A stretch of 38,784 nucleotides of DNA from Candidatus Nanohalarchaeota archaeon. GTDB lineage: Archaea; Nanohalarchaeota; Nanosalinia; Nanosalinales; JAFCCC01. Where the stretch lies: NCBI GenBank assembly GCA_017610385.1, contig JAFCCC010000008.1, forward strand, positions 1 to 38,784. The letters run 5' to 3'. Position numbers and translations under genes: made by a program. Shown here in pieces: positions 1 to 38,784 of the stretch. The notes beneath the pieces were generated by a model that ran no database searches, had not been told where the DNA came from, and saw only the letters and a list, made by a program, of their open reading frames with translations. How positions within the stretch are numbered: position 1 is the first letter of the stretch; every line of letters begins with the position of its first letter.

Positions 1-213
1 TCAATTGGATATACATTTTTTTACTCATTTCCAACCATTAAAATTGGAGAAACAGAAGAATATTCTCATAGATCTGTATGTATGATTTCTTCAACCCAAG
101 AGAATTGTGTGGAACTTAAGATGCCTTCAATAAATTTAATTAAATTACAACCAGGTCAACATTTCTTAAAAATAAAATATATCCATCCTGGTGTTATGGA
201 AGTGACAGAATGA
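1..213 (+). CDS. 5'-truncated hypothetical protein, probably an upstream member of the pilin-like cluster
   Basis: Frame 1 is open from base 1 (SIGYTFFYSFPTIKIG...GVMEVTE*) to TGA at 211-213, which overlaps the next ATG (ATGA coupling). Confidence 0.7.
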   Translation, partial: SIGYTFFYSFPTIKIGETEEYSHRSVCMISSTQENCVELKMPSINLIKLQPGQHFLKIKYIHPGVMEVTE

Positions 214-695
214 AGGGTGTTGCTGAAACACTTAATGTAATGATTATTATCATCATTATTGGAATATTTGCTACGATTTTGTTTTTAATAAGATTTAGGG
301 GGACTGGAGAAAATATTGTTACTTTCGGAGAAGCTTCTCAAGAATTTGAGTCTAAAACACTATTAAATTCATTGTATTCTATACATTATCCTATTGTGGG
401 CGCAGATAATGAAGAACTTATGTGGGTTCTAAGATTTGGTTGCGCATATGGAAATATAGAAACAGGAGAATTTATTGTTTCTCCAACAATACCAGTTATT
501 TTTGATCCGCAATTATTTATTGAAAATTATTTTGAGCAAAAAATCGGAGAAAATTATTTCTTGGAGATTGTTTGCGGAAATAGAACACTAGACTACGGCA
601 AAAAACCACCAAATAATAAGAAAATATTATCAAATAAGCTAATGTTTCCTATTCCTGGGAGAGGTTATGGTGAGTCGTATTTGAGGCGGTGGTAG
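210..695 (+). CDS. Pilin-like protein with class III signal peptide
   Basis: N-terminus MKG|VAETLNVMIIIIIIGIFATILFLI: KG cleavage site followed by a hydrophobic helix. Confidence 0.7.
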   Translation: MKGVAETLNVMIIIIIIGIFATILFLIRFRGTGENIVTFGEASQEFESKTLLNSLYSIHYPIVGADNEELMWVLRFGCAYGNIETGEFIVSPTIPVIFDPQLFIENYFEQKIGENYFLEIVCGNRTLDYGKKPPNNKKILSNKLMFPIPGRGYGESYLRRW

Positions 696-696
696 A

Positions 697-2004
697 ATGA
701 GAAACTCAAAGGGATTCAGTTTGATAACTCTTGTTTTTGTTGTTGTAGTTGTGGTAATAGGAGGAATTGCGTGGTATATGAATAATTCTATTTCGGGTCA
801 GGGAATTTCTAGAGAGATTTTGGAAAATTTTAAATTACAGAAAGTGGAATTGGAAAACGAAAACTCAATATTATACTTAGAACAGGCTCTGTGGGATTCT
901 ACTGCAAATGCGTCACAAACAGTTTCAGATCTGGCAGGAAGAAATGTGACAAATGAAACAGACACTAATTTAACATATTGGCGATGCGATTTGGATGAAG
1001 TAAGTAATTCTGGAAGAGAAGTTACATACCAAATACCATCAATTGAGCGTGTTCAATTATCTTTACAAAACAAAACTATGACCTATCTTGAAAATATATT
1101 GAATCAATTACATGGAATAAGAGATGGGGTAATTTATGATGTGGGGGGTGTAAAATGTGCAGAAGTAGGATATAATACCCCCTTAGACAGCCCTTTAAAT
1201 TCTAAATATAAAACAGCGGGTATTATTAACAAAATAGATACAACTTTTGAGAGTTACAAAAGAGAGCGTGCTAATCTAACTTTCAATGACGATATAAGAT
1301 ATAACCGCTTCTGGTATATGTATACGATTATGGCTCGTTGGACTCAGGAACAGGATATGGAATCAGACATTTTAAGTGAGATGGCCAAGGTTTATGATTG
1401 GGTTGATGACGTTGTATGCACACCTAGTTGCACATGCCCTTGTCCTTATCAACCACTTTGTACTAGAATACCAATTAATTGGAGCACGCTAGTTAGACAT
1501 GCAGTAGACAAGGGTATTGAAAAGGGTGTTAATGAATTAGAGTCTGGTTCTCGTTATTTTAATGATAATAAGATTTCTTGTGGTTATGGGATTGAAATAG
1601 ATTACTATGACAATATTCCTTATATTACAAATGCAAGAATCGGGCGTTGTGGAAGCTGGGGTCAATGGTGTCTTATGTACTGCAGATTAGATTATGAATA
1701 CAATTTTGAAGGAGATATTGATATTTCTTGCACAGATCAACAATATCAATCAATTCCAAGAAAAGATTTAGAAAGACTAAACTGGAAAATTCGTTTTAAT
1801 GTTGAAGCCACAGACCCGCCAAATGAGGGACCATTCCCACCACCATGCGATAGTTTATTGTCTGGTTCATGTAAAACCATTGAGTCTCCGGATAGACTAG
1901 GTACTGATAAATTCCCAGAATGTACTGTCACAGATCCCGAATTTAAACTTTGTGATACCGGTGTAGACACCATTGGTACTTTATGGGGTGAAAATAATGC
2001 GTAA
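697..2004 (+). CDS. Large minor-pilin-like protein with class III signal peptide and Cys-rich C-terminus
   Basis: MRNSKG|FSLITLVFVVVVVVIGG; many Cys in the C-terminal half; begins 1 nt after the previous stop. Confidence 0.7.
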   Translation: MRNSKGFSLITLVFVVVVVVIGGIAWYMNNSISGQGISREILENFKLQKVELENENSILYLEQALWDSTANASQTVSDLAGRNVTNETDTNLTYWRCDLDEVSNSGREVTYQIPSIERVQLSLQNKTMTYLENILNQLHGIRDGVIYDVGGVKCAEVGYNTPLDSPLNSKYKTAGIINKIDTTFESYKRERANLTFNDDIRYNRFWYMYTIMARWTQEQDMESDILSEMAKVYDWVDDVVCTPSCTCPCPYQPLCTRIPINWSTLVRHAVDKGIEKGVNELESGSRYFNDNKISCGYGIEIDYYDNIPYITNARIGRCGSWGQWCLMYCRLDYEYNFEGDIDISCTDQQYQSIPRKDLERLNWKIRFNVEATDPPNEGPFPPPCDSLLSGSCKTIESPDRLGTDKFPECTVTDPEFKLCDTGVDTIGTLWGENNA

Positions 2005-3571
2005 AGGAATAGCAATTCTTACTGAAATCATTTTATCTGTTGGAATTATTGCGGCAGGTGCTATTTTTTTCTTAGTGGGTTATGATTTTCTGGGACATGA
2101 AACCCAAACGGCATACAAATATACAGAATTACAATTTTTATTGGACATTGGAAATAGAATAGATACGTCATCTTCACAACTTGGAAGAACTACTGTAGAA
2201 TATCGTGTTCCTTTTGATGTTTATAGTTTAAAAGGAGAAAATAACATATTAACCTTACAAACTGCTGACAATCCCTCCCCAAGCCATACTTTATTAGAGT
2301 TCAATTTAAAAGATTTCAACATATCAGATCAAGATTATATTTGTCTTTACTTTAAAAATAAAACAGCGGTTGTTGAACCTGGAGAGTGCCCTAATTTAAA
2401 TGTTAGCGATGATTTCTGCGCAAATTTACGGTGTGTAGATGGAATTTGTACTTCAGATTACGGAGAAAACTGCTTAAGTCCAGATTGTAATTGTAGTGGA
2501 GGAATATGCCAACCACACTATAAAACAGAGTGTTTAGATTCTAAAGGGTGCGTTAAAGAAGAGTGTGTGGGTGTTTTAAACTATAGTAACACTTGTAAAT
2601 ATTCCTGGGAATGTGGAACTTTTGAAGATGATCAGATGAATTGTAAGCCTTCTAAAAATAACATATCAAATAAAGGATGTTGTCCGCCAGATGAAGTTTG
2701 GAATGGAACCCAATGTACGATTGGCTGTGTTGGAGATCCATGTGTAACGGGAGAAGAGTGTGGAACCGGTGAACAGTGTGGTACTTCTGATGATTTGGTT
2801 TGCAATCCGACAGACATTAATTTTACAGATTTTAATAAAGGTTGTTGTCCAGAAAATTTGCGTTGGAATGGAAGTACTTGTGTGGAAGCTTTGACTATTT
2901 GTAATGGTCCTCTTCCCGCAGCATTTGATTGGAGAGATAGATTAGGCAAAAATTGGTTACCACCAATTCGAGATCAAGGTCATTGTGGCTCTTGTTGGGC
3001 ATTTTCTGCTATTGGCACAATAGAAGGTGAATACCAGGTTGAATCATATAAACCAGATTCTGGAATTAATTTGGCAGAGCAAGAACTTGTTTCAAGTTGT
3101 TGTAGCTCTTGTGGTAGCTGTAGTGGGGGTTGGCCACACAAGGCGTTTAGTTATGTTAAAAGCAGTAATGTTGTAGATGAAACATGTTTTCCATACAGAG
3201 CAAGCAATATGGGATGTAATAAATGTGGTGATGCAAAAAATAAAGACTGGACCGTAAGTTCTTTCATTAGGGTAAGTGGTACACAGAATATTAAAAGAGC
3301 ATTAGCCTGTCGTGGGCCGTTATCTGTTGCATCAATGAATTGGGGGCATGCGATTGTTTTAGTTGCATATGATGATGATAGTGACATTTGTAGGGCACAC
3401 TATGGAAAAGATGGTTGTTGGGTTATAAGAAATAGTTGGGGTGTACGATCGGGAGTATTGCATGGAGGTGTGTGGCATGACAAAGGTTATGGTTATATTC
3501 CATATTCTGGTCATTCTAAGAGCGATATTGTGAATTATGTGTACTATGTAACAGATGTGAGAGAAGCATAA
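1997..3571 (+). CDS. Pilin-like protein fused to a Cys-rich stalk and a C-terminal papain-family (C1A) cysteine peptidase
   Basis: Likely start is ATG 1997 (MRKG|IAILTEIILSVG). LPAAFDWR, QGHCGSCWAF (Gln/Cys), GHAIVLVAY (His) and IRNSWG (Asn) are all intact. CCPxxxxWNGxxC repeats. Confidence 0.9.
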   Translation: MRKGIAILTEIILSVGIIAAGAIFFLVGYDFLGHETQTAYKYTELQFLLDIGNRIDTSSSQLGRTTVEYRVPFDVYSLKGENNILTLQTADNPSPSHTLLEFNLKDFNISDQDYICLYFKNKTAVVEPGECPNLNVSDDFCANLRCVDGICTSDYGENCLSPDCNCSGGICQPHYKTECLDSKGCVKEECVGVLNYSNTCKYSWECGTFEDDQMNCKPSKNNISNKGCCPPDEVWNGTQCTIGCVGDPCVTGEECGTGEQCGTSDDLVCNPTDINFTDFNKGCCPENLRWNGSTCVEALTICNGPLPAAFDWRDRLGKNWLPPIRDQGHCGSCWAFSAIGTIEGEYQVESYKPDSGINLAEQELVSSCCSSCGSCSGGWPHKAFSYVKSSNVVDETCFPYRASNMGCNKCGDAKNKDWTVSSFIRVSGTQNIKRALACRGPLSVASMNWGHAIVLVAYDDDSDICRAHYGKDGCWVIRNSWGVRSGVLHGGVWHDKGYGYIPYSGHSKSDIVNYVYYVTDVREA

Positions 3572-3599
3572 TAAAAAAGAAAATATAATAATAAAGAGA

Positions 3600-4535
3600 T
3601 TGATAATTATGAATAAAATTAGGATAATTTTGCTTGTGGGCGCATTTGTTGTTTTTAGCAGTACGGCGTTTGGATTAAATAATCCGTCACAAGTGTATTG
3701 TACTGCCATGAATTACTCATATGTTATTGAGAATATACCAGAAGGAGAAGTTGGATACTGTTATTTTAATAATGGTGATTTCTGTGATGCGTGGGATTTT
3801 TTGATTGGAACTTGTGGTATGGCACATAGTTACTGTTTAATACAAGGATATGATATTGAAACTACTACAAATATGGAGATTTGTAATTCGGAAAACGCAG
3901 AAGAACAATGCTGTGCATGTATTTTAACCAATGGAACAGCAGTGGAAGTAACAAAATTAATGGGTCTCAGCTTTGTCGAAGGAGACTGTGGGGATCTTGT
4001 TTGTGTTTTGGGGGAAACATTTGAAAACTGCCCTGTAGATTGTCCCTCAGGAGGATTAGACCTTTTTTGTGATGGTGTAAAAGACAACATATGTGATCCA
4101 GATTGTAATATTAGTGAAGATGAAGATTGCAAACCTGTTTGCGGAAATGAAAAATGTGAACAAGGAGAGACTAATAAAAACTGCCCTGTAGATTGCGCTT
4201 TAACCTCGGTGTGTGGAAATGGTGTGTGCGAATCTGATGAAAATATTACTAATTGTAATATAGATTGTGAGAAAGAAGTCAGTTGTGGAAATGGTATTTG
4301 CGATGAAAAAGAAAGTTATCAAATTTGCCCAGAAGATTGTAAATCCGGACACAAGGACTTTTTTTGTGATGCAGTAAACGATGGTCGCTGTGATCCGGAT
4401 TGCAAGAATGGAGAAGACGTAGACTGTCAAATAAAAAGAAATTCTCATTGGTGGGTATATTCGATAGTTATTCTATCAATTTTATTTAGTCTGATTTTAT
4501 TGGTTAGAAAAAGCAAGGTACGTAAAAATGCATAA
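3600..4535 (+). CDS. Secreted, membrane-anchored Cys-rich protein with N-terminal DUF333-like domain
   Basis: Sec signal peptide; NNPSQVYC...GYC...C.AWDF..G.CG resembles DUF333; repeated CG(N/D)xxCExxExxxxCPxDC and D(G/N)xCDPDC motifs; C-terminal TM helix and basic tail. Confidence 0.7.
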   Translation: MIIMNKIRIILLVGAFVVFSSTAFGLNNPSQVYCTAMNYSYVIENIPEGEVGYCYFNNGDFCDAWDFLIGTCGMAHSYCLIQGYDIETTTNMEICNSENAEEQCCACILTNGTAVEVTKLMGLSFVEGDCGDLVCVLGETFENCPVDCPSGGLDLFCDGVKDNICDPDCNISEDEDCKPVCGNEKCEQGETNKNCPVDCALTSVCGNGVCESDENITNCNIDCEKEVSCGNGICDEKESYQICPEDCKSGHKDFFCDAVNDGRCDPDCKNGEDVDCQIKRNSHWWVYSIVILSILFSLILLVRKSKVRKNA

Positions 4536-6594
4536 GAAAGGGATGGTGCAGGGATTTGTAATTGCGATGGCTGCATTTGTAATTGCTGCACTAACAATTT
4601 TTTTAGTATTTAGATATTTTTCAATGACAAGATATCCTTTAGATTCAGAACAAGTTGTGCAGGGATCTGACAAAGAAGTTGCATTTCAGTTAGCAAAATT
4701 AATTGACTATTGTTGGGAAGAAAATAATTATGGTGCAGGGAATTTAGAACAAGATTGTTTTTTAGTTACAATCAATAGTGAAAAAAATCTGAGTGCTACA
4801 TCAATTAAAAGTCAGATAAGTTATCCTCAAATAAAAATTAAATCTTTAAATTTTACTGGTGGTGAAAGCGTGAAAGCCAAAATAATTTACCATCCGGAAA
4901 ATGGAACTATTGAAATCAAAGGTTTTATGGAATTATTAAATGGTATTTGTCAACCACAATATGGAGAAGATTGCTATTTCCCAGACTGCAATTGTACAGA
5001 ATTAGGAATCAGTGATATTTGCCTGCCTTCTTATACTCCTAACAAAATAACCGCAGTAGGTTGCGTTAAACCAGACTATGTACATATCTTAAACCGTGGT
5101 TCTCAATGTAAATATAATTGGGAATGCGAAGAAGATTTAACCTGCGGGCAAACTGTTCGTTTTGATGACTTTGAATTTGCGTGTTGCCCAAATGGAACTG
5201 GGTGGAATGGAAATGAATGTATAAAATTAAAAGAAATTGGAGAAGAATGTGAAGAAACAGAAGAATGCGAAATAAATCTGAATTGCAATAATGTATCTCT
5301 AAATTTTACAGAGTATTCTAAGGTGTGTTGTGTTGGTCAAAAGCACTGGAATGGTTCTGCTTGTGTCTATGTGTATGGAGAAATATGTTTTGAGAACCAA
5401 GAATGTGATTTGGGCTTAAAGTGTAATTCAAATCCAGAAAAGACTGGAAAAAACTGTTGCCCGCCAGGAGAAAAATGGAATGGTTCTGCTTGCGAATTAA
5501 AAGAAGTTGATGTGCTGGTTGTTGCATTAAAAACCAATATGAAAAAAGTTTATTCTGATGCGGATATTGAAAACTTAGAAAATAAAGTTGACGAATATAT
5601 TTCAACAATTTCAACAACAGATGATCTTGTTGGCCTTTTTGTATATTTGGATGAAGATTTAGTAAAAAATATTATTGGCTCTAAAGTTACGAACCCAGGC
5701 GACTGGAATAATATCGATGGCATTTTAGATCAATTAATTCCCAAATTGAAAGCGAAATATTTGATTATTTTGGGGGGGTATAATCGATTTGTTCAGGCAC
5801 CAATTGGCTCTTCTCAGGGTTCAGATGACCCATATGGAGATACAGATCGAGACGGTTCATATTTACCAGATGTAAGTGTAGGAAGAATTCCAGACCCAAA
5901 TAATGGGGACCTGCAAGTACTTTTAAACGGTTTAAATACAGCTATAAGCGTACATAAAGATGGAGGTTTAACATTGGACAGTCATGTAGCACCAATAATG
6001 GGTTGCGGGGGATATGACAATAGAAATTGGAACTCTGGAAAATGTTTTTGTCAAGCCATTTGGCCATCAACTTGCGTAGCATGTGGATCCTGTTGTGGGT
6101 GCATAAATTCAGCGAGTATGTCTGGAAAAGGATTTGTAATGATTTTATCACATGGTCCAGGACCCTCTTCTACAGAACTATATAAAGGGGGGTGTTTGGA
6201 TGTCAGACCAAATTTTATTACTAGTTTAAACGTGGATACGGCGTTTTGGATTTCAATGAGTTGTGGTGGAGGTCATTTGAAATTAAAAAGTCAAACTTCA
6301 GGATCAATGGCTATGACTTTTTTAAAGAAGGGGGGTGCGATTTATGTGGGTAGCACGGATTTGAATTACGGGGGCCTAGGCGGTTGCAGTGTACCTGGCG
6401 GTGATTCTTGTATTGGTTCTCTTTACGTTGAATTTATTAAAAGATTACAAGTGGGTAAAAGTGTTGGGGCTGCCTATCGTGAAGGTAAAAACTATTATTA
6501 TGGTAGATATAACTGTGGTGCAGGCAAAAGTTACCAGACCCATATAAATTGTTTGTATGGGGATCCTACCCTAAAAATTAAAAGTATGTGGTAA
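4528..6594 (+). CDS. Pilin-like protein fused to a Cys-rich stalk and a C-terminal gingipain-like (C25) cysteine peptidase domain
   Basis: MHKKG|MVQGFVIAM signal; C25 hallmarks YLIILGG, DDPYG, VSVGRIP, SHG (His), SMSC (Cys), GAIYVGST and terminal LYGDPTLKI. Confidence 0.8.
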   Translation: MHKKGMVQGFVIAMAAFVIAALTIFLVFRYFSMTRYPLDSEQVVQGSDKEVAFQLAKLIDYCWEENNYGAGNLEQDCFLVTINSEKNLSATSIKSQISYPQIKIKSLNFTGGESVKAKIIYHPENGTIEIKGFMELLNGICQPQYGEDCYFPDCNCTELGISDICLPSYTPNKITAVGCVKPDYVHILNRGSQCKYNWECEEDLTCGQTVRFDDFEFACCPNGTGWNGNECIKLKEIGEECEETEECEINLNCNNVSLNFTEYSKVCCVGQKHWNGSACVYVYGEICFENQECDLGLKCNSNPEKTGKNCCPPGEKWNGSACELKEVDVLVVALKTNMKKVYSDADIENLENKVDEYISTISTTDDLVGLFVYLDEDLVKNIIGSKVTNPGDWNNIDGILDQLIPKLKAKYLIILGGYNRFVQAPIGSSQGSDDPYGDTDRDGSYLPDVSVGRIPDPNNGDLQVLLNGLNTAISVHKDGGLTLDSHVAPIMGCGGYDNRNWNSGKCFCQAIWPSTCVACGSCCGCINSASMSGKGFVMILSHGPGPSSTELYKGGCLDVRPNFITSLNVDTAFWISMSCGGGHLKLKSQTSGSMAMTFLKKGGAIYVGSTDLNYGGLGGCSVPGGDSCIGSLYVEFIKRLQVGKSVGAAYREGKNYYYGRYNCGAGKSYQTHINCLYGDPTLKIKSMW

Positions 6595-6599
6595 TAAAT

Positions 6600-7202
6600 A
6601 TGAAAAAATCTAAATTTAAATTGATGAGAAAGGGCAACGTTTGGATAATTGTAGGTCTCTCTTTACTGATAATTTTAGGAATAATAACTGCTTTGTTCGT
6701 TGTTTTGGGAGACCATAAACAAGAAACGAAGATACCTACAAAATCAATTTGTGGAGATTCTATTTGTGATGAATCAGAAGGTTGCTATAACTGCTCTATA
6801 GACTGTAAATGTGCAGAAGACGAATATTGTTCTCCTGAAAAAAACAAATGTATTTTGCCTGTTTGTGGAAACGGGATTTGCGAGTCATTTGAAGGTCCTG
6901 ATTCCTGTTGTCTAGATTGTCCATGTACAATTCCTGCAGAAATTTGCAATAATGAAAGTTTAATTTGTGAAATTCCTTGTGAAATTCCGAAATTTCCACT
7001 TTCTGATGAAAATGTAAAAGAAATTGCTATTAACTATTCAGAAAGCATAGGTTTCATTGTGGAAAACACGGAAATTGTAAACACTGGAGAATATAATGGA
7101 AACGTAGTTCGAATTATTCGGGTTTCTTATCAGGGAGAAGAATGGTTTACAACATATGGAATAACTGAGGAAGGGCAAGTTATCGAACTTCCTGTGGCGT
7201 AA
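6600..7202 (+). CDS. Membrane-anchored or pilin-like Cys-rich protein
   Basis: ...MRKG|NVWIIVGLSLLIILG; CGDSICD and CGNGICE repeats; small C-terminal domain. Start is ATG 6600 or 6624. Confidence 0.65.
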   Translation: MKKSKFKLMRKGNVWIIVGLSLLIILGIITALFVVLGDHKQETKIPTKSICGDSICDESEGCYNCSIDCKCAEDEYCSPEKNKCILPVCGNGICESFEGPDSCCLDCPCTIPAEICNNESLICEIPCEIPKFPLSDENVKEIAINYSESIGFIVENTEIVNTGEYNGNVVRIIRVSYQGEEWFTTYGITEEGQVIELPVA

Positions 7203-7235
7203 TTATCAGAATATTTATACTCTTAAAAATAAAAT

Positions 7236-7699
7236 ATGGATATGGCAAAGGGCTTGGCAGTACAATTAATTGCATCTATGATTTTGGCGTTTATTGGCTA
7301 CCACACCACGGTGGAGACGCACCAATACCAAGAGGTTGCGGAGACCCAGATAAACAAGCTCAAACTCCAGTAATTATTAAAGATCCGAATGATCTTGCAC
7401 TTCGATTAGGAGGGTATATTTTAGATTGTTGGGAAAAGTATGAAGGATATGGAGAGTCCAGAGAAGTATGTGATGGTTTAATTATTGATGAATTGGTGGG
7501 TTATGTGGATGAGAAATTAATTACACAAAAGCTTATTTCACAACAACTTTGTCCAGATAAAATTCAAAATTCTGAATTAGAAGAAAGTGATGGAACTGGT
7601 TGTGGTACACTAAATCAAATAATAATGCCAATAGAAAAAATACAAGATGGAGATTTTATTACTATTACTTTCTTTAATGAAACAATTGAGGTAAAATAA
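7236..7699 (+). pseudogene. Frameshifted pilin-like gene (N-terminus and body in different frames)
   Basis: ATG 7236 reads MDMAKG|LAVQLIASMILAFIG and stops soon after. The -1 frame from about 7298 reads LPHHGGDAPIPRGCG...LGGYILDCWEKY...CDG and runs into the track ORF 7493-7699, with no start codon of its own before TTG 7493. Confidence 0.7.
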
Positions 7700-7700
7700 A

Positions 7701-8135
7701 ATGAAAAGCAAAGGTTCAATGTCTTTAGAAATGATTGTTAAATGGATCATTATGTTGGTAGTAGTTTTGGTGGCCATTGGATTAATTACGGTTTTTAGTG
7801 GGAGAATTAAAGAGTCTGTTCAAAATTTATTTCATAAAAACAATGATCAATCAGTTTATGTTCGTGTAGGTCTTATTGGTACAGATCAACAATTAAGCAA
7901 AATCGCGGAATTAATAGATCTTTGTTACAATGCAAAATTAGGTCAAAGCAGGGATGAAACATGCTATATTGTCCATAACAAAAATGGCGATTTTTCAATC
8001 ACGAAAGAACAAATAAAAGAACGCCTACCAGGCGGCTTGGCAGATAAAATGATATTTAAAGATGACGAATTTGATTCAGAAACTATTGTAATTTCTTATG
8101 GGTGGGTAGATGAAACAGTTGTATTGGAACAATAA
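7701..8135 (+). CDS. Pilin-like protein
   Basis: MKSKG|SMSLEMIVKWIIMLVVV with Glu at +5; IAELIDLCY...ETCY resembles the N-terminal domain of 4528. Confidence 0.8.
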   Translation: MKSKGSMSLEMIVKWIIMLVVVLVAIGLITVFSGRIKESVQNLFHKNNDQSVYVRVGLIGTDQQLSKIAELIDLCYNAKLGQSRDETCYIVHNKNGDFSITKEQIKERLPGGLADKMIFKDDEFDSETIVISYGWVDETVVLEQ

Positions 8136-8622
8136 AGGATCTATTTCTATAGAATTGATTGGCAAATGGGTTCTAGGAATTATTATTATTGCAGTTGGAA
8201 TTGGACTAATTTATGCCCTATTGAAACCAACTAATACGGATTCCATTCATAAACAAATTGCAGAAATGGTTCGTGGCAGCGAAATTCCTATTTGTCGCGC
8301 ATATGATAACTTAGAAAAGATAAACGAGATTGATTTTCAAGCCCTGTGTTTTGCGCGAGCTACAGATAAATGCAATAGTTCGGAGAATAATATAACCTTG
8401 GATTTTGTTTTAAGCAAGGATTTTTTTGAAAAGTTTCTTGTAGATTTTAATTTTGTTTCTGGAAAAGAACCATTAGTATTCTACAAAGATGCTTGTGAAA
8501 GTTTTACTGGTTATGATGGATTTATTGTACAATCTGAAAAAAATAAGATATTATTTCTAAAAGGCGAAAAAATTAAAATAGCTAATTTAAATCCTGGGGT
8601 AGGAATCTGTCCGTTACAATAA
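8110..8622 (+). CDS. Pilin-like protein
   Basis: NNKG|SISIELIGKWVLGIIII with Glu at +5. Confidence 0.8.
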   Translation: MKQLYWNNKGSISIELIGKWVLGIIIIAVGIGLIYALLKPTNTDSIHKQIAEMVRGSEIPICRAYDNLEKINEIDFQALCFARATDKCNSSENNITLDFVLSKDFFEKFLVDFNFVSGKEPLVFYKDACESFTGYDGFIVQSEKNKILFLKGEKIKIANLNPGVGICPLQ

Positions 8623-8654
8623 ATGTATTTATTCTAGTAAAATAAAGTTTTTTT

Positions 8655-9170
8655 ATGCAAAAAGGCATGAGTGTGGCCATGTGGATCTGGATTATCGGGG
8701 GTGTTTTAATCGCGGGTCTGTTGTTTGTAATGGTTGTAAATAATATGGGGTTTTTTACTTCCCAGAAATCCAGAGAAGCCATGTTAGATCAATTCAGGTT
8801 GAATATTGTAAATAAAGCTGACTTGATTTGTGCCTCGAGTATAGGAAGTGTAAATCCCTCTTCGGTTGAACTCAAAAATGTTCAGGCAATATATGCTGCA
8901 GAAAAACCTAGAAATGTTGATCCAAAAGCACCACTATACATAACACAAAAAAATTATTCTATTGGTAAATATCTGTGCATGTCTTTTGATAATGAAGAGT
9001 ATCGCTGTAAAGAAATGACTTGTGAGATAAATATGACGTACATTGGAACCCCATTAAAAACTTCTGATATGTATAAAATAGGAATAAGTGATGGTTCATT
9101 TGAATTTGATCTGAGTATTCAAAAAAATGAACATAGTAAGGTATTAATTTCTGCGACACATCGTCCATAA
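8655..9170 (+). CDS. Pilin-like protein
   Basis: MQKG|MSVAMWIWIIGGVLIAGLLF. Confidence 0.75.
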   Translation: MQKGMSVAMWIWIIGGVLIAGLLFVMVVNNMGFFTSQKSREAMLDQFRLNIVNKADLICASSIGSVNPSSVELKNVQAIYAAEKPRNVDPKAPLYITQKNYSIGKYLCMSFDNEEYRCKEMTCEINMTYIGTPLKTSDMYKIGISDGSFEFDLSIQKNEHSKVLISATHRP

Positions 9171-9208
9171 CGCTAACTTATATAATCTATCAAAAGCAAT
9201 TTCTTTAT

Positions 9209-9598
9209 ATGGCCGCACCTCAAAAACCAGAATTTGAAATAGACGTAATGGAACGTTTGAATAGCGCGTCTAGAAGAATTAGACAGCTTGAAGAAAATAT
9301 TAGAAGTATAAGAGATCATTTAACCGGTCTAGAAAATGAATTCGTCAAACAGAAGGAAGATAGGAATTCTTTTAATACGAATTTTAATAAAAAAGAGGAA
9401 CAAATTAAAATAGCCATAACTAATTTAGGTGTAGAAGTTAAGAATATCAATAGACGATTAAGAAAAGTTGCAACTAATCGAGAACTTCAAGAGATTGAAA
9501 GTTACATTCAAATTTTTAATCCATTAAAGAGCAGCTTTGTAACAAAAAAAGAGGTTCAAAAAATGATAGAAAAATATCGTGGAGGAGATCTTGAGTGA
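9209..9598 (+). CDS. Coiled-coil hypothetical protein
   Basis: Heptad-rich; C-terminal YIQIFNPLKSSFVTKKEV motif; TATA-like TTATATAA at 9178-9185. Confidence 0.75.
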   Translation: MAAPQKPEFEIDVMERLNSASRRIRQLEENIRSIRDHLTGLENEFVKQKEDRNSFNTNFNKKEEQIKIAITNLGVEVKNINRRLRKVATNRELQEIESYIQIFNPLKSSFVTKKEVQKMIEKYRGGDLE

Positions 9599-10386
9599 AA
9601 TTTAAGTTATTTGGTAGATTAAAACAAAATGCAAAAAAAGAACCTAAAATAGAAGCGAATTTAAAACCTGCTGAAGAAATACCAGTTAATGAAGTTAGAC
9701 GAATGAGTTCTCAGGGAGTTTCTCAAGGAGAGATTGTTAATCAATTAAGAAATACTGGGTATACTTATTCTCAAATAAATAAGGCGATGAATGAAGCAGT
9801 TAAAGAAACAACAAAAATGGGTGGAATTCAAAATCAAACGCCTATGCAAAGTCAGATGTCCTCAGGTATGCCACAACCGGAAATAAATACTCAATTACCG
9901 CCAAAGGCAACACCACAGGTTCAAAATAACCAATCGAATGAGCGGTCATTTGAATACCCGCAAAATATACAATATACTGGACCCTCTAAAGAAGAACTTG
10001 GATTACAAAGCCAGGATGCATTTGCTGCCGCAGCATCACAACAGCAACAATTTTTGGTTCCTGAAAATACAGAAGAATTAATAGAGGTTATGATTGCTGA
10101 AAAGATGATTGATGTTGAAGATGAATTTGAAAGATCGCATAATAAAATTTCTGATCTTGAGAAAATTATTCTAGAGTTAAGAGACACAGTAAAAGAACTT
10201 CAGATTAGAAAAGATGAGGATGAAAAAAAGTTCTTGGGAAAGGTTATTGAAATTGAAGATTTTTTAGAAGGATCTCAAAGTAGACTTGGTGGATTAGAAA
10301 AAGCTGTTCAACAAGTTTTGCCTACTTTAGTTGAAAATGTTCGTGATTTAACAGGAGTAGTTGAGGATGCAAAGAAAAAAGAGTAA
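9595..10386 (+). CDS. Hypothetical protein: small helical N-domain, Gln/Pro-rich linker, C-terminal coiled coil
   Basis: GTG start overlaps the upstream stop (GTGA) with a GGAGG SD upstream; domain layout read from composition. Confidence 0.75.
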   Translation: MKFKLFGRLKQNAKKEPKIEANLKPAEEIPVNEVRRMSSQGVSQGEIVNQLRNTGYTYSQINKAMNEAVKETTKMGGIQNQTPMQSQMSSGMPQPEINTQLPPKATPQVQNNQSNERSFEYPQNIQYTGPSKEELGLQSQDAFAAAASQQQQFLVPENTEELIEVMIAEKMIDVEDEFERSHNKISDLEKIILELRDTVKELQIRKDEDEKKFLGKVIEIEDFLEGSQSRLGGLEKAVQQVLPTLVENVRDLTGVVEDAKKKE

Positions 10387-10400
10387 TTTCTAGTTTAATT

Positions 10401-10964
10401 TTATGGGCTATCTCCGCCACCGTTTTTAGTAACAAGCCAGATAACTAATACAATTACTCCGAGCATTATTGCTATTCCGAAAACACTTAAAAATGCTTCG
10501 GAAGAGAAAAACGAACCAAATGCCGTGCCAACACTACTAGCAGTCATTGAAATGTTAAACACCAAAAAAACAATCATTGTGATAATTAAAATAGCTAAAA
10601 TCACGAAAATAATCCATTTGGCTGTTTTTTTATCAGTACTCATTAAATCTTCTAATTTGATATTAAAGAAACCCATTAAAATTGCAATGGCCAATAAAGC
10701 GACTAAAACAACCGCAAATCTAGAAAAAAATATAGTAAAGAAATCTGCAGGAATAAACGTATAAATGCCGCCTAGAACCAGCAAAGAAACACAAAGTGAA
10801 ATTATTAAATTAACTCCTTTATTGTCTCCAAATGCCTTTACATATTCTAAAATCCCATAAACTACTGCGAAAACTAACAACATTGGCAATAAAAAGTTAT
10901 AAAAGCCGAAATTTCTCAAGTTTTCCACAAAAAATTCAAATCCTGCCATGTTTGTACAGCTCAC
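10401..10964 (-). CDS. Multi-pass membrane protein (paralog family)
   Basis: About 5 TM helices; motif FLLPMLLVFAVVYGIL...FG.NKGVNLIIS. Confidence 0.8.
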   Translation of the reverse strand: MSCTNMAGFEFFVENLRNFGFYNFLLPMLLVFAVVYGILEYVKAFGDNKGVNLIISLCVSLLVLGGIYTFIPADFFTIFFSRFAVVLVALLAIAILMGFFNIKLEDLMSTDKKTAKWIIFVILAILIITMIVFLVFNISMTASSVGTAFGSFFSSEAFLSVFGIAIMLGVIVLVIWLVTKNGGGDSP

Positions 10965-10965
10965 T

Positions 10966-11553
10966 TCACTTTCGTGCAGCTTTCTTTGCTATTCTTTTTT
11001 GAGTACCCTCAGCACTCGTATCCAAAAATGTCCAGACGACTAAAGCAACTAGCCCTACCACTACCAATAACAATACAATTGTTTGTGCACTAATGGCCAT
11101 ATGTGGTAAGTTAAAATTTATACCGAAAATTCCTATGCCGCCAGATTGCCTAAACAGCATGAAAATAACAAATGCGCAGATTGCAAAAATCAGCCATTTT
11201 ATCCATGCTTTATCACCAAATACAGTCGTAAAATTCTCGCCTTTAATCACACCATATAAAATAAAGAGGAATAATACTCCAACCAAAATAACCGCCAAAT
11301 AACCAGACATATTGACAACAATAGTTGAGAACCAGATCAAATAACTAGTTGAATAAGTTATAAAAAGAGTTAAAATAATAGAAATTATAATATTTATTTT
11401 GTGGCCTTTTGTAGTGTCTCCAAAAATATTAATCATTTCAAGAATTCCGTATAAAATGACTACTAAAAGAATTATTGGTAAAACCACGTGATAAAAACCG
11501 CTTTGTCCTAAAATTCCTTGTTGCCCCAGCCATTGTTCGAAATTAAATGTCAT
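10966..11553 (-). CDS. Multi-pass membrane protein, paralog of 10401-10964
   Basis: Motif VVLPIILLVVILYGIL..INIFG.....INIIIS. Confidence 0.8.
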   Translation of the reverse strand: MTFNFEQWLGQQGILGQSGFYHVVLPIILLVVILYGILEMINIFGDTTKGHKINIIISIILTLFITYSTSYLIWFSTIVVNMSGYLAVILVGVLFLFILYGVIKGENFTTVFGDKAWIKWLIFAICAFVIFMLFRQSGGIGIFGINFNLPHMAISAQTIVLLLVVVGLVALVVWTFLDTSAEGTQKRIAKKAARK

Positions 11554-11664
11554 TTTTCAATAATAATATTAGCTTAAACTCCTTATAAAAGATTCGATTA
11601 TTGTATTACATGCGAACTACACCATGCGGAATATATATATACGCCTTAAAAACAATATCATTCT

Positions 11665-12765
11665 ATGAAAAAATTCTCATCACTTTTTTTACTGGGTGTT
11701 TTAATCATAAGCTTTACAAATTTGGTTTCTGCTTCATGTCCTATGACTGGAAAACCAGAGATTACTAGTCTTAGTTCTATCAGCAATTTTATGACTCAAT
11801 TTACCTCAAATTTTTTCAATGGTGTGTGTTGGGCAGAACATGCGCTCGATGCGATAATTTTCTTTATTGTTCCTATTATATTTTTGATTGTTTTATTGAA
11901 AGCAATTATGGATGAAATTAATATATTTAATGGAAAAGTAACTTGGGCTCTGTCTATCTGCATCGCAATCATGGCGATTCCAATGGGAATTTATTCTGGT
12001 TTACTTACTGTTATGGCAAATATTGGAGCAATATTTGCCACGGTGGTGTTCTTTGCAGTTGTATTTGTAATTGGATTAAGTAAATGGTATAGAAAAAAAG
12101 CTAAAGAATATGACTTCTTAATGGGAAACAGATTTTTAACTGTGTTGGTAGTTCATTCTCCTCTAATTGTTTTATTTACTCTCACAGGAATCTGGCTTGG
12201 TACAATAAAACTGGGAACTAATTATTTGTTCCAGTTTGCCGCAGAAGGCATTCAAACAGGTAGCTCAGGAATGATTTCTTTGTATGCGTTATCATTTATT
12301 GCGATCATAACTGCTGTTTTATTGTTGGTTTTGAAAGAAGGTAGAAAAAATTGGAAGGGAGTTATTATGGTCGGAATTTTGGCGGGAATTGCAACAATAG
12401 TTTTTTCAAATTTAAGTGTTGGGGATTTAAAAGCACAATCTTCTACTTTGGGAGCTGTCTTTGGGTTTATGATTGGTATGGGATTTGCTTTGTTAGAGTG
12501 GGGAAGAAAACATTCTTTAAAAATTAAAGCAATTGATGACCAAGCAAAAGAAGGTCTTGATGGAATTCAAAGAAACATTGAACAAGCTAAATCCGACTTA
12601 AAAATAGCTAAAAAGAATTTAGAGTCTGCTACTGGAGAAGCTGCTGTGGGTTATAGGGATCAAATAATTTACATAGAAAAAAGGCTTGAGGATCTTAAAT
12701 ACAGTCGTCAAGAATTATTAGATACTGCAAATGCCGCAGCCATGAAAAAAATATGGAATAAATAA
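11665..12765 (+). CDS. Multi-pass membrane protein with signal peptide and C-terminal coiled coil
   Basis: Signal peptide, many TM helices, related motif FIVPIIFL...INIFNGKVTWALSI, heptad-rich tail. Confidence 0.75.
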   Translation: MKKFSSLFLLGVLIISFTNLVSASCPMTGKPEITSLSSISNFMTQFTSNFFNGVCWAEHALDAIIFFIVPIIFLIVLLKAIMDEINIFNGKVTWALSICIAIMAIPMGIYSGLLTVMANIGAIFATVVFFAVVFVIGLSKWYRKKAKEYDFLMGNRFLTVLVVHSPLIVLFTLTGIWLGTIKLGTNYLFQFAAEGIQTGSSGMISLYALSFIAIITAVLLLVLKEGRKNWKGVIMVGILAGIATIVFSNLSVGDLKAQSSTLGAVFGFMIGMGFALLEWGRKHSLKIKAIDDQAKEGLDGIQRNIEQAKSDLKIAKKNLESATGEAAVGYRDQIIYIEKRLEDLKYSRQELLDTANAAAMKKIWNK

Positions 12766-12806
12766 ATCAACCCATCTTTTTATTCTAAAAAGTTTAAGGT
12801 AATTCT

Positions 12807-13904
12807 ATGGCAATTATTTGTTGGCTTGGATGGATCATGGTTGGACCGTTTTGGTTATTCTCGTGGATAGTAACCAAGTTAATGAATGGTTTTCCGCAAA
12901 TAAATGTCCCTCAGGCATATGGAACTTGGGTATCTTTAGTTTTATCGGTTATTTTGGTGTGGGCACTTTTTTATGCGATTATTAATGCGGTTACAGAAGG
13001 AGCATATCAACAAATGAATAAAAAGTTCAGAAAACTTGCTAATAATGTTCTAGGGTTTTTGGCTGGTTTTACTATACTCGCCTTAATTAGAATTTTGCTA
13101 GACTTTGAATCCACATGCCACCAGAATAAATTACCAGGAATTCCTGATTTAGCAGTCATAAAAGCGCAGATTATGACGTGGATTGCGACGGCAAATCAAT
13201 TTTTGTTGAGTGACGGCGTATTTTTTGCGTTTAATAGAATTATTTTTCCTTTAGCGTTTCTTGTAGGATTTTATGCATTTATTAGCTCTTTAGCTGTATT
13301 CAGAAAGAAGTGGGTTAATTTTGTTTTATCGTTGTGTATTTCAGTAATGATGATAGTTAGTCCTGCTTTGGAAATAATAACGAATTTCTTTTTGAGTAGT
13401 ATTATTAACTTACTTCTTGGTGGAGCAATATTGTATTTGATATTGAAATCTTGGAAACTTTTATTTGTGTATTTAAAAAACCAGCTAAAGGAAAAGAATC
13501 AGGTTATGACGATAACGAACCATATTACGACAGCATTCTTTTTCATAATATATTACATAGTGGTGGGTGTTTTAACGGGAATTTTAGGATTTGGCAACCC
13601 TGTATGGAATATTATGTGGGGGGCCATGACAGGATTTATTTTGTTTGGTTTGGCATATTACAAGTATTATCTTGCGCCATTCTTCAAATACAAGAATTTA
13701 ATAAGGTATCGGGATGAAATAAATGCTGAACTTAAAAATGCCGAAGCAAAGATGAATACTGCAGAAACAGAGGTTGCTAGAAAAGCGTATCAAGACGTGT
13801 ATATGAAAATATTAATGAAAAAGGAGAACTTGGAAATGGGTTTGGAGGACGTTCAAGAGGCAATAACTGCAATTAGAATGGGGTTGAAGCGCCGTGCCAA
13901 CTAG
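12807..13904 (+). CDS. Multi-pass membrane protein with C-terminal coiled coil
   Basis: Related motif IIFPLAFL...AVFRKKWVNFVLSLCIS; coiled-coil tail like 11665. Confidence 0.75.
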   Translation: MAIICWLGWIMVGPFWLFSWIVTKLMNGFPQINVPQAYGTWVSLVLSVILVWALFYAIINAVTEGAYQQMNKKFRKLANNVLGFLAGFTILALIRILLDFESTCHQNKLPGIPDLAVIKAQIMTWIATANQFLLSDGVFFAFNRIIFPLAFLVGFYAFISSLAVFRKKWVNFVLSLCISVMMIVSPALEIITNFFLSSIINLLLGGAILYLILKSWKLLFVYLKNQLKEKNQVMTITNHITTAFFFIIYYIVVGVLTGILGFGNPVWNIMWGAMTGFILFGLAYYKYYLAPFFKYKNLIRYRDEINAELKNAEAKMNTAETEVARKAYQDVYMKILMKKENLEMGLEDVQEAITAIRMGLKRRAN

Positions 13905-14250
13905 TATTGGTATTCCGTTTTTTACATTTCTCTTAGAAATTATATTAATTTTGATTATAACTAAACTAACAGACCGAAAAGTGACTTATGAAAGCGTTGC
14001 TACCAATGGAATAATCACAACGATGGCTGCGGGTACTTTATTATTTGATAAAAAACCAGCAGGATTTTTGCTTTTGGCATATGCGTCTTTGTTGTTAACA
14101 GCAGGTGTAAGAGCGCATGAAGACAAAAAATTTGGATTTGAAGATAAATTTAGTAAGGCGCTTAAATTTTTTGGGCATTATTTAACTGTTAGTATTGTTC
14201 TTACAGTAGTTCTTATTTTAGCGTATATTGTGCCTTTATTTTTAGACTAA
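13894..14250 (+). CDS. Small membrane protein
   Basis: GTG start overlapping the previous gene; about 4 hydrophobic segments. Confidence 0.65.
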   Translation: MPTSIGIPFFTFLLEIILILIITKLTDRKVTYESVATNGIITTMAAGTLLFDKKPAGFLLLAYASLLLTAGVRAHEDKKFGFEDKFSKALKFFGHYLTVSIVLTVVLILAYIVPLFLD

Positions 14251-14318
14251 TAAATTCGTTTTTAACTGGGGAGTTTATTTTTAAATTAAATAGCTAAGTT
14301 TAGAATAATGGCTTGATT

Positions 14319-14456
14319 TCATTTCTTTTCACGCTTAATTCCGAATTTTAAGCCCATTCTGCCAAGAACATATCCAAATAAAATACAGAGAATCATCAGA
14401 CTAATTGATTCTATCTGATTTTGATAGATTAAAGTACCTATACTATTTAAAATCAT
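14319..14456 (-). CDS. 45-aa single-pass membrane protein (not in ORF track)
   Basis: Manual translation MILNSIGTLIYQNQIESISLMILCILFGYVLGRMGLKFGIKREKK*; TM helix plus basic tail; begins 1 nt after the upstream small ORF's stop. Confidence 0.6.
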   Translation of the reverse strand: MILNSIGTLIYQNQIESISLMILCILFGYVLGRMGLKFGIKREKK

Positions 14457-14457
14457 G

Positions 14458-14625
14458 TTAATCACACTGGGTTAATATAAAACCTCCAATTAAAACTAAA
14501 ATACCTAAAACACTTTCTATCCAAATAAGTGTATTTTCAATTAAAAAAAAAGGTAAGACGGAAATTAATGCTCCTAAAATAATTTCTGCTCCAGCAATAA
14601 ATTTTTTATCGAAGATTTTGTTCAT
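14458..14625 (-). CDS. 55-aa two-helix membrane protein (not in ORF track)
   Basis: Manual translation MNKIFDKKFIAGAEIILGALISVLPFFLIENTLIWIESVLGILVLIGGFILTQCD*. Confidence 0.65.
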   Translation of the reverse strand: MNKIFDKKFIAGAEIILGALISVLPFFLIENTLIWIESVLGILVLIGGFILTQCD

Positions 14626-14652
14626 AATTATAATTTGGTTTCGCAGTTTAAA

Positions 14653-14907
14653 TTAATTTTCTTTGAGAAAGCCATATCTTAAACCGATTTCTAGCCAACT
14701 AAAGCTCCATAAGAGTGCTTCAAAAGAGCGAATAAAATCCTTCTGTTCAAAAAAATGTTGAGAATCTTTGTAATATGCTTTTGTATTTTTCAAAAAATCG
14801 TCTCCTTTTTCTGTATTGATTACTGTTTTCAAACGAGTTTCTAATATGTCTGTCCATTTTTCAATTTCTTTTTTAAGTTTAATTTCTGTGTCATCCATTT
14901 TAATCAA
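14653..14907 (-). CDS. DUF357 family protein
   Basis: AYYKDSQHFFEQKDFIRSFEALLWSFSWLEIG pattern; coupled downstream of dph5, its usual context. Confidence 0.8.
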   Translation of the reverse strand: MIKMDDTEIKLKKEIEKWTDILETRLKTVINTEKGDDFLKNTKAYYKDSQHFFEQKDFIRSFEALLWSFSWLEIGLRYGFLKEN

Positions 14908-15619
14908 TTAAACTAAGATATTCTTGTTCTTTATCGTCTAATCTTCCTGGAATTATCAAAGAGTGTGGTAAATCACCCAACACACTTTTCTTTAAGTTTT
15001 CAAAAGAATCATAAATGATTGTCTGATTTGGACTTCCTAATTTACATAGAATCATTAGTTTTTTTCTTTGTAATATTTTTTTATGATCTAACTGCTCTAA
15101 AATTTCAAGTGCCTCTTTTGCACTTAAGCCTATATCTAATAAGACCAACGAATGCATTTTATTTTCTAAATTAAATTTGATTATTTCGTAAGGAGATTCT
15201 GGGTAAGAATACTTCTGATATTTTTTTGGTAGGGTGGTTGTTCTTCCAAATTTATATAGAGAAAGTCCAGTTTCTGCGATTATAGTAAATATCGAACAAC
15301 TATGAATTATTTCAAAATCAATATTTTTTGATTTACATTCCGCTAACATTTCAAAGTGCGTTGTTGCAGTCAAAGGATCTCCGGAAACTAACAAAGCGAT
15401 GTTTTTATTGGCGGCTTCTTGCAAAAACATTAGATTTTCAATGGAATCTCTATTTAAAATTTTAATTTTTTTACTGATTTTTTTTTCTAATTCTTTTAAA
15501 TTATACATATTGAGGTTCGTATAAAATTCAGCACAAACTAAATCAGATCGTTTTAGTTTATCTAAGCCTTTTAGAGTTAAATCTCCGTTACTCATTCCTA
15601 AACCGATTAAATAAAACAT
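14900..15619 (-). CDS. dph5: Diphthine synthase (diphthamide biosynthesis methyltransferase)
   Basis: MFYLIGLG, EFYT, LVSGDPLTATTH, TGLSLYKFGRTTT and HSLVLLDI motifs. Confidence 0.95.
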   Translation of the reverse strand: MFYLIGLGMSNGDLTLKGLDKLKRSDLVCAEFYTNLNMYNLKELEKKISKKIKILNRDSIENLMFLQEAANKNIALLVSGDPLTATTHFEMLAECKSKNIDFEIIHSCSIFTIIAETGLSLYKFGRTTTLPKKYQKYSYPESPYEIIKFNLENKMHSLVLLDIGLSAKEALEILEQLDHKKILQRKKLMILCKLGSPNQTIIYDSFENLKKSVLGDLPHSLIIPGRLDDKEQEYLSLID

Positions 15620-15670
15620 AATTATAATTTGGGGGTAACATTTAACAACCTTTTTCTTTATTCTATACTT

Positions 15671-16489
15671 ATGAATTTAAAAGAAAAGCTGAAAGACAGA
15701 TTAACTGAAAAAGAATTATCTTATTTAATTAGATCTTTTGAAATTCTAGGAGATATTGCAGTAATTCAAGTTCCAAAACTTTTAGAAAATAAAAAAATGA
15801 TAATCGCTCGAGCGGTTAAAGAACAACATAAACATATTAAAACCGTTCTAAGAAAAATCGAAAAAGTTGATACAGAATTTAGAGTTCCGCGTTATGAACT
15901 TTTAATTGGAACAGGAACAGAAACAATTTATAAAGAGAATGACTGCCGTTATACCTTAGATCCAACTTTGGTTTACTTTTCTGAGAAATTAGGAACAGAA
16001 AGAGCGAGGATTTTGGAACAAGTTAGGGAAGGGGAAACAATTCACGCATGGTTTGCGGGTGTTGGACCGTATCCTATTCTAATTGCAAAAAATAAATCTG
16101 TTAAAATTATTGCAATTGAAAAAAATCCGAAGGCGTGCAAATATCTAGAAAAAAATGTTCTTTTGAATAAAGTACAAGATAAAATTAAAATTTATGAAGG
16201 AGATGTGCGGGAAATTGCGCCCAAAATAGGTGTTTTGGCAGATCGAACAATTATGCCACTTCCAAAAACATCAGAATTATTTTTGGATTTAGCATTGACA
16301 TATACAAAAACAGGTGGAATAGTTCATTACTATTGTTTTGGTACTGAAGATGAATTGGAAATAATTAAAGCTAAAATTAAAGAAGAATCTAAAAAACAAA
16401 AAAAAGAGGTGGATTTTTTAGGGGCGTACAAATGTGGGGTTTTGGGTCCTAAAATATATCGGTTCTGTATTGATTTTCAAATAAATTAA
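15671..16489 (+). CDS. Trm5/Taw2-family SAM-dependent tRNA position-37 modification enzyme
   Basis: SFEILGDIAVI, KENDCRY.LD...VYFS.KL..ER.RI, FAGVGPY, ADRTIMPLPK, GGIVHYY. ATG 15671 is a more plausible start than TTG 15629. Confidence 0.9.
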   Translation: MNLKEKLKDRLTEKELSYLIRSFEILGDIAVIQVPKLLENKKMIIARAVKEQHKHIKTVLRKIEKVDTEFRVPRYELLIGTGTETIYKENDCRYTLDPTLVYFSEKLGTERARILEQVREGETIHAWFAGVGPYPILIAKNKSVKIIAIEKNPKACKYLEKNVLLNKVQDKIKIYEGDVREIAPKIGVLADRTIMPLPKTSELFLDLALTYTKTGGIVHYYCFGTEDELEIIKAKIKEESKKQKKEVDFLGAYKCGVLGPKIYRFCIDFQIN

Positions 16490-16504
16490 CGAAACATTTA
16501 TATA
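16490..16504 (+). promoter_or_regulatory. BRE-TATA promoter, probably leaderless transcript
   Basis: CGAAA..TTTATATA ending about 26 nt before ATG 16530. Confidence 0.6.
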
Positions 16505-16529
16505 GTAGTAGTTACTTCTTAGTAGTATT

Positions 16530-17234
16530 ATGTTTACATCAATAGATGTTCAAAATGCTCTAGAAGGAGTAGATAATTTTGGAAGGTATTTGGCTCATAG
16601 AAGTGGTCGAACAGATGAAAACTATACTATCTTAAAAAGCAAATTAAAAAGAACTTTATACGCGGTTCCGATGGGTTTGGGGATTTTTTTTAACTATGGT
16701 TGTGCTGACCCCTCTGTTGCGGACGCCTCTAAAATTCCGGAAAATATAAAACCAGACTATGTGGTAGTGAATCAGGCTGAACCACAAAGAAACAAATCCT
16801 GTGAAGAAAATCCTATTGTAGATCAAAGTTCTGGGAAAATAACTGTTGGTTTTACAATTCAAATCGGGGATTTAAAAATTAGAATTGGGGGAGCCGAAAA
16901 TGAAAGATCAGAAAACAATACACCTTCTAAAGAAAACTACAATGAGTGCCCAGATATGGCGGGTGGTGTAAGCTTAAGAATTCCTACAGAAGTTCAAAGA
17001 GCAATTAGTCGATTGGATAAAAATTCACAATATTATCCAGATGCCATAGGTGCTTTAAATAATGCTTTAGTTGCTAATGCTGATTTTCCGGGAAGACCGG
17101 GGGGAACTTTTACTGCTACAGATGTTGCAGGAAATATTAATCCTGTTAGAATTGATTTAAATCCAAATTTTGTTGATCAAGGGTATACAATTACAGATTG
17201 CGTCCTAAATGAAATCAGAAAAGCGACACATTAG
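16530..17234 (+). CDS. Hypothetical protein, possibly a lipoprotein
   Basis: Long ORF with own promoter; internal KKR-like basic patch, hydrophobic stretch and YGC lipobox-like site. Confidence 0.6.
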   Translation: MFTSIDVQNALEGVDNFGRYLAHRSGRTDENYTILKSKLKRTLYAVPMGLGIFFNYGCADPSVADASKIPENIKPDYVVVNQAEPQRNKSCEENPIVDQSSGKITVGFTIQIGDLKIRIGGAENERSENNTPSKENYNECPDMAGGVSLRIPTEVQRAISRLDKNSQYYPDAIGALNNALVANADFPGRPGGTFTATDVAGNINPVRIDLNPNFVDQGYTITDCVLNEIRKATH

Positions 17235-17264
17235 TATACTTATTTCTTACAAGTAGTAAACTAA

Positions 17265-17280
17265 CCGAAAACTATATAAA
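17265..17280 (+). promoter_or_regulatory. BRE-TATA promoter
   Basis: CCGAAAA-C-TATATAAA about 32 nt before ATG 17312. Confidence 0.6.
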
Positions 17281-17311
17281 CTAAATATTACTACTACTAA
17301 GTTACAGAATC

Positions 17312-20263
17312 ATGAAAAAATTACTTGCAGTTTTATTTGCATTGATTGCTTTCATAGGTGTTGCTAGTGCGGGAATCGTTGGCTCCTATTCTCTAAAAGT
17401 TAATGTGTATGATTATTCAACTTCTCAGAGCATTATTGCAGATTCTATTTGTGTTGATAGTAATTGTGTTTACAATAAACAAAGCTATACGTTTAATGTA
17501 AACAAAGGCGATCACAATATTTTTGTTATAGAAAATAATTACAACAGTTACAGTTCTTCACTATATATCCAATCTAATTCGTTTAAGAATGTTTATTTAC
17601 AAAGCGGTTCAGGTGGTATAACTCCTGTTGAGGGATATAGTTTAACAATTAAAATTTATGATTATGATACTAGACAGCCGATTTCTGTTGATGATATCTG
17701 TGTAGATGCGAAATGTGTTCAAAATAAGCAAATATATAGTTTTAGTGTAAGCAAAGGCACACGAATGATTGCGGTTGGAGATGAAGACTATCAAAGTTAT
17801 AGTAGTTCCATATATATTCAATCTAATTCGTTTAAGAATGTTTATCTAAAACGAAATAGTTGCCCACTTCCGCCAGCCCCGGTTTGTGGAAATGGAATTT
17901 GTGAATCAGGGGAGACACAATATAATTGTCCTCAAGATTGCGGCACACCCCAAAACGAATGTCGTGATTCTGATGGAGGTTTAGACTATTACAAAAAAGG
18001 AACCGTGATAATTAGTTCGGGTAGTTGTGGCTCTTGTGAAAATAGTTATACGGATTATTGCACTAGTTCTGTTGTTTTGAAAGAGTATTATTGTTCTGGA
18101 AATAGTATGAGTTCTACAAGTTACACTTGCTCGTATGGTTGTGAGGCGGGTGCATGTAAATTACACATTGAGCCGTCTTGTGATCCACAATATTTAGATA
18201 ATTATCAATGTAGTAGAAATTGGGTACAAAGAGAATATCAGAATACAGATTGTTCTACTGTATGGAAGAATTGGGAACTTTGTGAGCATGGTTGTGAGAA
18301 TGGTGTGTGCAAATCTGAGCCACGTTGTAATGTAGACGTCTATGATTTAACTCTAAGCGATTCTGAAGTTACTGTAGGAGAAAACGTGGTTGTAAGAGCC
18401 ACTATTAAGAATACTGGTGAAAGTACTGAAAAAATCAGAGTAAGAATGTATTATAGAACGGAACGTGAAGATGTTCAGGAGTATACTCTATCACCCGATC
18501 AATCTAGAGAAATTTCTTTTGAATTAAATAACATAGTATATGCAGGCTATGTTAAAGTTGAGGCAGAGTCTTGCAATAATGTCAAAAATGCTGTAACTAA
18601 AAGAATTAGAATTGAACAGGAATCTATTGCTACTGGAGATTTAAAAATTACTGTTATGAAGGGGGTAGGTTGTGGTACAGATTGCTCTTGCGGTTCATGT
18701 GCTTCTTGTAGTTATTCTTGTGGAACTTGTGATCGAGAGTTGCAAGGTGCAAAAGTATTAATTGAACGAGAAAGTGGTGGTTATACTACCTACAAATATA
18801 CTAATTCAGCTGGAGAAGCAAGATTTTATAATCTTCCAGAAGGAACTTATGAAATTACAGTAAGCAAAAGTGGATATAATAGTATAAGAACTAATGCAGA
18901 CGTTGAAGAAAATGAAATAACATCTAAAACAATTTCATTGGCCTGCTGTGGTGATGGAACATGTTCTTTCCATGATTTAGAACTTAGAAGAATTATTTTA
19001 CCTCAAGAGATTCATGCAGGAGATTCAATTTATATTGAGAGTAGAGTGAAAAATCTTGGTGGCTGTACTGAGAAGAACATAAAAGTAAGTGTGACTGCAT
19101 TTGGACAAACTAAAACTTCGGATGTTTTTTCATTAGGGAAAAATAATGAAAAAAGTGTTTTATTACAATTTAATATTCCTTCAAATTATTATGGCCATTA
19201 TGCAGTAATATCTCGGGTTTGGAATTCAAATGATGAAGATGTTTTGGAAACAGATGCGTTTGTTTCAGAAGTTCGTGCTATTTTAAAATTAGATCCTTCG
19301 ACGGTTCATGTTAATGAATCGGTTCATGTTTATGGATACATTAAAGGAAAGAGCTCAGCTAAATTATATTTGGGAAATAGATACATTAGAAAAATTTATA
19401 CAGATAGTAGGGGATATTATTCAACATATATAACACCAAAAGTTCCTGGCAAACTCTCTGTAAGTTTAAAAGATAGTTCGTTTACAGTAAGCAAATATCT
19501 GACGGTTATTGCCGATTTATGGATTAAAAATATTGAATTAAAGGAGATGGTTGCTGTTGGAGAAAGCTTTAGTGTTTGTTCGGTTATTGAAACTACAAAA
19601 ACAGGTTATGTAACAGTAGGCTTGTATGTGGATGGAATTAAATACACACAAACAAGACCCTATATTATAGGTTCTAAAAATGTTTGTATAACTACAAAAA
19701 TTTTGGAAAAAGGGCATAAAGAAATTCAAATTGTTGCAGCTCAAGATGATAAAAGAGATGAAATTAGTGGTAAAATAGAAGTCATTAAACCAAACACAGA
19801 AGTTTTGGTTGTACCAAAGAATCTAATGATTGAACAGGGGAAAGATGGTTTATTAAAAATTGTTGTAACAAACTCGGACCCAATTGAAAAAGAATATGTT
19901 GTTTCAATTAATTACATGGATCAAGTAAGTATAGACATTCCTGTTGATTCAGCAAGATTAACTCAGTACGAATCTAAAACATTTTATGTAAATTTAAATC
20001 CACATAAAAAAGGAGAATTTAACAGTATTGTAACTGTTAAAGCAGATGACGTAATTTTAAAAGAAATTCCAATTAAGTTATATACTTCACAACAGTATCT
20101 TTCTTGGAATGAGAAAGTCAGTATGTTTTTTCAAAGAGCGGGGATACGTGCTGGTTTGGTAACTGGAATAATTACATTGGCATTGATTGTTATTGTAATT
20201 ATTATTTCCATATTGTATGTAGGATTTTTTAGGGTAAAACCAATGGAACCACATTACAAATAG
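17312..20263 (+). CDS. Large cell-surface protein (duplicated PEGA-like domains, Cys-rich repeats, CARDB/Ig-like domains, C-terminal TM anchor)
   Basis: Signal peptide; two near-identical N-terminal units ending YIQSNSFKNVYL; CGNGICESGETQYNCPQDC; C.DSDGG.DYY.KG; ATIKNTG and GTYEITVSKSGY; TM near C-terminus. Confidence 0.85.
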   Translation: MKKLLAVLFALIAFIGVASAGIVGSYSLKVNVYDYSTSQSIIADSICVDSNCVYNKQSYTFNVNKGDHNIFVIENNYNSYSSSLYIQSNSFKNVYLQSGSGGITPVEGYSLTIKIYDYDTRQPISVDDICVDAKCVQNKQIYSFSVSKGTRMIAVGDEDYQSYSSSIYIQSNSFKNVYLKRNSCPLPPAPVCGNGICESGETQYNCPQDCGTPQNECRDSDGGLDYYKKGTVIISSGSCGSCENSYTDYCTSSVVLKEYYCSGNSMSSTSYTCSYGCEAGACKLHIEPSCDPQYLDNYQCSRNWVQREYQNTDCSTVWKNWELCEHGCENGVCKSEPRCNVDVYDLTLSDSEVTVGENVVVRATIKNTGESTEKIRVRMYYRTEREDVQEYTLSPDQSREISFELNNIVYAGYVKVEAESCNNVKNAVTKRIRIEQESIATGDLKITVMKGVGCGTDCSCGSCASCSYSCGTCDRELQGAKVLIERESGGYTTYKYTNSAGEARFYNLPEGTYEITVSKSGYNSIRTNADVEENEITSKTISLACCGDGTCSFHDLELRRIILPQEIHAGDSIYIESRVKNLGGCTEKNIKVSVTAFGQTKTSDVFSLGKNNEKSVLLQFNIPSNYYGHYAVISRVWNSNDEDVLETDAFVSEVRAILKLDPSTVHVNESVHVYGYIKGKSSAKLYLGNRYIRKIYTDSRGYYSTYITPKVPGKLSVSLKDSSFTVSKYLTVIADLWIKNIELKEMVAVGESFSVCSVIETTKTGYVTVGLYVDGIKYTQTRPYIIGSKNVCITTKILEKGHKEIQIVAAQDDKRDEISGKIEVIKPNTEVLVVPKNLMIEQGKDGLLKIVVTNSDPIEKEYVVSINYMDQVSIDIPVDSARLTQYESKTFYVNLNPHKKGEFNSIVTVKADDVILKEIPIKLYTSQQYLSWNEKVSMFFQRAGIRAGLVTGIITLALIVIVIIISILYVGFFRVKPMEPHYK

Positions 20264-20335
20264 TTTACATAGTATTACTTAATAGTGGGAAAAATGCATA
20301 GTTATATAAATTTTATCACTTATTAGGTACTATAA

Positions 20336-22084
20336 ATGATTAAAATGAAATTCAGATTATTAACTTTGTTCATATTTGGTATATTACTAATTAGCATAGT
20401 TGGTGCTAGCAAGGCCCAATTAGATTTGTTTCCAGATAAATCATCTGCATGTCCAACTCATACAGCATATTTTGAATTAAGTGTACAGAACATAGGTCCT
20501 GTACAAGACACATATCAAGTTACTTCTTCACAACCAGATATTATTACTATTGCACCAGATATGATTACATTAAACGCTGGTGAAATTTATAAGGATCCTC
20601 ATGTTTGGTATACTCCCAAAACAACTACTGAGCCAGGAAATTATGATTTTACATTGTATGTCACTTCAATGGCGACTGGTGAAAGATACAGCATTGATGG
20701 TTCAATTGAAGTTTTAGCATGTCATGATGTAGATATTACTCCAGTGTCCTCTGTTATGGTCGGTTGCATTGCAGAAAAATCTACATTAGATTTAATAATT
20801 TCTAATTCTGGACGAGATACTGAAGATTTTGTTTTAGATACCAATTATGGAAAATTAAGTCAATCTGAAGTTTCTCTGCAGCCAGGAACATCTGAAACAA
20901 TAACATTAACCGCACAAGGAACAAAAATCGGAAGCAGAGATATTCGAGTTACAGCACAATCAACTACATCTTATGCATATGAAACAAAGGTTATTGCATT
21001 ACAAACTGAAAAATGTTATGACTCAGCAATAATTGTCGCTCCAGAAAGAAATGAAATTTGTGCTGGAACAGAAGGATCATTTTCAGTTGTTGTGAGAAAT
21101 CTAGGAACAAAAAGTGATACTTTTATTTTAAGTTCAACTGGTGGCAGACTACAAACAGATTCACTAATTGTAGCACCAGGCGAAAGTAAGGAAACTCAAT
21201 TATACTTTACTCCAGATGAATTAAAGACTTATGAAATTACAATAAATGCGATTGGCAAAACAGAAAGCGAAGATGTTGTTACTGCGGTAGGTGCAAATTG
21301 TAAAAACGTTGCGGTTCTGTTAACGCCATCTGAACGGTCTATTTGCGAAACAGATAAAACAGATTACACAGTAATGGTTCAAAATACAGGTAAAGTTGCA
21401 GATACTTATGTATTAGTAAGCAACATTGGAACATTAGGAAAGACAAGTGTTTCTTTAAATCCTGGAGAAGACGAAACCGTAGACTTACAAGTTGATGGAA
21501 GAAAATTAGGAAGTGGAACACACATTATAAAAGTAAGAGCAAAATCTATGTTTATTAGCACTGTTAGAGATTACTCTGAAGTAAAATTGACTGTGGAAAA
21601 CTGCTATGACTTGAACATGAATGTAAATCCTACTGAAGCGCAGATTGATGCGGGAGATGGATTGCTGTTTGAAGTTACTTTACAAAACACAGGGAGTATG
21701 GAAAATACATATCACTTGAATCTTCAGGGTCCGGCATGGGCCTCATTAAAACCAAGTGATGCGACATTGGCTCCAGGAAAAAGTAAAGTGGCATATGTTT
21801 ATGTTGCAGCACCGTTTGAAATTGCGGGAAACTTTGATATAAAAATTATGGCAGAAGATCAAAGTGGAACCATTCAAAAGGTTAAAACAGTTACAGTTTC
21901 AATCGGAGAAATGAATCTTCCGGAGCAAATTCCATCTGTGAAGCCATTCTTTGAAACAGTTAGAATGTGGTGGAATACGATTGTTAACGCATTCGCCAGC
22001 ATTGGTCTGGTGTGGGGAATTGTGATTTCAATTGGTGCAGGATTGATCATTGTTAGTGCAATTATTTGGAAAGAAGTTCGATAA
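20336..22084 (+). CDS. Cell-surface protein with five tandem Ig-like (CARDB/NEW3-type) domains and C-terminal TM anchor
   Basis: Repeated (V/I/L)xNxGxxx(D/E/N) ... (L/V)x(A/P)G(E/T/K) units; signal peptide; terminal hydrophobic helix. Confidence 0.8.
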   Translation: MIKMKFRLLTLFIFGILLISIVGASKAQLDLFPDKSSACPTHTAYFELSVQNIGPVQDTYQVTSSQPDIITIAPDMITLNAGEIYKDPHVWYTPKTTTEPGNYDFTLYVTSMATGERYSIDGSIEVLACHDVDITPVSSVMVGCIAEKSTLDLIISNSGRDTEDFVLDTNYGKLSQSEVSLQPGTSETITLTAQGTKIGSRDIRVTAQSTTSYAYETKVIALQTEKCYDSAIIVAPERNEICAGTEGSFSVVVRNLGTKSDTFILSSTGGRLQTDSLIVAPGESKETQLYFTPDELKTYEITINAIGKTESEDVVTAVGANCKNVAVLLTPSERSICETDKTDYTVMVQNTGKVADTYVLVSNIGTLGKTSVSLNPGEDETVDLQVDGRKLGSGTHIIKVRAKSMFISTVRDYSEVKLTVENCYDLNMNVNPTEAQIDAGDGLLFEVTLQNTGSMENTYHLNLQGPAWASLKPSDATLAPGKSKVAYVYVAAPFEIAGNFDIKIMAEDQSGTIQKVKTVTVSIGEMNLPEQIPSVKPFFETVRMWWNTIVNAFASIGLVWGIVISIGAGLIIVSAIIWKEVR

Positions 22085-22103
22085 ACGAATTTCTTCTTTT
22101 CTT
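22071..22103 (+). terminator. Hairpin plus pyrimidine tract at gene end
   Basis: AAGAAGTTCG-ATAAA-CGAATTTCTT stem followed by CTTTTCTT. Confidence 0.45.
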
Positions 22104-22133
22104 ATACTTTCGAATAAAACCAAACTAATTCTG

Positions 22134-22237
22134 GATAAAAATCAAGTTTAGATAAAATCAATTCTAATTATAGATAAAATCAAGTTTAGAAGTAATACCC
22201 AATTACCTTTATTAGAATTAATACCCAATTACCTTTA
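22134..22237. repeat. Mosaic of short direct repeats
   Basis: GATAAAA(A)TCAAGTTTAGA at 22134-22152 and 22173-22190, partial copy 22149-22161; TAATACCCAATTACCTTTA at 22193-22211 and 22219-22237. Confidence 0.85.
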
Positions 22238-23117
22238 CAGTTATGTCCTGGTCTTCATAATAATTATAAGAACCAGTTAGGGTAATTGGAATTGTTTTTC
22301 TAATTGAAACTTCGTTTGGATAAAAATTAGTGCAAAATGTTTGATTTAATAAAACATCTGCATCGATTACTTGATCTAAGCCTCCAAAGTTAATAGAAAG
22401 ATGAACCAAATTTAAATCGTCATCAAGAATATTATCAACAGGGGATCCAATAGCATAAACTGTTCCTTTTCCAGAATTTTTAGCTTTAAAACAAATTCTT
22501 AATGTCTCCTGACCACTGGAAACTACGATTGGACTTTTTGTTTCAACTGAAAATTCAATAGGACCTTTTGATGTTGTGATTGTGGGGGTTATAGCTCCGG
22601 TCACACTCGCCTCATTTCTATTTACTAAAACCAATTGTGTAGTACCAATAGACGCATATTGATGATACGTTCTAGCGTAAAAATCATAGTTTACAGTTGT
22701 TCCAGAGGCAATTGCTGGCGCCCGCAAATTCCAATAAGCAACACCTTCTTCTCCTTCAAATCCGGTATATGAATCAGGAGGATAAATATTGCCCAAACAA
22801 GCCCAATCTTCTCCTAAAGCAGAGCAAGAAGGATGATTATTTCGTATTTTCCAGCATTCTGTACAATCACCAAAAGGAGGATTATATAATCTTATTTTTA
22901 CATCTCGAGCATTTTGATCTCCTATATTTTTAACACCCACCTCTAAATAAACATCTTGATTTGATTCTGCGCTAGCGGGTTCCGCTGAGAATGTGGTGAC
23001 CTTTAAAGAATTTGAAGTATGGGTAATATCACCATTTGGATTGGTATTTGAGTTTCCAGTACATCCAGAAATTAAAACTAATACAATAACTAAAAGCAAC
23101 ACAACTATTTTTTTCAT
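22218..23117 (-). CDS. Surface lipoprotein with Ig-like domains
   Basis: MKKIVVLLLVIVLVLISGC lipobox; VKNIGDQNA and AKNSGKGTV motifs. Confidence 0.8.
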   Translation of the reverse strand: MKKIVVLLLVIVLVLISGCTGNSNTNPNGDITHTSNSLKVTTFSAEPASAESNQDVYLEVGVKNIGDQNARDVKIRLYNPPFGDCTECWKIRNNHPSCSALGEDWACLGNIYPPDSYTGFEGEEGVAYWNLRAPAIASGTTVNYDFYARTYHQYASIGTTQLVLVNRNEASVTGAITPTITTSKGPIEFSVETKSPIVVSSGQETLRICFKAKNSGKGTVYAIGSPVDNILDDDLNLVHLSINFGGLDQVIDADVLLNQTFCTNFYPNEVSIRKTIPITLTGSYNYYEDQDITVKVIGY

Positions 23118-23185
23118 CCCAACACAAATATTGTCTTTAGAGTATATTTAAGTCTTGCTTTTAATTGTAATATCAGCGATTTATA

Positions 23186-23971
23186 ATGTTGGACGTATTA
23201 AACTTCCTACAAACTTATTTTTATCTGCCATTAATACGGGATTCAGGCTATAATCTGTACAATACTTTGGTTTATGCGATACTCTTGGCCGTGGTTGCTA
23301 TATTTTTTATTCCATACATCTTAAAACGATTTAAAATACACGCAGATTCTAAATTTGCTTGGGGAATTTTTCCTTATTTTATTCTTGGGGCCATAATACG
23401 TTCTAGTGAGGATATTCATCTTTTTAATTCAATTTGGTTAATTAGTCCCTTAATTTGGGCCGTTGGTTTACTTTTCGGAATTTTAACTTTGTTACTTTCA
23501 ATTTTAATCCAGAAAAAATTCAAAGTGAAGTATCATTATGTGTGGGGTGGATTTGCTGCCTTATGTTCTGTAGCACTTTTAGTTTTCTTCCCATTTAAAA
23601 ACTGGTTAGCCCTTTTAATTGTTTCGGGAATTCTACTAACTTGGACTTTATTTTTACTTTTAACTCAAATTAAGTTTAAATTTAATAAGTGGGCAATTTT
23701 CGCACTTTGGGCACATTTATTTGATGCAACAGTGACCTTTACAGCAATCACCTTCTTTAATTTTTGGGAAAAACATGTTTTACCAAGAACTTTAATTAAA
23801 TCCCTAGGAGCTTGGAGTATGTTTCCTCTAAAACTCTTTGTTTTAATTCCAATATTATGTGGCATTATGAAGTTCATTAAAAAAGAAGATCGTTTGTATT
23901 ACTTAATTGTTGTGAGTTCCTTTGGAATTATAACGGGTTTAAGAGATTTATTAACTTTATTGTGCTCTTAA
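23186..23971 (+). CDS. DUF63-family membrane protein
   Basis: GYNLYNTLVYA, R..ED, LISPLIW, AHLFDATVT, EKHVLPR and GLRDLL motifs. Confidence 0.85.
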   Translation: MLDVLNFLQTYFYLPLIRDSGYNLYNTLVYAILLAVVAIFFIPYILKRFKIHADSKFAWGIFPYFILGAIIRSSEDIHLFNSIWLISPLIWAVGLLFGILTLLLSILIQKKFKVKYHYVWGGFAALCSVALLVFFPFKNWLALLIVSGILLTWTLFLLLTQIKFKFNKWAIFALWAHLFDATVTFTAITFFNFWEKHVLPRTLIKSLGAWSMFPLKLFVLIPILCGIMKFIKKEDRLYYLIVVSSFGIITGLRDLLTLLCS

Positions 23972-23972
23972 A

Positions 23973-25142
23973 TTATCTTTGTTTTTCAACAAGCATAACT
24001 TCTAGGTCACTTATTTCCATTGAGCCGTCGGTAGTTAAAACAATTTCGTTTAACCCACGAGAAATGTGTTGTTTATCAAAGAAAACTCTGGAAAGTCCAG
24101 AGCTAGGGAATAAATTAAAGGTGTGATTTGTTGTTTCGTTTTGCAATCTAATTTCTAAAGAGCCTCTCAAATAAACCTTGTTATCAAATTGAATTAGTCC
24201 TTGGTAGTTGTCTTTTGAAATCTTTTTATATTGCGCGTTAGTTACTTGAAAAACTCGTTTTACAGATGTTTGATTTGGAACTCCAAAATAAAATACTTTA
24301 AGCAAGCTATTTTCAAGATCATAAATAGAATTTTCGCCAGTTGTAATTTCTAATATATTTTCTCCTAATTTTAAGTTGGTTTCATTAGCACTAAAAAGTA
24401 TGGTGTAGGGGGTAGCGCGTAAATATGGTTTTTGGTCATAGATAATTTGATTATTAATTCTAATTGTTATGGGCTCTTCTCTTTGTGATTTCGTAACAAA
24501 AAAAGACAATTCTGCACGATCAAATCCATTTAATTCATAGTCGTGGATTTGAAAGGTCGTAGTAAATTTGTGGTAACCATAATCATTTAGGGTAAATTTA
24601 ATATTTTTTAATTTATAAATTGTTGGGGCCCAGAACCTGAGGCCAGATCCTTGAGCTTTTATTACTAATTTGTTTGCTCCGGCGCGGATATTTTCTAATT
24701 TTAAACTAGGAGAAACAGAATCTAAAACTTTTATGTTAAGTTCCTTTTTACCATTTAATTCAACAATTAAATTACCATATAAATTTGTTTCTGAAACATC
24801 AAAATTCAAGTAAGCTGCTTGGGGGTTGTTTGCATTAAATTCATAAGCCCATTCATGGTGTCCTATAAATCCGTTTTTAATACCATAAGACTCAACATTA
24901 GCTAATGTTTGATTTGCTTTCGTGGCTCCTATAGAAAAACTCCCTAAATACGTATCAGTAAACGTGTTTTCCGTATCCCCTAAAACACCCAAATTTGTAC
25001 TCAAAAACACATTATTGGCTACATAATTTTGAGAATCAGAGGAATTTTGTCCTGCCCAAAAGCCACCAATAATAAAAATGAGTAGCATTGCAGCAATAAT
25101 TAAATAAAATGCCATGTTTACTGGGGCTGCGCCTTTATTCAT
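23973..25142 (-). CDS. Membrane-anchored beta-rich surface protein with class III-like signal peptide
   Basis: MNKG|AAPVNMAFYLIIAAMLLIFIIG; three repeats ending GxNxLxI. Confidence 0.7.
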   Translation of the reverse strand: MNKGAAPVNMAFYLIIAAMLLIFIIGGFWAGQNSSDSQNYVANNVFLSTNLGVLGDTENTFTDTYLGSFSIGATKANQTLANVESYGIKNGFIGHHEWAYEFNANNPQAAYLNFDVSETNLYGNLIVELNGKKELNIKVLDSVSPSLKLENIRAGANKLVIKAQGSGLRFWAPTIYKLKNIKFTLNDYGYHKFTTTFQIHDYELNGFDRAELSFFVTKSQREEPITIRINNQIIYDQKPYLRATPYTILFSANETNLKLGENILEITTGENSIYDLENSLLKVFYFGVPNQTSVKRVFQVTNAQYKKISKDNYQGLIQFDNKVYLRGSLEIRLQNETTNHTFNLFPSSGLSRVFFDKQHISRGLNEIVLTTDGSMEISDLEVMLVEKQR

Positions 25143-25192
25143 ACTATTTATTTTGTTTTACCTTATTAAATATTTTTAACTAATATCTTATT

Positions 25193-26194
25193 ATGAAAGT
25201 ACTAAAACAAGTTCTAAAGGAGAATTTAATGGAACTTAAAGTAGAAAATGAAGAAGATCTTTGGCATCTCAGCTTTATTTTGGAAATTGGGGATTTAATT
25301 AAAATGAAGAGTTTTAGAACTTCTTCTGTGGGAAAAGAAAAAGTGCCGTGCGTTTTAAAGTTGAGGGTTGAAAAAATTTCTTATGAAGGAAAAAGAATTA
25401 GAACAACTGGAAAGATTTTAGAAGGTCCAGAGAAAGTAGAAGCTGGTTATCATACTTTTAATATAGAGGAAAACAGTTTTTTTCTGCTTTGGAAGGAAAA
25501 TTGGAAAAAATACCAAAAAGATAGGATAAAAAAAGCAATCAAAGATAAAAAATACAAGATTCTTGCGTGTTTAATTGAAAAGGAAGATGTTTCTTTTTAT
25601 GTGATTACTGAAATGGGCATAAAATTTGTTGGAGAAAAAGAATCAGAAATTCCAGGAAAAATGTTTAAGGGAGATAAATCAGAAAATGAATTTTTTGGGG
25701 AAGTCATTGCATCTTTAAAATCAATTGAATCTGATAAAATTATTCTTGCTGGACCAGGTTTTGAAAAGGAAAATTTAGCTAGAGTAATCAAAGATAAAGA
25801 AAAAGAATTAAAAAACAAAATTTTTGTTCAAAACACTAGTGTAACTGGAAAAACAGGGGTAACTGAAATTATTAAAAGAGGCGCTATTGAAAAGATAGTA
25901 AAAGAAAGTAGAATTTCCTCTGAAATTAATTTAGTTGAAAAATTTTTAGAGCTTTTAAGTAAAAATAAAGAAGTTTCATATGGATTAAAAGAAGTTCAGA
26001 GAGCTATTGTGCTCGGAGCAGTAAAAGATCTTTTAATTTCTGAAAATAAAATTAGAGAAAAAGGAGTAATTACTCTGATGGGCTCTGCTGAAAAAAACAG
26101 GGCAGAAATTCATATAATTCATGTAGATCATGATTCTGGAAGGCAATTAGAAAGTTTAGGAGGAATTGCAGCTATTTTACGCTTTAAAATTTAA
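25193..26194 (+). CDS. pelA: Pelota/Dom34 mRNA surveillance and ribosome rescue factor
   Basis: EDLWHL..I...GD, G.YHTFNI, ILAGPGFEKE, YG..EV..A...GAV and QLESLGGIAAILRF. Confidence 0.95.
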   Translation: MKVLKQVLKENLMELKVENEEDLWHLSFILEIGDLIKMKSFRTSSVGKEKVPCVLKLRVEKISYEGKRIRTTGKILEGPEKVEAGYHTFNIEENSFFLLWKENWKKYQKDRIKKAIKDKKYKILACLIEKEDVSFYVITEMGIKFVGEKESEIPGKMFKGDKSENEFFGEVIASLKSIESDKIILAGPGFEKENLARVIKDKEKELKNKIFVQNTSVTGKTGVTEIIKRGAIEKIVKESRISSEINLVEKFLELLSKNKEVSYGLKEVQRAIVLGAVKDLLISENKIREKGVITLMGSAEKNRAEIHIIHVDHDSGRQLESLGGIAAILRFKI

Positions 26195-26267
26195 TTGTTC
26201 AGAGTTTAAATTCTATCTTATCTCTTTAAATTATCGTATTAATTTAAATTATTCCTTATTTAAATTA

Positions 26268-27041
26268 TCAAATTTTAATTGTTTTATCGCGTAACGCAGA
26301 AGAAAGTTTTATTAAAGCATTTAAAACATAAGACTCTTCTAATCCTGCGCGAACAGTTACTTCTTGTGTTGCCACATTATATGCAATTATTTGGGTAAAT
26401 GGTTCTTCAATTGAAATAGGATCATATTTTTCTTTTTCATGATCATAAATCTTTGGGTCTCTTGCCAGGGTCCCGCCAGGATCTATTTTGCCTATTCCTC
26501 GGGCCCGAATATGTTCTTTTGCAATTTGTTCTGGGCAAGTAAATTGAATTAAATAGGTATTCCCATACTTTGCAAATCTTTGCAGAATTTCTGTTCGAGA
26601 AGAAGTTCCTTCTTTTCTTCCAAAAGTTGCGTCTAGTATTAACGGGCCTGCATAAGAAAGAATGTATTGTTCACCCCAGTCTAATAATTCGGCGTAGGTT
26701 TGTGCACTTTGCTTGGCCCGTAAATCTAGAAAGGGATTTGCTCTCTCGCGTAAAGAATCTGGTAAAATAATTCCGTGGGTGCTAGTCATTGCCACAAGAA
26801 GATTCAAATGTTCAATATCGTCTTGTTTTTCTAACCAATCAAGAACAGTACCCCACATAGTTTCTAAAGGAGCATTTTCAAAGGGGGATGTATCTGGGTA
26901 ATTTGGAAATAGTTGTGTTCTAATGGTGTCTGTGCCCAATCGCACTCCATTAAGTTCTTCTTTCAGTAGCAAAGATGTTGTAGATTTACCAGTACCTACT
27001 AATCCTGCAGAAATTATTGTATCTTGACTATGTTGATTCAT
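26268..27041 (-). CDS. P-loop kinase (AAA_33-like)
   Basis: Walker A GLVGTGKST, TDTIRTQL, ILDATF and lid HIRARG. Confidence 0.75.
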   Translation of the reverse strand: MNQHSQDTIISAGLVGTGKSTTSLLLKEELNGVRLGTDTIRTQLFPNYPDTSPFENAPLETMWGTVLDWLEKQDDIEHLNLLVAMTSTHGIILPDSLRERANPFLDLRAKQSAQTYAELLDWGEQYILSYAGPLILDATFGRKEGTSSRTEILQRFAKYGNTYLIQFTCPEQIAKEHIRARGIGKIDPGGTLARDPKIYDHEKEKYDPISIEEPFTQIIAYNVATQEVTVRAGLEESYVLNALIKLSSALRDKTIKI

Positions 27042-27132
27042 ATAACAAAATTATCTTCAAGTAATTTATTTTTGTGTAGTGCACTTGAAATGAGAGTTCT
27101 TTTATATTGAACAATCTACGAATGGTGTAGAA

Positions 27133-27286
27133 CGTCGGGGATGGGATTTGAACCCACGTGATCTTGCGATCATCAGGTATTTACGCAATATTTTTATAAA
27201 AGACATTTATTATAAATGTCATATTTGGTGTGCACAGACACCCTACTTAGCAACCTGACGCAATGGCCGGACTATGCGACCCCGAC
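27133..27286 (-). tRNA. tRNA-Ser(GCT) with 69-nt intron at 37/38; CCA not encoded
   Basis: Acceptor GTCGGGG/CCCCGAC, discriminator G, anticodon stem TCAGG/CCTGA, loop TT-GCT-A|A, long variable arm TGATC-GCAA-GATCA, T-arm GTGGG-TTCAAAT-CCCAT; mature length 85 nt. Confidence 0.95.
27179..27247 (-). other. tRNA intron with BHB motif
   Basis: Central helix UUGC/GUAA flanked by 3-nt bulges UA|A and AU|A. Confidence 0.9.
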
Positions 27287-27362
27287 ATTGTTACTTCTAC
27301 AATAGTACAATACTTATTTAAATTTAAGAATTTAAACTCAAGGTATACTTGAGGTAATACTT

Positions 27363-27668
27363 ATGGCTGCAAATGTTCTAGATTATTCAGAAATTATAGG
27401 AAAAGATGTATTTACAGATAGAGGTGCCTTTTGTGGTAAAATAAAGGATATTGAACTAGACTTACCAAAATTTAGAATTAGGTCAATAGTTGTAGATGCT
27501 GCAAGAGGATCTTACCTAGAAGAAAAAGTGGGGGGTAAGAAAGGCGTTCTAGTTCCTTACGGGATGGTCAATGCAGTAGAGGATGTTGTTGTAATAAAAC
27601 ATTTTGCTGCAAATACCGAGGATGTATCAAAGCCTTCTTCTGAAAAAGAAAGAGTCAATGAAGATTAA
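27363..27668 (+). CDS. PRC-barrel domain protein (CdpB-like candidate cell-division accessory factor)
   Basis: SEIIGKDVFTDRG...GKIKDIELD and VPYGMVNAVEDVVVI; GAGGT SD upstream. Confidence 0.85.
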   Translation: MAANVLDYSEIIGKDVFTDRGAFCGKIKDIELDLPKFRIRSIVVDAARGSYLEEKVGGKKGVLVPYGMVNAVEDVVVIKHFAANTEDVSKPSSEKERVNED

Positions 27669-28669
27669 TTTAGCTCTTTTGGAAAGTTTGTTAAAACTTC
27701 TTTCCTACCTTTTTTATTTATTATAAGATCATCTTCTAACCGAACTCCCCCGATTTTTGGAACATAGAGCCCAGGTTCAATTGTAAATACATTTCCTTTT
27801 TCTAGTTTTTTATTTTGAGAAATTTTCTCATGAACTTCGGTTCCTACTCCATGACCTAATAAATGGAGGTAATTTTTTCTTAAATCATAACCTTTGGTTT
27901 TCACTAATTTCTCAATATTTTGTGATATTTTTTCATAAGAAGCATTTTCTTTCACCTGAGACGTGGCGATAGTATTTAGGTCTAAAACATCATTGTATAG
28001 TTTTTCTTGTTTTTTATTTGGGTCTAAACAAAATGTTCGGGTCATATCTGAACAGTAGTTTTGATATCTCACGCCCATATCTAAAATAACCAGATCTTTT
28101 TTGGTTATTTTTTTACTATTACTTAATCTGTGTGGTTGACATGAATTTACCTGAACTAAGGGATCAAAAGAAGGCAAACACTTTTTCTTTAAAATTTCCA
28201 TTTGAATTAGAGAATAAAGTTCCCATTCTGTGAGTTTGTCATTGAGTGCATTTCTTGCTTTTTCTAATATTTTTTCAGTAATCTTGCATGCTTTTTTAAT
28301 CTTAAAAAGTTCTTTTGTTGTTTTGATTGTACGCACGTTTTCAATCAATTCAGTTACTTTGACCTTTGGAAAGATTTTCTTTAATATTTGATTTATCTCT
28401 GAATCAGATTCAATTTTTCCTTTTAACTTAAGGTTTTTCAACAAGTGAATGGCTTCGTCTTTGCTTGTATAAATCTCCTTAGGATCAAAATCAAAATAAG
28501 TATAAAAATTAGAAGTAATTAATTTGAGATTTTCTTGAGAAATAATAAATATTCCTTGTACTTCTTGTTCAAAAATATAAAACAAATTGGAGGGATTTGT
28601 AACTATTAGAGAATTTAGTTTCTTTTTTTCCATTTGAATTCTAATTTGCGTAAGTGCTTCTTGATTCAT
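27665..28669 (-). CDS. Xaa-Pro aminopeptidase/prolidase (M24B)
   Basis: Metal ligands DMG...SDMTRT, GHGVGTEVHE, TIEPGLY and GVRLEDD. Confidence 0.92.
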   Translation of the reverse strand: MNQEALTQIRIQMEKKKLNSLIVTNPSNLFYIFEQEVQGIFIISQENLKLITSNFYTYFDFDPKEIYTSKDEAIHLLKNLKLKGKIESDSEINQILKKIFPKVKVTELIENVRTIKTTKELFKIKKACKITEKILEKARNALNDKLTEWELYSLIQMEILKKKCLPSFDPLVQVNSCQPHRLSNSKKITKKDLVILDMGVRYQNYCSDMTRTFCLDPNKKQEKLYNDVLDLNTIATSQVKENASYEKISQNIEKLVKTKGYDLRKNYLHLLGHGVGTEVHEKISQNKKLEKGNVFTIEPGLYVPKIGGVRLEDDLIINKKGRKEVLTNFPKELN

Positions 28670-28830
28670 TATAGATATAATACAAATATTACATAGTATA
28701 AATGTTGTGTTTTTTGAGGGAGGATTAGTATGTCTTGGTATTCTCGTTGTTTGTTTAGATTACGCATAGCGAAACGTTTTTAATGTTATGCAATAAAGCA
28801 AGTGTATTAACCAATAAAGGAGGAAATGAA

Positions 28831-29136
28831 ATGAATTTAATTTATAGCGCATTGATGCTTCACGAAGCAAAGAAAGAAATTAATGAAGATAATGTAAAAA
28901 AGTTAGTCCAATCTATTGGAATTAAAGTAGATGATGCACAGATTAAGGCGTTAGTAACTGCTCTAGATGGAGTAGATATAGATGATGCAATTTCTAAATC
29001 AGTGAGTACAGCTCCAGTAGCGATATCACCAGCTGCAGTCAGCGGAGAGTCAAAGATTGAAGAAAAAGCAGAAAAGGAAGAAGAAAAAGCTAGCGAAGAA
29101 GAAGCAGCAGCAGGACTTGCAGGATTGTTTGGCTAA
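28831..29136 (+). CDS. rpl12: Archaeal ribosomal stalk protein P1/L12
   Basis: MNLIYSALMLHEAKKEINE...EEEAAAGLAGLFG; GGAGG SD at 28819-28823 favours ATG 28831. Confidence 0.95.
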   Translation: MNLIYSALMLHEAKKEINEDNVKKLVQSIGIKVDDAQIKALVTALDGVDIDDAISKSVSTAPVAISPAAVSGESKIEEKAEKEEEKASEEEAAAGLAGLFG

Positions 29137-29166
29137 ACAATCAGCCAAGCATTATATTTCTTTTTT
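29123..29166 (+). terminator. Hairpin plus T-tract at the end of rpl12
   Basis: GATTGTTT/AAACAATC stem (alternative TTGGCT/AGCCAA) followed by TTTCTTTTTT. Confidence 0.45.
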
Positions 29167-29244
29167 AAATTAAGCAATTAGAGGGATCTATCTTCTTGGT
29201 TCTATTATGAAGTTTTTTATTCTACACAATACAAATAGTTTACC

Positions 29245-30447
29245 ATGAATGTTATTACCAGTTTGTTGATATTTGCAGCAATCATAATTTTTGGATTTAT
29301 TTCTAATGCGATATTCAAGAAAACTAGAATTCCAGATCTTATTTGGCTTATGCTTTTGGGCATAATAATCGGTCCAGTGACGGGTTTACTGAATCGCGGT
29401 GCAATTGTTTCACTGATGCCATATTTATCTGCTCTTGCATTACTATTCATTTTATTTGACGCGGGACTGAACATGAATTTATATAAATTACTAAAGGAAA
29501 TGCCGCGGGGATCTTTACTCGCATTTATTTCATTTGGATTCTCTATGCTGGCTGTAGGCTTTATTTCCTATTATTTTTTAGAATTAAACTTAACTACGGG
29601 TTTGTTATTGGGCGCAATTGTGGGGGGCGTAAGCTCTGCAATTGTCATTCCAATTATGTCTGGTCTGCGATCAATCAATGATCATACTTCTTTAATTTTA
29701 GAAATTGAATCTGTGATTACAGATCCATTAGCAATTATCGTTAGTTTGGCGCTAGTGGCAATTATTTCTTCTGGAGCTTCTGGACTTAGTGGGGTGGGAA
29801 GTGCGATTCAATTAACAATTAGTTCGTTTTCTATTTCAATTGTATTTGGACTTTTCGCAGGCATTTTGTGGTTAGTTTTGCTTCAGCATCTCAAGGGAGA
29901 AGATTATTTTTATATTTTAACCTTGGGATTTTTGTTCTTGCTATATGGTATTGTAGAATTGCTCGGGGGGAGTGGGGCCATTTCTGCATTAATTATTGGA
30001 TTGGTTCTAGGAAATGGTCAATCTATCGGTAGAATGTTACGATCTAAAACATTATGTGTTAATATGCCCGCCAAAACAAGGGCTCTACAATCAGAAATTT
30101 CCTTTTTCATTAAAACGTTCTTTTTTGTTTCCTTGGGTGCGATAATTACATTTGATAAAATAAGTTTGATTTTGTATGGAATAATGATTTCTTTAATTTT
30201 GTTATTTGTAAGATCACTAGCTGTTTGGATAAGTACATATCATTCTAAATTTGAAAAAGTTGATAAAGCAATAATGGCATTTATGCTCCCACGAGGATTA
30301 TCTGCGGCAGTCCTAGCAACAATAATTTTAGTAGAATATTCTCTTCCCGGAACAGAGGTATTTGCAGAAGTGATTTTCTCGATTATATTTAGTACGGCGA
30401 TTTTATCTACGTTAGGTGTTGGTACTATTGCGATTAATAAAAAATGA
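29245..30447 (+). CDS. Cation:proton antiporter (CPA1/NhaP-type)
   Basis: About 12 TM helices; ILFDAGL, LEIESVITDPL, FFIKTFFFVSLG and PRGLSAAVLA. Confidence 0.92.
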   Translation: MNVITSLLIFAAIIIFGFISNAIFKKTRIPDLIWLMLLGIIIGPVTGLLNRGAIVSLMPYLSALALLFILFDAGLNMNLYKLLKEMPRGSLLAFISFGFSMLAVGFISYYFLELNLTTGLLLGAIVGGVSSAIVIPIMSGLRSINDHTSLILEIESVITDPLAIIVSLALVAIISSGASGLSGVGSAIQLTISSFSISIVFGLFAGILWLVLLQHLKGEDYFYILTLGFLFLLYGIVELLGGSGAISALIIGLVLGNGQSIGRMLRSKTLCVNMPAKTRALQSEISFFIKTFFFVSLGAIITFDKISLILYGIMISLILLFVRSLAVWISTYHSKFEKVDKAIMAFMLPRGLSAAVLATIILVEYSLPGTEVFAEVIFSIIFSTAILSTLGVGTIAINKK

Positions 30448-30491
30448 TTGTTAGTTATTTTAATTTTTGTATCTAATGGAGTTTTAAGAGA

Positions 30492-33278
30492 ATGGAAATA
30501 GACAAACAACTCAAAGAAAAATATCGGAAAATATTTTCACAAAATCCAGAGAAATATTATCCTGTAGAATTTTTAAAGAATTTAAATTTAGTTAGAGGAA
30601 AATGTAAAAAATGTGGTAAGTTTTTTTGGAGTACAGACCCCGCAAGAGATGTTTGCGGAGATGGTGCATGTACGGAAACTTATTCTTTTTTAGATAAAAG
30701 AGTGAAACGCTTGAATTTCACGCAAACGTGGAAGAAATTCTCAAAAATTTTGAAAAATCAAGGATATACGGAAATAAAGAGATATCCGGTTTCTGCACGT
30801 TGGCGAGATGATTTACATTTTGTAGAAGCATCTGTTGATGATTTTATCCCATATGTTGTTTCAGGAGAAATTAAACCACCAGCCAAAGCACTAATTGTAC
30901 CTCAATTCTGTCTGAGGTTTAATGATATTGCAAATATTGGAGTTACTGGAGCGCATTATTCTTTATTTACTATGATTGGTCAACATAGATTTGAAACACC
31001 CAAAGATTATAAACCAAATGAATATCTGTCTCATTTGTATAAATGGTTCAATAAGGGATTGGGCTTGAATGCAAAAGATCTTGTGTTTCATGAAGATTTC
31101 TGGGCGGGTTCTGGTAATTTTGGGCCGTGTGTTGAAGTTTTCGGTGGGGGATTAGAACTAGCAAATCAGGTTTATATGCAGTATAAACAAACTGCAAATT
31201 CCTACAAGGAACTGAAACTAAAGGTTTTAGATATGGGCTTGGGTCAAGAAAGAAACTGTTGGTTTGCATCAAACAAAATTAATTCATATGAAGCAGTTTT
31301 TCCAACCATATGTTCTAAATTAAGAAAACAACTTGGTTTGAAGTTTGATGAAAAATTATTGAAAAAATTTGTAATTTATTCTAGCGTATTAAATGATACA
31401 AAAGATAAAACGAAAACATTACAATATATTTCAAAAAAAATCAATGTGGACTATTTAACATTAAAAGCGCTTGTTGAAAAAACGTCATCATTTTATTCCA
31501 TAATAGATCACTCACGAGCGCTTTTAGTTGCTATCTCTGATGGAGTTTTGCCATCAAATGTTGGTGGAGGCTATAATTTAAGAGCAATATTCAGAAGGTC
31601 TTTTGATATAATTGAACAATTTAATTGGAATATTAATATTTCTGACCTGGTGGCGTGGCATAGTAAAGATTTGAAAAAATTACATCCTGAATTAAGTGAA
31701 AATCTTGATGAAATTCAAGAGATACTTCGCCATGAAAGAAAGAAATATTTTTCAACTAAAAAAAGCGCTGAGAAAATAATTTCATCCATTAAAAAAACTC
31801 CAACTGAATCAGATCTATTAACCTTGTATAAATCTCGGGGAATTAGTCCAGAAATGTTAATTAAATCAGGATTAAAAATAAAAGTTCCAGACGAGTTTTA
31901 TCTTAAATTAACAGAAAATCAGAATCAAGAGAAACTTTATAGTACAATTAAAAAAACAGTTTATTCAGAATTAGATAATTTGAAGGAAACAGAACTACTT
32001 TATAGAACAGATGATTATCTAAGAGAATTTAATGCAAAGGTTGTGAAGTCCTTTAGAGATTTTGTGGTTTTAGATAAGACGGCATTTTATCCAACCTCTG
32101 GCGGCCAAGCGCATGATTTGGGAACTATTAATAAATCAGAAATCATTGATGTTACGAAAATCAATGGAATTATATTGCATAAAATAAAAGGCATAAATCA
32201 GTTTAAGAGTGGAGATGTTGTTCATGGAGAAATAGAGTGGAAAAGAAGATTACAGTTAATGCAACATCATACTGCAACACACATAATTAATGGTGTTTCT
32301 AGATCACTTCTTGGAAATCATATTTGGCAAGCTGGTGCAGAAAAAACTGTGGAAAAAGCCCGATTGGATTTAACTCATTATGAAAAATTAGACCAAAAAA
32401 CATTAAAGTTAATTGAGAAAAAATCTAATGACATTATTAAGCAAGGTGTGCCAATAAAAAAAGAACTTTTAACTAAGACTCAGGCAGAAAAAAAATACGG
32501 TTTTAGATTATATCAAGGAGGTGCGATTCCAACAAATATTCTGCGTGTTGTTTCTATTGGTGAATTAGATACTGAGGCGTGTGGTGGAACACATTTGAAT
32601 AATACGCGAGAGGTTGGAAGAATTAAAATCATTGGGTCTAAGAAAATTCAGGACGGAGTTATAAGAATAGAATTTAAAGCTGGTGAAGCATTAGAACACC
32701 ATACAAATTTGGAAAAAGGTCAAAAAGCAAAAATTGCAAAATTATTTGATATTAAAGAAACTGAAAAAATAAATCTGCAAGGGATTTCTGAAATTTATTC
32801 TGTGGGAGTAAATCAAATACTAAAAACACTAAATAAATTTATACGGGAGTGGAATTTACAAAAAGCAGAAATTAAATTATTAGACACATTAAAGGAATAT
32901 GTTGGCGTTTTTAAAGAAATTCCAAGAGGATTAGGGGGTCCAAGAAAGTTATTTGCGGAATGGAAAAATCAAAAGAAAATCATTGATAAATTAAAAAAGA
33001 ATTTGGAATCTAAAATAATTTTAGAGCTTTCTTCTAAAAAAGAAAAGGTAATTGAAAAAAAAGTCAATATTTCTGACCTGGGATCATTAATTAGAATTTC
33101 TAAACAAATTACAGAAAAGAATCCGAAATTATGTGTAATTTTAATAAGTACTAAGTTTGTGGTTGGTTGCGCAGGAAAAGATTCTAAAATAAGCGCTCTA
33201 GATCAAATTAGAAAATTAGCGTCAGTCGTTCAAGGCAATTCTAGATTTGCAAAGGGATTTAAACTAAAGGGATCTTAA
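30492..33278 (+). CDS. alaS: Alanine--tRNA ligase, archaeal type, single polypeptide
   Basis: CKKCG..FW zinc knuckle, YPVSARWR, PQFCLRFND, GLELANQVYMQY, DMGLGQER, TAFYPTSGGQ, HHTATH and ACGGTH editing site. Confidence 0.97.
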   Translation: MEIDKQLKEKYRKIFSQNPEKYYPVEFLKNLNLVRGKCKKCGKFFWSTDPARDVCGDGACTETYSFLDKRVKRLNFTQTWKKFSKILKNQGYTEIKRYPVSARWRDDLHFVEASVDDFIPYVVSGEIKPPAKALIVPQFCLRFNDIANIGVTGAHYSLFTMIGQHRFETPKDYKPNEYLSHLYKWFNKGLGLNAKDLVFHEDFWAGSGNFGPCVEVFGGGLELANQVYMQYKQTANSYKELKLKVLDMGLGQERNCWFASNKINSYEAVFPTICSKLRKQLGLKFDEKLLKKFVIYSSVLNDTKDKTKTLQYISKKINVDYLTLKALVEKTSSFYSIIDHSRALLVAISDGVLPSNVGGGYNLRAIFRRSFDIIEQFNWNINISDLVAWHSKDLKKLHPELSENLDEIQEILRHERKKYFSTKKSAEKIISSIKKTPTESDLLTLYKSRGISPEMLIKSGLKIKVPDEFYLKLTENQNQEKLYSTIKKTVYSELDNLKETELLYRTDDYLREFNAKVVKSFRDFVVLDKTAFYPTSGGQAHDLGTINKSEIIDVTKINGIILHKIKGINQFKSGDVVHGEIEWKRRLQLMQHHTATHIINGVSRSLLGNHIWQAGAEKTVEKARLDLTHYEKLDQKTLKLIEKKSNDIIKQGVPIKKELLTKTQAEKKYGFRLYQGGAIPTNILRVVSIGELDTEACGGTHLNNTREVGRIKIIGSKKIQDGVIRIEFKAGEALEHHTNLEKGQKAKIAKLFDIKETEKINLQGISEIYSVGVNQILKTLNKFIREWNLQKAEIKLLDTLKEYVGVFKEIPRGLGGPRKLFAEWKNQKKIIDKLKKNLESKIILELSSKKEKVIEKKVNISDLGSLIRISKQITEKNPKLCVILISTKFVVGCAGKDSKISALDQIRKLASVVQGNSRFAKGFKLKGS

Positions 33279-33761
33279 CGCACAAATATCTGGAGGATAA
33301 ATTAAATTCTGACAAATAAAATCTTCAATAAAGGTTGAATTAACTTCATTCAGCTGCTCTGTTTTTGCCCAAGACATAATGGTAATTCTAGAAGGATTAG
33401 TTTCATCAGGAGAAATATAAACTCGTGGATAATAGGTATTAGCTATCTGAGATAAATTTGAAATCAAAGGAATGCAATCAGAACAATTATATTCTATCCA
33501 AATCCCACCAATTTGACGTTCTACTGGAATTTTTGGGTGTGTATTGGGCTTTTCAATTAAAAGAACATCGCGCTGTATTTCTTGTGAAATAGGCGTATCA
33601 AAAATATTTTGAGTTAAAAATATTCTTTCATGCGTGTTGGTAGAATCAGCAGGCTTAGAAAATAATGCGAACCCGAGTGCCGAACCAATAAAAAGAATTA
33701 AAGTAAATAATGTAAAATATTTGCCCTTGTTGTGAGATTTTTTCTTTTTTCTTTTTACCAT
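33264..33761 (-). CDS. Membrane-anchored hypothetical protein with CxxC (thioredoxin-like fold possible)
   Basis: Basic N-terminus, TM helix, YNCSDC motif. Confidence 0.65.
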   Translation of the reverse strand: MVKRKKKKSHNKGKYFTLFTLILFIGSALGFALFSKPADSTNTHERIFLTQNIFDTPISQEIQRDVLLIEKPNTHPKIPVERQIGGIWIEYNCSDCIPLISNLSQIANTYYPRVYISPDETNPSRITIMSWAKTEQLNEVNSTFIEDFICQNLIYPPDICALRSL

Positions 33762-33820
33762 ATTATATTAAATCACGATAAACCTTATAAAAATGCCGAA
33801 CCTCAATCAATAAGATTAAT

Positions 33821-34231
33821 ATGATATTAGGTATTTCATTAGACAAAATAAGTGTGGAAAGAAAAGATTATGGAAAAGGAGAATTTAAGGTTTCTTATGC
33901 TTCCGAAATAGAAGACATTAAAGAAGCAGATATCGCTGCAATGAATGAAAAGGTGGGTGAGCTATTATTTTCTTTTGACGTTACATACACTCAAGCAGAG
34001 AAGGACGTCGGTTCATTAAAATTTAAAGGAAGTGTACTTTGGAAAGGAGACTTAAAAGAACTTAAGGAAAAATGGGCTGCTAATAAAAAACTTCCAGAGG
34101 GTGTTGGATTAACTGTATTAAATGGCATCTATAGAAAATGTTTAATATTGGGTGCTGGATTATCTGAACAACTCGGGTTGCCGTCTCCAATTCCAATGCC
34201 GCGGGTTTCTTTGAAAAAGAATGAAAAGTAA
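33821..34231 (+). CDS. Conserved archaeal hypothetical protein
   Basis: G....KISVER...F.F...Y...G.L...G and LGLPSPIPMPRV pattern; CTTATAAA TATA at 33784-33791. Confidence 0.75.
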   Translation: MILGISLDKISVERKDYGKGEFKVSYASEIEDIKEADIAAMNEKVGELLFSFDVTYTQAEKDVGSLKFKGSVLWKGDLKELKEKWAANKKLPEGVGLTVLNGIYRKCLILGAGLSEQLGLPSPIPMPRVSLKKNEK

Positions 34232-34269
34232 CTGCAACTTATTTAATGTGATCAAGTGTATAGAATAAT

Positions 34270-35652
34270 ATGACTACAAACAATATGAAGTGTTTTTTTG
34301 AGCCAAAATCTATTGCAGTTATTGGTGCATCTAATAATCCAAATAAATTTGGTCATATTGTTCTTCTTAATTTGATTCAGAGCGAGTATAAAGGCAAAAT
34401 TTATCCAGTCAACTTGAAAGAAAAAGAGATTATGGGACATAAATGTTATGATTCTGTGAAAAAAATTAAAGAGGATATTGATTTGGCTGTGGTAATTGTG
34501 CCGCCAAGCATTTCTAATGAAGTTGTTAAAGAGTGCGTTGAGGAAAAAATACCTTCGGTAATTATGATTACCGCAGGATATAAGGAAATTGGGGGTGCTG
34601 GAATCAAACGAGAAGAAGAGTTAATTAAAATTTTAAAAAATGGAAATACGCGATTGATTGGACCGAATTGTTTGGGTATATGGGACGGATATTCGGGAGT
34701 AGACACTATGTTCCTTCCGGTTTATAAATTGAAGCGACCGGATGCAGGTTCAATTGCGATTATATCTCAAAGCGGGGCCTTTGGTTCAGTAATTTTGGAC
34801 ATGGCCTCTGACAAAAAAATTGGAATCTCCCGTTTCATAAGCTACGGAAATGCGACAGATATTTCTGAAACAGATTTATTGAGTTATTTAGGGAAAGATT
34901 CTAAAACAAAGGCGATAGTTGCCTATATTGAAGGAATAAATAATGGAGAAAAATTTATGCGGGTTTTAAAAAAAGTTTCATTAAAAAAACCTGTTGTTAT
35001 TTTAAAATCTGGTAAATCTAAAAAAGGCAGTAGTGCGGCCACATCACACACAGGAAGTTTGGCAGGATCATATGAAGTATATAAGGGGGTTATGAAACAA
35101 TGTGGTGCTATAGAAGCCACCAATATAGAACAATTATTTGATTTTGCTAAGGTTTTATCTTCTGCTCCTCGTTTGTATGGAAATAATATCGCGGTCGTTA
35201 CCAATGGTGGCGGCTTTGGGGTTTTAAGTACAGATTCTATAGAAAAAAATAAGTTAGATTTGCCTAATTTTGCTGGTAAAATTAAATCACAACTAGAAAA
35301 AATAATACCAAGTTATGCGACAGCGCACAATCCATTGGATTTAATCGGTGATGCAGATCCTGAAAGATATAGAAAAGCATTGAATATTATCAAAAAAGAC
35401 AAAAATATCAATGGAATTCTGATTGTTTCCTTGATGCAAACAGGACCAATGGATTCTAATATAATTGATGTGTTAGTGGACTTTAAGAATTCTTATAAGA
35501 AACCTTTTGTGGTTTGTTTGGCTGGCGGAGAGTATGTTAAACTTCATGCGCAGACAATGGAAGATGCGGGTATTTCCACATATGAAATACCTGCTAGAGC
35601 TGTTGGAGCTTTAAGAGCTTTGTACCAATATGGGCAATGGAAAAAAGAATAG
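34270..35652 (+). CDS. acdA: Acetate--CoA ligase (ADP-forming) alpha subunit
   Basis: PKSIAVIGAS, RLIGPNCLG, ISQSGA, SHTGSLAG (phospho-His), VTNGGGFGV and NPLDLIGDA; no fused beta subunit. Confidence 0.93.
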   Translation: MTTNNMKCFFEPKSIAVIGASNNPNKFGHIVLLNLIQSEYKGKIYPVNLKEKEIMGHKCYDSVKKIKEDIDLAVVIVPPSISNEVVKECVEEKIPSVIMITAGYKEIGGAGIKREEELIKILKNGNTRLIGPNCLGIWDGYSGVDTMFLPVYKLKRPDAGSIAIISQSGAFGSVILDMASDKKIGISRFISYGNATDISETDLLSYLGKDSKTKAIVAYIEGINNGEKFMRVLKKVSLKKPVVILKSGKSKKGSSAATSHTGSLAGSYEVYKGVMKQCGAIEATNIEQLFDFAKVLSSAPRLYGNNIAVVTNGGGFGVLSTDSIEKNKLDLPNFAGKIKSQLEKIIPSYATAHNPLDLIGDADPERYRKALNIIKKDKNINGILIVSLMQTGPMDSNIIDVLVDFKNSYKKPFVVCLAGGEYVKLHAQTMEDAGISTYEIPARAVGALRALYQYGQWKKE

Positions 35653-35786
35653 TTGTTTCATTTCTTAAGAACAATGTATGAATGTATCAAAAAAGAAAGT
35701 TAGATAAACTATGTTCTATAAAAATAGGTTATACTCTAACAAAGAGTTGTATGGCTCTTATCACAAAATATGCGAGGTAACTAAAG

Positions 35787-37134
35787 GTGGATGAAATACC
35801 AGAAAAGGTAATTATAATGGGTGCTGCAGGAAGAGATTGAATATAAGATGTGTCTTTTGTTCCTCTTATTCCATAACTTCAACACTCATTTTAGGAATAA
35901 TAAAAGGTATAAGGTAATTTGTTTTACTGCCACACAGATTCCAGATATCTCTGGAAGAAAATATCCAAAAGAGCTTGCTGGTAAATTATATCCTTTTGGT
36001 ATTCCAATTTATGCAGAAAGTGAGTTATCAAAATTAATTGAAAAATATGATGTAGATAAAGTTGTTTTGGCATATTCTGATTTGAAATATGAGGATGTTA
36101 TGCACAAAGCATCATTGGTTTTATCTTTGGGTTCTGATTTTGAACTAATTGGTCCAAAAAATTCTATGTACAAATCAGAAGTTCCTGTAATCTCTATTTG
36201 TGCTGTAAGGACGGGTTGTGGTAAGAGTGAAACAACGCGTTATATTGCAAATTTATTGAAATCATTAGGGAAACATGTGGTGGTTATTCGTCATCCGATG
36301 CCTTATGGAACTTTGAAAGAACAAAGGATTCAACGATATGAAACCTTAGAGGATTTAAAAAAATATAAATGCACCATTGAAGAAAGAGAAGAATATGAAC
36401 AGCACATTAAAGAAGGAACTATTGTTTATGCTGGTGTGGATTATTATGATATTTTAAAAGAAGCTGAGAAAGAAGCAGATATAATATTGTGGGATGGGGG
36501 CAATAATGATTTTTCATTTTATTATTCTGATTTGAAAATTGTAATTGCGGATCCGCATCGAGCTGGAGATGAAATTGCATATTATCCAGGAGAAGTTAAT
36601 TTGAGAATGGCAGATATTATTCTAATTAACAAAGTAAGAACTGCTGAAGTTGAGAATATTGAAAAAATTAAAAATAATATTAATATTTATAATCCAAATG
36701 CAGAAGTTTTAGAAACAGAGTCTAAAATTTCTTTGGATAAAAAAGTGGATTTAAAAGATAAAAGAGTGCTGGTTATTGAAGATGGACCAACACTAACTCA
36801 TGGAGGAATGAAATATGGTGCTGGTTTTATTATAACTAAACGAAGTGGGGCACACATAATCAATCCTAATTTGTATGCTAAAGGAGAAATTAAGAAAATT
36901 TTAAAGAAATTTAAATTAGAAAATATTGTTCCTGCAATGGGGTATTCTAAAAAAGAAATTATAGACTTGGAAAGAACAATTAATGCTTCTGCATGTGATT
37001 TTGTTGTAGATGCATCTCCAGTTAATTTAAATTCAATTTTGAAAGTGAATAAACAGATTATTCAAGTGAAATATAATTTAGAACTTGTTGATGGAAATTT
37101 GGAAAAATTAATTGTGGAAAAACTAAAATTATAA
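35787..37134 (+). CDS. Spliced CDS join(35787..35837,35869..37134), 438 aa: COG2403-type P-loop GTPase family (cDPGS-like; probable arginine synthetase ArcE-like)
   Basis: SD GAGGT at 35774-35778 then GTG 35787. Exon 1 MDEIPEKVIIMGAAGRD joins exon 2 FHNFNTHFRNN..Y.V.CFTATQIPDI.GR.YP. Also AVRTGCGKS, IRHPMPYG, WDGGNND and EDGPTLTHGGM. The track's GTG 35821 N-terminus is an artefact of reading through the intron. Confidence 0.9.
35838..35868 (+). other. 31-nt bulge-helix-bulge intron in an mRNA
   Basis: GGA/UCC exon helix, AGAG/CUCU 4-bp central helix, bulges AU|U and UA|U, 10-position intron stem with one mismatch; excision restores frame and motif. Confidence 0.9.
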
Positions 37135-37722
37135 CGGGAAAATTTCTTTGTAGGTCTTATAATCTATTATTGTACTTGTTCTTATTTGTTCTAAGTGTTC
37201 TTTTAGTTCATCATGTTCTGGAAAAATTAAATTCTTTGCCCAGAAAAATGCTGCGGCATAGGCGGCCGTTGTAGATATTGCAGGAAACCATAAAAGATCT
37301 CCACTTGCGCCCTGCAAAACAAGTTCAGTAGTTTTGACACCTAGAAAGGTACTAGAGGAAATCAAAGCTAAATTTAGAAGTTTTGATAGGGCTAATCCAA
37401 TTTCTCTCCTTTGATACTTGTGGTGAATTAGATCGTATAACGCCAATGTAGCGTTTCTTGCTATTTGTGGGTCCTCTATTCTTCCTGCAGCTAAAAATAA
37501 AGGATAAATTTCTTGTTCTTCTGAAGTTAGATAGGAGGAAATTGCGGGCCGCATAAAATCTTCATCTAAGAAACGTTTTATATCCGAATAAGCTCTTAAT
37601 GTGCCCAATTGCTTATGTGTTTCTGTATCTGGTGTATATAATATTCCAAAGGGAGTTTCATCCCATGCAGATAAAAGTTTATTGGGTTTTATTGGTGTTT
37701 TTATGTAAGTCATTTCACTCAT
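37129..37722 (-). CDS. Hypothetical membrane protein
   Basis: 197-aa ORF with two hydrophobic segments; no recognised motif. Confidence 0.6.
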   Translation of the reverse strand: MSEMTYIKTPIKPNKLLSAWDETPFGILYTPDTETHKQLGTLRAYSDIKRFLDEDFMRPAISSYLTSEEQEIYPLFLAAGRIEDPQIARNATLALYDLIHHKYQRREIGLALSKLLNLALISSSTFLGVKTTELVLQGASGDLLWFPAISTTAAYAAAFFWAKNLIFPEHDELKEHLEQIRTSTIIDYKTYKEIFPL

Positions 37723-37900
37723 TTAAATCATTTTTGGAGCTATCTGAGAATCTAGAAAAATTTTCTTGATTTAACATTTAATTGCTCTATTGAAATTATG
37801 TGTAGAAAAATAAATAAATCTTTGTATCATATTAATTTTTTATTTACGCGAACCATAACCTTTATATATTTGTATTTACATACACAAAACTAGTGAGATT

Positions 37901-38314
37901 ATGCCTGTTTATTTCGAAGTAGATGATATGATAAGAAAGATGAGGGAAAGCTTTAGAGAAATGCAGAGAATTAGTTTGCCTTTTTCGTCAAGTCAATTAT
38001 TTCCAATAGATTTAGAAAATAGAGAAAAGAAATTAATTTTGAAAGCAGATATTCCGGGATTAAATAAAAAAGACATTACCGTCAAAGCGACACCAACAGA
38101 ATTAATGATTTCAGCGAAAAGCTCTCAAGAAATCAGAAAAGAATCTGGAAATTATCTTCGACAAGAACGAAAATCTAGACAATTTAAAAGAATTCTAAAT
38201 CTTCCTTCGGAAATAAATCCTGACAAAATTATAGCCAAATATCAGAACGGAGTTTTGGTTATTGAAATGGAAAAAATGAAAGATATCTTCAAAAGAGATG
38301 TAAATATTGAGTAG
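37901..38314 (+). CDS. hsp20: Small heat shock protein (Hsp20/alpha-crystallin)
   Basis: PIDL...ADIPGLNKKDI...RQER...F.R...LP.EI.P....AKYQNGVLVI; TTTATATA at 37861-37868. Confidence 0.95.
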   Translation: MPVYFEVDDMIRKMRESFREMQRISLPFSSSQLFPIDLENREKKLILKADIPGLNKKDITVKATPTELMISAKSSQEIRKESGNYLRQERKSRQFKRILNLPSEINPDKIIAKYQNGVLVIEMEKMKDIFKRDVNIE

Positions 38315-38336
38315 TTTTTTTCACCTTTCTCTTTTT

Positions 38337-38784
38337 TTATTTTAAAAAGTTTGGAAGGGATCTTTCTGAGTAAATTTTTTCTGGATCATATAACCAACTA
38401 GGTTTAAGTTCAATTACTTTTCTAGAAACCAGCCCATTTAAGGATCCAGGTAATCGAATAAGATCTGTTTCTCCAATAGTTATTTTAGAATTAATACCAA
38501 ATTTTTTATCTACTTTTTTTGCCAAGACTGCTCTTTCCGTTGGATTCAGTTCAAATGCAAAATCATCTAGAACATGAATATGAATACTTCTCCCTGAAAA
38601 AATTATTTTGACATTATCAAAGTGATTTTTTAATAAAGAATAAAGATCACTTGCTTGATTACAACTAGTTTCAAAACAATCTTTACAAAATGAAAGTTTG
38701 CGGCCTTTTTCTGGCAGATATTTTTTTCTTATATTACATTTTAAACAATCAACATTATTTGGGTCAATATCAAAAATTAATTCT
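38337..38784 (-). CDS. 5'-truncated archaeo-eukaryotic primase small-subunit-like protein
   Basis: Frame is open to the window edge: ELIFDIDP (motif I), CLKC...CKDC zinc site, FSGRSIHIHV (motif II), LIRLPGSLNG. Confidence 0.85.
   Translation of the reverse strand, partial: ELIFDIDPNNVDCLKCNIRKKYLPEKGRKLSFCKDCFETSCNQASDLYSLLKNHFDNVKIIFSGRSIHIHVLDDFAFELNPTERAVLAKKVDKKFGINSKITIGETDLIRLPGSLNGLVSRKVIELKPSWLYDPEKIYSERSLPNFLK

Follow-up and report, generated by a model that had tools for sequence, protein, structure and literature searches.

What is the purpose of a locus in which two unrelated cysteine proteases each stand at the end of a pilin-like protein, behind what looks like the same cysteine-rich stalk? 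The question is raised by a 38,784-nucleotide stretch of DNA, referred to in the following as the window, in which an earlier note, made from the letters alone, had inferred a modular system displaying exchangeable proteases on a filament. The closest homologues of the tips carry the name Aenigmatarchaeota.

ORF A (1997–3571; all features lie on the plus strand of the window) encodes 524 residues. An MRKG leader (aa 1–4) runs into a long N-terminal helix (aa 3–60 in the model; 1997–2176 with the leader), followed by a β-strand head (aa 61–135; 2177–2401), a sequon-rich stalk with 24 cysteines (aa 140–300; 2414–2896) and a C1 domain of the papain family (aa 306–517; 2912–3547). The C1 domain was matched by Pfam family PF00112 with E = 3.5e-32 (112.7 bits, cut-off 20.7) and by 165 papain-family sequences in the PDB at E ≤ 1e-3, the best at 1.7e-21. 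The catalytic residues Q327 (2975–2977), C333 (2993–2995), H451 (3347–3349) and N479 (3431–3433) all lie in the usual motifs. The PDB alignments begin at the mature domain (aa 297–306), directly after the stalk, and a Pfam search at E ≤ 0.1 found no I29 propeptide.

ORF B (4528–6594) encodes 688 residues. Its MHKKG leader is directly followed by a hydrophobic stretch and, together with a pilin-like head of a second type with a conserved CW...G...DC motif, makes up aa 1–133 (4528–4926). A stalk, also with 24 cysteines, follows (aa 134–325; 4927–5502), and the protein ends with a gingipain-type C25 catalytic domain (aa 330–688; 5515–6591), matched by PF01364 with E = 1.4e-11 (44.7 bits, cut-off 23). 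The AlphaFold model of this domain had a pLDDT of 97.1, and its five best Foldseek matches were the gingipains Kgp and RgpB (E 2.6e-12 to 1.2e-9, TMq 0.59–0.64), well ahead of other caspase-fold proteins. H542–G543 (from 6151) and C579 (6262–6264) are invariant in 34 homologues and are the putative counterparts of the gingipain dyad. Both enzymes had been named correctly in the earlier note: a papain C1A domain with intact Q/C/H/N in ORF A, and a gingipain-like C25 domain with His-Gly and Cys in ORF B. Kgp and RgpB of Porphyromonas gingivalis are the best structural matches of the C25 tip, but it is just 11–15% identical to them, and no PDB entry matched it at the sequence level. Gingipains begin with a prodomain and end with a type IX secretion signal; in ORF B the catalytic domain comes last and is preceded by the stalk and the pilin-like head.

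The two ORFs belong to a cluster of nine pilin-like genes between 210 and 9170, in which a K/R-G leader is followed by a hydrophobic stretch. The first cluster gene in the window (210–695, 161 aa) has an MKG leader and a collinear homologue in a complete relative genome, G039 (28% identity over 165 aa, E 2.8e-21). It is followed by a large pilin-like ORF (697–2004, 435 aa) with an MRNSKG leader; at its stop, this ORF shares 8 nt with the start of ORF A. It gave a weak N_methyl match under the cut-off (E 0.067), and its homologue lies directly upstream of the tip-bearing gene in G039 (E 3.5e-47), as at other loci. The end of ORF B is overlapped by an ORF for 204 residues (6588–7202), whose product has an RKG leader, is hydrophobic at the N-terminus and contains CG.G.C modules rich in Cys. 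Three small ORFs with K-G leaders and hydrophobic stretches complete the region (7701–8135, 8110–8622 and 8655–9170; span 7701–9170), with collinear homologues in G039 at E 3.6e-22, 2.2e-14 and 3.6e-50; among these three, there was a Flp1_like match under the cut-off (E 0.0019, 18 bits). The G039 cluster comprises 11 such ORFs, and seven window ORFs have collinear matches there. The earlier note had been silent on the seven K/R-G genes other than ORFs A and B and on a further gene, at 3600–4535, which lies between those two ORFs.

A class III leader is by consensus short and charged, ends in Gly, Ala or Ser and is followed by about 20 hydrophobic residues, and this layout was present in ORFs A and B and their seven neighbors. 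In the AlphaFold2 model of ORF A aa 1–305 (mean pLDDT 82.1, and above 90 for aa 190–290 of the stalk), the helix spans 58 residues and seven strands follow between aa 65 and 128. The head of ORF B is homologous to stand-alone proteins of 135–140 aa that share its N-terminus (P0007 is 56% identical over 136 aa), and its relatives are graded, from the pilin-like part only, through proteins of 170–230 aa with the first Cys module added, to those with the stalk and a zinc protease, CARDB or C25. In many proteins homologous to the C25 tip, the hydrophobic segment at the N-terminus comes with no clear K/R-G motif. The organism's own genome encodes a single A24 prepilin peptidase (PF01478, 38.6 bits, contig C8) and has six matches to the T2SSE ATPase (PF00437) and seven to the T2SSF platform protein (PF00482). 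Paired ATPase–platform loci are found on contigs C3, C6 and C8, none of them adjoining the cluster.

Matches to known pilins were not obtained. On all nine ORFs, the pilin families of Pfam and NCBIfam stayed below their cut-offs, and a search of PDB sequences with the head profile found nothing. The ORF A model had no Foldseek match among solved structures at E ≤ 1e-3, and a VIA-align search returned only long-helix matches (Z ≤ 5.6), in which archaellins tied with coiled coils and no solved pilin stood out. Since pilins are known to diverge beyond curated family models, the missing family match weighs lightly. The earlier claim of a pilin-like carrier is supported by the leader, the predicted helix and β-strand head, the stand-alone heads, the conserved cluster and the machinery in the genome, but not by likeness to a known pilin family or solved pilin. 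ORFs A and B also fit the layout of a modular pilin, with a head that occurs on its own elsewhere, then the stalk, then C1 or C25. A cargo of 25–40 kDa cannot fit into the body of a filament, so that a position at the tip or in a pseudopilus is the only plausible one. On balance, we consider it rather probable that the genes at 210–9170, about nine in number and type IV pilin-like (class III signal type), form a conserved operon in a small-genome DPANN archaeon, and that two of them encode modular pilins with a protease at the far end.

The strongest competing explanation is that these are membrane-tethered surface proteases that never polymerize. The helix would then be a plain signal-anchor, or the proteins would be processed like the class III sugar-binding proteins of the Sulfolobus bindosome and stay at or within the S-layer, and the stalk would be an envelope spacer. 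There is precedent in a review of archaeal class III signals (PMC2910488), in which such signals occur on substrate-binding proteins, including those of the bindosome, and proteases are among the predicted positives of the program FlaFind; neither the substrate-binding proteins nor the proteases are known as filament subunits. The lack of pilin matches fits this explanation, as does the absence of an assembly ATPase or platform gene both from the window, whose first base is also base 1 of the contig, and from beside the G039 cluster. The stalk is moreover not specific to pilins, since P0025, P0028 and P0034 pair stalk and protease behind ordinary-looking N-terminal signals lacking K-G. The predicted partner of the C1 domain, described below, is itself membrane-anchored, as would suit an enzyme that stays at the membrane. 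A tether would not, however, lead one to expect heads homologous to stand-alone proteins of pilin size, a conserved collinear set of 9–11 K/R-G genes resembling a set of minor pilins, an 836-aa member bearing a VWA domain in the G039 cluster, or the glutamate near the start of the helix (Glu10), which is invariant in 17 relatives with head and stalk. We regard tethering as unlikely, though as the likeliest of the alternatives.

Free secretion is much harder to reconcile with the data. Here the hydrophobic segment would be a cleaved Sec signal, and head and stalk a pro-region or a domain for folding or stability that is later removed. The C1 domain starts directly after the stalk and has no I29 propeptide, so that some other control is needed, and some stalk-bearing relatives have Sec-like N-termini, both of which suit this explanation. 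Against it, K-G closes a leader of just 4–5 residues and is immediately followed by some 24 residues that are hydrophobic or small (24 of 26 after MRKG in ORF A), the helix is predicted to continue for 58 residues into the head, and head homologues of pilin size stand alone with the same N-terminus. Head and stalk are also enriched in sequons, as expected of a lasting extracellular part: nine lie in aa 1–300 of ORF A and nine in aa 1–325 of ORF B, with none in either tip, and when the sequences were shuffled 2000 times, nine or more sequons arose in 0.4% of cases for A and in 0% for B. The disulfide-rich stalk is probably N-glycosylated, and STT3/AglB is encoded in the same genome. Secretion of the free enzymes thus appears very improbable.

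The three stalk motif pairs quoted in the earlier note were found letter for letter in ORFs A and B, and over 157 aa the stalks are 34% identical (composition-adjusted BLASTP, E 8e-23). Units of the form CCx(3–7)W[ND]GxxC occur twice in ORF A (2678–2716 and 2843–2881) and three times in ORF B (5182–5220, 5326–5364 and 5455–5493). An exhaustive search of 1.84 billion representatives gave 41 matches, 21 of which carry the module. Because of the BLASTP result and this recurrence, the similarity is homology and not chance Cys-richness. That the stalks are unrelated Cys-rich linkers of similar composition, in two unrelated neighboring genes, is barely credible: Cys-rich low-complexity segments can inflate similarity scores, and when the stalk was looked up in a protein atlas, no more than a weak lead emerged (0.75, Dicty_CTDC), but chance resemblance was ruled out by the composition-adjusted E-value, by cysteine at 13 of the 16 columns invariant across 17 proteins, and by a profile–profile match with 99.9% probability (E 2.8e-35 over 396 columns), in addition to the recurrence of the module.

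What stands behind the stalk differs from relative to relative. The 21 stalk-bearing matches comprised 12 proteins with an HExxH zinc protease, two with C1, one each with C25, S8 and a transglutaminase-like domain (the last a sub-threshold assignment), three with repeats only, and one fragment. In a tree of the head and stalk, the C1-tipped protein of the window is sister to the S8-tipped P0003 (support 99/97) and the zinc protease P0015 joins the pair at 95/91, with the other C1 protein, P0012, placed outside, so that tip type does not track the tree. Of 70 genomes in the order, 1 contained PF00112 and 4 contained PF01364; the head-and-stalk profile matched in 13 of 69 other genomes. Because one stalk type bears such varied tips, because the tree is discordant with them and because C1 and C25 are rare in the order, modularity with tips exchanged at the stalk end is well supported by the sequence comparisons. 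This upholds the swappable tips proposed in the earlier note, which had suggested a stalk search and a catalogue of C-terminal domains; the tips are not always the same. One further protein, P0004, has a C1 tip and starts inside the stalk, with 83 residues identical to the S8-tipped P0003.

The gene at 3600–4535, which the start of ORF B overlaps by 8 nt, encodes 311 residues with a Sec-type signal, a DUF333 domain (3672–3803), Cys-rich CG.G.C...CP.DC repeats and a C-terminal membrane anchor. When its product was combined with the C1 domain in a single complex prediction, made without alignments, the score was 0.88, a mark that 51 of 78 solved complexes attained, as did 2 of 108 mismatched pairs; the best of three controls scored 0.00. 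At least 46% of contacts were common to the runs, with a pLDDT of at least 62 for the partner. The predicted interface joins C1 residues 323–334, 449–452 and 480–484, including Q327, C333 and H451, to partner residues 22–32 and 45–52 of the DUF333 domain, although residues 22–25 may belong to the signal peptide. The DUF333 protein is thus predicted to occupy the active-site cleft of C1. The partner has no sequence relative among solved structures, and the accessible text of the literature that mentions DUF333 reports no function for it. A gene with a Sec signal, Cys modules and a C-terminal anchor follows the tip-bearing gene in nine aligned relatives, and in genome G012 it follows both such genes. 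DUF333 itself was also found in two genomes of the order that have no PF00112 match. The 204-aa product of 6588–7202 is a possible partner of the C25 tip.

C1A zymogens have an N-terminal inhibitory propeptide of the I29 type, which ORF A does not have; the staphopains are paired with a neighboring gene for a cytoplasmic, lipocalin-like inhibitor, staphostatin. The arrangement here resembles both in that a complete C1 domain (Q, C, H, N) would have its cleft blocked, according to the model, by the product of a neighboring gene. Unlike staphostatin, this putative inhibitor is exported and anchored C-terminally in the membrane. An analogy can also be drawn with polymorphic toxin loci (CDI, Rhs), in which a constant carrier bears variable C-terminal tips, a matched protective gene lies directly downstream and displaced "orphan" C-terminal cassettes occur. 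A constant carrier, variable tips and a putative matched downstream protective gene would be shared, and P0004 resembles an orphan cassette, but the tips here are proteases on pilin-like carriers, and delivery into other cells is not part of the likeness.

The statement in the earlier note that no such system had been described was too strong. Modular pilins and archaeal proteases with class III signals are already in print, and protease tips on archaeal carriers extend them. In Streptococcus sanguinis, the type IV pilins PilB and PilC carry a VWA and a lectin module, respectively, behind an N-terminal pilin module, with many modules on one carrier type and a proposed position at the filament tip (Raynaud et al. 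2021, PMC8179133). ORFs A and B have the same layout, and the VWA domain in the homologous G039 cluster is the module known from PilB. The starting point of that survey was the bacterial motif IPR012902; in the accessible text, archaea are not mentioned and IPR030392 is the sole peptidase module named (PMC8179133). By contrast, the carriers described here belong to archaea, no pilin family matches them, they are separated from the cargo by a long stalk rich in disulfides, and the cargoes are true endopeptidases, with four catalytic types exchanged at one slot. The archaeal class III proteins other than pilins share the short charged leader and hydrophobic stretch on extracellular enzymes and binding proteins, but the cases in the accessible text of PMC2910488 are predictions for single proteins of model archaea, and are not accompanied by a shared stalk, a pilin-sized head, exchangeable tips or a multi-pilin operon. 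Close homologues of the C25 tip (40–42% identity, full coverage) are also fused behind T4SS_pilin (PF18895, TrbC/VirB2-like) in uncultured archaea, with 27.6 bits for P0080 and 35.9 bits for P0084 (cut-off 26.6). These fusions have an unrelated class of pilin, a Sec signal, and PKD spacers in place of the Cys-rich stalk. NCBI gives one such fusion the name "pilin".

If ORFs A and B are indeed modular pilins, they would be exported by Sec and trimmed by the A24 peptidase. The helix would keep them in the membrane, and one of the three ATPase–platform machines encoded elsewhere would assemble them, along with the operon's remaining pilin-like products, at a pilus tip or in a short pseudopilus. 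The rigid stalk would hold the enzyme off the cell's own surface, where it might cleave proteins from outside or on a host's surface and so serve adhesion, entry or the scavenging of amino acids. The DUF333 protein would plug the cleft of the propeptide-less C1 tip, as a safety catch for as long as the pilin stayed in the membrane. Tips are swapped in evolution at the stalk end, the slot in which relatives hold metzincin-like zinc proteases or an S8 subtilase. A more far-reaching version, which we think improbable, is that the operon encodes a pilus or pseudopilus with exchangeable enzyme tips, each with its own safety catch, that the stalk is a recombination handle for swapping whole cassettes of tip (metzincin, C1, S8 or C25) and matched membrane-anchored inhibitor gene downstream, that displaced tips with no promoter may stay behind, of which P0004 could be one, that host-dependent archaea use the tips to cut into the surface layer of their hosts, and that the same logic arose a second time on VirB2-like pilins.

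To our knowledge, how DPANN archaea touch and tap their hosts is largely unknown. Those such as the Aenigmatarchaeota do not synthesize amino acids and presumably live on hosts (PMC8407114), and a conserved pilin-like set with a slot for interchangeable proteases is a testable candidate for a contact or feeding apparatus. The locus carries the idea of the modular pilin from bacterial adhesins to archaeal enzymes, and it yields a defined, compact spacer module rich in disulfides and sequons. For DUF333, the modeled complex offers a first functional lead, as a putative blocker of cysteine proteases, and it suggests that a papain-type enzyme may be silenced in trans instead of by its own propeptide.

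The window is part of contig C2 in a 788-kb genome with an estimated completeness of 93.5%. It is archaeal, has a G+C content of 28–36%, and codes for TYW2 and for proteins of the eRF1/Pelota and ribosomal P1 types. Nine ORFs are arranged on one strand within bases 210–9170, and the N-termini of all nine have a few charged residues followed by K/R-G and a long hydrophobic stretch. Overlaps of a few bases join the ORFs at 697–2004 and 1997–3571, at 3600–4535 and 4528–6594, and at 4528–6594 and 6588–7202. Two of the products, ORF A (1997–3571, 524 aa) and ORF B (4528–6594, 688 aa), consist of a leader, a pilin-like head, a Cys-rich stalk and a C-terminal protease tip. ORF A is likely to start at the ATG at 1997 rather than at the TTG at 1973, because its relatives begin with M-K-G. 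An NCBIfam scan assigned no family to any ORF of the cluster. Immediately downstream, at 9209–10386, are genes for two coiled-coil proteins of 129 and 263 aa; family scans gave only weak, sub-threshold coiled-coil matches for them, and no collinear match was found at E ≤ 1e-3 in G039, a complete relative genome. Further along, 17312–22084 codes for a pair of large proteins of 983 and 582 aa, probably of cell-surface or S-layer type, in which CarboxypepD_reg, CARDB, PEGA and Ig-like domains were detected.

The earlier note had read the two tips as a papain-type C1 domain with intact Q/C/H/N and a gingipain-like C25 domain, and the Pfam scan it had called for bore out both assignments. The papain-family domain at the tip of ORF A (PF00112, E 3.5e-32) is complete, has 165 relatives in the PDB and retains Q327, C333, H451 and N479; no I29 propeptide was found in ORF A. 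The tip of ORF B matched PF01364 at 44.7 bits (cut-off 23). PDB searches with this domain, by sequence and by profile, gave no match. Its structure was predicted from 34 sequences with very high confidence (pLDDT 97.1, pTM 0.95). The best five Foldseek matches to this model were the gingipains Kgp and RgpB (E 2.6e-12 to 1.2e-9), ranking above Craspase, separase and the caspases, and H542-G543 and C579 were invariant across 34 homologues.

The two stalks (≈aa 140–300 in A, ≈aa 134–325 in B) aligned with 34% identity over 157 residues (E 8e-23). Each contains 24 Cys residues, and units ending in CCx(3-7)W[ND]GxxC occur twice in the A stalk and three times in the B stalk. An alignment of 17 proteins had 16 invariant columns, 13 of them Cys, and a profile–profile comparison of the two head-plus-stalk families gave a probability of 99.9% (E 2.8e-35). 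The E-value, the invariant Cys columns and the profile–profile result rule out a chance resemblance, and the two proteins do share one stalk, as had been proposed. A protein atlas look-up of the stalk gave Dicty_CTDC at 0.75, as a lead only. Nine N-X-S/T sequons were counted in the head and stalk of A (1997–2896) and nine in those of B (4528–5502), and none in either protease tip (2897–3571 and 5503–6594). Nine or more were reached in only 0.4% (A) and 0% (B) of 2000 shuffles, showing that sequons are enriched in head and stalk; many of the WNG[ST]xC stalk motifs are sequons themselves. Given this enrichment and the presence of an AglB/STT3 gene on contig C13, the stalk is probably glycosylated.

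That different enzymes occupy the end of this stalk was evident from a catalogue of the C-terminal domains. Word-based homologue searches were insensitive for head plus stalk, giving three matches with P0001 and five with the alignment A1. An exhaustive search with residues 1–331 of B yielded 41 proteins, 21 of which had the stalk unit. The tips of these were HExxH zinc proteases in 12 (with mostly sub-cut-off Reprolysin-type Pfam matches), C1 in two, C25 in one and S8 in one (P0003); the remainder were one transglutaminase-like protein (below cut-off), three repeat-only proteins and one fragment. P0003 is 60% identical to A over head and stalk and carries a subtilase tip. In a maximum-likelihood tree of head plus stalk (17 rows, none dropped; long branches for P0043, L010 and P0036), the window C1 protein was sister to the S8 protein (99/97), the next branch was a zinc-protease protein (95/91), and the second C1 protein, P0012, fell outside this clade. 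The junction in A, P0003 and P0004 is alike, immediately past the final stalk Cys. Judged from these sequences, the tips are exchangeable on one stalk type, in agreement with the swappable tips suggested earlier. Within the order, PF00112 was found in this genome only (1/70), and PF01364 in 4/70, the other three matches lying in open frames of 1175–1915 aa. Stalk and protease also occur together on proteins without the K-G leader (P0025, P0028 and P0034).

P0003, which is full-length, and P0004, a 303-aa protein with a C1 tip that begins within the stalk, are each listed on one 6137-base contig. Residues 216–298 of P0003 are 100% identical to residues 5–87 of P0004 (83 residues), and the flanks are unrelated; this could reflect a tip cassette that was displaced, a recent gene conversion event or an artefact of assembly. 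A related-locus search with P0003 found one S8 relative in genome contigs (Actinomycetota) and one in metagenome contigs.

The C25 tip has 58 other relatives, and those that are named are mostly called Aenigmatarchaeota. A rough rule assigned a single early hydrophobic segment to 43 of these 58 proteins and two such segments to seven. Five of six scanned two-segment proteins matched T4SS_pilin, two of them above the cut-off of 26.6 bits (P0080, 27.6 bits; P0084, 35.9 bits). From these matches, the C25 enzyme is also mounted on a second, unrelated pilin class, apparently by convergence. In P0080, P0084, P0045, P0076 and P0090, the C25 tip (40–67% identical) follows a Sec signal and a T4SS_pilin/TrbC-like domain; three of the five also have PKD repeats, and one is named "pilin" by NCBI.

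Similar clusters occur in related genomes. The homologous locus in G039 is a run of 11 K/R-G ORFs, to which seven window ORFs match in order, flanked by an ABC transporter and a tRNA synthetase, with no assembly genes. An HExxH zinc protease occupies the slot of A, and a 300-aa head-plus-module protein without an enzyme that of B. Between them is an additional K-G-type protein of 836 aa (L057:8219-10729, minus strand) with a VWA domain (PF00092, E 5.2e-14), for which the window has no equivalent; a VWA module is also found in PilB, a modular pilin of bacteria. Another relative, G012, has zinc proteases in both slots. Of 69 other genomes of the order, many of them incomplete, the head-plus-stalk profile detected members in 13 and a single-protein query in 10. 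In G055, the homologue of ORF A (L012/L041, G055:C7:793102-794088) is interrupted by three TAG codons; it may be a pseudogene, or TAG may be read differently there.

We consider it reasonably probable that A and B are part of a minor-pilin-like set and serve as modular pilin-like carriers with class III signals, presenting stalk-mounted proteases at a filament tip or in a short pseudopilus. The main rival, that the proteins remain at the membrane or S-layer, draws on the bindosome proteins, which are thought to do so according to a 2010 review (PMC2910488); we regard it as the less probable reading, at somewhat over one chance in four. An AlphaFold2 model of A residues 1–305 (17 sequences, pLDDT 82.1) places residues 3–60 in a single helix and then predicts seven strands within residues 65–128, and in this model the layout resembles the lollipop of type IV pilins. 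Residues 131–170 were weakly predicted (mean pLDDT 51–68), and the stalk was confidently folded, with pLDDT >90 from ≈190 to 290. Foldseek found nothing at E ≤ 1e-3 with the head-plus-stalk model; in an exhaustive VIA-align comparison the long helix dominated, no match exceeded Z 5.6, and archaellins ranked level with coiled coils. No Pfam or NCBIfam pilin model reached its cut-off, and a profile of the B-type head found no PDB sequence. A pilin-type carrier is supported by three observations: residue Glu10 does not vary within the A-type head family; B-type heads form a graded series; and a single A24 prepilin peptidase is encoded in the genome, where ATPase and platform genes are also paired at loci on three other contigs. 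The series runs from stand-alone heads of 135–140 aa (one of them, P0007, shares 56% identity with the B head) through a head with the first Cys module (170–230 aa) to a head with full stalk and tip, the tip being a zinc protease, CARDB or C25.

The earlier note knew of no described system of this kind, which holds only in part. Pilin–stalk–protease fusions and tip exchange were not found described in the literature searched, although the supplements of PMC8179133 and PMC4858521 may list peptidase-bearing pilins. The components have precedents in the portions of the sources consulted: bacterial modular pilins are reported to comprise >1,200 proteins in 264 architectures, with IPR030392 the sole peptidase module named there (PMC8179133), and the 2010 review of FlaFind results already stated that class III signals in archaea extend to proteases (PMC2910488). 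As excerpted, a 2016 census of archaeal type IV pili places transglutaminase-type surface peptidases next to pilus loci and notes no fusion (PMC4858521), and an Aenigmarchaeota genomic study mentions extracellular peptidases and pili separately (PMC8407114).

The partner ORF between A and B (3600–4535) encodes a protein with a Sec-type signal, DUF333 (E 2.8e-13), a C-terminal membrane anchor and four Cys-rich repeats. In nine aligned relatives, the gene after the armed pilin likewise specifies this Cys module and a C-terminal anchor. The C25 tip could have a matching partner of its own in the product of the 204-aa ORF at 6588–7202, which overlaps the 3' end of the C25 gene; this protein combines an RKG leader and a hydrophobic N-terminus with two Cys-rich CG.G.C modules similar to those in the C1 partner. 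Complex prediction of the partner with the stalk and C1 domain of A scored 0.88, against 0.00 for the best of three controls; 51 of 78 solved complexes attain this mark, as do 2 of 108 mismatched pairs. This was one prediction, made with no alignments, in which at least 46% of contacts agreed between runs and the partner pLDDT was at least 62. The predicted interface on A is the catalytic cleft (residues 323–334, 449–452 and 480–484), with C333 and H451 contacting partner residue 26 and Q327 contacting residue 28; on the partner it comprises DUF333 residues 22–32 and 45–52, of which 22–25 may belong to the signal peptide. A PDB sequence search with the partner found no similar solved structure, so the score seems unlikely to reflect a structure already known to the predictor. 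A strict coupling of DUF333 to C1 is ruled out: two more genomes of the order have DUF333 (L068, G057:C1:64823-64948; L069, G014:C4:5003-5110; frames of 133–141 aa), and a PF00112 search of both gave no C1 match. DUF333 was not found described as a protease blocker in the literature searched: the titles and abstract openings of seven papers that mention the domain do not concern proteases, and a match in PMC10318531 proved to be DUF3335.

In the stalk-mounted arrangement we favor, the disulfide-rich stalk would present the protease at the filament tip or in a short pseudopilus, and the predicted complex suggests that the anchored DUF333 protein may hold the C1 tip in check at the producer's membrane.

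Follow-up and report, generated by a model that had tools for sequence, protein, structure and literature searches.

The interrupted gene

Analysis of the window, by which is meant the whole stretch of 38,784 nt, indicated that a protein gene on its plus strand is interrupted near the 5' end. As read from the sequence, an insert of 31 nt (35838-35868) splits the conserved N-terminal motif GAAGRD-FHNFN between its Asp and Phe codons. The features of the locus are as follows.

35787-35837, plus strand: exon 1, 17 codons, MDEIPEKVIIMGAAGRD, from GTG 35787 to the GAT that ends at 35837; a TGA comes next at 35838-35840
35829-35872, plus strand: hBHBh' motif, based on sequence, folding, a shuffle control and covariation over 22 homologous sites
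35838-35868, plus strand: putative intron of 31 nt, with a predicted 5' cut after 35837 and a predicted 3' cut after 35868
35869-37134, plus strand: exon 2, 421 codons and a stop (37132-37134), beginning with TTC 35869; COG2403 / cyclic-2,3-diphosphoglycerate-synthetase-like

The codon GTG 35787 is the earliest start codon past the in-frame TAA at 35778-35780, with a GAGGT 9 nt upstream; translation of exon 1 could alternatively begin at ATG 35817. The deduced exon 1 peptide fits the conserved N-terminus (V/I)(I/L)xMGAAGRD of the homologues. In all nine full-length homologues that were read, only a few residues precede (V/I)(I/L)xMGAAGRDFHNFN, and the motif is uninterrupted in every case, and their N-termini indicate that exon 1 supplies exactly the part missing from exon 2. 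The two exons together thus reproduce the N-terminus of the COG2403 / cDPG-synthetase-like homologues. As the original prediction had it, the 31 nt carry in-frame stops, a TGA and a TAA, and with a length of 1 modulo 3 they shift the frame by +1. Its further claim that unspliced mRNA yields a peptide of 17 aa holds if GTG 35787 is the start.

Homologues of exon 2 numbered at least 8000 in a large protein collection, and the best 120 of 8000 matches had E-values of 1e-158 or lower. The closest (P0002) was 77-78% identical and the next, among the matches listed, 57-62%. Where the sources gave a name it was 'predicted GTPase', 'GTPase' or 'cyclic 2,3-diphosphoglycerate synthase'. A search of exon 2 against Pfam returned no family at 1e-3 and one against NCBIfam no match at its cut-off; the cDPG synthetase structure PDB 9sxb was a distant match (E 4.5e-8, residues 53-388). 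Judged by these similarities, the host protein is a member of the COG2403 / cDPG-synthetase-like family, and its earlier description as metabolic is only a guess at the level of the family.

Two different gene calls for the locus are public. One, made on two contigs of which one measures 232,170 nt, is a protein of 344 aa truncated at its N-terminus; the other, from the contig of 38,784 nt, has 437 aa and begins with a false N-terminus. It had been anticipated that gene callers would report an N-truncated protein, and these two mis-calls in the public collection bear this out; the locus shows how standard gene calling mis-annotates genes that bear such introns. The flanking genes are ordinary archaeal ones, with an ADP-forming acyl-CoA synthetase-like gene upstream and Hsp20 further downstream, and aRF1, ribosomal protein P1, TYW2 and AlaRS are encoded elsewhere in the window.

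The bulge-helix-bulge motif and the splicing enzymes

The strict hBHBh' form, with both flanking helices h and h', is present in the window. Helix h has 3 bp (35829-35831 with 35870-35872: G35829-C35872, G35830-C35871 and A35831-U35870). Helix H has four Watson-Crick pairs (35832-35835 with 35863-35866: A35832-U35866, G35833-C35865, A35834-U35864 and G35835-C35863), and these 4 bp lie between two 3-nt bulges on opposite strands, at 35836-35838 and 35867-35869. Helix h' is formed by 35839-35848 with 35853-35862, nine of the ten positions being paired, and carries a UGUG loop at 35849-35852. The original prediction proved exact to the base in every coordinate, all the pairs, bulges and loop that it gave for h and H are present in the sequence, and its caveat that the exon helix is of 3 bp is correct; the single mismatch in h', U35844/U35857, was absent from it. 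Cuts by EndA after the second base of each bulge, that is, after 35837 and 35868 as had been proposed, rebuild GRD-FHN and restore the reading frame and the conserved motif in silico. The insert is unique in the genome and is not a duplicate of its flanks.

Folding analyses gave a BHB-constrained structure of -10.5 kcal/mol and a minimum free energy (MFE) of -11.8 kcal/mol, so that the former lies 1.3 kcal/mol above the optimum, the MFE structure being a shifted register. The stability of the local fold was not unusual against shuffles (MFE z-score -1.3). MFE folding by itself did not single out the BHB of 35829-35872, and an Rfam search of 35700-36000 returned no match. When the 31 nt were shuffled with the exons fixed, a helix H of 4/4 pairs together with an h' at least as long as that observed occurred in 0.13% of 20,000 shuffles. 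Considered alone, the motif of the window is only moderately above chance; with the addition of the 21 homologous inserts described below, chance is excluded.

In a genome-wide scan, minimal BHB motifs, defined by an H of 4 bp with at most one G-U, an h and an h' of at least 3 bp and introns of 14-150 nt, proved common, with 13,599 in the 788-kb genome; the matches joining open reading frames numbered 512 versus 496-529 when the 3' cut was shifted by 1-2 nt, and short introns in the scan showed no excess over these shifted-cut controls. A minimal BHB motif alone is therefore weak evidence, being common by chance. What chance would rarely give is a BHB that lies precisely in register with an insert delimited by homology. 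Since a census that starts from the motif has no power, no claim is made on other interrupted genes of this genome.

The genome comprises 0.79 Mb in 18 contigs and is 93.5% complete. The size and the best gene homologues, found in metagenome-assembled genomes (MAGs) of Aenigmatarchaeota and Nanoarchaeota, agree with the DPANN-like organism that had been predicted. A single EndA is encoded, at C13:61589-61870 (PF01974, 97.7 bits, over the Pfam cut-off), in an open reading frame of 181 aa which contains both EndA domains and can be aligned over its full length with 1a79, a homotetrameric enzyme; by this alignment it is of the homotetramer-like type. RtcB is encoded at C9:33031-34329 (531.6 bits).

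Analysis of the tRNA genes of the genome showed that in six of them a helix H of 4/4 pairs adjoins an h of at least five pairs, at the intron boundary given by ARAGORN or at most 2 nt away. The tRNA introns are of 13-177 nt, and two mini-introns of 13 nt have hardly any inner helix. The BHB layout (5' strand h-H-bulge, 3' strand H-bulge-h) and the cut rule also fit these introns. For several of the calls that ARAGORN made in intron mode, a BHB is missing at the boundary given, and these calls may be false. Run in default mode, ARAGORN called no tRNA within the window; the following one was recovered in intron mode and by Rfam:

27133-27286, minus strand: tRNA-Ser(GCU) with an intron, called by ARAGORN in intron mode and confirmed by Rfam

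The cbf5 gene of this genome is uninterrupted.

Inserts at the same codon boundary in other DPANN genomes

The family motif runs uninterrupted through each of 11 loci from same-order relatives and through the closest orthologue, P0002; scans of related loci gave none that was more than 61% identical to the gene of the window. Of 32 further loci, taken from public contigs of metagenomes and genomes, one (L034, the same as G070, a MAG titled Nanoarchaeota archaeon) carried 14 nt at the identical codon boundary and the other 31 had no insert. A degenerate pattern search of 70 genomes of the window's own phylum-level group matched the window's genome (G000) alone, and the same kind of search in a sample of 401 genomes of the phylum of G070 (Nanoarchaeota by record title) revealed a second carrier, G368. 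A protein search of these 401 genomes, for which, as for the other phylum, the intact homologue P0004 served as query, found the gene in 39 and an insert in six of the 38 that could be assessed; G403, in which the end of a contig cuts the gene, was left out. The inserts in this phylum are:

G070, 14 nt
G368, 20 nt
G213, 20 nt
G168, 26 nt
G132, 20 nt
G454, 27 nt

In a sample of 371 genomes of the phylum of G471 (Aenigmatarchaeota by record title) the gene was present in 155, of which 16 were flagged by a match that began at query residues 12-15 or contained a stop. In fifteen of these the same boundary holds an insert, 14-31 nt long; the remaining one (G771) was rejected as a carrier, its stop being elsewhere in the gene. 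In both phylum samples stop-free matches from query positions 1-10 were taken as uninterrupted, in the third phylum without base-by-base inspection, and the carrier counts are minima because in-frame inserts without a stop would escape flagging. Altogether, an insert at the identical codon boundary was found in 22 genomes, that of the window and 21 from two other DPANN phylum-level groups. The search for orthologues with same-site inserts and compensatory pairing, as the original prediction had proposed, thus yielded 21 further genomes and the covariation described below.

Comparison of the 22 inserts, all of 14-31 nt, indicated that unspliced they are disruptive without exception: 17 shift the frame, and the other five are in frame and each contains a stop. 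The BHB cut rule restores the motif G[AG][AG]GRD[FY][HQ] in all 22. In the first seven carriers, for which the whole gene region was read, exon 1 retains a start codon and the motif, and exon 2, of 421-427 codons, is intact. The reading covered about 450 nt, and so only the N-terminal part of exon 2, in 11 of the 15 carriers of G471's phylum. Shuffle controls per locus gave 0.0013, 0.012, <5e-5, 5.5e-4, 3.5e-4, <5e-5 and 6e-4 for the first seven loci. The inner helix is of only 1-2 bp in some homologues (G070, G798), and the 14-nt insert of G070 is nearly without one.

Alignment of the 22 sites revealed that 96.8% of 218 cells pair, versus 37-60% when the 3' partner was slid by 1-3 columns. 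Helix H was paired in 88 of 88 cells, helix h in 92.4% and the first three pairs of h' in 96.9%, and the first pair of h was mismatched in five of the 22 homologues. Both-sided changes were observed in six of the ten pairs (43 cells). The covariation score was 0.518 versus 0.160 in shuffles, none of 500 shuffles being as high; these shuffle statistics are inflated by the kinship of the rows, and the slid-partner control, which keeps the kinship, still fails completely.

The exon strand of helix H consists of the Arg codon and the first base of the Asp codon. Pair 18-48, in helix H, occurs as five pair types (CG 8, AU 4, GC 4, UA 4, UG 2) and pair 16-50 as two (CG 14, AU 8), which indicates that the intron strand follows the synonymous Arg codon used (AGA, AGG, CGU or CGC). 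Accordingly, an exon strand AGAG is matched by CUCU in the intron, AGGG by CCCU, CGUG by CACG (or by CGCG with a G-U pair) and CGCG by CGCG.

The intron of the window, compared without gaps with 31-nt introns of the third phylum, was identical at 20 of 31 positions to that of G492 and at 19 of 31 to that of G490, so that these introns are probably homologous and not of independent origin. In a quick maximum-likelihood tree built from 75 exon-2 proteins the carriers were scattered, the starred branches forcing at least four changes. An AU test (39 rows, LG+G4) rejected a single clade of six carriers, a group named after the tree was seen, with p 2e-38. All trees were built without G454 and without the 15 third-phylum carriers. 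The scatter and the AU result mean that many losses, gains or transfers must be assumed, and, in combination with the similarity of the introns, these results favour either an old intron that was precisely lost on repeated occasions or a transfer of the gene or of its 5' end. This suggests that the intron family, common to three DPANN phylum-level groups, is old and has been lost or moved many times. The history reported for the cbf5 intron in PMC2738675 is similarly patchy, and the COG2403-like intron parallels it. The pattern raises the question of how precise loss or gain of an intron occurs in archaea.

Interpretation and relation to known introns

The 31 nt at 35838-35868 are most probably a BHB intron, spliced by EndA and RtcB, within a COG2403 / cDPG-synthetase-like coding sequence, and the locus very likely represents one of the rare instances in which an archaeal mRNA is spliced. 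This was the core of the original prediction, and the 22 same-site inserts with their covariation lend it strong support. The decisive evidence is comparative; with 13,599 minimal BHBs in the genome the motif alone proves little.

In the proposed sequence of events, the exon and intron bases of the primary transcript would fold into h, a 3-nt bulge, the 4-bp H, the second bulge and h'. The EndA of the genome would cut after the second base of each bulge, RtcB would join Asp GAU to Phe UUC, restoring GAAGRD-FHNFN in a protein of about 438 aa, and the intron would be released, probably as a circle. RNA left unspliced would yield the 17-aa peptide only. That the transcript is cut and rejoined and the intron circularised is inferred from what is known of EndA and RtcB elsewhere.

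Several observations count against a BHB intron, namely the 3 bp of helix h and its mismatched first pair in five of the 22 homologues, the shifted register of the MFE structure with its ordinary stability, the abundance of minimal BHB motifs by chance, the closest orthologue without the insert and the scatter of the carriers on the tree. With coupled transcription and translation, moreover, ribosomes reading the unspliced RNA could compete with its folding. EndAs of the homotetramer type are described as strict in PMC5829648; some homologous introns, such as that of G070, nearly lack an inner helix, which also counts against it, while the motif of the window is itself strict.

It is very unlikely that the gene is a pseudogene, inactivated by a recent small insertion with a coincidental BHB-like fold. 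Without splicing the frame does stop after 17 codons, minimal BHB motifs are frequent by chance, and the insert is missing from the closest orthologue. Nevertheless, exon 2 is intact across 421 codons and 57-62% identical to distant homologues, where the original prediction had named decay of the downstream gene as a finding that would speak against splicing. Moreover, the insert recurs at the exact same boundary in 21 other genomes, exon 1 being intact in all 21 and exon 2 complete in the six that were fully read and open as far as read elsewhere, and helix H shows covariation of its intron strand with the exon, a pattern which independent decay would not yield. These 21 assemblies, with differing inserts of 14-31 nt at the one site, likewise argue against a spurious 31-mer in one metagenome assembly, for which the chances are negligible: although 31 nt is a common assembler word size, the insert is no copy of its flanks or of other sequence of the genome, and the 344-aa call is on record twice, once from a contig of 232,170 nt, with a separate 437-aa call from the contig of 38,784 nt.

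Readings in which the RNA remains unspliced, or at least unjoined, would explain the conserved structure differently. A stop after the take-off codon and a hairpin are features of the gap in phage T4 gene 60, and the insert resembles it in having a stop directly after the last codon of exon 1 and then a hairpin. Ribosomal bypassing of this kind, or programmed frameshifting, is nonetheless highly improbable here. For bypassing, the landing codon must match the take-off codon GAY, and the insert ends in GAY in only two of the 22 carriers, and in TTA in the window; the conserved 4-bp helix and two 3-nt bulges in codon-boundary register are not needed for bypassing, and inserts of 14-31 nt in all three phases are incompatible with a +1 or -1 shift. 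We also give very little credence to a conserved regulatory hairpin, either uncut or cut without religation, with a protein that starts inside exon 2 and lacks GAAGRD. An in-frame GTG at 35821 does open a reading frame of 437 aa, and EndA cleavage without proof of ligation was, according to PMC10485636, the first finding for HVO_1309. On the other hand, the start codon and conserved motif of exon 1 are kept in 22 of 22 carriers, while an unjoined exon 1 would decay; the motif is nearly invariant in uninterrupted bacterial and archaeal homologues, and RtcB is encoded. Three further candidates were rejected outright: group I or II introns and inteins, all of which are far longer than 14-31 nt; a mobile repeat, since the genome holds no second copy of the insert; and excision at the DNA level, only 1 nt being common to both boundaries.

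If the spliced BHB intron is accepted, a consequence for expression may be considered. The BHB lies 12-50 nt past the start codon and is built from the Gly-Arg-Asp and Phe-His codons, so ribosome loading and folding of the BHB should be mutually exclusive. That the intron is no mere tolerated relic but acts as a gate on expression, and that it represents a broader class of BHB introns, the first of them to come to light, which gene callers overlook in the protein genes of DPANN, is a speculative proposal that we consider rather unlikely. If it were true, synthesis of the enzyme would depend on tRNA-splicing capacity, and the retention of the intron across three phylum-level groups over long divergence would reflect selection.

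Very few cases of splicing of protein-coding RNA are known in archaea. The precedents for BHB splicing of archaeal mRNA are cbf5 and the 5' UTR of HVO_1309 (PMC7714728, PMC10485636, PMC2738675). The 2020 paper PMC7714728 gives only cbf5 as reported besides its own 5'-UTR case, and the 2023 review PMC10485636 names cbf5 and the HVO_1309 leader and expects more cases. A literature search of open full texts, supplements apart, returned no intron in the COG2403-like family and no BHB intron in a DPANN coding sequence. BHB introns in archaeal mRNAs are therefore already known; what appears to be new is a second family of coding-sequence introns, in a different gene and in DPANN.

The intron in the pre-mRNA of cbf5, the archaeal dyskerin homologue, is described from the Crenarchaeota (Desulfurococcales and Sulfolobales; Watanabe 2002 as cited; Yokobori 2009, PMC2738675). 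Like the intron of the window, it is a short BHB intron in a coding sequence, at one conserved site, and has led to wrong gene predictions. According to the same source it is removed by the tRNA splicing endonuclease, and its patchy spread is put down to lineage-specific loss. The two differ in host gene and in distribution, Crenarchaeota versus three DPANN groups. The cbf5 motif is described as often relaxed, which is linked there to a heterotetrameric EndA, whereas the window has a strict hBHBh' and its genome a single homotetramer-like EndA; EndAs of the homotetramer type with an extra loop have been reported from several DPANN lineages and tied to more disrupted tRNA genes (PMC5829648). 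Splicing of cbf5 has been shown experimentally, while the intron of the window is known here from sequence alone. The HVO_1309 intron of Haloferax volcanii is, like that of the window, a BHB-recognised mRNA substrate of the splicing endonuclease outside the Crenarchaeota (PMC7714728, PMC10485636); it lies, as described there, in an untranslated leader and its removal rebuilds no frame, whereas the intron of the window interrupts codons and destroys the protein unless removed.

The BHB introns of archaeal pre-tRNAs have the same motif geometry and cut rule as the intron of the window. Their outer helix is the 5-bp anticodon stem within a folded tRNA body, while that of the window is of 3 bp and made of mRNA codons for Gly and Phe/His. 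In HAC1/XBP1 an mRNA intron is likewise removed without the spliceosome, by an endonuclease and an RtcB-type ligase, which alters the frame of the product; the motif there is a pair of twin stem-loops and not a BHB, and the splicing is a regulated stress response. The route by endonuclease and RtcB-type ligase would thus be shared with the intron of the window, and the endonuclease and the RNA motif differ. The unconventional splicing of HAC1/XBP1 mRNA by IRE1/RtcB in eukaryotes is named in PMC13149111. The 22 natural variants form a covariation series that can define what the endonuclease needs in an mRNA context, and the motif of the window, of about 45 nt, is a short and well-defined substrate for the splicing endonucleases of DPANN.

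Phylogenetic position and annotation of the interrupted gene

The protein tree showed that the COG2403 / cyclic-2,3-diphosphoglycerate-synthetase-like gene of the window clustered with the closest orthologue, P0002, and with one relative from the same order (G001), while the other ten loci from this order (families f3 and f5) formed one clade placed far from it. This placement suggests two separate origins of the gene in this order, possibly through horizontal transfer.

Analysis of the region preceding the 3' splice site revealed that the frame of exon 2 is open for 16 codons upstream of this site (window 35821-35868) and begins with GTG at 35821. The public gene call of 437 aa therefore carries a spurious N-terminus (MLQEEIEYKMCLLFLL...).

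Homologous genes in G070 and G771

The interrupted gene of G070, the MAG titled Nanoarchaeota that harbors a 14-nt insert at the GRD|F site, is located on a contig of only 4.2 kb. The listed size of this MAG is about 2.3 Mb, whereas most genomes of its group range from 0.5 to 1.9 Mb and a single other one reaches 2.1 Mb; because of this large size the bin may be mixed.

The homologue in G771, a genome of the Aenigmatarchaeota phylum sample (L032 / L101; CP070801.1, Candidatus Aenigmatarchaeota archaeon chromosome), lacks an insert at GRD|F. An in-frame stop (TAA) was identified in the middle of this gene, where the frame reads ...VVINK*STSG...; this stop could mean that the gene is a pseudogene, could stem from an error in sequencing or could have another cause.

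tRNA genes and their introns

One tRNA gene of the window was identified with the intron mode of ARAGORN and with Rfam (37.6 bits):

27133-27286, (-) strand, tRNA-Ser(GCU) gene

This gene, which was not detected by ARAGORN in default mode, contains a bulge-helix-bulge (BHB) intron of 69 nt at the canonical position, with outer, central and inner helices of 7, 4 and 4 bp, respectively. In the whole genome of the window (contigs C1-C18; 93.5% complete) only 27 tRNA genes were found by ARAGORN with introns allowed, and several of its intron calls showed no BHB at the boundary given. Non-canonical or multiple introns may hide many tRNA genes of this genome.

Large and other notable genes

Near 63231 on the (-) strand of contig C8 of the same genome, one open frame extends over about 4834 codons and, beyond a stop, another covers 323 codons. 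The longer frame is a giant-protein gene of a type typical of small symbiotic archaea; a BHB motif at chance level connects the two frames. The window itself carries the following genes:

1973-6591, (+) strand, neighbouring genes with papain-family (C1) and C25 peptidase domains
17312-22081, large proteins containing Ig-like, CARDB and PEGA domains

The latter proteins are probably located on the cell surface.
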